From the IMG/VR virus record IMGVR_UViG_3300025072_000003: DNA of 39,853 bases, one strand, 5' to 3'. Below, piece after piece: positions 1-39,853 of this stretch. Under the pieces are notes generated by a model. That model was not told where the DNA came from. It worked only from the letters and a program-made list of their open reading frames with translations, and did no database searches. The position numbers and the translations under genes were made by a program. This stretch comes from an uncultured virus (IMG/VR IMGVR_UViG_3300025072_000003). Lineage: Duplodnaviria; Heunggongvirae; Uroviricota; Caudoviricetes. The first letter of the stretch is position 1. The number at the start of each line of letters is the position of its first letter.

Positions 1-2
1 TG

Positions 3-869
3 GATGTTGAGACTGTAGAATTTAAATTAGACCATCTGACTCTAAAAACATACAATTACTTCCACCAATACACTAAAGAAATGGCGAATAAAACTAGGTG
101 GATTGCAAAAATAGACGATGATAGCATTAACGACATATCAAATTGGGTTGACAATTTAGATAAAGAATATGATCACGAAGGCGAATTTTATATAGTTACA
201 GAATTGCGAAATGACACTAAAAAAGAAGAATTAAACATTCTAGACGAAATGGGATACCACCACTGGATTCGTAACATCAAACAAAATGTACATCATGAAT
301 GGGAGGGATCGGTTTTGTCCTCGGTGGCAATTAGAAAAATAATAAATAACTCCGATGCATCAGAATTCATACAAAAAAGATCTTTGGTCCCCTCTGGGGT
401 TACAGATGTCGGGTTGGCTTACGCTGCTAGAATGGCAAAAATTTATCCTTCTAGCGCGTATTTCATGTCACCACAGGCACACTTTTGCAGCCATTCTATT
501 TTAGGTGGAGACTTAAATCACATTCACTTCATGTCACGCGATAGGGGAGAGTCATATAATAAATTTTTGTATCTTGTTGAAGGCAACGCTACAAATGATG
601 AACTAAAAATTCGCAATAAAGTTACAGACAAGCAATTTGTATTTGGAAAAAAAACGAAACCTTTAGGGATGTTTACGTTAGATAACTCAGGACAAATTAT
701 AGGATCTAAACACAAAAATGAAACTTTATGGAAAATAAAAAACAACAAAATTCAATTTATAAGCAGTAAAGGGGTTATAACTTGTGAATTTGAATACAAA
801 GAAGAAGAAAAAATGATTGGAAAATCTTCTATTCATAAAACAGAACTTTATCTATGTAAACTTATATAA
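3..869 (+). CDS. Fringe/GT31-like glycosyltransferase (5' partial)
   Basis: Frame is open from the window edge into ORF 81..869. It has WIAKIDDDS (DDD metal-binding motif) and TDVGLA, and sits in a glycan cluster. Confidence 0.5.
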   Translation, partial: DVETVEFKLDHLTLKTYNYFHQYTKEMANKTRWIAKIDDDSINDISNWVDNLDKEYDHEGEFYIVTELRNDTKKEELNILDEMGYHHWIRNIKQNVHHEWEGSVLSSVAIRKIINNSDASEFIQKRSLVPSGVTDVGLAYAARMAKIYPSSAYFMSPQAHFCSHSILGGDLNHIHFMSRDRGESYNKFLYLVEGNATNDELKIRNKVTDKQFVFGKKTKPLGMFTLDNSGQIIGSKHKNETLWKIKNNKIQFISSKGVITCEFEYKEEEKMIGKSSIHKTELYLCKLI

Positions 870-1352
870 TGGTGCGTTTTTGTCTTTTTCAGACAATATG
901 TATTCATCTGCTTCTGGCCAAACAATATTAAAGTCGTCATAATAATAATACTTCTCCACATCTGGTCGATATACATCATTCTGGAAATACAACAAACATG
1001 AGTCTTCTTCCGCACTATAAAAACCATGCCCGCATCCTGGCGGTATATGCACTTGAGTTGGTTTATTTTCATCTAACCAAACTCCAATCCATTTTTTATA
1101 TGTCTCAGAATCGTCTCTAAGATCTACAATGACATCATACAAAGACCCTTTTATGCAAGTGCATACCTTAGAAAATGGAGCGCAATGCAATCCTCTGATT
1201 GCGTTTTTCTTAGACTTTGAAAGATTAATTTGTTGACAACCAAAATCATACTTGTCTGAAAAGATCTCCTGAAAAAAACCTCTTGAGTCCGAAAACCTTT
1301 TTGGTCTAAATAGTTTTACCCCAGGAATCGCCAACTCCTCACATTCTATCAT
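852..1352 (-). CDS. rfbC: dTDP-4-dehydrorhamnose 3,5-epimerase
   Basis: DSRGFFQE, IRGLH, DVIVDLR and IPPGCGHGF motifs. Start reassigned to MIECEE, which follows a GGAGGT RBS. Confidence 0.93.
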   Translation of the reverse strand: MIECEELAIPGVKLFRPKRFSDSRGFFQEIFSDKYDFGCQQINLSKSKKNAIRGLHCAPFSKVCTCIKGSLYDVIVDLRDDSETYKKWIGVWLDENKPTQVHIPPGCGHGFYSAEEDSCLLYFQNDVYRPDVEKYYYYDDFNIVWPEADEYILSEKDKNAPLYKFT

Positions 1353-1410
1353 ATTACCTCCATAATTACTATAATATGATAGAAAGAATTGCACAATTGA
1401 GAAAAACAAA

Positions 1411-2073
1411 ATGAACAAAAGTGCCATAATAATTCCAGCAAGGATTGACAGCACAAGACTTCCAAGAAAAATGCTTCTGAACAAAACTGGCAAACCATTG
1501 ATGCAACATACTTGGGAAAACTGCATGAAATCAAACGCCGATTGCGTTTACATAGCATCTAGCGACAAAGAAATATTAGATTCTGCATCTAGTTTTGGCG
1601 CAAATACAATTGAAACAATTAATTGCAAGTGCGGAACTCAAAGGGTGTTTGAGGCAAGTAAAAGCCTAGATTTAAAGTTTATAATTAATGTACAAGGAGA
1701 TAACCCACAAGCGAGTCCTTGCACAATAAATAAAATAATAAGCTCACTAGAACATCACAGTTACGTCTCTGCATGCCATTCTTGTGAGTCATCTGAAAAC
1801 GAAGTCAAAGTGTTGATAGACTCCAAAGGATTCGCAAAGTGGTTCAGCAGGAAGCACTACATTCATGCTGGAGTATATGGGTTCAGAAAGGATGCTCTAA
1901 AAAAGTTTTCTTACTTAAGTGATACAGAAGATGGAAAGCTAGAAAGCCTTGAGCAACTTCGACTTTTAGAGAATTGCGAAAAAATTTATATGGTCCAATG
2001 TACAAAAACCATAGACATAAATTCACAAGACGACTACTCTAAATTTGTCAATGATTTTAAATTGACTCAATGA
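1411..2073 (+). CDS. kdsB: 3-deoxy-manno-octulosonate cytidylyltransferase (CMP-Kdo synthetase)
   Basis: IIIPARxxSTRLPRKML, INVQGDNP, HAGVYGFR and ESLEQLRLLENC motifs. Confidence 0.9.
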   Translation: MNKSAIIIPARIDSTRLPRKMLLNKTGKPLMQHTWENCMKSNADCVYIASSDKEILDSASSFGANTIETINCKCGTQRVFEASKSLDLKFIINVQGDNPQASPCTINKIISSLEHHSYVSACHSCESSENEVKVLIDSKGFAKWFSRKHYIHAGVYGFRKDALKKFSYLSDTEDGKLESLEQLRLLENCEKIYMVQCTKTIDINSQDDYSKFVNDFKLTQ

Positions 2074-2626
2074 AATTATCTTCATTCATTAATTTTATAA
2101 TTTCTCTCTCTCTTGACACTTTATGATATTTGTTTGTGGTAACATCACTGTCCCAATAATGATGCCTATCTGACTTGAAACCGTCTATACCATAAGTGTA
2201 TGCTTTTTTGTATTTTTTAACTCCATTAGAAATTGCATACATACCTGTTGAAGGAATGTATATAAGTTGTCTGTCAATTTTTGGAATACAACTAAACAAA
2301 TCTTCCTCTACCAATCTAATTATTGGGCAAGTTTCTTTGGGCTTAAAAATAGGAATTAAATCACCTCTTGCATCTCTTTCCCCCCAAGAATGAAAATCTC
2401 TCTCGCCCCAAAGCCAAACCTCCTTAATGTCATCGCTCAATTCATAGTTCCAAGCCTTGCGATGAATGCACAAAATATCTGTTCTTGAACCAACAAATTT
2501 TTCATATGATTTTATTTTGTAATTATTACATCTTATTATCACATCAAAAGAGTCTATAAACTCTCCTTTTTCTTCTTTCAAAACATTGCCGGAATTTCCA
2601 ACAATGATAGCTTTTGGCAATTTCAT
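2057..2626 (-). CDS. GT29 sialyltransferase-like glycosyltransferase
   Basis: Sialylmotif-like segments IVGNSG...GEFIDSFDVIIRCN...VGSRT (L), PSTG (S), HYW (III) and H...E (VS). Confidence 0.8.
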   Translation of the reverse strand: MKLPKAIIVGNSGNVLKEEKGEFIDSFDVIIRCNNYKIKSYEKFVGSRTDILCIHRKAWNYELSDDIKEVWLWGERDFHSWGERDARGDLIPIFKPKETCPIIRLVEEDLFSCIPKIDRQLIYIPSTGMYAISNGVKKYKKAYTYGIDGFKSDRHHYWDSDVTTNKYHKVSREREIIKLMNEDNFIESI

Positions 2627-2683
2627 CAAATTTACTCCAAAGTGCATTAATATTATTACTCAATAATATAGTACATATCAAAT

Positions 2684-3235
2684 ATGAAAACCCCCAAAAG
2701 AGCATTGTGGTTAGAATCTCTAATAAAGAAGAACAAATGGACTGTTGGCGCAGAGCTAGGCGTACAAGAAGGAAGAACATACATCCACTTACTGCAATCG
2801 TGTCCTAACCTTACGTTATTTGGCGTTGACATATGGACAACTAAAGATGTCAGAAAAAGAGGGAACACCAATGGATGGATAGATCAAACTAGCATAGGTT
2901 ATGGATATTATCTCAACATCAAAAAATTACTAAAACAAGAAAACATGAATCACAGAGGAACAACCCTAAGGATGATGACGCATGAAGCGACTGAATATGT
3001 TGACGATAAAAGTCTTGATTTCATATTCATAGATGCCAGTCACACTTACAAAGATGTTTTAAGCGACATTGCAAATTGGTCTAAAAAAGTAAAAGACACT
3101 GGCTACATCACTGGACATGACCTGAGTTGGACAGATGTTAACCTTGCAATAAATGACACTATAGCAAGGTGCGATAGTGGTCCAGACGATACATGGATAG
3201 CCCACAAAAGAAATTTGAAATTATCATTATTATGA
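2684..3235 (+). CDS. Class I SAM-dependent methyltransferase (Methyltransf_24-like)
   Basis: GAELGVQEGRT, LDFIFIDASHTY and GYITGHD motifs. Confidence 0.85.
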   Translation: MKTPKRALWLESLIKKNKWTVGAELGVQEGRTYIHLLQSCPNLTLFGVDIWTTKDVRKRGNTNGWIDQTSIGYGYYLNIKKLLKQENMNHRGTTLRMMTHEATEYVDDKSLDFIFIDASHTYKDVLSDIANWSKKVKDTGYITGHDLSWTDVNLAINDTIARCDSGPDDTWIAHKRNLKLSLL

Positions 3236-3903
3236 AAAAAGTAGTATGTCTTAAATGGGGCAACAAATACTCCTCCAAGTACGCAAACATTCTTTATAGC
3301 ATGGTGCGAAGGCACACATCTGGTCCTCTAGAATTCGTATGCGTTACGGAAGATGGAAAAAACCTCAACAGAAATATAGTAATTAAAGAAATGCCAACAG
3401 ACTTCCTAAGTGGATGGTGGAATAAATTGTCGCTTTTTAAGCCTGGGATTTTGGAGGGTCGTTTTTTATTTCTGGACTTAGATATAGTAATACACGGAAG
3501 CATTGACCCATTATTTGAGCTAATGCCAGAAAGCCCGTTTTGCGTAATTAGAGATTTTGGCCGATACTACAAAAATACTTACAATTCTAGCGTGATGAGG
3601 TTTGATTCCCAAAAAACAAATTACATATGGGAAGAATACATGTATTCCAAAAAAGAATTTGACAATTATGATGGAGATCAAAATGTAATATCAAAAATAT
3701 TGAAAGAAAAACACAATCATGAAATATTCCCTGACCACCTAACTTGGTCATACAAGTTTGGAAGTATAAGAAACAAATACGAAAAGCTAAAACTCCCTCC
3801 ACCAAAATCAATAATGTCAATATTTCATGGTCATCCAAATCCCCCAGAAGTCAAAGACAAATGGGTTGTTGACAATTGGAGACAAGACATTCCTCTTTTA
3901 TAG
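3232..3903 (+). CDS. Glycosyltransferase (GT8-like, phage CLKWG family)
   Basis: MKKVVCLKWGNKY, GWWNKL, FLDLDIVI, NSSVM, GDQ and FHGHPNP motifs. Confidence 0.8.
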   Translation: MKKVVCLKWGNKYSSKYANILYSMVRRHTSGPLEFVCVTEDGKNLNRNIVIKEMPTDFLSGWWNKLSLFKPGILEGRFLFLDLDIVIHGSIDPLFELMPESPFCVIRDFGRYYKNTYNSSVMRFDSQKTNYIWEEYMYSKKEFDNYDGDQNVISKILKEKHNHEIFPDHLTWSYKFGSIRNKYEKLKLPPPKSIMSIFHGHPNPPEVKDKWVVDNWRQDIPLL

Positions 3904-4731
3904 AATTGATATTCCTTTAATTTTCGAACCTATGTACATAGCAACCCCAAATGGAGAATACAAATCTTTCCACAAACGACTAATCTCTATTGAATTTTTC
4001 ACCATTTTTGCATCATCTTCTAAAATTTCAAATACTGAGGTTTCCAAATCCGCAATCCAATCTTCGACGTAAATTGCTGGCGTTTTATTAAACAACGACA
4101 ATTCATTTGGGTGTTGGTGAGCAATAATGTTGCATCCACACGCTACAGATTCCGTGAATCTAATACATTCTGAATGAATATGTCCATGCGGAGACAAAGA
4201 TATTTTTGAATTGGACATTATATCAGAATATTTACATATGTCATATCCACTATTCCAGTCTTTTGTAAACTCAATAATTACATTAAGACTATCCTTATAT
4301 TTGTCCCTGAATGATACAGCAGCCGTGTGAAAATTTTTCCTATGCTTCCAAAACACATCTTCACTCCCTCTAAATACTTGACCACAAAAAAATACGTCTA
4401 CTTTCCTAGACAGTATTGGGATGTCGCTATTCCCTACAAAACCTTTGTTTGTGGGAAGTGGTATGTGATAAACATTTTTAATACTATCATGATGTAACAT
4501 CATTTTGAAAACATATCCAACATCTTTGTAATAAGATGGGATCACCCCACGTTCGTGTGCGTCGGGAGTTAAAATTGCAATTACATGATTTCCTGTTTCT
4601 GGAATGTTTTTATAATCATTAGAAACCACAATTGTTTTATCTTTGAATTCATTGCCTTCAAAATAAGAAGTCAATTCATCAAAAAAATCATTCTCTATGT
4701 GACTGCCTGGAATTTTTTTTATTACTTTCAT
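3898..4731 (-). CDS. Exostosin/GT47-like glycosyltransferase
   Basis: RKVDVFFCG...YSDIMSNSKISLSPHG...IRFTESVACGC. Confidence 0.65.
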   Translation of the reverse strand: MKVIKKIPGSHIENDFFDELTSYFEGNEFKDKTIVVSNDYKNIPETGNHVIAILTPDAHERGVIPSYYKDVGYVFKMMLHHDSIKNVYHIPLPTNKGFVGNSDIPILSRKVDVFFCGQVFRGSEDVFWKHRKNFHTAAVSFRDKYKDSLNVIIEFTKDWNSGYDICKYSDIMSNSKISLSPHGHIHSECIRFTESVACGCNIIAHQHPNELSLFNKTPAIYVEDWIADLETSVFEILEDDAKMVKNSIEISRLWKDLYSPFGVAMYIGSKIKGISIL

Positions 4732-5444
4732 TTGTGAATTATATACGCATTATCTGGATTCTTGAACGTCCTAAATTCATTGTGAAGAGGCAAACCAGTA
4801 CGTATTTTAGGGCATTTAATTATTCCCTCCACACATCTGTAGCGATTCATACTGCTGAGCAAATAATTAAATGCGCCCATATTAGCATTTACATCAAATG
4901 GACAACCTCTAAGAACTTTACATAAGTCTTCCAAAAACCTAATCATAACTATACGATCTCCTCCCAAAATTCCTGCGTTATATATTACTGGCATACCAAC
5001 AACAGGAAGGTTTGACTCTTTCAATTTATCCTTTACCCATTTACGTTTTGCATTTTTGACTTCTGAACCAACATAAATGTCATTTTCATCCATCATCTCA
5101 AAAGGGTTTCCACAAAAAGACACGTCAAACATATCAGTCATCATCACTTTGTCAATTTCTGTGTGGTTTTTTAAATAGTTTAAATAACAAAAAAACCTTT
5201 CGTCATTATAAGACTTTCTGTTTTTGCATTCATGAAATAAAAATTTGCAATTTTTTGATGTAAACATTTCAACAAAATCATCAGACAATTCATTGTGAAA
5301 TACTACCGATTGCAGATTTTCTTCATGCAAAGAAGTGTACCACCCTTCCATTAGACTGAAATCATCCTTTTTACACCTTTCTGTACAATCATGTTGAGAA
5401 AATCCATTTGGTTTAGAAAAATAAGTAGAAAATATAAAATTCAT
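4728..5444 (-). CDS. Putative glycosyltransferase (GT-A fold)
   Basis: RFFCYLNYL...VMMTDMFDV...NPF...YNAGILGG pattern, within the glycan cluster. Confidence 0.55.
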   Translation of the reverse strand: MNFIFSTYFSKPNGFSQHDCTERCKKDDFSLMEGWYTSLHEENLQSVVFHNELSDDFVEMFTSKNCKFLFHECKNRKSYNDERFFCYLNYLKNHTEIDKVMMTDMFDVSFCGNPFEMMDENDIYVGSEVKNAKRKWVKDKLKESNLPVVGMPVIYNAGILGGDRIVMIRFLEDLCKVLRGCPFDVNANMGAFNYLLSSMNRYRCVEGIIKCPKIRTGLPLHNEFRTFKNPDNAYIIHK

Positions 5445-6166
5445 TACAAAAACGTAGCTTCCTTTTTGTCAAATTCAACCAAAAACTTAGTTGTCCTTTC
5501 ATTGATTTCAATAGAATCTATCAAATTAAATTTATGAGAATTAAGACCTTCATTCCTAAAATCGTAATTTCCTTCTCTTAAATCTCTGAGAATAGTTGCA
5601 TTTTTTTGTCTCATGGATTTATTTATGCCTTCCTCACACAAATGCCATTTATGTTTTTTGTGAGGCAATGATCTGTACCTTCCTTTCCTCGGACGACCGA
5701 TTGAATTTCCAGACTGTATTATTCTTTCTCCAAAATCAATATCTTCTGATCCCCATCCCCAATAATTGTTTGAAAACCCATTTGCCTTCACATAATCTGT
5801 TGACTTAAGCAATATAGCCCCTCCCCAATAAGTTGGAGCATTCAACTTCCATCCAAACTGTTCAACATGCACTGCCAAATGAATTGGAGAATCTGACCAT
5901 GAGTAATCGCACTTGTCATCGACAGGTATCATATCAACATCATGTTGACAAATGTAATCTACGCCACATTTCTGAGACAAAGAAAAAGCTGCGTTTATAC
6001 ATCTTCCTTTATTAAAGTAATTTCCGTCATTTGATTGTTCTGCAATGTATATGTGCCAATCAACATCCTTCAAATTATTTTCCAACCATTCAGACATATG
6101 TGGCACAAAAACATCTAAATTATCCTTTCTATCACGATAACTGACTAATAGCCCAAATTTATGCAT
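5444..6166 (-). CDS. GT7 beta-1,4-galactosyltransferase-like protein
   Basis: YRDR, FNKGRCINA, HDVD and NGFSNNYWGWGSED motifs. Confidence 0.88.
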   Translation of the reverse strand: MHKFGLLVSYRDRKDNLDVFVPHMSEWLENNLKDVDWHIYIAEQSNDGNYFNKGRCINAAFSLSQKCGVDYICQHDVDMIPVDDKCDYSWSDSPIHLAVHVEQFGWKLNAPTYWGGAILLKSTDYVKANGFSNNYWGWGSEDIDFGERIIQSGNSIGRPRKGRYRSLPHKKHKWHLCEEGINKSMRQKNATILRDLREGNYDFRNEGLNSHKFNLIDSIEINERTTKFLVEFDKKEATFL

Positions 6167-6935
6167 TAAATTTCACTTCTATATCATTGAAATCCTGCGT
6201 GACGAACCAACGTCCATCCTTTGTCCCAATATCATATCCTAAATTTGAGTCAATCCTGTCTTTTACTAGATCTGTTGTAGTGAAAAACTTTTCCAAGTCA
6301 GATCTAGTAGCCCCAATTTTTAGCGAAGAGACTCCAACATTTTCAAACCAATCCGTGTATATTTTCTTAGGATTGAGAGCCACCTTTTGAACAGGCATCA
6401 TCCTTAAAATAGATTGATCGACTCCCAATTCTAATAACTCATTTTCAGAAAACACTAGATGAACAAAGGCTTTATTTATTTTATGATAAACATGACCTCC
6501 ATGACGACTGCTCCAAGGATGCGACCTAACCTTTACAATAGTTTTTTCATTACTAAGACTCTTAATATCTTTGATTAATTGAACTGGGTTTTGAGAATGA
6601 TCTATAACATCATAGACAAAGATTTCATCAAATGGACCCCAGGACTTCGCCTCTTCCAAAGAATTGGTCAAAGGAAGTCCATCTGACCAATTCTTAACAA
6701 TATCGTATCCAAATGCCTTGAATCCTATTTCATTTAACTCAGAAACTAAATGATGTTGACCACATCCAAAATCTAGTATTTTTTTACCTTTTGCATCTCC
6801 AAACCAATAAGAAGCAGCCATTCCTTTTGCTCTGTCTATTTTAGACTCTTCAGAAAAAGGATCGCAAAGCAAAAAATCTGGGACGGCTTTTGGCCAATTA
6901 TCTCCATTAACCAAATCAAACAATGGTTTATTCAT
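6159..6935 (-). CDS. Class I SAM-dependent methyltransferase
   Basis: KILDFGCG motif I and FDEIFVYDVIDH. AAGGAG RBS upstream. Confidence 0.8.
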   Translation of the reverse strand: MNKPLFDLVNGDNWPKAVPDFLLCDPFSEESKIDRAKGMAASYWFGDAKGKKILDFGCGQHHLVSELNEIGFKAFGYDIVKNWSDGLPLTNSLEEAKSWGPFDEIFVYDVIDHSQNPVQLIKDIKSLSNEKTIVKVRSHPWSSRHGGHVYHKINKAFVHLVFSENELLELGVDQSILRMMPVQKVALNPKKIYTDWFENVGVSSLKIGATRSDLEKFFTTTDLVKDRIDSNLGYDIGTKDGRWFVTQDFNDIEVKFNA

Positions 6936-7039
6936 AATAATTCAACTCCTTACATTAATATACATATATATGCACAAACACAAGGTTCCACAACATGCAT
7001 TAAAGGAGATTCAATGAAAGCCTTCATTGTTTTTAAAAA

Positions 7040-7792
7040 ATGAAAGTAGCTGTTTGTTATTCTGGGTTGTGCAGAGGCAACATTAAACGCAACATATCTT
7101 TGGCAAGATACCATTTCCCTATGTCAGACTTGTTTTTCTCTACATGGAAAGGAGAGAAAACATGCGGCATAAATGAGCCAATATCGTACTATCCGCAGCC
7201 AAAAATGCATTACCATCCAGTCATAGATGCAATTGAGGAGTGTGATGCGCCAAAATTCAAAACATACAAATCAAATGGACGAAAAAAAATATGCAAGAAA
7301 ACAAAAAATGGCACAAAACAGATATTGGCACACGCACATTTGTTAAATGACATTGACAATTCATATGACATGATAGTAAGAATCAGATATGATTCTGTTC
7401 TATCCACAAACGTATCTTTCACCAACCTGTTAGAGAAATCATACAATGAACGTTCATCAATTGGATTTGGAACAAGGCTATCCAGGCATAAAAACTTCAA
7501 TGTTCTGAGAGAAGTTCCAAAAATATATCCAAATAAAAAAAATCACAAAAAAGTAAGTCATGATTGGGGATGGAACTTAATGGACCCTATGATTTTTCAC
7601 AGAAGAGACATGTTCGACACAAACAATGCATTTAATCTTCATTATGAAAAACGCTTGTGGAATGCAGAATGGGGGTGGTATCAAATGCTCAGCAAGCCTT
7701 ATGGCGACAATCATTCCTCAATATATGGTGGAGTGCAAATAGAAAAATATCTAACACCAAACTCTCTAAATATCACGGTGAAACACCTATAA
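7040..7792 (+). CDS. Conserved glycan-cluster protein (putative glycosyltransferase)
   Basis: MKVAVCYSGLCR start and YDMIVRIRYD motif, typical of phage glycan loci. Confidence 0.55.
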   Translation: MKVAVCYSGLCRGNIKRNISLARYHFPMSDLFFSTWKGEKTCGINEPISYYPQPKMHYHPVIDAIEECDAPKFKTYKSNGRKKICKKTKNGTKQILAHAHLLNDIDNSYDMIVRIRYDSVLSTNVSFTNLLEKSYNERSSIGFGTRLSRHKNFNVLREVPKIYPNKKNHKKVSHDWGWNLMDPMIFHRRDMFDTNNAFNLHYEKRLWNAEWGWYQMLSKPYGDNHSSIYGGVQIEKYLTPNSLNITVKHL

Positions 7793-8427
7793 TGAAAAGC
7801 ATAAAAGAATTGTTTGACAAATATGATTGCGACAAATCATCAAAGCACAATTATCATGAGGTGTATGAAAAATTATTTTTGCCATTGAAAGACAAATTCA
7901 TTAACATGCTTGAAATTGGCGTCTACAAAGGCTCATCAACCATGGCTCATCATGATTATTTCAAAAACGGAACAATTCATGGTCTTGATTTGTTTCATCG
8001 AACAAAAATTAAAGAAATTATTGCATCTACTAAAGATAGAATAATCTTAACAAAAGGAGATAGCACAAATCCAAAAATAGCAAACAAACTTAGTGAAACA
8101 CAATATGACATAATAATTGATGATGGAGCACATTACCCAAAAGCAAATAGACTTTCATTTGAAAACACAAAAAAACTTCTTGCCCCTAATGGAATCTATA
8201 TAATTGAAGATGTTTGGCCTCTTGAAAAAATGTCTGTCACAGAAATGAATAATAGCTGGGTAAAAAAACATCCAGAACGATACAACATGCACGAAAATCA
8301 TCTGTTCCTTCAATCACTTGAAAATTCACGTTTTGAAATTGAAAGATTTGATCTTAGAGAAAAATCAGGGAACCCAGACAGCTATATAATCCTACTTAAA
8401 AACACATATAACAAGTTGTATTTATGA
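7792..8427 (+). CDS. Class I SAM-dependent (sugar O-)methyltransferase
   Basis: DKxxKHNYHEVYE, MLEIGVYKGSS, YDIIIDDGAH and GIYIIEDV. Start MKSIKE overlaps the previous stop (TAATG). Confidence 0.85.
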   Translation: MKSIKELFDKYDCDKSSKHNYHEVYEKLFLPLKDKFINMLEIGVYKGSSTMAHHDYFKNGTIHGLDLFHRTKIKEIIASTKDRIILTKGDSTNPKIANKLSETQYDIIIDDGAHYPKANRLSFENTKKLLAPNGIYIIEDVWPLEKMSVTEMNNSWVKKHPERYNMHENHLFLQSLENSRFEIERFDLREKSGNPDSYIILLKNTYNKLYL

Positions 8428-8957
8428 TCTCCAAAATAATGCTAGTCGGCAATGGACCAACAAAAAAAAGGTGGGGCGAGTTCATAGATTCTTTTGATGC
8501 AGTGGTTCGATTCAACGAATTTCATACAGATGGATTTGAGGAATGGGTTGGAAGCAAAACAACAATATGGTGCTTTTCAAGTAACATATTTCACAACTTC
8601 TGTGATTTTGATCCAAAATGCAACTCTGCGTGGGTTTTTTTTAGAGGTGAAAAAAAATTCACATCTGAAAAACTAAACAAACGTAATATTGACTGGAAAT
8701 CTGCCCCTCTAAATGCTCCTAAAGAATGTGGAGGATTTCCATCTACTGGAATGCATGCAATTTATGCCGCAATGCACTTTTATCCAAATAGTGAATTGTG
8801 GATTTCAGGGTTTAGAGGATCAACATCACATTATTGGACAAAAAACAAACGTGGTAATGGTGGTGTTCACAAGTGGGATTTAGAGCAGCGCCATATTAAA
8901 GAAATAGAATCACAAGGATTAATTAAAACAGACGATGCAACAGTTAAATTTCTTTAA
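8424..8957 (+). CDS. Second GT29 sialyltransferase-like glycosyltransferase
   Basis: LVGNGP...GEFIDSFDAVVRFN...VGSKT, PSTG, HYW and HKWDLE. Confidence 0.78.
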   Translation: MISKIMLVGNGPTKKRWGEFIDSFDAVVRFNEFHTDGFEEWVGSKTTIWCFSSNIFHNFCDFDPKCNSAWVFFRGEKKFTSEKLNKRNIDWKSAPLNAPKECGGFPSTGMHAIYAAMHFYPNSELWISGFRGSTSHYWTKNKRGNGGVHKWDLEQRHIKEIESQGLIKTDDATVKFL

Positions 8958-8962
8958 CATTT

Positions 8963-9532
8963 ATGATCTCCGAAAAATATAAATGCTTTTTTATACACAT
9001 TCCAAAAACTGGTGGGAAAAGCGTAGAAAAAGCATTCAAACAACATGGAGATCACAAACCATATAACAGATTGAAACTTCATCCAAAGTGGAATGAATGG
9101 CATTCATTTTCAATTGTCAGAAACCCATGGGACAGAATGGTTTCAGCTTATCATTATATTAAAAAAATAAATGAACATCCATTTAAACATGGAATGTCTT
9201 TTAATTCATTTTTACACAATTCAAGATTCATCAAAAGGAAAGGAGAATATGATCCAAGATTTTGGTGGATAAGACAATATGAATGGATAGTCAAAAACGA
9301 CAGACTAGTTGTTGACGAAGTTTTGAAATTTGAAAATCTTAATTATGAATTTTCAAAATTTGCAAAAAAAATAGGCTTCAAAGAAAGCCTTCCTCATACA
9401 AACAAATCTTCCCACTCTCATTACAGCAATTATTATACTGAAAAAAGCAAAATGATTATTGACAAATGGTTCCAAAAAGACATAGAATTTTTCAATTACA
9501 AATTCGAGAGAAAGAATGTTAAACTCTTATAG
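8963..9532 (+). CDS. Sulfotransferase family 2 protein
   Basis: FIHIPKTGGKS (5'-PSB) and VRNPWDRMVSAY (3'-PB) motifs. Confidence 0.88.
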   Translation: MISEKYKCFFIHIPKTGGKSVEKAFKQHGDHKPYNRLKLHPKWNEWHSFSIVRNPWDRMVSAYHYIKKINEHPFKHGMSFNSFLHNSRFIKRKGEYDPRFWWIRQYEWIVKNDRLVVDEVLKFENLNYEFSKFAKKIGFKESLPHTNKSSHSHYSNYYTEKSKMIIDKWFQKDIEFFNYKFERKNVKLL

Positions 9533-9833
9533 GCTTCCCTTCAACAGGCGGTCCACCATAGAAATACTCGCCTGGATTAGAAGCCTCATAGACATCAGAA
9601 GCCTTAACCATATACCTGAAAGCAATAAATGGCTCATCATACACAGCTATTTGATGATCTGCGTGTTCCTTAGCAAACTTTCTGCTCATCGTGACATACT
9701 CATTATTGCCACGCAAAAGAGATTCATCTGCTGATGCTGCCCTGAAAATTATAGCATAACTGTTTTTATAACCAGTTTCAGGCAAGCTACGACCCCTTTT
9801 ACGAGTCTCTAAGAAATCTTTGAATCCAAACAT
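9519..9833 (-). CDS. Hypothetical protein with FKxFLE N-terminus (possible head-packaged protein)
   Basis: 104-aa ORF starting MFGFKDFLE, with CATAAATA just upstream. Confidence 0.6.
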   Translation of the reverse strand: MFGFKDFLETRKRGRSLPETGYKNSYAIIFRAASADESLLRGNNEYVTMSRKFAKEHADHQIAVYDEPFIAFRYMVKASDVYEASNPGEYFYGGPPVEGKPIRV

Positions 9834-9903
9834 GCATTATTTATGTAATTTGACAAAAATATCATATATAAGTTATTAAACTAACCAATTTCAGAGATCA
9901 AAA

Positions 9904-10449
9904 ATGATTAACTTCAAAGAATACATCGAACATGTAAATAGACAGCCATTGGTGATGGAAATCGCCCAAATAATCTCTGAAATGGAACAAGATCCAGATG
10001 TCATTCTAATGAAATGCGTAGAAGAAACAAACCCAGAATTGTTCTATGCATTAGATGAAGCTGGATTCTGGAACAATGTATGGGGCGCAGCCAAAGATGC
10101 AGGACAATCAATAAAGCAAGGCGCACAAGCATGGGGTGCAAAAACTCATGATAGATTTGCTGGCCCACATGCAAAAATACAAAGCATTATGGCATCAGTT
10201 GACAAATTGGTAAAAATGATGCAAAATGATCCAGAATTAGCAAAGGTTTCTGGAGGAGGAGGAACAGAAATCGCCACCATGCTAGATAACCTAAAGCAAA
10301 AACTACAGACTTGGCATGACAGAATCCCACAAATGGGATCAATTGGCGCACAAAGCACTAGAGTTGGAACTCAAACCCCAGGTGGACAAGCGCCAACATA
10401 TGCTGGCAGTCAAGCTCCTGCTGGACCAAATGTTGTGCCTCAAGTGTAA
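9904..10449 (+). CDS. Hypothetical protein with FKEYIE N-terminus (possible virion protein)
   Basis: 181-aa ORF starting MINFKEYIE, with a low-complexity G/Q/P tail. Confidence 0.65.
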   Translation: MINFKEYIEHVNRQPLVMEIAQIISEMEQDPDVILMKCVEETNPELFYALDEAGFWNNVWGAAKDAGQSIKQGAQAWGAKTHDRFAGPHAKIQSIMASVDKLVKMMQNDPELAKVSGGGGTEIATMLDNLKQKLQTWHDRIPQMGSIGAQSTRVGTQTPGGQAPTYAGSQAPAGPNVVPQV

Positions 10450-10453
10450 AAAC

Positions 10454-10574
10454 AATCAAAGGGCTGGATTTGAACCAGCGATAGTTTTTCCCGATATTTG
10501 GGCTGCGCTGTGAAGCGTCGGGAACTCTTGCCTCCTATCGTGATCCCAGTCAACTGGGTGGCACACCTTTGATT
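10454..10574 (-). ncRNA. Non-canonical tRNA-like structured RNA
   Basis: AATCAAAGG/CCTTTGATT closing stem and perfect T arm GCTGG-TTCAAAT-CCAGC. Internal helices CCCAG/CTGGG, GATAG/CTATC and TTCCCGA/TCGGGAA. No standard anticodon loop. Confidence 0.6.
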
Positions 10575-10578
10575 TAGC

Positions 10579-10731
10579 TTACTGACGCAGTAAATGAGTC
10601 TTAACTATGTCCAATTGCTCCTGCATAGCCACAACAGCCTCTAAAGCGGCGTCAGGACGCACCACAACGTCTCTCAGCGAGCCGTAATGTTCTTCAAGGC
10701 AATCCATAAGCAATTGCTTAATACGCTCCTC
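10579..10731 (-). pseudogene. Orphan duplicate C-terminus of the nucleotidyltransferase
   Basis: EERIKQLLMDCLEEHYGSLRDVVVRP aligns with KKEIKELLIGCLEHHYGSLDGALVVP of ORF 11643..11978. Confidence 0.7.
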
Positions 10732-11683
10732 ACGCAGCTTGTAGACGCTTTCTGTAATCTCTAATGGTTCTTGCACACCTAGTCCATCCAAAATTTCTTT
10801 CATCATTGGACATTGCTTCAATACATGATCCAATTGATTTGAAATTCTCTATGTTTTTGACATATTCAATTTCCCACTCTTGCATATTTGGCGATTTGAA
10901 TTTTAGATCCTTCATCAAATCAAACCTGTGCTTTTTGTATTCAATGCAATAACCTTTGTTGTTGTCATAAAGTCTCTCTAAAAAACACTTTCCAGATAAA
11001 CCAACCATTACAACACTGTGAAAATCGCCCTTTACCTCATGACCATAAATCAAACTAATGCTGTCCAAGTAGGACATAATCCATTTTGCCAACAACCCCC
11101 CACCAGTACCTATAGACACCTTCCATTGATTTATGCTTCTATTTAGTGAAATGCTGCCATCGCCATCAAAAAACCCCAACAAAAAAGACTCAAAAAACTT
11201 ACGTTTTATTTTTGGCGCACTTAAAATATTAGACTTTTTAGGAACGCATCCAAGGTTTATAAGATCATTTGCAAGACTTTTGTTGCATAAACTGACAACA
11301 TATCCGATTCTCCCATCTTCCCTAACATTTTCCCTAATCATTGTCAATGGTGCATCAACAAAATTGCAAAACTCAACCAAAGCTTCCCTAACATCATTTG
11401 ATAAATTAACTATACTTCTGTTTTTGGTGGTTTTGCATACGCACCCATCAGCAAACATAAATCCCAACCAATAGGCTGACTCATCATCAATTTCGCGAAA
11501 ACAATCAATCTTATAACCATTTCGTGGAACACTCACTTTCTTAAAAAATGGTATTCCTAATTTGATCCTTCTTCTACGAACTCTTCCATAAGATTCGCCA
11601 CATATTTTAGCCAACTCTGTGTCTGATATTTTTCCCAGTAAATCATTGTACTCCCACTCTATCAAGAATCCTCCTAATTTCAA
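10730..11683 (-). mobile_element. Free-standing LAGLIDADG homing endonuclease
   Basis: Two motifs, AYWLGFMFADGCV and FLLGFFDGDGSI, plus an N-terminal HTH-like segment (SDTELAKICGES). Confidence 0.88.
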
Positions 11684-12171
11684 TTAAAGAATTTTTATAT
11701 ACTTCTGGGACTACCAACGCCCCATCCAAAGACCCGTAATGATGCTCCAAACATCCAATCAACAGTTCTTTTATCTCTTTTTTCCTTGGAACATCTGGCA
11801 ATTTGCTTTTCTCGTACAATCGTTCCAATGATTTCTCTTTGTCTGTAGCCCAACTTCTTATTTCCTTTTCAGACATTTCTCCTCGTCTTATGGACTTGAG
11901 CAATTCATCTTTGAAATCGAAAGTCAGTTTTCCAAAAGACCCGTTCTCTCCCTCTACAACAACATCTGTTTCCCACATGCGACAAATGCAAAACGCACTC
12001 TTGAGGAGTGTATAATGTATCTATGACTGCGGGATTGTTTTCCATGGCTAAATGGAAAAATTTAACAATATTAAAAATCTGGAAATCATATTCTTTTCCA
12101 CGATAATCAACATGATGTTGTTGCCACTGTTGAAAAGGCTTTTTAGGATAATCAAATCCAAAAACTTTCAT
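11643..12171 (-). pseudogene. Fragmented pol-beta-type nucleotidyltransferase (RlaP/YcgL-like)
   Basis: The middle segment FQQWQQHHV...IVKFFHLAMENNPAVIDTL and the C-terminal LKSIRRGE...CLEHHYGSL are in different frames. The catalytic N-terminus and the intervening region appear to be missing. Confidence 0.65.
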
Positions 12172-12499
12172 AAGCAAAAAGTGTTTTGCTCGCTTCCGAG
12201 GGTACGTTTTTTCCTTTTCCCTTTCCGTTGCCCTCAAGATAACGTCCTTCAAGGCTCTTTCCTTTCTCATAGATCCATGGACAGTTCCTATTGAAAGCTG
12301 TGATATTTGATAGTTCTTTTTCGCTGCTGATTGAATAATCTTCTCCGCAGCAGTCACAAGTCACTCTGTGGGGATGATGATCGAATCGTCTTTCAAATAT
12401 CTTTATTGCTTCCTCTTCAGAAGAAGCCTGAATATAGATTTCGGACCAATCTTCTTTCTGACTACCGCCAGAATACATGTCATAAAATTTCGTCCACAT
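12152..12499 (-). CDS. Hypothetical phage protein
   Basis: 115-aa ORF with FYDMYSGG and TCDCCGEDY, abutting the helicase stop. Confidence 0.7.
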   Translation of the reverse strand: MWTKFYDMYSGGSQKEDWSEIYIQASSEEEAIKIFERRFDHHPHRVTCDCCGEDYSISSEKELSNITAFNRNCPWIYEKGKSLEGRYLEGNGKGKGKNVPSEASKTLFAYESFWI

Positions 12500-13558
12500 C
12501 TAATATCCCCAATAACATTTGGTTTTTCCTCTAGTTCCAGCTACGTATCTCCAGCGAGTATGATCCCATCTTTTGCAAGGCTGGTCTATGACCATAACTC
12601 TATCAAATTCATCGCCTTGCGCTTTATGGTTTGTAATTCCATGACACCAATCAAAAGGCGGAAGTTCAGATCCGTTTTCATTGAAGTCATATTTTTCATT
12701 TCCGAACTGAGACATGTCAATTGACAAATCTTCAAATATGAATTCGTCTGTTTCCCAATCAATCAAATTGCCTTTAATTTTCAGCAACTCTCCTTGCATA
12801 CCATTGAAGAGTCCAAATTCCTTATTGTTTTTAAGACACATTATCCTATCGCCTGGAATTGGCAATGCATGGCATTCATCATATTTCAACGCTCTAAATT
12901 CATGATTGATCTTAACTCTGGTTTTATTGTAAGCACATATGATCTGATCAACGTCATGGTAATACTGACTGGCTAATTTCTTGTCGAACAACACAACAGC
13001 ACCAGAAGTCTCAAACCTTCTTGGATCAAGTCCCTGTCTCAAGTGCTGACCAAAATAGGCAATCTCTCCAGCGTTCCTATGAATTGTCTCCAATCTATAA
13101 TCTGGCTCTGCCATCAAATTGACACTTTTGCCAATTGGCTCTAGCTGACCATGATCTCCAACAAACACAATAGGCTTGTTGAATGATTTCAGATCATTAT
13201 AAATATCTTCTGAAATCATTGATGCTTCGTCAACTAAAAATCCATCAAATGGAATGTGATGTTTAAGTTCGAATATAGGAGATCCACTTTCAGTCAGAAT
13301 TGGATTTCCCCAATCGTCTGTCATTGGCGAGTAAATCGTACTATGAATAGTCGCAGCTTCCTTAACTCCCTTTTTCCTTAATACGTTAGCAGCCTTGCCT
13401 GTAAATGCACAATTAGCAAACTTTGGGAGTTTATCGGAAATATAACGAACACACTCTGTCTTCCCTGTTCCTGCGTATCCTCCTAATTTTTGCTCATCCT
13501 TATCAAACTTTAAAATTTGATCGCAAATTAGTTCCTGTTCATCCGTCAACTTAATCAT
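12500..13558 (-). CDS. RecD/Dda-like SF1B DNA helicase
   Basis: GYAGTGKT Walker A, VDEASMI, VGDHGQLEPI, ITNHKAQGDEF and RYVAGTR. Confidence 0.92.
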   Translation of the reverse strand: MIKLTDEQELICDQILKFDKDEQKLGGYAGTGKTECVRYISDKLPKFANCAFTGKAANVLRKKGVKEAATIHSTIYSPMTDDWGNPILTESGSPIFELKHHIPFDGFLVDEASMISEDIYNDLKSFNKPIVFVGDHGQLEPIGKSVNLMAEPDYRLETIHRNAGEIAYFGQHLRQGLDPRRFETSGAVVLFDKKLASQYYHDVDQIICAYNKTRVKINHEFRALKYDECHALPIPGDRIMCLKNNKEFGLFNGMQGELLKIKGNLIDWETDEFIFEDLSIDMSQFGNEKYDFNENGSELPPFDWCHGITNHKAQGDEFDRVMVIDQPCKRWDHTRWRYVAGTRGKTKCYWGY

Positions 13559-14387
13559 GAAATTCTTTCCACTCTTCCAAAGCAATGTTGTTTACAGCAT
13601 GGATTATAGGCTCTGGATCACATTGATACAAGCCTGCGCATGAAAATGACCCAACTTCGACAACCGCTAGATAAGAGCCATGACTCCATTCAATCTGACC
13701 AATATCTAGCGTCCAAGCCCTGTCTGGGGAATAATCAATTTCGTCCAAAACCTTTTGTCCATAAGCTTCAACTTCTTCAAGGGGCAGAGGGTTTTTGTAT
13801 TTTTTGTATTCTGATGATGCTACAACTTTATTGTCAACAACCACCAATCTCCACTCTCCTGTGATTTTTTCAGCGCCAGCAACAACCACAATCTCTTCTG
13901 GCTCGACACCATAAAAACCTAAAAGCTTAAGGTCTTCTTCCCAACTTTCCTTTTTAACAACATTACCTGTAAATGTTTTCAATCCACTAGTTGGTCGTAT
14001 AAAGATTGAATCCAATGGATGTGAAGCGTGTTCAAAAATTTCAAACAATCTATTCTTTCGTCTATCAAGCTCTCCAAAAGGAAGCATTACATAATCGCAA
14101 TTTAACAAATGATCGCCAAACCTTGGATAATAATATGCGCAATCAAATTTCTTGTCATTACAATAAATGCCTGGAATCCACTTGACGTTTCTTCTCAAAT
14201 GCCAAGCCAGTTGAAAGCTTCCGTGAAAGACAACACAATCATCCTCCCCAAATGCCTTTTCATAATCAGCATAGTCGTATCCAAATTCAACGACCTTATG
14301 CTCTATGCCTAAACGAGACAAGGCATCAATAATTGATGCCTCATCGCCTTCAAATACTTCTGGTTCTAATAACCATTTAACTTCCAT
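13551..14387 (-). CDS. ATP-grasp domain protein (DUF4343/R2K-like)
   Basis: FIRPxxGLKTFTG, EWRLVVV, TLDIG and VVEVGSFSCAGLY. Confidence 0.8.
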   Translation of the reverse strand: MEVKWLLEPEVFEGDEASIIDALSRLGIEHKVVEFGYDYADYEKAFGEDDCVVFHGSFQLAWHLRRNVKWIPGIYCNDKKFDCAYYYPRFGDHLLNCDYVMLPFGELDRRKNRLFEIFEHASHPLDSIFIRPTSGLKTFTGNVVKKESWEEDLKLLGFYGVEPEEIVVVAGAEKITGEWRLVVVDNKVVASSEYKKYKNPLPLEEVEAYGQKVLDEIDYSPDRAWTLDIGQIEWSHGSYLAVVEVGSFSCAGLYQCDPEPIIHAVNNIALEEWKEFHD

Positions 14388-14390
14388 TTT

Positions 14391-15166
14391 TTACCTCAGT
14401 AATTCGAATTTACCTTTATCAATCACCTGTTTCACATTGACCTTTTTACCAGTCCTATGATCCACTGCGCGAGATTGAATGAAATTGTAAGTCCTAATCT
14501 TATCACCTCTGCTACCGCCACCCAACTGCTCTTTGCGAACGTTATTTCTGGCAGCGTGTTTCTTTTCGAGATAATGTTGTTGCACTCTAGCAGTGATGAT
14601 TTCCTTTGCCTTTCGCCTATTTTTATGTTGACACTTTCCATTAATGAAAACAGAAATTTCAGTTGGCAAATGCTTCATCCTTACAGCGCTGTCAGTTTTG
14701 TTTTGGTGCTGGCCACCACACCCGTGCCCTCTTTGCGTGGTGACTTCAATATCTTTATCAGGTATTAAAGCAACGCTCTTATCGGGCATTGGAAGAACTG
14801 AGACTGATACCAAACTGGTTTGTCTGCGTCCTTTGGTTTCTGTAGGCGGGACTCTCTGACAAGCGTGCTTGCCAGATTCATTTTGAAATGCCCTACCAGC
14901 CTCTTTCCCTTTGATAGAAGCTAATACGCTGCCTTTCGAAGAATGAAGTATTTCAACTTTCAATTTCAAACTCTCTGCGTATTTGACATATGATGAAAAC
15001 AATTCGTGAACAAAGATTTTTGAATCTGCTCCACCCTCTCCGAATTGAATTTCCAATAGAACTTCTTGGGTGTTTGGGCTAAAGACAGCCTCTTTGATTC
15101 AACGCTTCGTTTTCTTTTTTTGTTGTTGTGCCATTTCTAAAGACACCTCCGTTTTGACTTCTTCAT
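14391..15166 (-). CDS. prfA: RF1-type peptide chain release factor, N-terminally short, probably recoded (two +1 frameshifts)
   Basis: PxT-type QRVPPTE, GGQHQNKTDSAVR and KIRTYNF motifs. AAGGAGGT RBS before ATG 15166. Two CTT-TAG sites at 15142-15137 and 15084-15079. Confidence 0.8.
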
Positions 15167-15204
15167 GATAACCTCCTTAAGGTTTGTTATATGTATTATA
15201 GACT

Positions 15205-15579
15205 TCAATCTTCTTTTTTACAAGGGGCTTTTCTAACACCAAGGGGATGAAGCCACTCGTTCTCTTTAATGAATTTCAAAAATCCACTCTCTGAGTTTTC
15301 GAACTTATTCAAAAATGTATCTGCACCCCAATCCGCATCCCAACCTTTCGGGCAAGAGTGGCATATGGTGCTTCCGTTATGCCAGTCGCCTTCCAGCTTT
15401 GCTAAACATGTACATAAATATGGCCAGCGATCTTTTGCCATCCAAGGAGTGACGACTTCAATGTATCCACCGTCGAGATCGCTGAATTGCGCCTGTACAA
15501 GGATTTGATAATCACTTTCGATTCTCTTGTAAAGAATCCCATCAATCTCTTTTTCTAAAACTTGAAACATAAATCTCAA
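15205..15579 (-). CDS. Hypothetical protein
   Basis: 124-aa ORF tiled into the minus-strand operon. Confidence 0.6.
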   Translation of the reverse strand: MRFMFQVLEKEIDGILYKRIESDYQILVQAQFSDLDGGYIEVVTPWMAKDRWPYLCTCLAKLEGDWHNGSTICHSCPKGWDADWGADTFLNKFENSESGFLKFIKENEWLHPLGVRKAPCKKED

Positions 15580-15842
15580 TTTTTCCTATCACGAAAAAGA
15601 TCCTCTTCTGCGTCTACTTTTTGACCCTTCAAAAAGTAGTCCCTTCCATTAATTTTAAGATGGATTCCCAAAGAATGGACATTAAATTCTTCTATTTTAA
15701 TGCCCTCTTCTTCTGGCACCCAAGTTAGATCAATCGTGTGCGCACACAAACACAGTGCGACCCAATATTCTGGTGAATCTTCTTCTCCAGTACAGTTAGT
15801 GTACTGGAAATTAACTCCATCAACATTAACTTTTCTTCCCAT
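15576..15842 (-). CDS. Hypothetical protein
   Basis: 88-aa ORF with overlapping start/stop junctions. Confidence 0.65.
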   Translation of the reverse strand: MGRKVNVDGVNFQYTNCTGEEDSPEYWVALCLCAHTIDLTWVPEEEGIKIEEFNVHSLGIHLKINGRDYFLKGQKVDAEEDLFRDRKN

Positions 15843-16744
15843 TATTCACACGCCCATTCAAAATGACTTTGATGCTTTAAGTAAGATGCCAACAAAAACT
15901 CTTTGACCTCTGGCAATTCATGTGGCTGAACACTTTTGACTGTTATGCCACGACTTGCGCCTTTTCGAGGGTGCAACAACCATGCGTAAAAAACCAATCT
16001 ATCTTCGCCAGTCCTAACGCTTCCACGTCCGTTGCATGTTTTACAGTAGGTGTTGTTTTCTTCGCCAACTTCAATCAACCCCAATCTTTCCGCTCTTGCC
16101 CTAACTAAGATGTGCTTGTTGATTGCGTCATGAGTCATCACAATTCCACCGCATTTCATCTGCAATTCATTCACTTCTTCCGCCGTTGGAATTTTTCCAT
16201 CCCAATCTCTAAGTCTGTCCTCGTCAAACAACGCCTGAACTTCGTCCTGTGTTATTTTGTTGTGCCATCCTTCCGTTGGCTCTCTCACTTGTTCGAACCC
16301 CACGAGGTTGCCCTCTCCATCATAGACAACCCTATATCCATCATCTCCATAAAACGAGTCAGACAATTCTTTGCAGGGAGGGCACGCCCCTGATCCTTCG
16401 CAATCGCCACACTCCTCACTGTCATGATTAACAGAAAAATAATAATCAGCAACCAAATTTAGATCCCAGTCGTTATCCTTGAATCCAGCCTTATCCATTC
16501 GTTCCTTCAGACCATCATCTTTCAACACTTCTTCACCATGCCAAAAAGTCTTCCAATCATCGCCCTCTATGTTCTTGTTCCATCCATATTCTTGATCCTT
16601 CGGCGTACTCATGTAGTCATCGCCTGGACCCCAACCGATGTATCCATGATCCTCTTGCTCGTAACTGCGCAGAGTTTTAACCAATTCTCTTAGTTCTGGA
16701 TTGGCGTCTAGATCGTTTTTCCAACTATCATCGTCGTATGACAT
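15842..16744 (-). CDS. Hypothetical acidic protein with DnaJ-like CxxCxGxG motifs
   Basis: CGDCEGSG and CKTCNGRG motifs; 300 aa. Confidence 0.7.
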   Translation of the reverse strand: MSYDDDSWKNDLDANPELRELVKTLRSYEQEDHGYIGWGPGDDYMSTPKDQEYGWNKNIEGDDWKTFWHGEEVLKDDGLKERMDKAGFKDNDWDLNLVADYYFSVNHDSEECGDCEGSGACPPCKELSDSFYGDDGYRVVYDGEGNLVGFEQVREPTEGWHNKITQDEVQALFDEDRLRDWDGKIPTAEEVNELQMKCGGIVMTHDAINKHILVRARAERLGLIEVGEENNTYCKTCNGRGSVRTGEDRLVFYAWLLHPRKGASRGITVKSVQPHELPEVKEFLLASYLKHQSHFEWACE

Positions 16745-16755
16745 TTTAATTCTTT

Positions 16756-18153
16756 CTATAAAAACTTTCTTAACACAGACCTAAAATCATTCATCTTTTC
16801 CAAAGCTTCGTTTTCAATTTGCCCAATTCTAGTCTTGGATATTCCCCAAGTATCTGCCAAATCTCTTACCTTTTTCTCCTCAGCACCAAAACCGTAACGC
16901 TCTCGTATTATGCTCTCTTCTCTTTGGCTCAAAATTTCATCTTTCCTCATGGACATTATCAAAGTGTTCAACACTTTGCCCATCAATTCATTTCTTTTGA
17001 CTTCATCACCAACACACTCTGACGCCTCCAAGCTATCTGCCATCTTTCCTCCATCTTTCCCCATCGCGTTCAGGATTGTCTTATTTTGCATCTCTCGTTT
17101 GATGTTTTTATTATTCTCTTTTGAAAGAGCGTGACGAATTGCCCATATTGAATAAGTAGAAAATCTATTTCCTTTACGATAATCAAAATAATCTACTGCT
17201 ATTGTAATTCTTTCATAGCAAAATGAAACTTTGTCGCCATCGTCAATGTTGAGATCTGTGTAATATTTAGCAGGCTTTATAGCCAATCGAAAGTTGCTTT
17301 CACAAATTGTCTTCTTAACTTCATTTGCTAACTTAACAAACTTTTTTGCGTTCGTGTTTCTCTTCTTTTTAAACTGCTTTTCGGCAAGATGTTTGTAAAA
17401 ATTATACTTGCGAAACAAATGAAATTCCTGAGACGCTGTTAACTTTGAACCAACATAACAAGGCTTCATCCATACGGGGATCTCCCCTCTACTCAAAACC
17501 TTAGCTCTTTTATCATCCACTTTCTTTTTCTCTTCCAGATACAAATCATATTCAGGCATTTCGCCAGTGAAAAGTCTGTAATCATCAGTCCCGTAAACAG
17601 CATTCTCAAATTCTGGTAGTCGCCAAATCTTCTCAAAAGACTCCCTAATTTTAGCACAACTATCTTCATCCTTATGTCCTTTAAGATATTTACCAACTGT
17701 CATACGCCCGATGCCAGTCTCCTCGCATATTTCTCTTACTGACATGCCTTTTTTATACATGTCAACAACTTTGCTGGCACGTATTTTTGCAGATTCTTTG
17801 GACTTGTTGGAAAAGTTGCTTTCCTTTCTAGCAGTGCTGGTGCCTCTAATCTCTTTCAAAACTTCTCCAACAACCCACTTTCCACACCCAACAGTCTCCA
17901 TTATGTCCTTTGTATTCATTCCCTCATTATACAATGATGCTATTTTATCCCTTCGATCTTTTCTCTCTTTCTTAACAATTCCACCACGAAGTTTGTAAAT
18001 AACGCATTTAACGGCCTCCTCTGTACATCCAGCCTTTTCGGCCATCTCTTCCCTGGAACATCCCTTGCGATATAACCGCATAATCTTGGCATTGCGCTTT
18101 TTTAGTTTTTCCGCACGTTCATCGCTGATTCCTTGTGGTCTTTTTTTAGTCAA
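16756..18153 (-). CDS. Sigma-70 family RNA polymerase sigma factor with N-terminal HTH repeats
   Basis: Region 2 (ESNFRLA...FDYRKGNRFSTYSIWAIR) and region 4 (LSQREESIIRERYG...GISKTRIGQIENEALEKM). Three N-terminal YxxGxSxxEIxExxG repeats. Confidence 0.88.
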   Translation of the reverse strand: MTKKRPQGISDERAEKLKKRNAKIMRLYRKGCSREEMAEKAGCTEEAVKCVIYKLRGGIVKKERKDRRDKIASLYNEGMNTKDIMETVGCGKWVVGEVLKEIRGTSTARKESNFSNKSKESAKIRASKVVDMYKKGMSVREICEETGIGRMTVGKYLKGHKDEDSCAKIRESFEKIWRLPEFENAVYGTDDYRLFTGEMPEYDLYLEEKKKVDDKRAKVLSRGEIPVWMKPCYVGSKLTASQEFHLFRKYNFYKHLAEKQFKKKRNTNAKKFVKLANEVKKTICESNFRLAIKPAKYYTDLNIDDGDKVSFCYERITIAVDYFDYRKGNRFSTYSIWAIRHALSKENNKNIKREMQNKTILNAMGKDGGKMADSLEASECVGDEVKRNELMGKVLNTLIMSMRKDEILSQREESIIRERYGFGAEEKKVRDLADTWGISKTRIGQIENEALEKMNDFRSVLRKFL

Positions 18154-18272
18154 GGTGCATATCTCCTCAGAAAGAATTCATCACTGCATAGAACAGCGAT
18201 GCAATAATTGCAATATCACAAAGAAAACCTACAATCATAGCAAGTGTCTTTCTGCAAAAAAAAAGAAAAAAT

Positions 18273-18296
18273 AAACGCCCCCCTAAGGGGGCGTTT
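18273..18296 (-). terminator. Rho-independent terminator
   Basis: AAACGCCCCC/GGGGGCGTTT hairpin followed by U-rich sequence on the minus strand, just after the HNH stop. Confidence 0.75.
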
Positions 18297-18300
18297 TAAT

Positions 18301-18942
18301 TTAAAGCTCTACATCCCAATAAGCGTCGGAAACAAAAGTTGCCCACTCTTTGTAGTGCTTTTTGTAAGAAATGCCATTGTTGTCATCCTTGAACAAAGAC
18401 CACTTTGGCTTGATAGGAGTCCAATTTCTGACGAAAAACGACATATTAGCTTCCTCTGGTGTGTTGTCAGCTTTGCGTGAATTACAATCAACACATGCCA
18501 AGCAGCAGTTTTCCCAAGTGGTTCCACCGCCACGAGATTGAGGCATAATGTGATCAATTGTCAACTCTTCGCTTCCAGGCTTAACACCACAGTAGCGACA
18601 AGTGTAAAGGTCACGCTTGTAAAGCTTTCTACGAGAGAAAGTCACAATATTGTAAGGAGGCTTGTCGTACCTAACCTTAATAACCTTAGGAACACAGAAC
18701 TTCCTGTGAGATGAAGACATGAAATCCTCACCTTCTTTTGGTCGCAATTGTGCCCAATCATCCCAAGTGTACATATTAAAATCAGGCTTAACACCAATGA
18801 TTTCAGCCTTTGGTGATCCGTCCTTGTAAGCTGAGAACAGCTTTGTAAGCGCACGAGCCATTGGCCAAATGTGAATTGGTTGCCAGCTTCGGTTCAAGAC
18901 CAAAACCTTCCTGTTTTCAAAATCTAATGCTTGAGTGGTCAT
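18301..18942 (-). CDS. HNH endonuclease (McrA/HNH_5 type)
   Basis: VLVLNRSW, RDLYTCRYCG, TIDHIMPQSRGG and CVDCNSRKA. Confidence 0.9.
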   Translation of the reverse strand: MTTQALDFENRKVLVLNRSWQPIHIWPMARALTKLFSAYKDGSPKAEIIGVKPDFNMYTWDDWAQLRPKEGEDFMSSSHRKFCVPKVIKVRYDKPPYNIVTFSRRKLYKRDLYTCRYCGVKPGSEELTIDHIMPQSRGGGTTWENCCLACVDCNSRKADNTPEEANMSFFVRNWTPIKPKWSLFKDDNNGISYKKHYKEWATFVSDAYWDVEL

Positions 18943-19007
18943 TTTTTTCTCCAGTTTCTACAACAAGGTAAAATCTCCAATATTATTTAGTAAAACTAAC
19001 AAAAAAG

Positions 19008-19082
19008 TAGCGGTTGTGGGATTTGAACCCACGAATCTCTCCCTTATGAAAGGAGCGCTTTCGACCACTAAGCTAAACCGCC
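19008..19082 (-). tRNA. tRNA-Met or Ile2 (CAT)
   Basis: Cloverleaf with anticodon arm CTCCT-TTCATAA-GGGAG. Confidence 0.9.
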
Positions 19083-19086
19083 TTAT

Positions 19087-19368
19087 TTATACCCTCACGG
19101 AAAGCAATGGTGGACCATCGTTTCTTCCGTCTTCCCTTCTTCCCTTAAAATAACGATTAGGATGATATGTATTCGTCCTAGTATCCGTCACTCCAACAAT
19201 TTTAAGAACTCCCATATCAACAAGTTCTTCGTCTGTAGCCTGTCGAATACCATTATCATCTGAAATCTTTACAGTAGCCCTTATAGCCGCCATGTCCTGA
19301 TTGTCCAAAGATTCATATTCGTACTTACGAAACTCTGGTGGAATCCATCCTGCTGGTGGTTGTGTCAT
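19087..19368 (-). CDS. Hypothetical protein
   Basis: 93-aa ORF in the minus-strand run. Confidence 0.6.
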   Translation of the reverse strand: MTQPPAGWIPPEFRKYEYESLDNQDMAAIRATVKISDDNGIRQATDEELVDMGVLKIVGVTDTRTNTYHPNRYFKGRREDGRNDGPPLLSVRV

Positions 19369-19371
19369 TTT

Positions 19372-19806
19372 TCACCCTGATTGTTGAACTGCATCCATTT
19401 TATCAATTGGATTTGACAAATTAAAATCTCTTACAAACATCTCGATTGAATCTTTGTCATCTGCCACAACGCACATGTCATATTCTCCGACAGCAGAGTA
19501 AAAACTTTCATTCACAATCCAAACCGTGCAACCCTCTTTTTCCCAAATATCACCATATACATTTTTCTTCTTGCCAACACGATACAATTCACGTTCATCT
19601 CTATCGAAACTCCTGTAAACCCATCCATTTTGTTCTACGGATTTTGTGTTGTCGCAAAACTCTCCTTCTTCGTAAGCTTCTGGGCAACATATCATTTGAT
19701 CGAACTCAGTCTGTGGTTCTTCCCTGTCACTTACAAAAAATGCATTGTGAACAACAAAAGGAACAACGTCTACGCTTGTACTATGACCCATTTCTCTATC
19801 TCCCAA
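19372..19806 (-). CDS. Hypothetical protein
   Basis: Acidic ORF of about 140 aa; probable start MGHST. Confidence 0.6.
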   Translation of the reverse strand: MGDREMGHSTSVDVVPFVVHNAFFVSDREEPQTEFDQMICCPEAYEEGEFCDNTKSVEQNGWVYRSFDRDERELYRVGKKKNVYGDIWEKEGCTVWIVNESFYSAVGEYDMCVVADDKDSIEMFVRDFNLSNPIDKMDAVQQSG

Positions 19807-19999
19807 ACAAACGACTTATACACGATAACATCAAAAAAAAGACAACAAAAACAAGTAATTCTGACGATTCTGGCCATATGCCTGCAAGAAAAATGAATAA
19901 ACCAAATCCTGATAACAAAAACACTAAGGCTATTCTCTCCCACATCAAATGCATTTTAATCTCCTTAGGTAAGTTGACTGAAATTGACTTATATGACAT
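19796..19999 (-). CDS. Small membrane protein
   Basis: Two hydrophobic segments. Confidence 0.45.
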   Translation of the reverse strand: MSYKSISVNLPKEIKMHLMWERIALVFLLSGFGLFIFLAGIWPESSELLVFVVFFLMLSCISRLFGR

Positions 20000-20022
20000 T
20001 ATACTTCAAAAATAGGCGATTG

Positions 20023-20508
20023 TTACTGAATTTCTTCGAATATCATCTTTTCCCAGTTTTTACGTACTTTGTTCGCTTCAAACACCTCTCCATCAATGGC
20101 AACGTATACCCCAGGAGAGGTAGCAAGTTTCGCACAAGCTATGGCAAAGCCCAGATTAAACTCAGCATCGGAAGACTTAACTGACAAAGGAACCCAAGAA
20201 CCAGTCATGACAATCACGCCAGTTTCCCTAGACGCCAAATAACGAGCCGTATGCTCCATTGTGTCCGTGCCGTGAATTATCACTATAGGTTCATCCCTTA
20301 ACTCATAAGCCTTCTCATAGAGCAACTGACGGTCCTCTACGCCAATCTCGCGGGAATCCTTCAAATAACAACGATGAACCTCAATGTTATAAGTTAAATT
20401 AAAACGCCCCTTCAAGTCCTCAAGTTTTGAATCGTCTCCAAAACCCATTGAACCTGTGAGGGGCGAATATTCCTTCAAGAATGTACCACCAGTTGTAATG
20501 ATCCTCAA
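20023..20508 (-). CDS. Asparaginase N-terminal-domain protein
   Basis: IITTGGT, IIHGTDTM, VMTG and SDAEFNLGFA. Confidence 0.88.
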   Translation of the reverse strand: MRIITTGGTFLKEYSPLTGSMGFGDDSKLEDLKGRFNLTYNIEVHRCYLKDSREIGVEDRQLLYEKAYELRDEPIVIIHGTDTMEHTARYLASRETGVIVMTGSWVPLSVKSSDAEFNLGFAIACAKLATSPGVYVAIDGEVFEANKVRKNWEKMIFEEIQ

Positions 20509-20542
20509 TCTTCGCCCTCCGCAAGAATTGTCATAATTAAAC

Positions 20543-20938
20543 CTAATACAATTTCAATTCGCCAGTTATAACATCAATCTTATCAGGCTCATCAGGACCA
20601 ATGGCTAAGCAGGTTGGGGTTGGAACCCCATGAAACTCTGTCAAACCGCTATCAACGACCAAATGAACCTCTAAACCAGCTTCCTTGGCTTGCTTCTCAA
20701 TTTCCAAAAGATGTTCTTCCGAATCAACACGAACACACACTTTTGCAAATGAGTCTTTTAGCCATGCTTTCTCTACTTCTTTTAATTCAATTACAAAAGC
20801 GTCTTGTAGATCGCATGTTGATTCAAAATTAAACCTTCTTGTAATGAAAGCCATGGAAGCATGACTTGCTTGCGAGCACTCTTTGCCTCTTCGCATTTTT
20901 AGGTCTTTGCGAATGACAATAACTTGCTTCATTTTCAT
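20543..20938 (-). CDS. pth2: Peptidyl-tRNA hydrolase, Pth2 family
   Basis: KQVIVIRKDLKMRRGKxxSQxxHA and VVDSGLTEF...TCLAIGP...ITGELKLY. Confidence 0.93.
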   Translation of the reverse strand: MKMKQVIVIRKDLKMRRGKECSQASHASMAFITRRFNFESTCDLQDAFVIELKEVEKAWLKDSFAKVCVRVDSEEHLLEIEKQAKEAGLEVHLVVDSGLTEFHGVPTPTCLAIGPDEPDKIDVITGELKLY

Positions 20939-21462
20939 TTTGCACCAGATCTTGAATTAAAATATCCACCACCAAAAGTATTAGCAACCGTAGCGTTAGC
21001 CGATACTGTCACCATCTCTCTAAATGTCGGCTCCCACTTATCCCAAGCATCCTTGGTATAAGAATCATAAGTGCATGCCTGACCAGTCATCCATCTCAAA
21101 ACAAAATTGCTTCCATTTGCCTCAAATGGAATGACCAATGCTGGAAATGTTGTGTATTTGTATTTGCACTTTTCCTCATCACAACATTTTACCATTTTTT
21201 TAGCCCATTGCAAATACTCTTCTTCATTAAATGGAAATGAATCAGAGAATGAAACGTCTTTGCTGGACAATTTCCCGTGCTCGGAAAGATAACTAACAAC
21301 CTTGTCCTGTGTGCCATCTATGTCTTTAAATGATTCCAACTCTTCTGTAGGAGTCGTTCCCAATCTGGCACATGCTTCGGCATATCTATTATAATTAATT
21401 CTGTCTAAATCTTCATTGGCTTTTCTAATGCTCTCTTGGAGCTTCAGATCAAAATCGTCCAT
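20935..21462 (-). CDS. Hypothetical protein
   Basis: 175-aa ORF overlapping the pth2 start. Confidence 0.65.
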   Translation of the reverse strand: MDDFDLKLQESIRKANEDLDRINYNRYAEACARLGTTPTEELESFKDIDGTQDKVVSYLSEHGKLSSKDVSFSDSFPFNEEEYLQWAKKMVKCCDEEKCKYKYTTFPALVIPFEANGSNFVLRWMTGQACTYDSYTKDAWDKWEPTFREMVTVSANATVANTFGGGYFNSRSGAK

Positions 21463-21510
21463 CTCTATGTGCGTCTCTCTCTTAGGGTGCTATTTCATGC
21501 CATTATATAG

Positions 21511-21585
<75 letters not shown>

Positions 21586-21738
21586 CACGAATCTCTTGCG
21601 AGAACCAAAGATTCAATTAAATCGTCTATATCATCCTTACTATCCAACTTAAATAAATAATGCGACCCTGGCGTAATATCAGTATGTAAAATTAGAGTAA
21701 TTTCTTCCGCATGATTTAATGATGCATGCCAATTTCTC

Positions 21739-22290
21739 TTAGTTGTTGTTTGCATTTTCAACGAACTCATCTTTAATATGTGTCATTTCTTGCATAATGG
21801 AACGACCAATCTCTTCCATAAGATCTTTGTGCAAATCTTCCTTGTAATTGTAAAACACACTGTCTTTACTTGATTCCGACAAATACCAAGCACCTGAATC
21901 TAACTCTTTTTGCAACTGATTTGGCTTCCAACGAGCATAACCTAGATAAAAGCGAGAATCCATACAATCTAACTCAATTAAATTGTTCAAGCCATTAGAG
22001 ACAAGCCATATACCGTCTACCACCTTATGACATCCATCAGATAGGTCTTCTCGACAATGAAGTGCTGTGATGGGGCAAAGAACTGGACCACCAGAATGGA
22101 TAAATCCATTATTGTCAATCTTTTTGTCGAAAGCGTCTATCCATACTTCTTTCAAAGAAATTGGACCTGCTCGATTGACAACTAGCCCTATTGTTCCTTT
22201 TTTATCATCATGACTGATGATAAAAACTACCGTCTTTCTAAATGCAGGGTCTTGCAAGGTTGGATGTGATACGAGTAATTTGCCCTTCAT
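21739..22290 (-). CDS. YqgE/AlgH family protein
   Basis: GKLLVSHPxLxDPxFRKTVV, GLVVNR, GGPV and FYLGYARWxPNQLxxEL. Confidence 0.88.
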   Translation of the reverse strand: MKGKLLVSHPTLQDPAFRKTVVFIISHDDKKGTIGLVVNRAGPISLKEVWIDAFDKKIDNNGFIHSGGPVLCPITALHCREDLSDGCHKVVDGIWLVSNGLNNLIELDCMDSRFYLGYARWKPNQLQKELDSGAWYLSESSKDSVFYNYKEDLHKDLMEEIGRSIMQEMTHIKDEFVENANNN

Positions 22291-22304
22291 TGCTAAATAC
22301 CTTT

Positions 22305-22439
22305 ATGAAGAATTTCAAACTATGGCTAGAAGAAAAAGAAAAAGAACGTCTTGAAATCGCACGACTTGGCAAATCTAAAAGAGAGCCTGTTAGAGTAGCC
22401 AGAATATACACTCAAAAGAAAAAACAAAAAGCTAAGTAG
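22305..22439 (+). CDS. Small protein with FKxWLE N-terminus
   Basis: Starts MKNFKLWLEE, preceded by CTAAATA; an isolated plus-strand gene. Confidence 0.5.
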   Translation: MKNFKLWLEEKEKERLEIARLGKSKREPVRVARIYTQKKKQKAK

Positions 22440-22601
22440 GAAATTCTAACTTCCATGCATGAGGTCTGTACCTTCTAGGAATGCGAAGGGTCAATTCGCC
22501 ATCTTTCATTTCTTCCTCAAACGGAACATTGTGACTCACTATGTAGGTCTTATAAGCTTCTATGCAATCCACTGGACAACTTAGCCATTGATAATCTTCG
22601 C

Positions 22602-22871
22602 TCATATCCTAAACAACCTCTTGTAATAGGGCGTTTTTTTTAATTTGCGTCCATGTTCATTCTTCATGTTTCCAACACCAGAAAAATTTGCCCAAGAAGA
22701 AACAATTGAATTGCTTGGCTTTGTCCTTACTATCCTAGCCCATAACCAATGTCCATTTATAAGAACATGATCATTAACAATTCTCGCCGTTGCAATATCG
22801 TCTATCAATTCCGCCCATTGTAAGTGCAAATCACGTTCTGAATCTATATTGATCCATTTGTATTCTGTCAT
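22602..22871 (-). CDS. Hypothetical protein
   Basis: 89-aa ORF. Confidence 0.5.
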   Translation of the reverse strand: MTEYKWINIDSERDLHLQWAELIDDIATARIVNDHVLINGHWLWARIVRTKPSNSIVSSWANFSGVGNMKNEHGRKLKKTPYYKRLFRI

Positions 22872-22929
22872 TTTTTAACTCGATGAGGATTCTTCACTTT
22901 TTTCAATTGTTCTTGATATTCGTTCATAG

Positions 22930-23012
22930 TGGAAACGGAGGGACTTGAACCCTCATCTCTCATGGTCCATTGGATTTCAACATAAGGCTCTGCCAAATTG
23001 AGCTACATTCCC
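22930..23012 (-). tRNA. tRNA-Phe (GAA)-like with 9-nt anticodon-loop insertion
   Basis: Normal acceptor, D and T arms. The stem TTATG/CATGA encloses the 16-nt loop TTGAAA[TCCAATGGA]C. Confidence 0.6.
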
Positions 23013-23029
23013 TTAATCTCTCAAAAACG

Positions 23030-23566
23030 TCATTGAGCATTTCCATTCGTGTATTGAAACACTTCTATAATTCTATCTAATCTATCCTGCGTAACATCTG
23101 AACTCATTAAATTATCTGAACTCATTAAATTAATCGTCCAGTTTTCTGATTGTCCTGTTATTCTAGCTCCAAAATCAGGATATTGCCCCAATTGGTACAT
23201 ATTGCCTCGCTTCATGACTTTTATCCCTCTTCCAAGAAAGGAACTTAACATTGAAGCAACCTCTTTTTGACTTCTAATTTTGTTTAATATATTAAATTCA
23301 ACCTGAGACAAACTAGAATTAAATTTAATATATTCATCACCAATGGCGAAATCAAACAATTCAATTTCATCTGTTTTGTCATTCGCCCCATAAGCTTTAG
23401 CAATCCATTTCCCGCTTTTGTTAATTAGGAATGTTGATAGCGACCCCTCATGTTTGGCTTCCATAATAATACCGTTATTACGTTCTATACGAAAGTATTT
23501 GGCGTCTTCATAGTCGGTCCAAATAGTATCTTCTGTATAAAAATTAACTGTATGCCAGTCACGCAA
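23030..23566 (-). CDS. Hypothetical protein
   Basis: 178-aa ORF containing an 18-nt in-frame tandem duplication. Confidence 0.6.
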   Translation of the reverse strand: MRDWHTVNFYTEDTIWTDYEDAKYFRIERNNGIIMEAKHEGSLSTFLINKSGKWIAKAYGANDKTDEIELFDFAIGDEYIKFNSSLSQVEFNILNKIRSQKEVASMLSSFLGRGIKVMKRGNMYQLGQYPDFGARITGQSENWTINLMSSDNLMSSDVTQDRLDRIIEVFQYTNGNAQ

Positions 23567-23593
23567 AACAGATTTAACACCATTTCTGTCATC

Positions 23594-23782
23594 TTACTTC
23601 TCCAACTTATACCATCCATAAAACGGCAAAACTACAAAAAATCCTATCATTCCCATTTTAACCACACCTAACATAACTCCGTCAAGATATGTTTCGACTT
23701 CCCCTGGCGTTGATTGAAATATCATAGGAAGTTCAATCAACCAAAAAACGGACAGCCACAAAAGATACCAACTCCATTTCAT
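23594..23782 (-). CDS. Small membrane protein
   Basis: Starts MKWSWYLLW; two hydrophobic helices. Confidence 0.55.
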   Translation of the reverse strand: MKWSWYLLWLSVFWLIELPMIFQSTPGEVETYLDGVMLGVVKMGMIGFFVVLPFYGWYKLEK

Positions 23783-23783
23783 T

Positions 23784-24158
23784 TTAATAGCTTTCATACA
23801 AGAATTTGCACAAATAAGGTTCTCCATCATCGCCTAAAGCTGCGAACTCATCTTGAACCTCTTGAAAAGTTTCATCTAATTCTCTTTTGTCGGTCATCCT
23901 CTTCAAAGCAATTCCAATATATACTTTGCCATTAGATTCGCAATTTGTAGGGAAAAATTTAAGATTGTTTCCAACCTTCTCTTCTTCCCACATGGAACTT
24001 AATTCCCATTCATTGTCACCAAAACGCAACACTTCTGTTTCCACAGACTTTGGCATTGGCTCGCCTGTGTCTGGATTGTACTTAGTGACAGTTTCAACAT
24101 TTGTTGCACGAATGACCTCTGCGCCAACAATAACCCTAGAATATGCATCGTATCCCAT
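23784..24158 (-). CDS. Hypothetical protein
   Basis: Start reassigned to MGYDAY because the upstream part overlaps tRNA-Val. Confidence 0.65.
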   Translation of the reverse strand: MGYDAYSRVIVGAEVIRATNVETVTKYNPDTGEPMPKSVETEVLRFGDNEWELSSMWEEEKVGNNLKFFPTNCESNGKVYIGIALKRMTDKRELDETFQEVQDEFAALGDDGEPYLCKFLYESY

Positions 24159-24207
24159 TTCACACTTCTCTTTCTGACAAACGATAATGAAATAAATAAA
24201 CAATAAG

Positions 24208-24281
24208 TAGACGATACAGGATTCGAACCTGTGACCCTCTGCGTGTAAAGCAGATGCGCTAACCAACTGCGCTAATCGTCC
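24208..24281 (-). tRNA. tRNA-Val (TAC)
   Basis: Cloverleaf with anticodon arm TCTGC-TTTACAC-GCAGA. Confidence 0.93.
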
Positions 24282-24325
24282 AAACCACTATTGGAACAAT
24301 TTCTTGATCCAACCAGTAAATCGGT

Positions 24326-24571
24326 TTAAGCGGCTAATCTTAGCCTCTCTCCCTCCTTGTCATCGCATGCAATCACATTCTCTCCTGACACGGAAGCCTT
24401 TCTTACGCGAATAACAACCCACCCACGATCAAAAGAACCATTCTTCACTCTTATTTTAATCTGCTTTCCAAACTTAGCCAACTTCTCTTCAAGCCAAATT
24501 AACCTTACGTTCTTTCCTTTTTTAATTTTGCACAAAATTAATCTTTCCATGGGTTCCTCCTTTTTGGTCAC
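24326..24571 (-). CDS. Hypothetical protein
   Basis: Basic ORF of about 75-81 aa. Confidence 0.55.
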   Translation of the reverse strand: MTKKEEPMERLILCKIKKGKNVRLIWLEEKLAKFGKQIKIRVKNGSFDRGWVVIRVRKASVSGENVIACDDKEGERLRLAA

Positions 24572-24626
24572 TATATCTATAATTAGTAACTCGATAAGTG
24601 GAGGAGACTTATAGACTTACAGACCG

Positions 24627-24920
24627 TTACCTTTCCCCCCTCTTTTCGATTTTAACCTCATATCCAAAAATATATGCCAGCACAATTGCTGGGAATCCTA
24701 CAAATGCAATCACGGCTCTTGAAAAGCCATCAGCCACTTCACTGCGAACTTCATTTGCAGCGTCAGCAGTGACCGTCCTTTCAGATTTAGTAGAAGAGAT
24801 TTTAGTAACAAAAAATCCCATCTTCCTAATTCTTGCCTGTGCTTCCTCTGAACTATCCGCTTTAATAATGTCTCTGATCTCTTGACCAGAGGCATCCATA
24901 GCTTCATATCTGTAAATCAT
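24627..24920 (-). CDS. PilC/GspF N-terminal-domain-like small membrane protein
   Basis: YRYEAMDASGQEIRDIIKADSSEEAQARIRKMGFFVTKI resembles the T2SS-F/PilC N-terminus. One C-terminal TM helix. Confidence 0.65.
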   Translation of the reverse strand: MIYRYEAMDASGQEIRDIIKADSSEEAQARIRKMGFFVTKISSTKSERTVTADAANEVRSEVADGFSRAVIAFVGFPAIVLAYIFGYEVKIEKRGER

Positions 24921-24921
24921 T

Positions 24922-25254
24922 CTAATCCCACCTTCCAGACTCTTTTTCTAGCCTACGAGCCTCTTCTGCGTTTTCTAACGTGGAATAAATTCCAGTTATC
25001 TTTGCGCCAATATAGCCATTGTAATCTTCCGGCTTTTCACTAAGATCGTAATACAATTTCCTGCCACCAACATGAACCTTATCAACAATCTGTTTTTCGA
25101 TTTCAGAATATCCTGGGCAGATTCCCAAAATATAAATGTCCATTCCCGACTCTATTTTAATTCCATCTGCTGTATGGGCAATTCCAAGAAATTCGTCAGA
25201 ATATCCAGAATCATTTCTAGCCAATTCAAGCAACATTTCTTTATTTCTTGCCAT
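24922..25254 (-). CDS. Hypothetical protein
   Basis: 110-aa ORF, tightly tiled. Confidence 0.65.
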   Translation of the reverse strand: MARNKEMLLELARNDSGYSDEFLGIAHTADGIKIESGMDIYILGICPGYSEIEKQIVDKVHVGGRKLYYDLSEKPEDYNGYIGAKITGIYSTLENAEEARRLEKESGRWD

Positions 25255-25814
25255 TAAAATGAATCCAAATACTTTTTGACAGATTTCCCTGCCTTGTAAA
25301 AAATGTTTTCCCTTCTCGGAAGCCTTTCCTGAAACTCTCTCAACACTTCTTTTATTCTTACCGCTGCCATGGCAGCAGGAATGTTTTCTGGGACTCTTTT
25401 CTTTATTTCATCCCAACCATCGCCTTTGACATAATCAGTCATCCCACTCATTCCTTTAGCCAAGTTCCAGACTTGATAACCCCACTTGTATTCCCATTTG
25501 TGTATTGGCTTTCTGTTTCTTGCATGAATATTTCTCTTTACTGCTAAGGATGCGGACCTCTCTTTTGACGATTGAAAACCAGTCTTATGCTTTTTGGGCT
25601 TAGCCTTAAGAAGGTCTATAATTAAACCCATCTTATTCATCGTCGTATCAAGATGATCGGCTTCAACTTTTGCTTTCACAAAATTAACGAGTGGATACAA
25701 TCCATTGAATCCACGGTGGACAGATTCCATGTCATCTTTGTTTGTGAAAATAGGAGAGACTATTTTTTTGCCATCTAACAAAAAATAAACATACTTCATT
25801 TCAATTATCCTCAT
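25254..25814 (-). CDS. Hypothetical protein
   Basis: 186-aa basic ORF. Confidence 0.65.
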   Translation of the reverse strand: MRIIEMKYVYFLLDGKKIVSPIFTNKDDMESVHRGFNGLYPLVNFVKAKVEADHLDTTMNKMGLIIDLLKAKPKKHKTGFQSSKERSASLAVKRNIHARNRKPIHKWEYKWGYQVWNLAKGMSGMTDYVKGDGWDEIKKRVPENIPAAMAAVRIKEVLREFQERLPRRENIFYKAGKSVKKYLDSF

Positions 25815-25881
25815 TCCATTCCAAAGCTTCAGAACGACTAAGTAATTTAAAATTATAGATTGTATTTCCCTTTCTAAAAAG

Positions 25882-25955
<74 letters not shown>

Positions 25956-25961
25956 AAATCC

Positions 25962-26489
25962 TTATCTTCTGTCTCTATTGTCTAAAAATTCAATGTCCAA
26001 GAGAGGCGTCTCTCCCAACTGAGCGTATTCATCGCCATCATATTCAAGCAAGCCAACATCGTTCCACTCTGTTTCAATGTTTTGCCAATCATACTTGACA
26101 TTAGGGTCTTCGGCTATTACTCTCTCATGATTTTCGATTACCTGAGTGATTAAATCACGACCGGCTGCATCGCATCGCTGTCCAAAGATTTCTTCAAAAC
26201 CACACAATGAATATCCAGTATCCATTTGCCACTTCATGTACTCTTCTATGGAAAACTCTCTCTTATACCAAGCAGAACACATAGCATTCAGATCAATATT
26301 GTAAGGGCGACGTACATGCTCTAGGTCATTACCCATCTCTCCTTCTAAAACCCAACGATTGAGACGATTCCTTTTCCATCTCCACGTTCCATTATCGTCT
26401 TCAATTACAGTGTGACGAAACATCATCGAGAGCAATTCAATATCACGCCCATAAGTCTCAGCCACGCGATCTAAATTCACAACAGTCAT
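25962..26489 (-). CDS. Hypothetical protein
   Basis: Start reassigned to MTVVNL because the upstream part overlaps a tRNA. Confidence 0.65.
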   Translation of the reverse strand: MTVVNLDRVAETYGRDIELLSMMFRHTVIEDDNGTWRWKRNRLNRWVLEGEMGNDLEHVRRPYNIDLNAMCSAWYKREFSIEEYMKWQMDTGYSLCGFEEIFGQRCDAAGRDLITQVIENHERVIAEDPNVKYDWQNIETEWNDVGLLEYDGDEYAQLGETPLLDIEFLDNRDRR

Positions 26490-26527
26490 TTTTAATCTCT
26501 GCAAAAATAAAGACAAGAAACAAAAAG

Positions 26528-26623
26528 AGGCCAGGGTGAGACTCGAACTCACGACAATCGGATTAACTTCGTAGGGCTATCTAACCCAAAGTCCGACGCT
26601 CTAACCAACTGAGCTACCTAGCC
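26528..26623 (-). tRNA. tRNA with 22-nt anticodon-loop intron-like insertion (Lys-TTT if spliced at 34/35, Asn-GTT if at 33/34)
   Basis: Intact acceptor, D and T arms. TCGGA/TCCGA encloses the 29-nt loop CTTTGGGTTAGATAGCCCTACGAAGTTAA. Confidence 0.75.
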
Positions 26624-26626
26624 AAG

Positions 26627-26697
26627 AGCGTGTGAGGAGAATCGAACTCCTGTCATCAGGATGGAAACCTGAGGTAATACCATTATACGACACACGC
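26627..26697 (-). tRNA. tRNA-Gly (TCC)
   Basis: Anticodon arm TCAGG-TTTCCAT-CCTGA. Confidence 0.92.
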
Positions 26698-26744
26698 AAA
26701 AAACTTATCGAGAGGACACCACATTCGTCATCACTCCCGACAAG

Positions 26745-26975
26745 TCAAATTCTTCCTTCTGATCTCATCTTAAATAAAACATTCCCTCTTCGCCTGCCGC
26801 CTATTATGCATACAATGTGACCTCTTGTGCAATTGTATTTGTCGGCATACTCTTGTTCTTTTCCTCTGGCGTTTAAGATTATATCTTCAACTTCCTTATC
26901 TGTAAGCTTGTCTCCTTGCCTGCGTTTCCATCCCCATTTTGGTTCTAGTTGCACAATCAAGTCCTTTCTTTTCAA
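26745..26975 (-). CDS. Small HTH-like protein
   Basis: KLTDKEVEDI...YADKYNCTRGHIVCII resembles HNH-associated HTH tails. Confidence 0.45.
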   Translation of the reverse strand: MKRKDLIVQLEPKWGWKRRQGDKLTDKEVEDIILNARGKEQEYADKYNCTRGHIVCIIGGRRRGNVLFKMRSEGRI

Positions 26976-26976
26976 G

Positions 26977-27050
26977 TAGGGCAGGGAGGAATTGAACCTC
27001 CGACCTGTCGCTTATAAGACGACCGCTTCTTACCACTGAGCTACTGCCCC
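26977..27050 (-). tRNA. tRNA-Ile (TAT)
   Basis: Anticodon arm GTCGT-CTTATAA-GCGAC; A73. Confidence 0.88.
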
Positions 27051-27442
27051 TCATCTTCTGTATATGACATCCATGTTTCTAAATACGTCCCAAATCCCTT
27101 TGGAAACTTAACTTCATTTTGTCTGAGAACATAACGAGCATGATCTCGCTCCAATGCTTCCCTCCTTGCTACCTGCCTTCTAACCACCTCTTCTGCTGCT
27201 GGTTGCACTACGACGCTTTTGTAAACGCCTCTCATTACAAACCATGGCAAAAACACAAACCAAAATAATGAAATAAAAGTCGCAACAACATAAAGCTTTA
27301 TTGCTTCACGACCCTCTCCTTCATTGAATCCCTTTGCTACATTATACGTTAAATATAACATAAACGCAAACGTAACTAAAGATCCAACAAAGTATCCTCC
27401 AACAAGAATGTTCATCAGAGACTCCATTTTATGCCTCCCCAC
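27041..27442 (-). CDS. Hypothetical membrane protein
   Basis: Two TM segments. Confidence 0.6.
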   Translation of the reverse strand: MGRHKMESLMNILVGGYFVGSLVTFAFMLYLTYNVAKGFNEGEGREAIKLYVVATFISLFWFVFLPWFVMRGVYKSVVVQPAAEEVVRRQVARREALERDHARYVLRQNEVKFPKGFGTYLETWMSYTEDEGQ

Positions 27443-28457
27443 TTCTCCTCATTCCTTCTTCCATGTCACGCAACGACATAACTGCATCAATGTGTACCAC
27501 TGCATCGTCGCCATCTAAGTCAACGACTTCTTTTTCGCCATCATCAGACTTTTTAGTCATCTGAGTCATCAAAGCTGCTGCTGTCGCCGCCCTCTCCTTC
27601 CTTCTCTGATCTTCCGCTTCCTGTCTTTTTTGCTTTTCTTCTTTTTCAAATTGAACGACTTCTTCACGCTCTTGATCAAGGAAAGACTTGATTTCCTCTT
27701 CTTCGACAAGCTCTAAAATTTCTTTATAGGACTTTAATTTGACTTCGCAATCTTTAGCAACTCTCTCAGCCTCATCTCTTCTTGACTTGATGGAGTCGGC
27801 AGCTAACACCAATTGCTTTTCTTCAGCGAATTTTATCAAAGATTCAAAACTTGTGAAATGAATAGATACACGTCCTGTTGGGTGAGATGGAATGACAACA
27901 GTTATATTGTCTGCTTCTCCATCTTCGCCAAGATATAAATAACTTTCATCATCACAATCAATAAACTTCAATGATTCGCCCATCAATGCAACTGGCTTGG
28001 TTGAGATAATTTTATCGCTTTTGACAACCCAAGAAGTCATGCCAAAAGAGTCTTCCTCTTCTACGATCTTGGCAATCAAATCAGATTCCTGCGAACCTAT
28101 TGTCTCCAGTCTTCCCTGTCGCTGTTCTTGCTCTTTCTCCAAATCAGACCTTGATTTTTGAATCGCAGCTAATTTTATCTTCAAATTCTTTACGTTTACA
28201 GGCTGTTTTACAGGCTGTTCCTCAACGACATCAACAGCCTCAACAGCTTCCGCCTCTTCTGGACCATCCATCATCTTGTTCACTGCCTCAATAGCCGTTT
28301 CTGTCATAGCTTCTTTTCTCGTTTCCGCTAATTGTTGGACCACTTTTTCAGCAGCATCTTCTTTGGCAACTCTATCATCTGATAATTTTTGCATCGCACT
28401 ATCTGCCTTCTTTTGTCTGTATTCTTCTTTTACTTTTTGCAAGTCCGCTTTGTCCAT
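27429..28457 (-). CDS. Coiled-coil protein
   Basis: E/K/A-rich. Start reassigned to MDKADL. Confidence 0.7.
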   Translation of the reverse strand: MDKADLQKVKEEYRQKKADSAMQKLSDDRVAKEDAAEKVVQQLAETRKEAMTETAIEAVNKMMDGPEEAEAVEAVDVVEEQPVKQPVNVKNLKIKLAAIQKSRSDLEKEQEQRQGRLETIGSQESDLIAKIVEEEDSFGMTSWVVKSDKIISTKPVALMGESLKFIDCDDESYLYLGEDGEADNITVVIPSHPTGRVSIHFTSFESLIKFAEEKQLVLAADSIKSRRDEAERVAKDCEVKLKSYKEILELVEEEEIKSFLDQEREEVVQFEKEEKQKRQEAEDQRRKERAATAAALMTQMTKKSDDGEKEVVDLDGDDAVVHIDAVMSLRDMEEGMRRSGEA

Positions 28458-28498
28458 AACATTTCTCCCAACAAATCTGTAAAAAGCTGTAAAAATAG

Positions 28499-28570
28499 CG
28501 ACCTTACGGAGGATCGAACTCCGATTGCCAGCTTGAAAAGCTGGAGTCCTGACCATTAGACGATAAGGCC
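28499..28570 (-). tRNA. tRNA-Glu (TTC)
   Basis: Anticodon arm CCAGC-TTTTCAA-GCTGG. Confidence 0.92.
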
Positions 28571-28627
28571 GAAACGGTCGAATGTACTACATTATACTTC
28601 AATTACATCCAACCGTAAACCAAATTC

Positions 28628-28918
28628 TCAAAAATTGCCGTAATCTTCGTAAAAATCAGACAATTGACTCTCAAAATCATCATTCGCACGCATATCGTGG
28701 TGTGAAAGATGACCAAGCAATTTGCTGCTGTGACAGATAAAACAGCGTGGTTTCCCACAATCAAATGGTTTTCTCTTGCGGAACCTGCCAACTTGCTTGT
28801 CGCAGTCAATCGCAGGATCTTCACCTCTGCCGAACTCTATGTTACTCTGAACTAGACTTCTGTGACGTTTTCGCCACTCTCTTTCGCTTCGATGATACTC
28901 CTCGTGCCATCTCTTCAT
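28628..28918 (-). CDS. Hypothetical protein with CxxxxCxxC motif
   Basis: AGGAGG RBS before MKRWHEE; DCGKPRCFICH. Confidence 0.7.
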   Translation of the reverse strand: MKRWHEEYHRSEREWRKRHRSLVQSNIEFGRGEDPAIDCDKQVGRFRKRKPFDCGKPRCFICHSSKLLGHLSHHDMRANDDFESQLSDFYEDYGNF

Positions 28919-29021
28919 AATTACCTCCTGGTGGTGGTATAGAACCAAAAATTGAAAGGCTCTCCACTAAGGTAATTGAATTAAATTTGCACATGTTATT
29001 TCTCCTGTTAATTGTTAAAAG

Positions 29022-29096
29022 TACCCCCGGTTGGAATCGAACCAACGACCTCCACTTCCGCAAAGTGGCGCTCTTAATCCCCTGAGCTACGAGGGC
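29022..29096 (-). tRNA. tRNA-Arg (GCG)
   Basis: Anticodon arm CCACT-TTGCGGA-AGTGG; body resembles the other Arg tRNAs. Confidence 0.88.
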
Positions 29097-29243
29097 GTAA
29101 TATTTTTATTTATTGTTTTCCCATACAGTTGGTTTTCACACTCTTGACAAAAAATCTCTTCCTCTCCAATAGTACCCAATCAAGGAAGCGAGCCTTGTCT
29201 TTCAGTTTCGAAGACTGACGTGCATCCATCACACTCATCGGGC

Positions 29244-29693
29244 TTATAAATAATCGTCTTCACCTTCAACTTCTTTATCAAAATTAATAAAGTCTTCCAT
29301 TTCAAAAGCGAACCCTCTTATAACAGGGGACACCTCCTCTATGTTCATTTGACCTTCTTCAAACTTCCAAATTGGAACAAAACCAGATTTTTCTAAGTGG
29401 CTACGAAGCTCTTGGTATATCTCCCTTTCGGTGCAAGCCATATCATCTATTTTTGATTTAGCAGATCTTACGGCTTTCCCAAAATCACTTAAACTCTTTC
29501 CGACTGCCAAATACCATTGGTCGTCAATGCCTTCGTCATCTTTTATTGATAAATTAAACGTTCTTAGACCGCTTTCATTCATCGCCAAACATACTTCACA
29601 TTCACAATTTGAAGGGTGCTTTATTGGTTCCATAACTCTTTCCTTAAAAACGGGTCTTAGTATGTTGCAATCGTATACCAAAACACGCTTCAA
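29244..29693 (-). CDS. Hypothetical protein
   Basis: ORF of about 130-149 aa with HPSNCECEVC. Confidence 0.6.
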   Translation of the reverse strand: MKRVLVYDCNILRPVFKERVMEPIKHPSNCECEVCLAMNESGLRTFNLSIKDDEGIDDQWYLAVGKSLSDFGKAVRSAKSKIDDMACTEREIYQELRSHLEKSGFVPIWKFEEGQMNIEEVSPVIRGFAFEMEDFINFDKEVEGEDDYL

Positions 29694-29694
29694 A

Positions 29695-30093
29695 TCAAGG
29701 CTTCTTTACCTTTTTGAGTTTTGTCAACTCTCGTCTATATTCTTTTGGCAAGTGTTCTCGTTCAAGGATCTCTGGATCAAATTGCGTCCAAGACTCACGC
29801 ACTTGCTTACACCTTACCCTCCTAAGCTCTTTCCCATCCAGCCAAATACACTCGAAAAGACCCGTCTTGTAGTTGTAGCTGGGAATCTGTGAACTTTTGT
29901 TTAATATCCTCCATGCTCTAACTTGGTAGCGATTTGATGCAAATGACCAGTCATAAAAGATTACTTGACTAAATACAAGCTTTGCATTATCGTCATAAAA
30001 ATGGTTGACTTCTATCAACTCAACTGTATCTTCTAGAACGACTGCTTCATTTTGTTTTAACGCAAAAAAGAAAAAAAGGAATAGTGCTGCCAT
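29695..30093 (-). CDS. Secreted hypothetical protein resembling a planctomycete conserved family
   Basis: Signal-peptide-like start. The IEVNHFYDD...QVIFYDW...RESWTQFDPEILERExLP similarity is recalled, not searched. Confidence 0.6.
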   Translation of the reverse strand: MAALFLFFFFALKQNEAVVLEDTVELIEVNHFYDDNAKLVFSQVIFYDWSFASNRYQVRAWRILNKSSQIPSYNYKTGLFECIWLDGKELRRVRCKQVRESWTQFDPEILEREHLPKEYRRELTKLKKVKKP

Positions 30094-30162
30094 GCGCGTT
30101 TATCCTATGTTAATGGTATATTAGAATCATATACCAAAACAAACTTCAAAGCAACACCTAAG

Positions 30163-30246
30163 CACTCACCTGGGGAATCGAACCCTAACCATCCAGACAC
30201 ACATTAAGGAACCAGTTTAGAATACTGGTGTGGCCTACAGGCGAGC
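30163..30246 (-). ncRNA. tRNA-like element with non-canonical core
   Basis: GCTCGCC/GGTGAGT acceptor-like stem and GGTTCGATTCC T loop. Internal hairpin CCAGT-ATTCTAA-ACTGG. No D arm. Confidence 0.45.
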
Positions 30247-30256
30247 AAAAATAAAG

Positions 30257-30329
30257 TATCCCCGACAGGATTCGAACCTGCAACCCACTGGGTAAAAACC
30301 AGCAACTCTACCAATTGAGTTACGGAGAC
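30257..30329 (-). tRNA. tRNA-Lys (TTT)
   Basis: Anticodon arm GCTGG-TTTTTAC-CCAGT; A73. Confidence 0.88.
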
Positions 30330-30340
30330 AAAATGTAAAG

Positions 30341-30413
30341 TGCCCTCGGCAAGATTCGAACTTGCGACCAACCGGGTAAGAACCGGCAACTCTAGCCACT
30401 GAGTTACGAAGGC
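30341..30413 (-). tRNA. tRNA-Lys (CTT)
   Basis: Anticodon arm GCCGG-TTCTTAC-CCGGT; A73. Confidence 0.9.
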
Positions 30414-30426
30414 AAAATATTAAAAG

Positions 30427-30536
30427 TGGAATTGGTGGGGCTCGAACCCACACTTGACGCCCAGTTTTCTGGCCACATCAAGCCTTCGCCCTGCACGAAA
30501 TAAGCCAGGGTTGATTACCTGTTAATTTACAATGCC
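30427..30536 (-). ncRNA. Oversized tRNA-like element
   Basis: Acceptor-like GGCATTG/CAATTCC and T arm GTGGG-TTCGAGC-CCCAC. CCCTG/CAGGG encloses a 12-nt loop, followed by a very long variable arm. Confidence 0.5.
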
Positions 30537-30564
30537 TAAGTCGTCTGCAATCCCATGTATAAAG

Positions 30565-30640
30565 TCCTGCGAGAAGGATTTGAACCTTCGACTTCCACCT
30601 TATCAGGGTAGCACTCTAAACCAGACTGAGTTACCGCAGG
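30565..30640 (-). tRNA. tRNA-Ile (GAT)
   Basis: Anticodon arm CTACC-CTGATAA-GGTGG. Confidence 0.9.
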
Positions 30641-30647
30641 AAAGGAT

Positions 30648-30676
30648 GGCATGTGCAGGATTGTCCTGCACATGCC
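30648..30676. repeat. Perfect 13-bp inverted repeat after the RNA ligase
   Basis: GGCATGTGCAGGA-TTG-TCCTGCACATGCC. Confidence 0.8.
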
Positions 30677-30683
30677 TCTTCCA

Positions 30684-31607
30684 TTAAACATCTTGTAATG
30701 CATTCTGAAAATGCAATTTAACCAACTGTGCAGTAAGCCTTCCGATAGCTTTCTCCACAGGCTTGCTCCAAACGATTTCGCCTTCTGCTTCAATCTTAAT
30801 ATCAGCAGTCATGGCTACTTGAATTTCTCTCATCTTTTCCATGCCTGGATCTTCAATTTTCTGAAGGATGTGCGCCACTCTCATTGGCGTACACCACTCA
30901 TCGGCAATAGCTTGAGCATCGCTCAAAACCTTCAACTTCACAGGGTCGTCAATCACGCGAGGTGCTTTGGTTTCACGAAAATCATCACCTTTATGCTTAG
31001 AGATAACTCGCTTGCCATCGTTCCTTGTCAACTCAATGAGAGGACGAAGAACAACACCTTCTCGCTTATGACCTTCTCCCATTCCGTTTCTAACAGCCTG
31101 AACTGAATCACGGTCACGCTCACGATTAATGGCTTCGACTTCTGTTGGAATTAAAACGTAGTCAACAAACTCAAGTCCTAATTCCTTCACAAAATCATCA
31201 GCCTGCGGAACAGACAGCCACATGCCATTAATGCAAACATCAAAAGCAGCAAACTTTAATTGCTTGCCATATGTGTGTGACATTTTCTGACAACTTCCGC
31301 CGTATGCTTCGCCGTATACAACAACGTCACACATCCCAGCAAACTTGTCTCTCAGTGTTCCCTGGTCAAAAAGTTGAACGAATTTCTGATGTGACTCTCC
31401 ACCAGAAAAGAAAATTAACATTCCTTTTCCGTCCTGAATCTTCCAAGTGATGTGAGATGAAGTCCCATGAAGCTTTTCGAGTGCGTAGCACTCACGAAAC
31501 AACATGATGTTCTGATCTTTGTACAGGTTGTTTATCTTTAGATACCCGATGATACACCTACCTTTCCTTCCACCTTTTAGCCAAATCCTTACCTGGACTG
31601 GTTTCAT
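30684..31607 (-). CDS. ATP-dependent RNA ligase (Rnl2-like)
   Basis: Nucleotidyltransferase motifs I (EKLHGTS), III (VYGEAYG), IIIa (FAAFDV), IV (REGVVLRP) and V (ISKHK). The start is uncertain. Confidence 0.85.
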   Translation of the reverse strand: MKPVQVRIWLKGGRKGRCIIGYLKINNLYKDQNIMLFRECYALEKLHGTSSHITWKIQDGKGMLIFFSGGESHQKFVQLFDQGTLRDKFAGMCDVVVYGEAYGGSCQKMSHTYGKQLKFAAFDVCINGMWLSVPQADDFVKELGLEFVDYVLIPTEVEAINRERDRDSVQAVRNGMGEGHKREGVVLRPLIELTRNDGKRVISKHKGDDFRETKAPRVIDDPVKLKVLSDAQAIADEWCTPMRVAHILQKIEDPGMEKMREIQVAMTADIKIEAEGEIVWSKPVEKAIGRLTAQLVKLHFQNALQDV

Positions 31608-31863
31608 TTTTTAATTTAAGTTCACGTTTCTTACAATCGTTTGCCCAGTCTGCCGTTTCAGCAGATTCTAGAGCATCCAAGTTCTTCCTACGCAGAAGAA
31701 CGTCTTTAATTGTCTTACCTTTACCGCCACTATTGGGGCGTTTTAATTTTACTTTCTTTTTATTTTTCTTTTCAACAGGAGCATTCATTCTCTGACGCCA
31801 CTCTTCCATTTCAGCAGCAGTCTCGAATCCTCTTGTTTCACCATTCATTGTTAATTCAAACAT
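31558..31863 (-). CDS. Hypothetical protein
   Basis: GAGGT RBS; 101-aa basic ORF. Confidence 0.65.
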   Translation of the reverse strand: MFELTMNGETRGFETAAEMEEWRQRMNAPVEKKNKKKVKLKRPNSGGKGKTIKDVLLRRKNLDALESAETADWANDCKKRELKLKNETSPGKDLAKRWKER

Positions 31864-31894
31864 TATTACCTCTACCTTATTGGTAAAGCCTTAG

Positions 31895-31988
31895 GGCCAG
31901 TGGAGGGACTTGAACCCACAACCTATGGTTTACTTTGTGGGCTATCTTGCCCGTAAAACCATTGCTCTGCCAATTGAGCTACACTGGC
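31895..31988 (-). tRNA. tRNA-Thr with 21-nt anticodon-loop intron-like insertion (TGT if spliced at 34/35)
   Basis: Thr-type body GCCAGTG/CACTGGC. ATGGT/ACCAT encloses the 28-nt loop TTTACGGGCAAGATAGCCCACAAAGTAA. Confidence 0.78.
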
Positions 31989-32159
31989 TTAACTTAGGGA
32001 TAGATATTTTGTATTATAAGTCTATCCCCCCAAACTTCCATTTCATAAATTCTAAGCCACTTTCGTTCTGATTGTTTAATTTCATCATAACACTTTTCCA
32101 ATGTATCATGACAAGTCTGTGGTGGCTTTTCGTACTGAACAACAAACATAAATCATTCC

Positions 32160-32696
32160 TTACAGTGGAGGCATTTCTTTGTAAGCATGGATGTTATCAG
32201 ACCATCCGAAGTTTTCAGTTGTGTGTACTTCGTTTTTAATATCTTCTCTCACCTTCGTTAAAACTTCTCCAAGCCAATTGACGCCACGCCATTTCGATTT
32301 ATCTTCACATCGTGGATCATCTTCAGCGAGTCCGATTCCCCATAGACGATCTTTTGGACTTGCTTCGACCAAAATAGTATCTTTTGTACCAAGCAAATAA
32401 ATTTTCAAGATTTCATTTTGCATATATTTGGCATAACTGCCTTCATACACTACATCACGAGAATTTTCGTTCCATGTGTCAACATCAAAGGGAGTAATTT
32501 TACGCCCCAACTTTTTCTGTTGCCAGGGGTCGCTTGTTTCAAGGATTTCAGCTAATGTCGCCTCATCTTCGAACACTCTTGCCTTTCCCGCCATCATGTA
32601 TTGTTCGGCAGTGCAGTACGTCACTCCATCTATTTCAAATTCGGAAGGATACCACTGTGAAAGTATCCCGCCATAGAAAAATGTATACTTGTTCAT
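32160..32696 (-). CDS. NADAR family protein (YbiA-like)
   Basis: LSQWYPS, TAEQYMMAGKA, KKLGR, LVEASPKDRLWGIG and NWLGEVL. Confidence 0.93.
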   Translation of the reverse strand: MNKYTFFYGGILSQWYPSEFEIDGVTYCTAEQYMMAGKARVFEDEATLAEILETSDPWQQKKLGRKITPFDVDTWNENSRDVVYEGSYAKYMQNEILKIYLLGTKDTILVEASPKDRLWGIGLAEDDPRCEDKSKWRGVNWLGEVLTKVREDIKNEVHTTENFGWSDNIHAYKEMPPL

Positions 32697-32809
32697 CTTT
32701 AAGCCTTTCTAAAAATAAATATTATGATGGACTTGCTGTGCTATCTCCAATGCTTCAACTTGGCACACACAACTAGGCATAAGTAGCTTTAACTGTCCCA
32801 TCCATCAAG

Positions 32810-32882
32810 AGCTATCGGAGGGAATCGAACCCGTCATAGTCCTCTTTACAAGAGAGGTGCATTCCAATCTAGCCACAATAGC
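32810..32882 (-). tRNA. tRNA-Thr (TGT)
   Basis: Anticodon arm CCTCT-CTTGTAA-AGAGG. Confidence 0.85.
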
Positions 32883-33110
32883 TTAATCAACGATCAGATA
32901 TACTCCCAACTCATATCCCATACGTTCTTCGTGTACAATTTCTCCACTTTCAATAAGTGAATTAATTGCGTCCCATGCCTTTACTCCATACCTCTTATGC
33001 ATCTGCGCAGCCAGCAATCTTTTTCCAATAAGACCGTCACTGTCTTTTATCAAATCCAAAACTCCATGTTCAACATGCCTTTTTGACTGACATCTGCGAC
33101 TATCCATCAT
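32883..33110 (-). CDS. Small hypothetical protein (possibly winged helix)
   Basis: 75-aa ORF with AINSLIESGEI. Confidence 0.55.
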   Translation of the reverse strand: MMDSRRCQSKRHVEHGVLDLIKDSDGLIGKRLLAAQMHKRYGVKAWDAINSLIESGEIVHEERMGYELGVYLIVD

Positions 33111-33525
33111 TGTCTCTCCTGTAAGTTGCTTGAGAATTCGTTATCTGACAATTCTTGTTATTTCCGATTGTTATGTGATATTTCTTGTTATCGTTCCTTC
33201 GATACCTGGACAAACCAAGTTCTTCTCGAATATCCCCGATTCTATCACAATCAACGTCAAGAAAGAAGTATTTTCCATCAAATTTTACAACATTGCTGTA
33301 TTGGAAGACAATTTCTTCTCCACTGTGCTTTCCCCAGTGTTCCATTGCAATGTTTTGTTGTTCCAGTCCTGTTCTAACAACAGTAATGTGAGCATCGTAC
33401 ATCTGAGGCTGTGGATAGTGGTATTTTGGTATCATACTGCGGTAGAAATCAGAAATGCCTTTGTCTACCCATATCACCACTCTTAGCCCTGGTCCGTATT
33501 CTAAAGTTCCTTTAGATTCAAACAT
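33100..33525 (-). CDS. 2H phosphoesterase family protein
   Basis: Two HxT motifs (AHITVV, YHITIG) about 70 aa apart. Confidence 0.75.
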   Translation of the reverse strand: MFESKGTLEYGPGLRVVIWVDKGISDFYRSMIPKYHYPQPQMYDAHITVVRTGLEQQNIAMEHWGKHSGEEIVFQYSNVVKFDGKYFFLDVDCDRIGDIREELGLSRYRRNDNKKYHITIGNNKNCQITNSQATYRRDNDG

Positions 33526-33535
33526 ATCAATAAAG

Positions 33536-33620
33536 AGGCTAGGGTGGGATTCGAACCCACGGTGTGATTAAATCAGCGAGTTTTGCAGACTCGCGCCTTC
33601 GTCCGCTTGGCTACCTAGCC
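33536..33620 (-). tRNA. tRNA-Cys (GCA) with long variable arm
   Basis: Anticodon arm CGAGT-CTGCAAA-ACTCG; U73; 16-nt variable region with a TGAT/ATCA stem. Confidence 0.85.
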
Positions 33621-34049
33621 GTATGGATTATCAAGTATCTCTCCCGCTTCTGATCCTGGGATTGGATCAATAGCAATGTCATCCGGCAAAAACTTAACTC
33701 CTTGAATCTTCTTCCAACTATATCCGCCGCCAGTCTCGTAAGTTGAATATGGAACGTCTATATTAAAACCTTCCTCGCCAACCTTCATAACGCACCAGAC
33801 ATGTTGTTCTCCGCACATGGCTGAAACAGTGCCAACATCAAAGCTTCCAGCAAAGTTGTGATTTACAACATCGCTGATAGCTTCTGCTATGTCCTGGCAA
33901 ATGCCTCCACCATTGTATTCGTCATGTTCGTCGCTTTGATCCCAGTTATCATAAACAGCCTGTGCAGCCTTAGCCATCATAGGTCTTAGCTGCATTAGTC
34001 GTTTATGAATTGGGGAAAAGGATTCTAGCCATTTTTTGAAACTTCTCAT
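33615..34049 (-). CDS. Hypothetical protein with FKxWLE N-terminus
   Basis: Starts MRSFKKWLE; contains GGGICQDIAEAI and HVW. Confidence 0.7.
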   Translation of the reverse strand: MRSFKKWLESFSPIHKRLMQLRPMMAKAAQAVYDNWDQSDEHDEYNGGGICQDIAEAISDVVNHNFAGSFDVGTVSAMCGEQHVWCVMKVGEEGFNIDVPYSTYETGGGYSWKKIQGVKFLPDDIAIDPIPGSEAGEILDNPYG

Positions 34050-34068
34050 CCTAATATATACATAAGTT

Positions 34069-34266
34069 TCAACATTTCCAAGGAGTGCGTGCCACAAATC
34101 TTGCTATTCGTTTTTTCTTATTTAACATCACAAACACGACCCATTCGTATGTCTCCATACATCCAACTATTTCGGATACAGTTATGTTTTCTTTCCCATA
34201 CTTTTTAATGATCTTATTCAACAAATCAAAATCACGTTCATTCTTTAATGTTTTTTTATCAATCAT
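34069..34266 (-). CDS. Hypothetical protein
   Basis: 65 aa with ATGA overlap. Confidence 0.5.
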   Translation of the reverse strand: MIDKKTLKNERDFDLLNKIIKKYGKENITVSEIVGCMETYEWVVFVMLNKKKRIARFVARTPWKC

Positions 34267-34445
34267 ATTTTCGCAACTTTAAGAAAGTCTTTCTGCTTGT
34301 ACTGTGGGACTTCTTTCCATTTTGATATTTGTTTTCTCGACCAACAAAACTTAGCACTCACCAACCATTCGCCAGTATACTTTGGCGGCTTGCAAATTGC
34401 CAACAAATAAAGTTCTCCATCTCGCTTTGATCTAAATACAGTCAT
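34263..34445 (-). CDS. Hypothetical protein
   Basis: AGGAG RBS; 60 aa. Confidence 0.55.
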   Translation of the reverse strand: MTVFRSKRDGELYLLAICKPPKYTGEWLVSAKFCWSRKQISKWKEVPQYKQKDFLKVAKI

Positions 34446-34459
34446 AATTATCTCCTAAG

Positions 34460-34549
34460 GGCTGGTGGTTGGATTCGAACTCAACATTTCTGCCGTTTAG
34501 TGGCAGCGTTCTACCTTGTCGGCTATGAACCGACTTAAACTACACCAAC
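34460..34549 (-). tRNA. Atypical tRNA with hairpin inserted in the D loop
   Basis: GTTGGTG/CACCAGC acceptor; D loop contains GTCGGT...GCCGAC; anticodon arm CTGCC-ACTAAAC-GGCAG lacks U33. Confidence 0.55.
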
Positions 34550-34560
34550 ATAAGTTTTAG

Positions 34561-34632
34561 TAATTCTACCGGGGATCGAACCCAGATCTCTTGACTCCAC
34601 GCCAAGCGATTTTCCGATTAATCTACAGAACA
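34561..34632 (-). tRNA. Atypical or pseudo tRNA (TGG at the anticodon position)
   Basis: Cloverleaf with a weak acceptor stem; CTTGG-CGTGGAG-TCAAG has G33. Confidence 0.45.
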
Positions 34633-34739
34633 CTAAAACTCTTTATCCTCGATCCTCCCTTTCTCGTATAAAGTAAGGGCGTGCCTGTTTACACCACGTT
34701 TAATGTTACCTCAGGAAAAGCAACATTTAACTTACCGAG

Positions 34740-35165
34740 TCAGTCCTGATTCTTTTTTAATTCTTCTATTTCCAAGTGCTGCATAAGTTTTTCATCAGGC
34801 AAGTCTATGCCCATATTGTCATCCATCGCTTCGCCAATCTGATGAAGACCGACAACAGTGCAATTTTCATTTGCCCATGCTAGGTCTGTTATAATTCCAC
34901 GAATAGCACCAGCGTCTACTCCACTTAACAATGGCAAAATAGCCTCTAACTTTTCTTTATTATCGGCAAGAGAGTTAGCAATTTCATCAAGGCTGTCTTT
35001 CCTGTCTTTCATTAATCCTCTAAATTCTTTGCTTAGTTTGTCCAACTCTCTCCCCAATCGTTCGCGTTCTTCGCTGTCATTAAGAAATTTGTCTTTATCC
35101 AACGATTCACCCAGTTCTTTCATCGACCTACCCAATCGTTTGTATTCTTCTTCATGTTCAGTCAT
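34740..35165 (-). CDS. Coiled-coil hypothetical protein
   Basis: MTEHEEEY start overlaps the upstream stop. Confidence 0.65.
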   Translation of the reverse strand: MTEHEEEYKRLGRSMKELGESLDKDKFLNDSEERERLGRELDKLSKEFRGLMKDRKDSLDEIANSLADNKEKLEAILPLLSGVDAGAIRGIITDLAWANENCTVVGLHQIGEAMDDNMGIDLPDEKLMQHLEIEELKKNQD

Positions 35166-35394
35166 GATCCATACCCTTGCCTTCAATGTAATCATCCATG
35201 TCCTGCAAACAATCGTTTAATTCCACAAACGGAACTACTCCTTCTGGAAGGTTTATCAAAATTGTTCGGCACTTATCGAGAATACAAGCCATTCTAAGGG
35301 ACTCTGCATTTCGAACAATCAACTCTTCATTTTTTTTCCTCAACATTTTCTTCAAATGTTCTGCCTTAGAACATCTGTGTCCTATTTCTCCCAT
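35158..35394 (-). CDS. Hypothetical protein
   Basis: 78 aa, tiled. Confidence 0.55.
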   Translation of the reverse strand: MGEIGHRCSKAEHLKKMLRKKNEELIVRNAESLRMACILDKCRTILINLPEGVVPFVELNDCLQDMDDYIEGKGMDHD

Positions 35395-35648
35395 GTCTTC
35401 ACTCCAGTTTCAATATATTCATCTATTGTTTTTTGTGAAGCGCCATAAAAAGCATTGCTCATTTCGTCAATTACTCCCTTGCCAGAAACAATCCTTACGC
35501 CAATCCAATAAGGAGTGTCTGACACATATACAGCACTCTTTCTTGCATCTTCAATTGTTGAGTGCTTTGAATTCAACTTCCATTCTTTAGAATCCCTGCC
35601 GACTTTGTATTCAACATTAAACTTATCATTTACCCAAGGGCTTTTCAT
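35382..35648 (-). CDS. Hypothetical protein
   Basis: GGAG RBS; 88 aa. Confidence 0.65.
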   Translation of the reverse strand: MKSPWVNDKFNVEYKVGRDSKEWKLNSKHSTIEDARKSAVYVSDTPYWIGVRIVSGKGVIDEMSNAFYGASQKTIDEYIETGVKTWEK

Positions 35649-35888
35649 TTAACAACTCCAAAAGTTCCAATTTTCGAAAATCTAGCTCCTGGGAATTTTT
35701 CTAGAACCATTTCAATTGCTTCATGAGCCTTAAATGATTCAATGTCATGAAATTTGTTAAAATACCCATCCCTATACCATACACGATACAATTGTTTTTT
35801 TCTTGTAGGCATTTGTTACTCCAAAAAAAAACGCTAACAGTCGTAGTCCAACTCTTAGCGTCAATATAACAGATTGTAGGATTGAAGT

Positions 35889-36161
35889 CTAGTCGCCTGG
35901 AAGGGGATAATCTGCTTCGATTCGTCTCTTAGAAACTAAATTAGGAAGTCTTTTCTCTTCCTCCCAATAACCATCAGACGCACCCAAGGCATTGTCGCAT
36001 ACGTTGTAAATGTCCGTATGAAGGGCATCAATGTCAGACATGTGTTCGGCGTTTGACGCCAATGTCCTAGCCTCAACTAAGGCTTCTCGTAGATCAGATA
36101 TTGTCTTGCGAAGATTCATTGAATTTCCTGCTGGTTGAGTCTTCACTCCAAACATTTCCAT
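35889..36161 (-). CDS. Hypothetical protein
   Basis: ORF of about 76-90 aa. Confidence 0.5.
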   Translation of the reverse strand: MEMFGVKTQPAGNSMNLRKTISDLREALVEARTLASNAEHMSDIDALHTDIYNVCDNALGASDGYWEEEKRLPNLVSKRRIEADYPLPGD

Positions 36162-36394
36162 GGTGATGAACTCGATGACAATTAGAACAAATTACATCAC
36201 ACTTAGCAATTTCTTCCTCTATTCTTTTGATGGAAGAACGATTGCAGACCATTTCTGCGATACTAAGATGCTTAGTCTCTCTGTCTCTGTGATGAAAATC
36301 CAAACACTGCCATCTGCTTTCTTCGCAAACACTGCATTTGGATTCTTTTCTTATATTTCTAACAAATTCACGATTTCTAGAAATTTTTGACCAT
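36094..36394 (-). pseudogene. Small HNH endonuclease with out-of-frame start
   Basis: One frame reads KCSVCEE...LDFHH...KCDVICSNCHR. The nearest ATG is in another frame (ATG GTC AAA AAT TTC TAG). Confidence 0.6.
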
Positions 36395-36421
36395 ATTGTT
36401 TACGCTAAAACTAAAAAAAAT

Positions 36422-37247
36422 TGGTGGGCTGAGATTATACCCTCCAGTGAAGCGTCTTTAGTTTCCGTACCTACTTCTTTGCGGAAGTCGTTAAAAACTT
36501 ATCCACTACCCTATGGTAGTATCGCTTCATAGCTGCCTTGTTTTAGAAGGTGGCGGTTCCTTCATAATATTCAACTACTCAACCACTTCGATTAAGCCAA
36601 CCTTGCGGGCTGCTCGGTAGTGCTAACCACCTACTCGCTCTCCGTAATTAACAACCTTAGCCTTGCGAGCTTCAGTTGTCGGCATTGCCCCGAAGGACTG
36701 CCGATTTAAGCTATTTTCGTCAAACACAAGATCAGACTTTTGCTTGTTAAACAAAGTTAGGATTCGCACCTAATCTTCTGATTCCTAAAATCAGCGCTCT
36801 ACTATTGAGCCACATTGTGGTTGGCGAACGATGTGCTGATCTTGCGGCTTTTATTCCTTTTGAGAATAAAAATACCACACACCACTCTGTACAAAATCTA
36901 GTTGATTTTTAATACGGTTTTTCTAGCAAGTGTGGAACCCCGAAAGGTTTCCCCACTTTCTCTATCAAACTATCGTTAAGCATTTAGGCACTACCCCTCA
37001 CACAAAACAACTACTGTTCCTCTCTCGCTAGTAATCAGTTCACTCGATAAGTTGGAGCACGACACCCACAACAATCAGAACCCTCACCGTTGGCCTAGAT
37101 TCTGGTTTCTCGACTGATTTTCCAGTTATCACCCGTTTCAGGATGACAAGGAAAGGTCAGCTTGCATAAATGGACTCTTGCGAGCGATAAGTTGCCAAAC
37201 TCACCTTTAGGGATGTTACCATCCTTACCCTATGACGTTATGCCGCC
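36422..37247 (-). ncRNA. Large structured ncRNA, GOLLD-like
   Basis: About 825 nt without a credible ORF, with many helices capped by GCAA and UUCG tetraloops on the minus strand. The 3' end reads AAAGACGCT...TAATCTCAGCC. It lies directly behind a tRNA in a phage tRNA array. Confidence 0.72.
36749..36819 (-). tRNA. Degenerate tRNA-like element embedded in the GOLLD-like RNA
   Basis: D arm GCTC/GAGC, anticodon arm CTGAT-TTTAGGA-ATCAG and T arm TTAGG-TGCGAAT-CCTAA. The acceptor stem is mismatched. Confidence 0.55.
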
Positions 37248-37250
37248 AAG

Positions 37251-37323
37251 TGACACGACGGGGAATCGAACCCCGGTAGTCCTGCTTGAGAAACAGGATA
37301 CCAAACCAACACAGTACCGCGCC
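37251..37323 (-). tRNA. tRNA-Glu (CTC)
   Basis: Anticodon arm CCTGT-TTCTCAA-GCAGG and canonical T arm. Confidence 0.8.
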
Positions 37324-37337
37324 AAATCTTATATACT

Positions 37338-37366
37338 ACTATACTTCAACCAACACTCTTTGTCAA
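37338..37366 (-). promoter_or_regulatory. Sigma-70-type promoter for tRNA-Glu and the GOLLD-like RNA
   Basis: TTGACA-17 nt-TATAGT, 14 nt upstream of the tRNA. Confidence 0.8.
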
Positions 37367-37708
37367 CTACTTTTTTGAAAAGTTTTCATGAACGAACATT
37401 CCACCCATCTCTACATCAATTTGAACAAGTCTAAAGTCGTCGTCAACCACTTCTCTAAGTTCATCAGCCATTACTAATGAATGAACTCTCTTAGATGCAA
37501 TGTCTGTAACTGTTGTTTCATCCTGACCTTCTTTTACAAGAAGATAAAGATGATTGCCACAGCCCATATACTTGTGATACATATCACAGCCAGACTTGAA
37601 ATCATCAAATGATGGATTAACTACATCATCCCGCATAAGTACATTTCGAGATATTCCCTCAAATGTCTCTATCCACTTTGATTTGTTTTCGCCTTCTATC
37701 TTTTCCAT
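37367..37708 (-). CDS. Hypothetical protein
   Basis: 113-aa ORF. Confidence 0.6.
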   Translation of the reverse strand: MEKIEGENKSKWIETFEGISRNVLMRDDVVNPSFDDFKSGCDMYHKYMGCGNHLYLLVKEGQDETTVTDIASKRVHSLVMADELREVVDDDFRLVQIDVEMGGMFVHENFSKK

Positions 37709-37790
37709 CGTTCATCCATTACATATATCTTCCATCCAAAATATAAAAAACAGAACGGATATTATGATTATGTATTCCATATCTTTAAGG

Positions 37791-37840
37791 TCGGGGTGAA
37801 AGGATTTGAACCTTCGACTGCCAGACTGCGCTACACCCCG
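37791..37840 (-). ncRNA. Anticodon-less tRNA-Pro-like remnant (50 nt)
   Basis: CGGGGTG-TAGCGCAGTCTGGCAGTC-GAAGG-TTCAAAT-CCTTT-CACCCCG-A. Confidence 0.7.
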
Positions 37841-38028
37841 ATTTTACTTATTTGCATTCTCGCCCTTAAGCTTAAGGACTTCAGCGTTAAGTTGAGCAAT
37901 GCCTCTTAATACTCTATTGATGCACGCCTTGTCATCACCATAAAGATTACAAGCCATTCTTCTCAGTTCTTCCATGTCATTTTGGTTTACCATTTTTAAT
38001 TCCTAATTCTAATTGATGTTGTAACTAG

Positions 38029-38069
38029 AGCCTTCGGTGAGAATTGAACTCACGCTGAGCTACGAAGGC
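38029..38069 (-). ncRNA. Anticodon-less tRNA remnant (41 nt)
   Basis: GCCTTCG-TAGCTCAGC-GTGAG-TTCAATT-CTCAC-CGAAGGC-T. Confidence 0.7.
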
Positions 38070-38146
38070 AGTGAACTTATATATGCTATTTCCCTCGTTT
38101 CCTCACAGAATTATAAACTTTCAAACAAACCATTGCAAGTCCAAAG

Positions 38147-38217
38147 ATGCCCGACGAGGAATCGAACCTCGATTGCAATGTTCAGAGCATCGCGTGATAC
38201 CATTACACTATCAGGCA
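38147..38217 (-). tRNA. tRNA-Gln (CTG)
   Basis: Anticodon arm CGATG-CTCTGAA-CATTG; U1-A72. Confidence 0.9.
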
Positions 38218-38223
38218 TTTAAA

Positions 38224-38296
38224 GGTGGCTAAAGGGGGTCGAACCCTTACCTTCTGGCTCACAACCAGACGTGCAGTGCCGCTACACCATAGCCAC
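38224..38296 (-). tRNA. tRNA-His (GTG)
   Basis: Anticodon arm TCTGG-TTGTGAG-CCAGA; C73. Confidence 0.9.
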
Positions 38297-38298
38297 AG

Positions 38299-38369
38299 TG
38301 CGATATAGGAAAATCGAATTCCTTCCATCTGCTCGGCAAGCAGGTGTGCAGCCACTACACCAATATCGC
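38299..38369 (-). tRNA. tRNA-Gly (GCC)
   Basis: Anticodon arm CCTGC-TTGCCGA-GCAGA; GCG acceptor start. Confidence 0.85.
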
Positions 38370-38386
38370 AAAATTTAAAAACTAAG

Positions 38387-38459
38387 TGGACGAGGTGAGA
38401 CTCGAACTCACGATCTTCGCCTTGTTAAAGCACTGCTTTCGCCGCTAAGCTACACGTCC
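38387..38459 (-). tRNA. tRNA-Val (AAC)
   Basis: Loop TTAACAA in a weak anticodon stem; A73; acceptor resembles tRNA-Val(TAC) at 24208. Confidence 0.65.
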
Positions 38460-38470
38460 TTTTAATTAAG

Positions 38471-38542
38471 TGCCCCGTAGCGGTTTCGATCCGCTTTCTG
38501 TTGCCTGAAAAACAACGGTCCTAGCCAGTAGACGAACGGGGC
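38471..38542 (-). tRNA. tRNA-Glu (TTC)
   Basis: Anticodon arm GTTGT-TTTTCAG-GCAAC. Confidence 0.85.
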
Positions 38543-38575
38543 TTATTGCTGGTGCCGATTTCCAGCTTACGGCAG

Positions 38576-38649
38576 TGGAGAATAGGGGACTCGAACCCCT
38601 GAACCTTCTGGATGCAAGCCAGACGCTCTCCCAACTGAGCTAATTCCCC
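38576..38649 (-). tRNA. tRNA-Ala (TGC)
   Basis: Anticodon arm TCTGG-CTTGCAT-CCAGA. Confidence 0.92.
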
Positions 38650-38650
38650 A

Positions 38651-39352
38651 TTATTTTAACCACTTTCTTATTGCATTATCAGAAACTCTATACTTTCTTC
38701 CTGTTGCGCTATATCCTAATTTTTCAACATCCATCAACAACACTTCTTTATCTGGTCTGTTGTCTATTTTGTTTTTTTGCATTTTCTTACCAGCGCAACT
38801 TTTGCAACGATTTGCTTTATTTGAAATACTTTTACCACAATCTACACAATTTTTTATACTTGTTTTATTTTTTTTAATTACATTCTTTTTTCCACAAAAA
38901 GTATCCTGCTGGCTATTGCAATTTGGACATAACAATCTCAAATTAACAATTCTGTTATCATCATTGATCCCATTTATATGATCTAAGACCATAACTAATT
39001 TTTCATTATTCCAAAAATTATCCAATCCACAAAGACAACACTTGTTTTCCAATATCCCACCATCAATCAATCTTTTTTTTAAGTGTCCTCTGGCGTATCT
39101 ACTTCCTCTTACAGTCACTTCTTCCAGTGGTATTTTTTTCTTGAATCCGCCTTTCCCAAAATTTAGTGTAAATTTGGAAAAATCAATGTTTTCATCTTTA
39201 AGCCTCTTAGTTAAAGTTCTATGATTTCCACCACCATTATTAAGTCCAAAAAAATCCAACACTTGCCTCATTGTATCCGACTCTTTCACCAATTCTTCAA
39301 GTTTGTCTTTCGGAAGTTTCCAAATTGGACTTCTGTTTTTTCGTTTATCCAT
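38651..39352 (-). mobile_element. HNH homing endonuclease inside the tRNA array
   Basis: CCLCG...LDHINGINDDNRIVNLRLLCPNCNSQ, a C-terminal Zn ribbon and an HTH (VSDNAIRKW). Confidence 0.88.
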
Positions 39353-39418
39353 ACTATAAGGTAGTATAAATAAACGAAAAATTTTTAATTATACCAAAAA
39401 AACTTACGAAAAAACCAG

Positions 39419-39492
39419 TGCGAGTAACGGGATTCGAACCCACAATAATCCTCCTTGGAAGGGAGGCGCTTTACCAAATAAGCTTCACTCGC
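39419..39492 (-). tRNA. tRNA-Gly (TCC)
   Basis: Anticodon arm CCTCC-CTTCCAA-GGAGG. Confidence 0.88.
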
Positions 39493-39498
39493 ATTAAG

Positions 39499-39569
39499 CT
39501 ACCCAACTTGGATTCGAACCAAGGCTAAAACGGTCAAAGCGTTTCGTGCTACCACTACACTACTGAGTA
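39499..39569 (-). tRNA. tRNA-Gln (TTG)
   Basis: Anticodon arm AAACG-CTTTGAC-CGTTT. Confidence 0.9.
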
Positions 39570-39574
39570 TCAAG

Positions 39575-39648
39575 CTGCATCAGCAGGACTCGAACCCGCA
39601 ACAACGTGGTTAACAGCCACGCTCACCTACCAGTAGCGATCCAATGCA
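39575..39648 (-). tRNA. tRNA-Asn (GTT)
   Basis: Anticodon arm CGTGG-CTGTTAA-CCACG; G73. Confidence 0.85.
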
Positions 39649-39656
39649 ATGTTAAG

Positions 39657-39730
39657 CGGTAACGATGAGAATTGAACTCACGCTTCCTGTTCGACAGACA
39701 GGTGTGCAGAAACCACTACACTACGCTACC
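39657..39730 (-). tRNA. tRNA-Asp (GTC)
   Basis: Anticodon arm CCTGT-CTGTCGA-ACAGG; G73. Confidence 0.9.
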
Positions 39731-39733
39731 GTA

Positions 39734-39826
39734 TGATGTGCGTCATAGCCATAATCGCCACATCTGGGGGAGTGCCCCAAACCAGGAATCGAACCTGTTA
39801 AGTGCGGAATTCAACCGCAATCATCA
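39734..39826 (-). ncRNA. Circularly permuted tRNA-like RNA (YrlA/Y-RNA-like topology)
   Basis: T arm CAGG-TTCGATT-CCTG is followed by a closed acceptor-like hairpin GTTTGGGG-CACTC-CCCCAGAT and a D-like hairpin. The ends pair as TGATG(AT)TGCG/CGCACATCA. Confidence 0.45.
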
Positions 39827-39828
39827 AG

Positions 39829-39853
39829 CAGGCATGCAAGGAATCGAACCTCG
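39829..39853 (-). tRNA. Partial tRNA (3' end only, cut by the window edge)
   Basis: CGAGG-TTCGATT-CCTTG T arm plus acceptor 3' strand. Confidence 0.7.

Follow-up and report, generated by a model that had tools for sequence, protein, structure and literature searches.

The window analyzed here, a 39,853-nt stretch of DNA from an uncultured virus of the class Caudoviricetes (IMG/VR record IMGVR_UViG_3300025072_000003), carries an array of tRNA genes, two of which have strongly enlarged anticodon loops. Both were found where the initial annotation had placed them, on the minus strand, and each holds a short insert with a copy of the same hairpin core.

26528..26623, minus strand: interrupted tRNA 1, 96 nt, with canonical acceptor, D and T arms; probably tRNA-Lys(UUU)
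26567..26588, minus strand: insert 1, 22 nt, in the 34/35 register with a 1-nt slide possible, or at 33/34 if the tRNA is a tRNA-Asn
26574..26587, minus strand: hairpin core GGGY-WAGAUA-GCCC, copy 1, fourth pair U-G
31895..31988, minus strand: interrupted tRNA 2, 94 nt, with the body of a tRNA-Thr(UGU)
31934..31954, minus strand: insert 2, 21 nt long, located precisely between U34 and G35 without sliding ambiguity
31939..31952, minus strand: hairpin core GGGY-WAGAUA-GCCC, copy 2, fourth pair C-G

The anticodon stem of tRNA 1 (TCGGA/TCCGA) closes a loop of 29 nt, and that of tRNA 2 (ATGGT/ACCAT) a loop of 28 nt; a 7-nt loop is reached only once 22 or 21 nt, respectively, are removed. The cloverleaves scored 60.9 bits (tRNA 1) and 58.2 bits (tRNA 2) against Rfam RF00005, for which the cut-off is 29, placing both among the better members of an array whose scores span 30.7-75.5 bits. 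The 3' trailer CU follows the discriminator in 28 of the 30 array tRNAs, both interrupted genes included. Neither tRNA body looks decayed, and the comparisons support both being real, well-formed tRNA genes whose anticodons are split by short, related inserts. An assembly artefact was rejected as the source of the inserts, as four marine metagenome studies contained contigs with identical DNA. In contigs from four runs, one from each study, both genes were fully covered, free of differences and gaps, and none of the marine metagenome contigs covering both genes lacked an insert. The locus was recovered from no RNA run. Since all sampled copies are identical, they provide no covariation between copies.

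The hairpin motif that had been noted in both loops reflects a relationship between the inserts themselves. In local alignment, 16 of 20 aligned bases were identical, a match equalled by 1 of 20,000 shuffles, and we regard the two sequences as kin; they differ at 4 of the 20 aligned positions and in the flanks. The hairpin is the best-kept part, with 12 of 14 bases the same, and the sole difference between the two stems preserves pairing (U-G versus C-G). The window has just two exact copies of GGGNNAGATAGCCC, each inside one of these anticodon loops; the control for this search that allowed 2 mismatches was weak, giving at least 2 matches in 21 of 100 shuffles. The hairpin core was not found elsewhere in the window, which hence holds no donor copy, and neither a target duplication nor a terminal repeat was found at the inserts.

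Listing all removal registers reproduced the products that the initial annotation had tabulated. Removal at 34/35 gives Lys(UUU) for tRNA 1 and Thr(UGU) for tRNA 2, and removal at 33/34 gives Asn(GUU) and Thr(AGU), respectively. After exact removal, both tRNAs have loops of 7 nt in which positions 33 and 37 are U and A. When the isolated genes were analyzed in intron mode, ARAGORN predicted an intron of 22 nt in a Lys(ttt) gene and one of 21 nt in a Thr(tgt) gene; applied to the whole window, it labelled the pair inconsistently, as Gln/Val in one run and Gln/Arg in another. The anticodon-arm frame of tRNA 2 was matched by 15 IMG/VR tRNAs, none of which carried an insert; 12 were uninterrupted Thr(TGT) and three were Arg(CCT). 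Because these 12 uninterrupted phage tRNA-Thr(UGU) genes have the same anticodon arm, and removal of insert 2 recreates exactly their loop, the insert can be fixed between U34 and G35. This exact placement, read by comparison with the uninterrupted relatives, is new. As for tRNA 1, 27 of 44 GTDB tRNAs with identical D and T arms are tRNA-Lys, and the top two-piece phage BLAST match is a tRNA-Asn. We consider tRNA 1 probably Lys(UUU), with Asn(GUU) as an admissible alternative.

Folding of tRNA 1 gave a CUUU/GAAG helix plus the hairpin, with pair probabilities of at least 0.9. In each gene, the final 3 bases of the insert are complementary to loop positions 32-34, and the helix that had been proposed on this basis was backed by folding in tRNA 1 (pair probabilities of 0.93-0.98). 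In the predicted fold of tRNA 2, the first two insert bases instead pair with G35-U36 (0.9), and the proposed helix costs 2.7 kcal/mol more. Thus, of the compensatory change that had been claimed for the pairing of loop bases 32-34, the complementarity stands in both genes, but the change rests on one column and on a helix that the predicted fold of tRNA 2 lacks.

The inserts had also been described as too short to self-splice and as devoid of a canonical bulge-helix-bulge, and both statements withstood the analysis. No group I core or other intron or ribozyme family in Rfam was matched, either at the gathering threshold or at E values up to 1, and inserts of 21-22 nt are too small for ribozymes. 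No bulge-helix-bulge was found in 8 registers per gene when a 4/4 central helix with both flanking helices was required; both bulges of the predicted tRNA 1 fold lie on the 3' strand. Nor did a single structural rule account for the positions of both cut sites across the predicted folds of the two tRNAs.

Examination of the rest of the window revealed the following genes.

30684..31607, minus strand: Rnl2-like RNA ligase (ATP-dependent), on the same strand as tRNA 2 and 288 nt downstream of it
33100..33525, minus strand: small 2H-type phosphoesterase with two H-x-T motifs (HIT and HIT in the translation), in the same cluster as the ligase
30256..30329, minus strand: uninterrupted tRNA-Lys(UUU), 63.5 bits
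32809..32882, minus strand: uninterrupted, divergent tRNA-Thr(UGU), 39 bits
22930..23012, minus strand: third tRNA with an enlarged anticodon loop, 16 nt (Rfam 47.5 bits, ARAGORN and fold)
18301-18942 and 38651-39352: HNH genes flanking the tRNA array
10730-11683: LAGLIDADG gene

The ligase matched Pfam PF09414 (E 2e-12) and, over its full length, phrog_548 'RNA ligase' (E 8e-23); a match to TIGR02307 Rnl2 fell below the cut-off of that model, and a match to the T4 Rnl2 structure 2hvq was weak. We infer that it is a candidate for sealing the exons. Ligases of the Rnl2 type, as established for T4 Rnl2, seal duplex nicks, not open anticodon loops. The same ligase family is present in two relatives, G001 (28 tRNAs) and LR745208.1 (36 tRNAs), in which no anticodon-loop inserts were found, and for this reason the position of the ligase next to tRNA 2 is weak evidence. 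The phosphoesterase matched phrog_12204 (E 3e-16) and Pfam PF22547 at 25.2 bits, below the cut-off of 27, and is a candidate for healing 2',3'-cyclic phosphate ends. No endonuclease candidate for excision of the inserts was found among the 56 ORFs of the window, itself part of a genome; Pfam gave no EndA/Sen-family match at E values up to 0.01 across these ORFs, or at E values up to 5 for the 15 without an assigned function.

The uninterrupted Lys(TTT) and Thr(TGT) genes that had been reported nearby are indeed present, so decoding need not depend on splicing. In 38 window ORFs, AAA leads all codons with 62.9 per 1000, and ACA, at 16.8 per 1000, is used more than any other Thr codon. The 9-nt extra segment of the third tRNA is unrelated in sequence to inserts 1 and 2; this tRNA would read as Phe(GAA) if the segment were removed after the anticodon and as Pro(GGG) if it were removed at 34/35. 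The window also encodes tRNA-shaped RNAs with non-tRNA modules at 10455-10572 (118 nt) and 30427-30554 (128 nt), which are not simple interrupted tRNAs, and a minihelix at 38030-38069.

The initial annotation had proposed a search for the motif in the tRNA loops of related phages; the motif was absent from other phages in the collections scanned, and no other tRNA among the matches listed in IMG/VR or in the metagenome collection contained the hairpin.

We then compared the inserts with known interruptions of tRNA genes. Group I introns of tRNA genes splice themselves as ribozymes and measure some two hundred nucleotides; that of tRNA-Leu(UAA) lies at 34/35. The inserts resemble them in lying within the anticodon region of a bacterial-type tRNA and differ in being 21-22 nt long with no Rfam intron match. 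According to a published review, the anticodon loops of bacterial and plastid tRNAs can contain group I introns (PMC4090602). The same source describes near-identical introns in unrelated tRNAs of the archaeal Thermoproteales under the term 'intron transposition'. Like those archaeal introns as described there, the phage inserts are short, lie at a non-canonical position and occur as near-identical copies across tRNA identities (PMC4090602). According to that account, the archaeal introns are removed by an endonuclease and a ligase and need a bulge-helix-bulge and an EndA-family enzyme; the window yielded neither of the latter two, and the phage presumably infects a bacterium. Nucleomorph tRNA introns, reported there as 3-24 nt long, at non-canonical positions, excised as judged by RT-PCR and of unknown mechanism, are similar in size and in non-canonical placement but belong to eukaryotic nuclear remnants with a splicing endonuclease (PMC4090602).

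In phages, 'enigmatic' tRNA introns are already in print for the Lak megaphages (Devoto et al. 2019, PMC6784885). As far as that report describes them, the Lak introns share with the present inserts a location in the anticodon loops of tRNAs of a large phage with many tRNAs, identity across samples and no known splicing machinery. The Lak introns were predicted with eukaryote settings near position 37/38, whereas the inserts described here lie inside the anticodon at 34/35, and one Lak intron is described as having a nested tRNA-like fold, whereas here one motif is common to two different tRNAs (PMC6784885). The Lak introns also span 23-141 nt, most of them being at least 79 nt, compared with 21-22 nt here; of the 14 with coordinates in Table S6, 12 are 76-141 nt long, one is 52 and one is 23 (PMC6784885). 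The core AGATAGCCC had 0 occurrences in that table.

A further parallel is the repair of tRNAs by phages in response to anticodon nucleases, as in T4 Pnkp/Rnl1 versus PrrC and the RNA repair sets of jumbo phages (PMC7824862). As set out there, cuts and joins are made in the anticodon loop, and tRNA-Lys(UUU) is a classic target; the window resembles such systems in having RNA ligase and 2H phosphoesterase genes amid tRNA genes. The repair described rejoins a cut loop (PMC7824862), and no activity is known that removes an encoded insert.

We propose that the inserts are a small mobile tRNA intron, spliced by proteins and copied between unrelated tRNA genes of one phage, a reading to which we assign a probability of about 0.4. 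As with mobile introns, a near-identical insert occupies tRNAs of different identity, Thr and Lys (or Asn). That the same sequence of about 20 nt lies at the same place of the loop in two differing tRNA bodies calls for insertion by a targeted process. An RNA ligase, as found with protein-spliced introns, is encoded at 30684-31607 and may act on these RNAs. In the proposed pathway, the interrupted genes would be transcribed with the tRNA array and their ends trimmed as in other tRNAs. The insert would fold into the 4-bp GGGY/GCCC hairpin with a WAGAUA loop, lengthening the anticodon arm. An endonuclease encoded outside the window or supplied by the host, reading the hairpin and not a bulge-helix-bulge, would cut on either side of the insert, behind U34 and ahead of N35 in tRNA-Thr and at the same or an adjacent position in the other. 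The 2H phosphoesterase would heal the ends if needed, and the adjoining Rnl2-like ligase would seal them. The products, tRNA-Thr(UGU) and tRNA-Lys(UUU), would read the most used Thr and Lys codons of the phage. One conceivable benefit is a store of tRNA that host anticodon nucleases could not cut until it is spliced. The full version of this scheme, in which a phage of bacteria possesses its own protein tRNA splicing, with a mobile 34/35 intron read by its hairpin, joining by the Rnl2-like ligase and a nuclease-proof store of tRNA-Lys(UUU) and tRNA-Thr(UGU), we put forward only tentatively. Several observations speak against an intron: the preference of Rnl2-type ligases for duplex nicks and their occurrence in the insert-free relatives, the lack of an endonuclease candidate in the window ORFs and of a bulge-helix-bulge, the confinement of the motif to these two tRNAs among the matches listed, and the uninterrupted isoacceptors that make splicing unneeded for decoding.

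Those isoacceptors would suit tRNA-shaped carrier RNAs that are never spliced, whose body would give end processing and stability and would present the hairpin or a blocked anticodon arm. By acting as decoys or inhibitors, such RNAs could counter a host anticodon nuclease or a tRNA-binding defence protein, or they could offer a phage protein a binding site; the decoy idea, raised earlier with reference to the PrrC target, is possible. That the inserts agree best in their hairpin (12 of 14 bases) and diverge in their flanks fits this explanation, as do the other tRNA-shaped RNAs with non-tRNA modules (118 nt and 128 nt), the minihelix and the failure to find a splicing enzyme in the window. However, it does not account for the same insert at the same loop position in two different tRNAs without an intron-like insertion process, and the loop halves are preserved such that removal yields perfect loops. 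Searches for a partner or for a complementary target found none, the core being nowhere else in the window, and pairing of the inserts with the GOLLD RNA was no better than that of shuffles (52 and 100 of 300). We find such a carrier role doubtful, if conceivable.

That the two genes are simply dead seems to us unlikely. A short sequence would have been copied into two loops at the DNA level, for example by template switching or repair, too recently for decay, and since all sampled copies are identical, the event may indeed be recent. In the collections scanned, only this phage has the motif, neither the relatives nor the 15 tRNAs that share the Thr frame are interrupted, and intact redundant isoacceptors exist. 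Yet without a targeting mechanism it would be very unlikely for such a 21-22-nt sequence to enter two loops independently at one and the same position, the window contains no target duplication, terminal repeat or donor copy, and the copies have diverged at 4 of 20 positions and in the flanks while both tRNA bodies are still canonical. The HNH genes flanking the array and the LAGLIDADG gene bring to mind a signal in the DNA, a protein-binding or nuclease-immunity site that, for instance, breaks the target of these homing-type endonucleases. This we consider highly improbable: two unusable tRNAs would remain, nothing ties these nucleases to the insert sites, and what the inserts keep best is a hairpin of RNA type that includes a G-U pair.

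To our knowledge, protein-dependent tRNA splicing is regarded as an archaeal and eukaryotic trait, with bacterial tRNA introns being self-splicing ribozymes, and we know of no bacterial or phage enzyme that removes such short tRNA inserts. The exact insertion point between U34 and G35, the 14-nt hairpin common to two tRNAs and the candidate ligase adjoining them provide handles on the question. If the inserts are not spliced, they would be naturally occurring hairpins on a tRNA scaffold and might act as decoys against anticodon nucleases, which would also be new. If they are spliced, bacterial viruses would have a third route of tRNA splicing; the interrupted tRNAs would then be a natural substrate for Rnl2-type phage ligases and a tractable small model for the 'enigmatic' introns of megaphages.

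Two tRNA genes on the minus strand, at 26623..26528 (tRNA 1) and 31988..31895 (tRNA 2), form complete cloverleaves with Rfam scores of 60.9 and 58.2 bits, respectively, in the upper half among this phage's tRNAs. The anticodon stem of tRNA 1 (TCGGA/TCCGA) encloses 29 nt and that of tRNA 2 (ATGGT/ACCAT) 28 nt, versus the usual 7. The inserts, of 22 nt in tRNA 1 (insert 1, 26567-26588) and 21 nt in tRNA 2 (insert 2, 31934-31954), both carry GGG-NN-AGATAGCCC followed by AC-N-AA. They are identical at 16 of 20 aligned bases, a score reached by 1 of 20,000 shuffled pairs, and the related inserts recognized in the initial annotation are thus real. Counting the pattern across the window is a weaker control, with two matches in 21 of 100 shuffles when 2 mismatches are allowed. 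The shared core, a GGGY-WAGAUA-GCCC hairpin, recurs nowhere else in the window, whichever strand is read. The weightiest single observation is that the anticodon loops of two tRNAs of different identity carry one 20-nt sequence at the same spot, for which chance insertion does not account.

The stretch from 26400 to 32100 was present in 13 marine runs from ten studies, all of them metagenomes and none RNA. In four marine runs, each from a different study, contigs covered both genes with 0 differences and 0 gaps, and none of these contigs joined across an insert, which shows the inserts to be genuine and stable features of the DNA. As all sampled copies are identical, they provide no covariation information. 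The likeness of insert 1 to its own D arm was not significant (328 of 5,000 shuffles), and insert 2 had no likeness to its own.

The insertion point in tRNA 2 was approached by scanning IMG/VR with its anticodon-arm frame, allowing 1-31 bases in the middle. The scan returned 15 phage tRNAs, every one with just 2 middle bases, these being TG in 12 (Thr, anticodon TGT) and CC in 3 (Arg, CCT). Several of the 12 Thr tRNAs also have the GCC... acceptor start and the D arm in common with tRNA 2, the same anticodon arm is found in GTDB Thr(tgt) tRNAs, and the C discriminator recurs in a Thr(tgt) adjoining a relative's ligase. From these sequence relatives, tRNA 2 is assigned as a tRNA-Thr(UGU) whose U34 and G35 are separated precisely by the 21 nt of insert 2, the borders of which permit no sliding. 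The point between positions 34 and 35, as proposed earlier for both genes, is hence upheld for tRNA 2 by its 12 uninterrupted Thr relatives and is less clear for tRNA 1, where the point would shift to 33|34 if the tRNA were Asn.

For tRNA 1, Lys(UUU) with the insert at 34|35 appears likelier than Asn(GUU). ARAGORN in intron mode called Lys(ttt), and 27 of the 44 GTDB tRNAs with the D and T arms of tRNA 1 are Lys, many of these 27 being near-identical Patescibacteria genes; Asn accounts for 4, all from one genome. An exact-frame search of IMG/VR for relatives of tRNA 1 gave 0 matches, and a looser frame gave 3, of which just one, a Lys(ttt) gene sharing the anticodon stem of tRNA 1, is a tRNA. 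At 35-121 of the IMG/VR contig L269 lies a phage tRNA that has the anticodon UUU and the anticodon stem of tRNA 1, together with a long variable arm. Asn(GUU) is favored by the best two-piece phage match of tRNA 1, a tRNA-Asn, and by the most even end-to-end alignment of the inserts, which places insert 1 at 33|34.

Folding predicted in both inserts a 4-bp GGGY/GCCC hairpin with a 6-nt WAGAUA loop, and the single stem difference (U-G versus C-G) keeps the pairing. In tRNA 1, loop bases 32-35 are predicted to pair with the insert end (CUUU/GAAG, probabilities 0.93-0.98), leaving bulges UAC and UUAA, both on the 3' strand. In the favored fold of tRNA 2, G35-U36 are instead paired with the two bases at the start of the insert (0.9); the UUU/AAA helix proposed for it is 2.7 kcal/mol worse than this fold and 0.8 better than no helix. 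Of the compensatory change claimed between the two genes, the tRNA 1 helix thus stands as a prediction, and the change itself reduces to a single column without a role in the Thr fold, which prefers the G35-U36 pairing. A formal test found no bulge-helix-bulge in any of 8 registers in each gene, and even with E values up to 1 allowed, Rfam returned no intron or ribozyme family for the inserts, so that the earlier statements that they are neither canonical bulge-helix-bulge introns nor self-splicing ribozymes hold. Pairing of the loops with GOLLD RNA was no better than with shuffles.

The window DNA itself is not part of the IMG/VR, metagenome contig or phage-record sets scanned for the motif. 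The pattern AGATAGCCC(N)ACNAAG occurred at at least 117 IMG/VR loci, with no tRNA within 120 nt among the matches listed. A stricter pattern of 18 bases matched 1 IMG/VR locus and 22 loci in metagenome contigs, with no tRNA among them. The search for the motif in other phages' tRNA loops, suggested in the initial annotation, thus yielded no tRNA among the listed IMG/VR matches or the metagenome loci. When both genes were compared by BLAST with 50,697 phage records, no match spanned an insert; one apparently long match, to a cyanophage 'tRNA-Ile', reflected a long variable arm with no loop insert.

The window has a G+C content of 38.5% and appears to come from the genome of a large uncultured marine phage.

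Main features of the window
First 9.5 kb: sugar-modification gene block
After the sugar block: helicase, shortened RF1-like release factor, PTH2, AlgH-like gene, HNH and LAGLIDADG nucleases
About 19 kb to window end, all minus strand: tRNA array (tRNA genes at 19008-39730), 29 ARAGORN tRNAs or 29 Rfam tRNA matches
36426-36887, minus strand: full-length GOLLD RNA (206 bits, Rfam), inside the tRNA array

In 28 of 30 Rfam tRNA matches of the array, including both interrupted genes, C-T rather than CCA directly follows the discriminator base; this CU trailer may serve as a 3'-end processing signal peculiar to the phage, or may encode C74. The GOLLD RNA embeds a tRNA-like segment (match 36749-36819), one of only two matches that do not have the trailer. 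At 10730-12357 (minus strand), two ORFs match opposite ends of the phage nucleotidyltransferase phrog_388 and adjoin a LAGLIDADG-domain ORF; the pair may represent a CCA-adding-type enzyme gene that was split or invaded. Genes of translation-rescue type lie at 14391-15056, 20543-20938, 21739-22290 and 20023-20508 (all minus strand): RF1-like without the N-terminal third, PTH2, AlgH/YqgE-like, and an asparaginase/GatD-like N-terminal domain.

Neighborhood of tRNA 2, in order down the minus strand (all features minus strand)
33536-33620: class-II-like tRNA, GCA anticodon, 85 nt
2H phosphoesterase with two HxT motifs
75-aa ORF
Uninterrupted Thr(UGU) tRNA
NADAR/YbiA-like gene
31988..31895: interrupted Thr tRNA (tRNA 2)
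101-aa basic ORF
30684-31607: full-length Rnl2-like RNA ligase, 288 nt from tRNA 2
Ile(GAU) tRNA
30427-30554: 128-nt tRNA-shaped RNA
Lys(CUU) and Lys(UUU) tRNAs

Uninterrupted Lys(UUU) and Thr(UGU) genes are, as first noted, present in this same cluster. The neighborhood genes form the RNA-repair set reported from jumbo phages (PMC7824862); they are compatible with a heal-and-seal step but do not point to such a step alone. The ligase led to two relatives whose ligases are 48-54% identical, G001, with 28 tRNAs, and LR745208.1 (485 kb), with 36, and no tRNA of either has an anticodon-loop insert; the long tRNAs in both are either usual Leu/Ser types or tRNAs whose variable arm is long. The ligase is missing in all five phages whose uninterrupted Thr tRNAs are closest. 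The tRNA at 33536-33620 combines its GCA (Cys) anticodon with a long class II-like variable arm, and over its first 11 bases and its acceptor stem it is almost the same as tRNA 1.

Other tRNA-shaped RNAs were seen on the minus strand. That at 30427-30554, just downstream of the ligase, has an acceptor stem, T arm and CU-type trailer, and a large structured domain replaces the D and anticodon arms; in a relative (L118, 13762-14109), a tmRNA lies downstream of the ligase. A 118-nt cloverleaf-like RNA at 10455-10572 has a D-loop hairpin, and its GAUAG/CUAUC 'anticodon' stem encloses about 50 nt; it lacks a variable loop and does not qualify as an interrupted tRNA. A tRNA minihelix at 38030-38069 (acceptor stem and T arm only, CU trailer) and a partial Rfam tRNA match at 37791-37840 may be deletion remnants or minihelix RNAs. 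An unannotated tRNA-like RNA at 30164-30246, which shows UCU in its 7-nt loop, a long extra arm and a poorly formed D arm, was missed by both ARAGORN and Rfam.

We tentatively favor, at a probability of roughly 0.4, the reading that the inserts are a putative spliced mobile intron. Short protein-spliced introns have spread between archaeal tRNA genes (PMC4090602), and such spread would be a known process accounting for the shared insert position. The intact bodies, shared CU trailer, exact restoration of the Thr loop and match to the phage's preferred AAA and ACA codons fit working genes. Searches with Pfam, PHROGs and NCBIfam on ORFs of no assigned function, and with ESM Atlas for the ORF that lies downstream of tRNA 1, brought up no endonuclease candidate, kinase or Tpt1 among the 56 window ORFs. 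Splicing is weakened as an explanation by this failure to find a nuclease and by the lack of a common structural rule for the cut sites. Further points against it are that intact isoacceptor genes make these two redundant and that, in the collections scanned, the motif is confined to this phage. A doubtful alternative, somewhat behind splicing, is that these are non-decoding, tRNA-shaped hairpin carriers or decoys, in favor of which the window holds other tRNA-shaped RNAs with foreign modules. That the two tRNA genes were recently killed is unlikely. A DNA-level site is very improbable.

Short introns in Lak megaphage tRNAs are in print, termed 'enigmatic' and unexplained (Devoto 2019, PMC6784885). 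They are mostly much longer than the 21-22-nt inserts, are placed at about 37/38 by eukaryote-mode prediction whereas the inserts here lie inside the anticodon, and have no motif in common with them. The open-access literature yielded no paper on short phage tRNA introns besides Devoto 2019, and no later account of the removal of any phage tRNA insert. The kind itself is already known but unexplained; new here are very short inserts, inside the anticodon, common to two tRNAs and adjoining a ligase.
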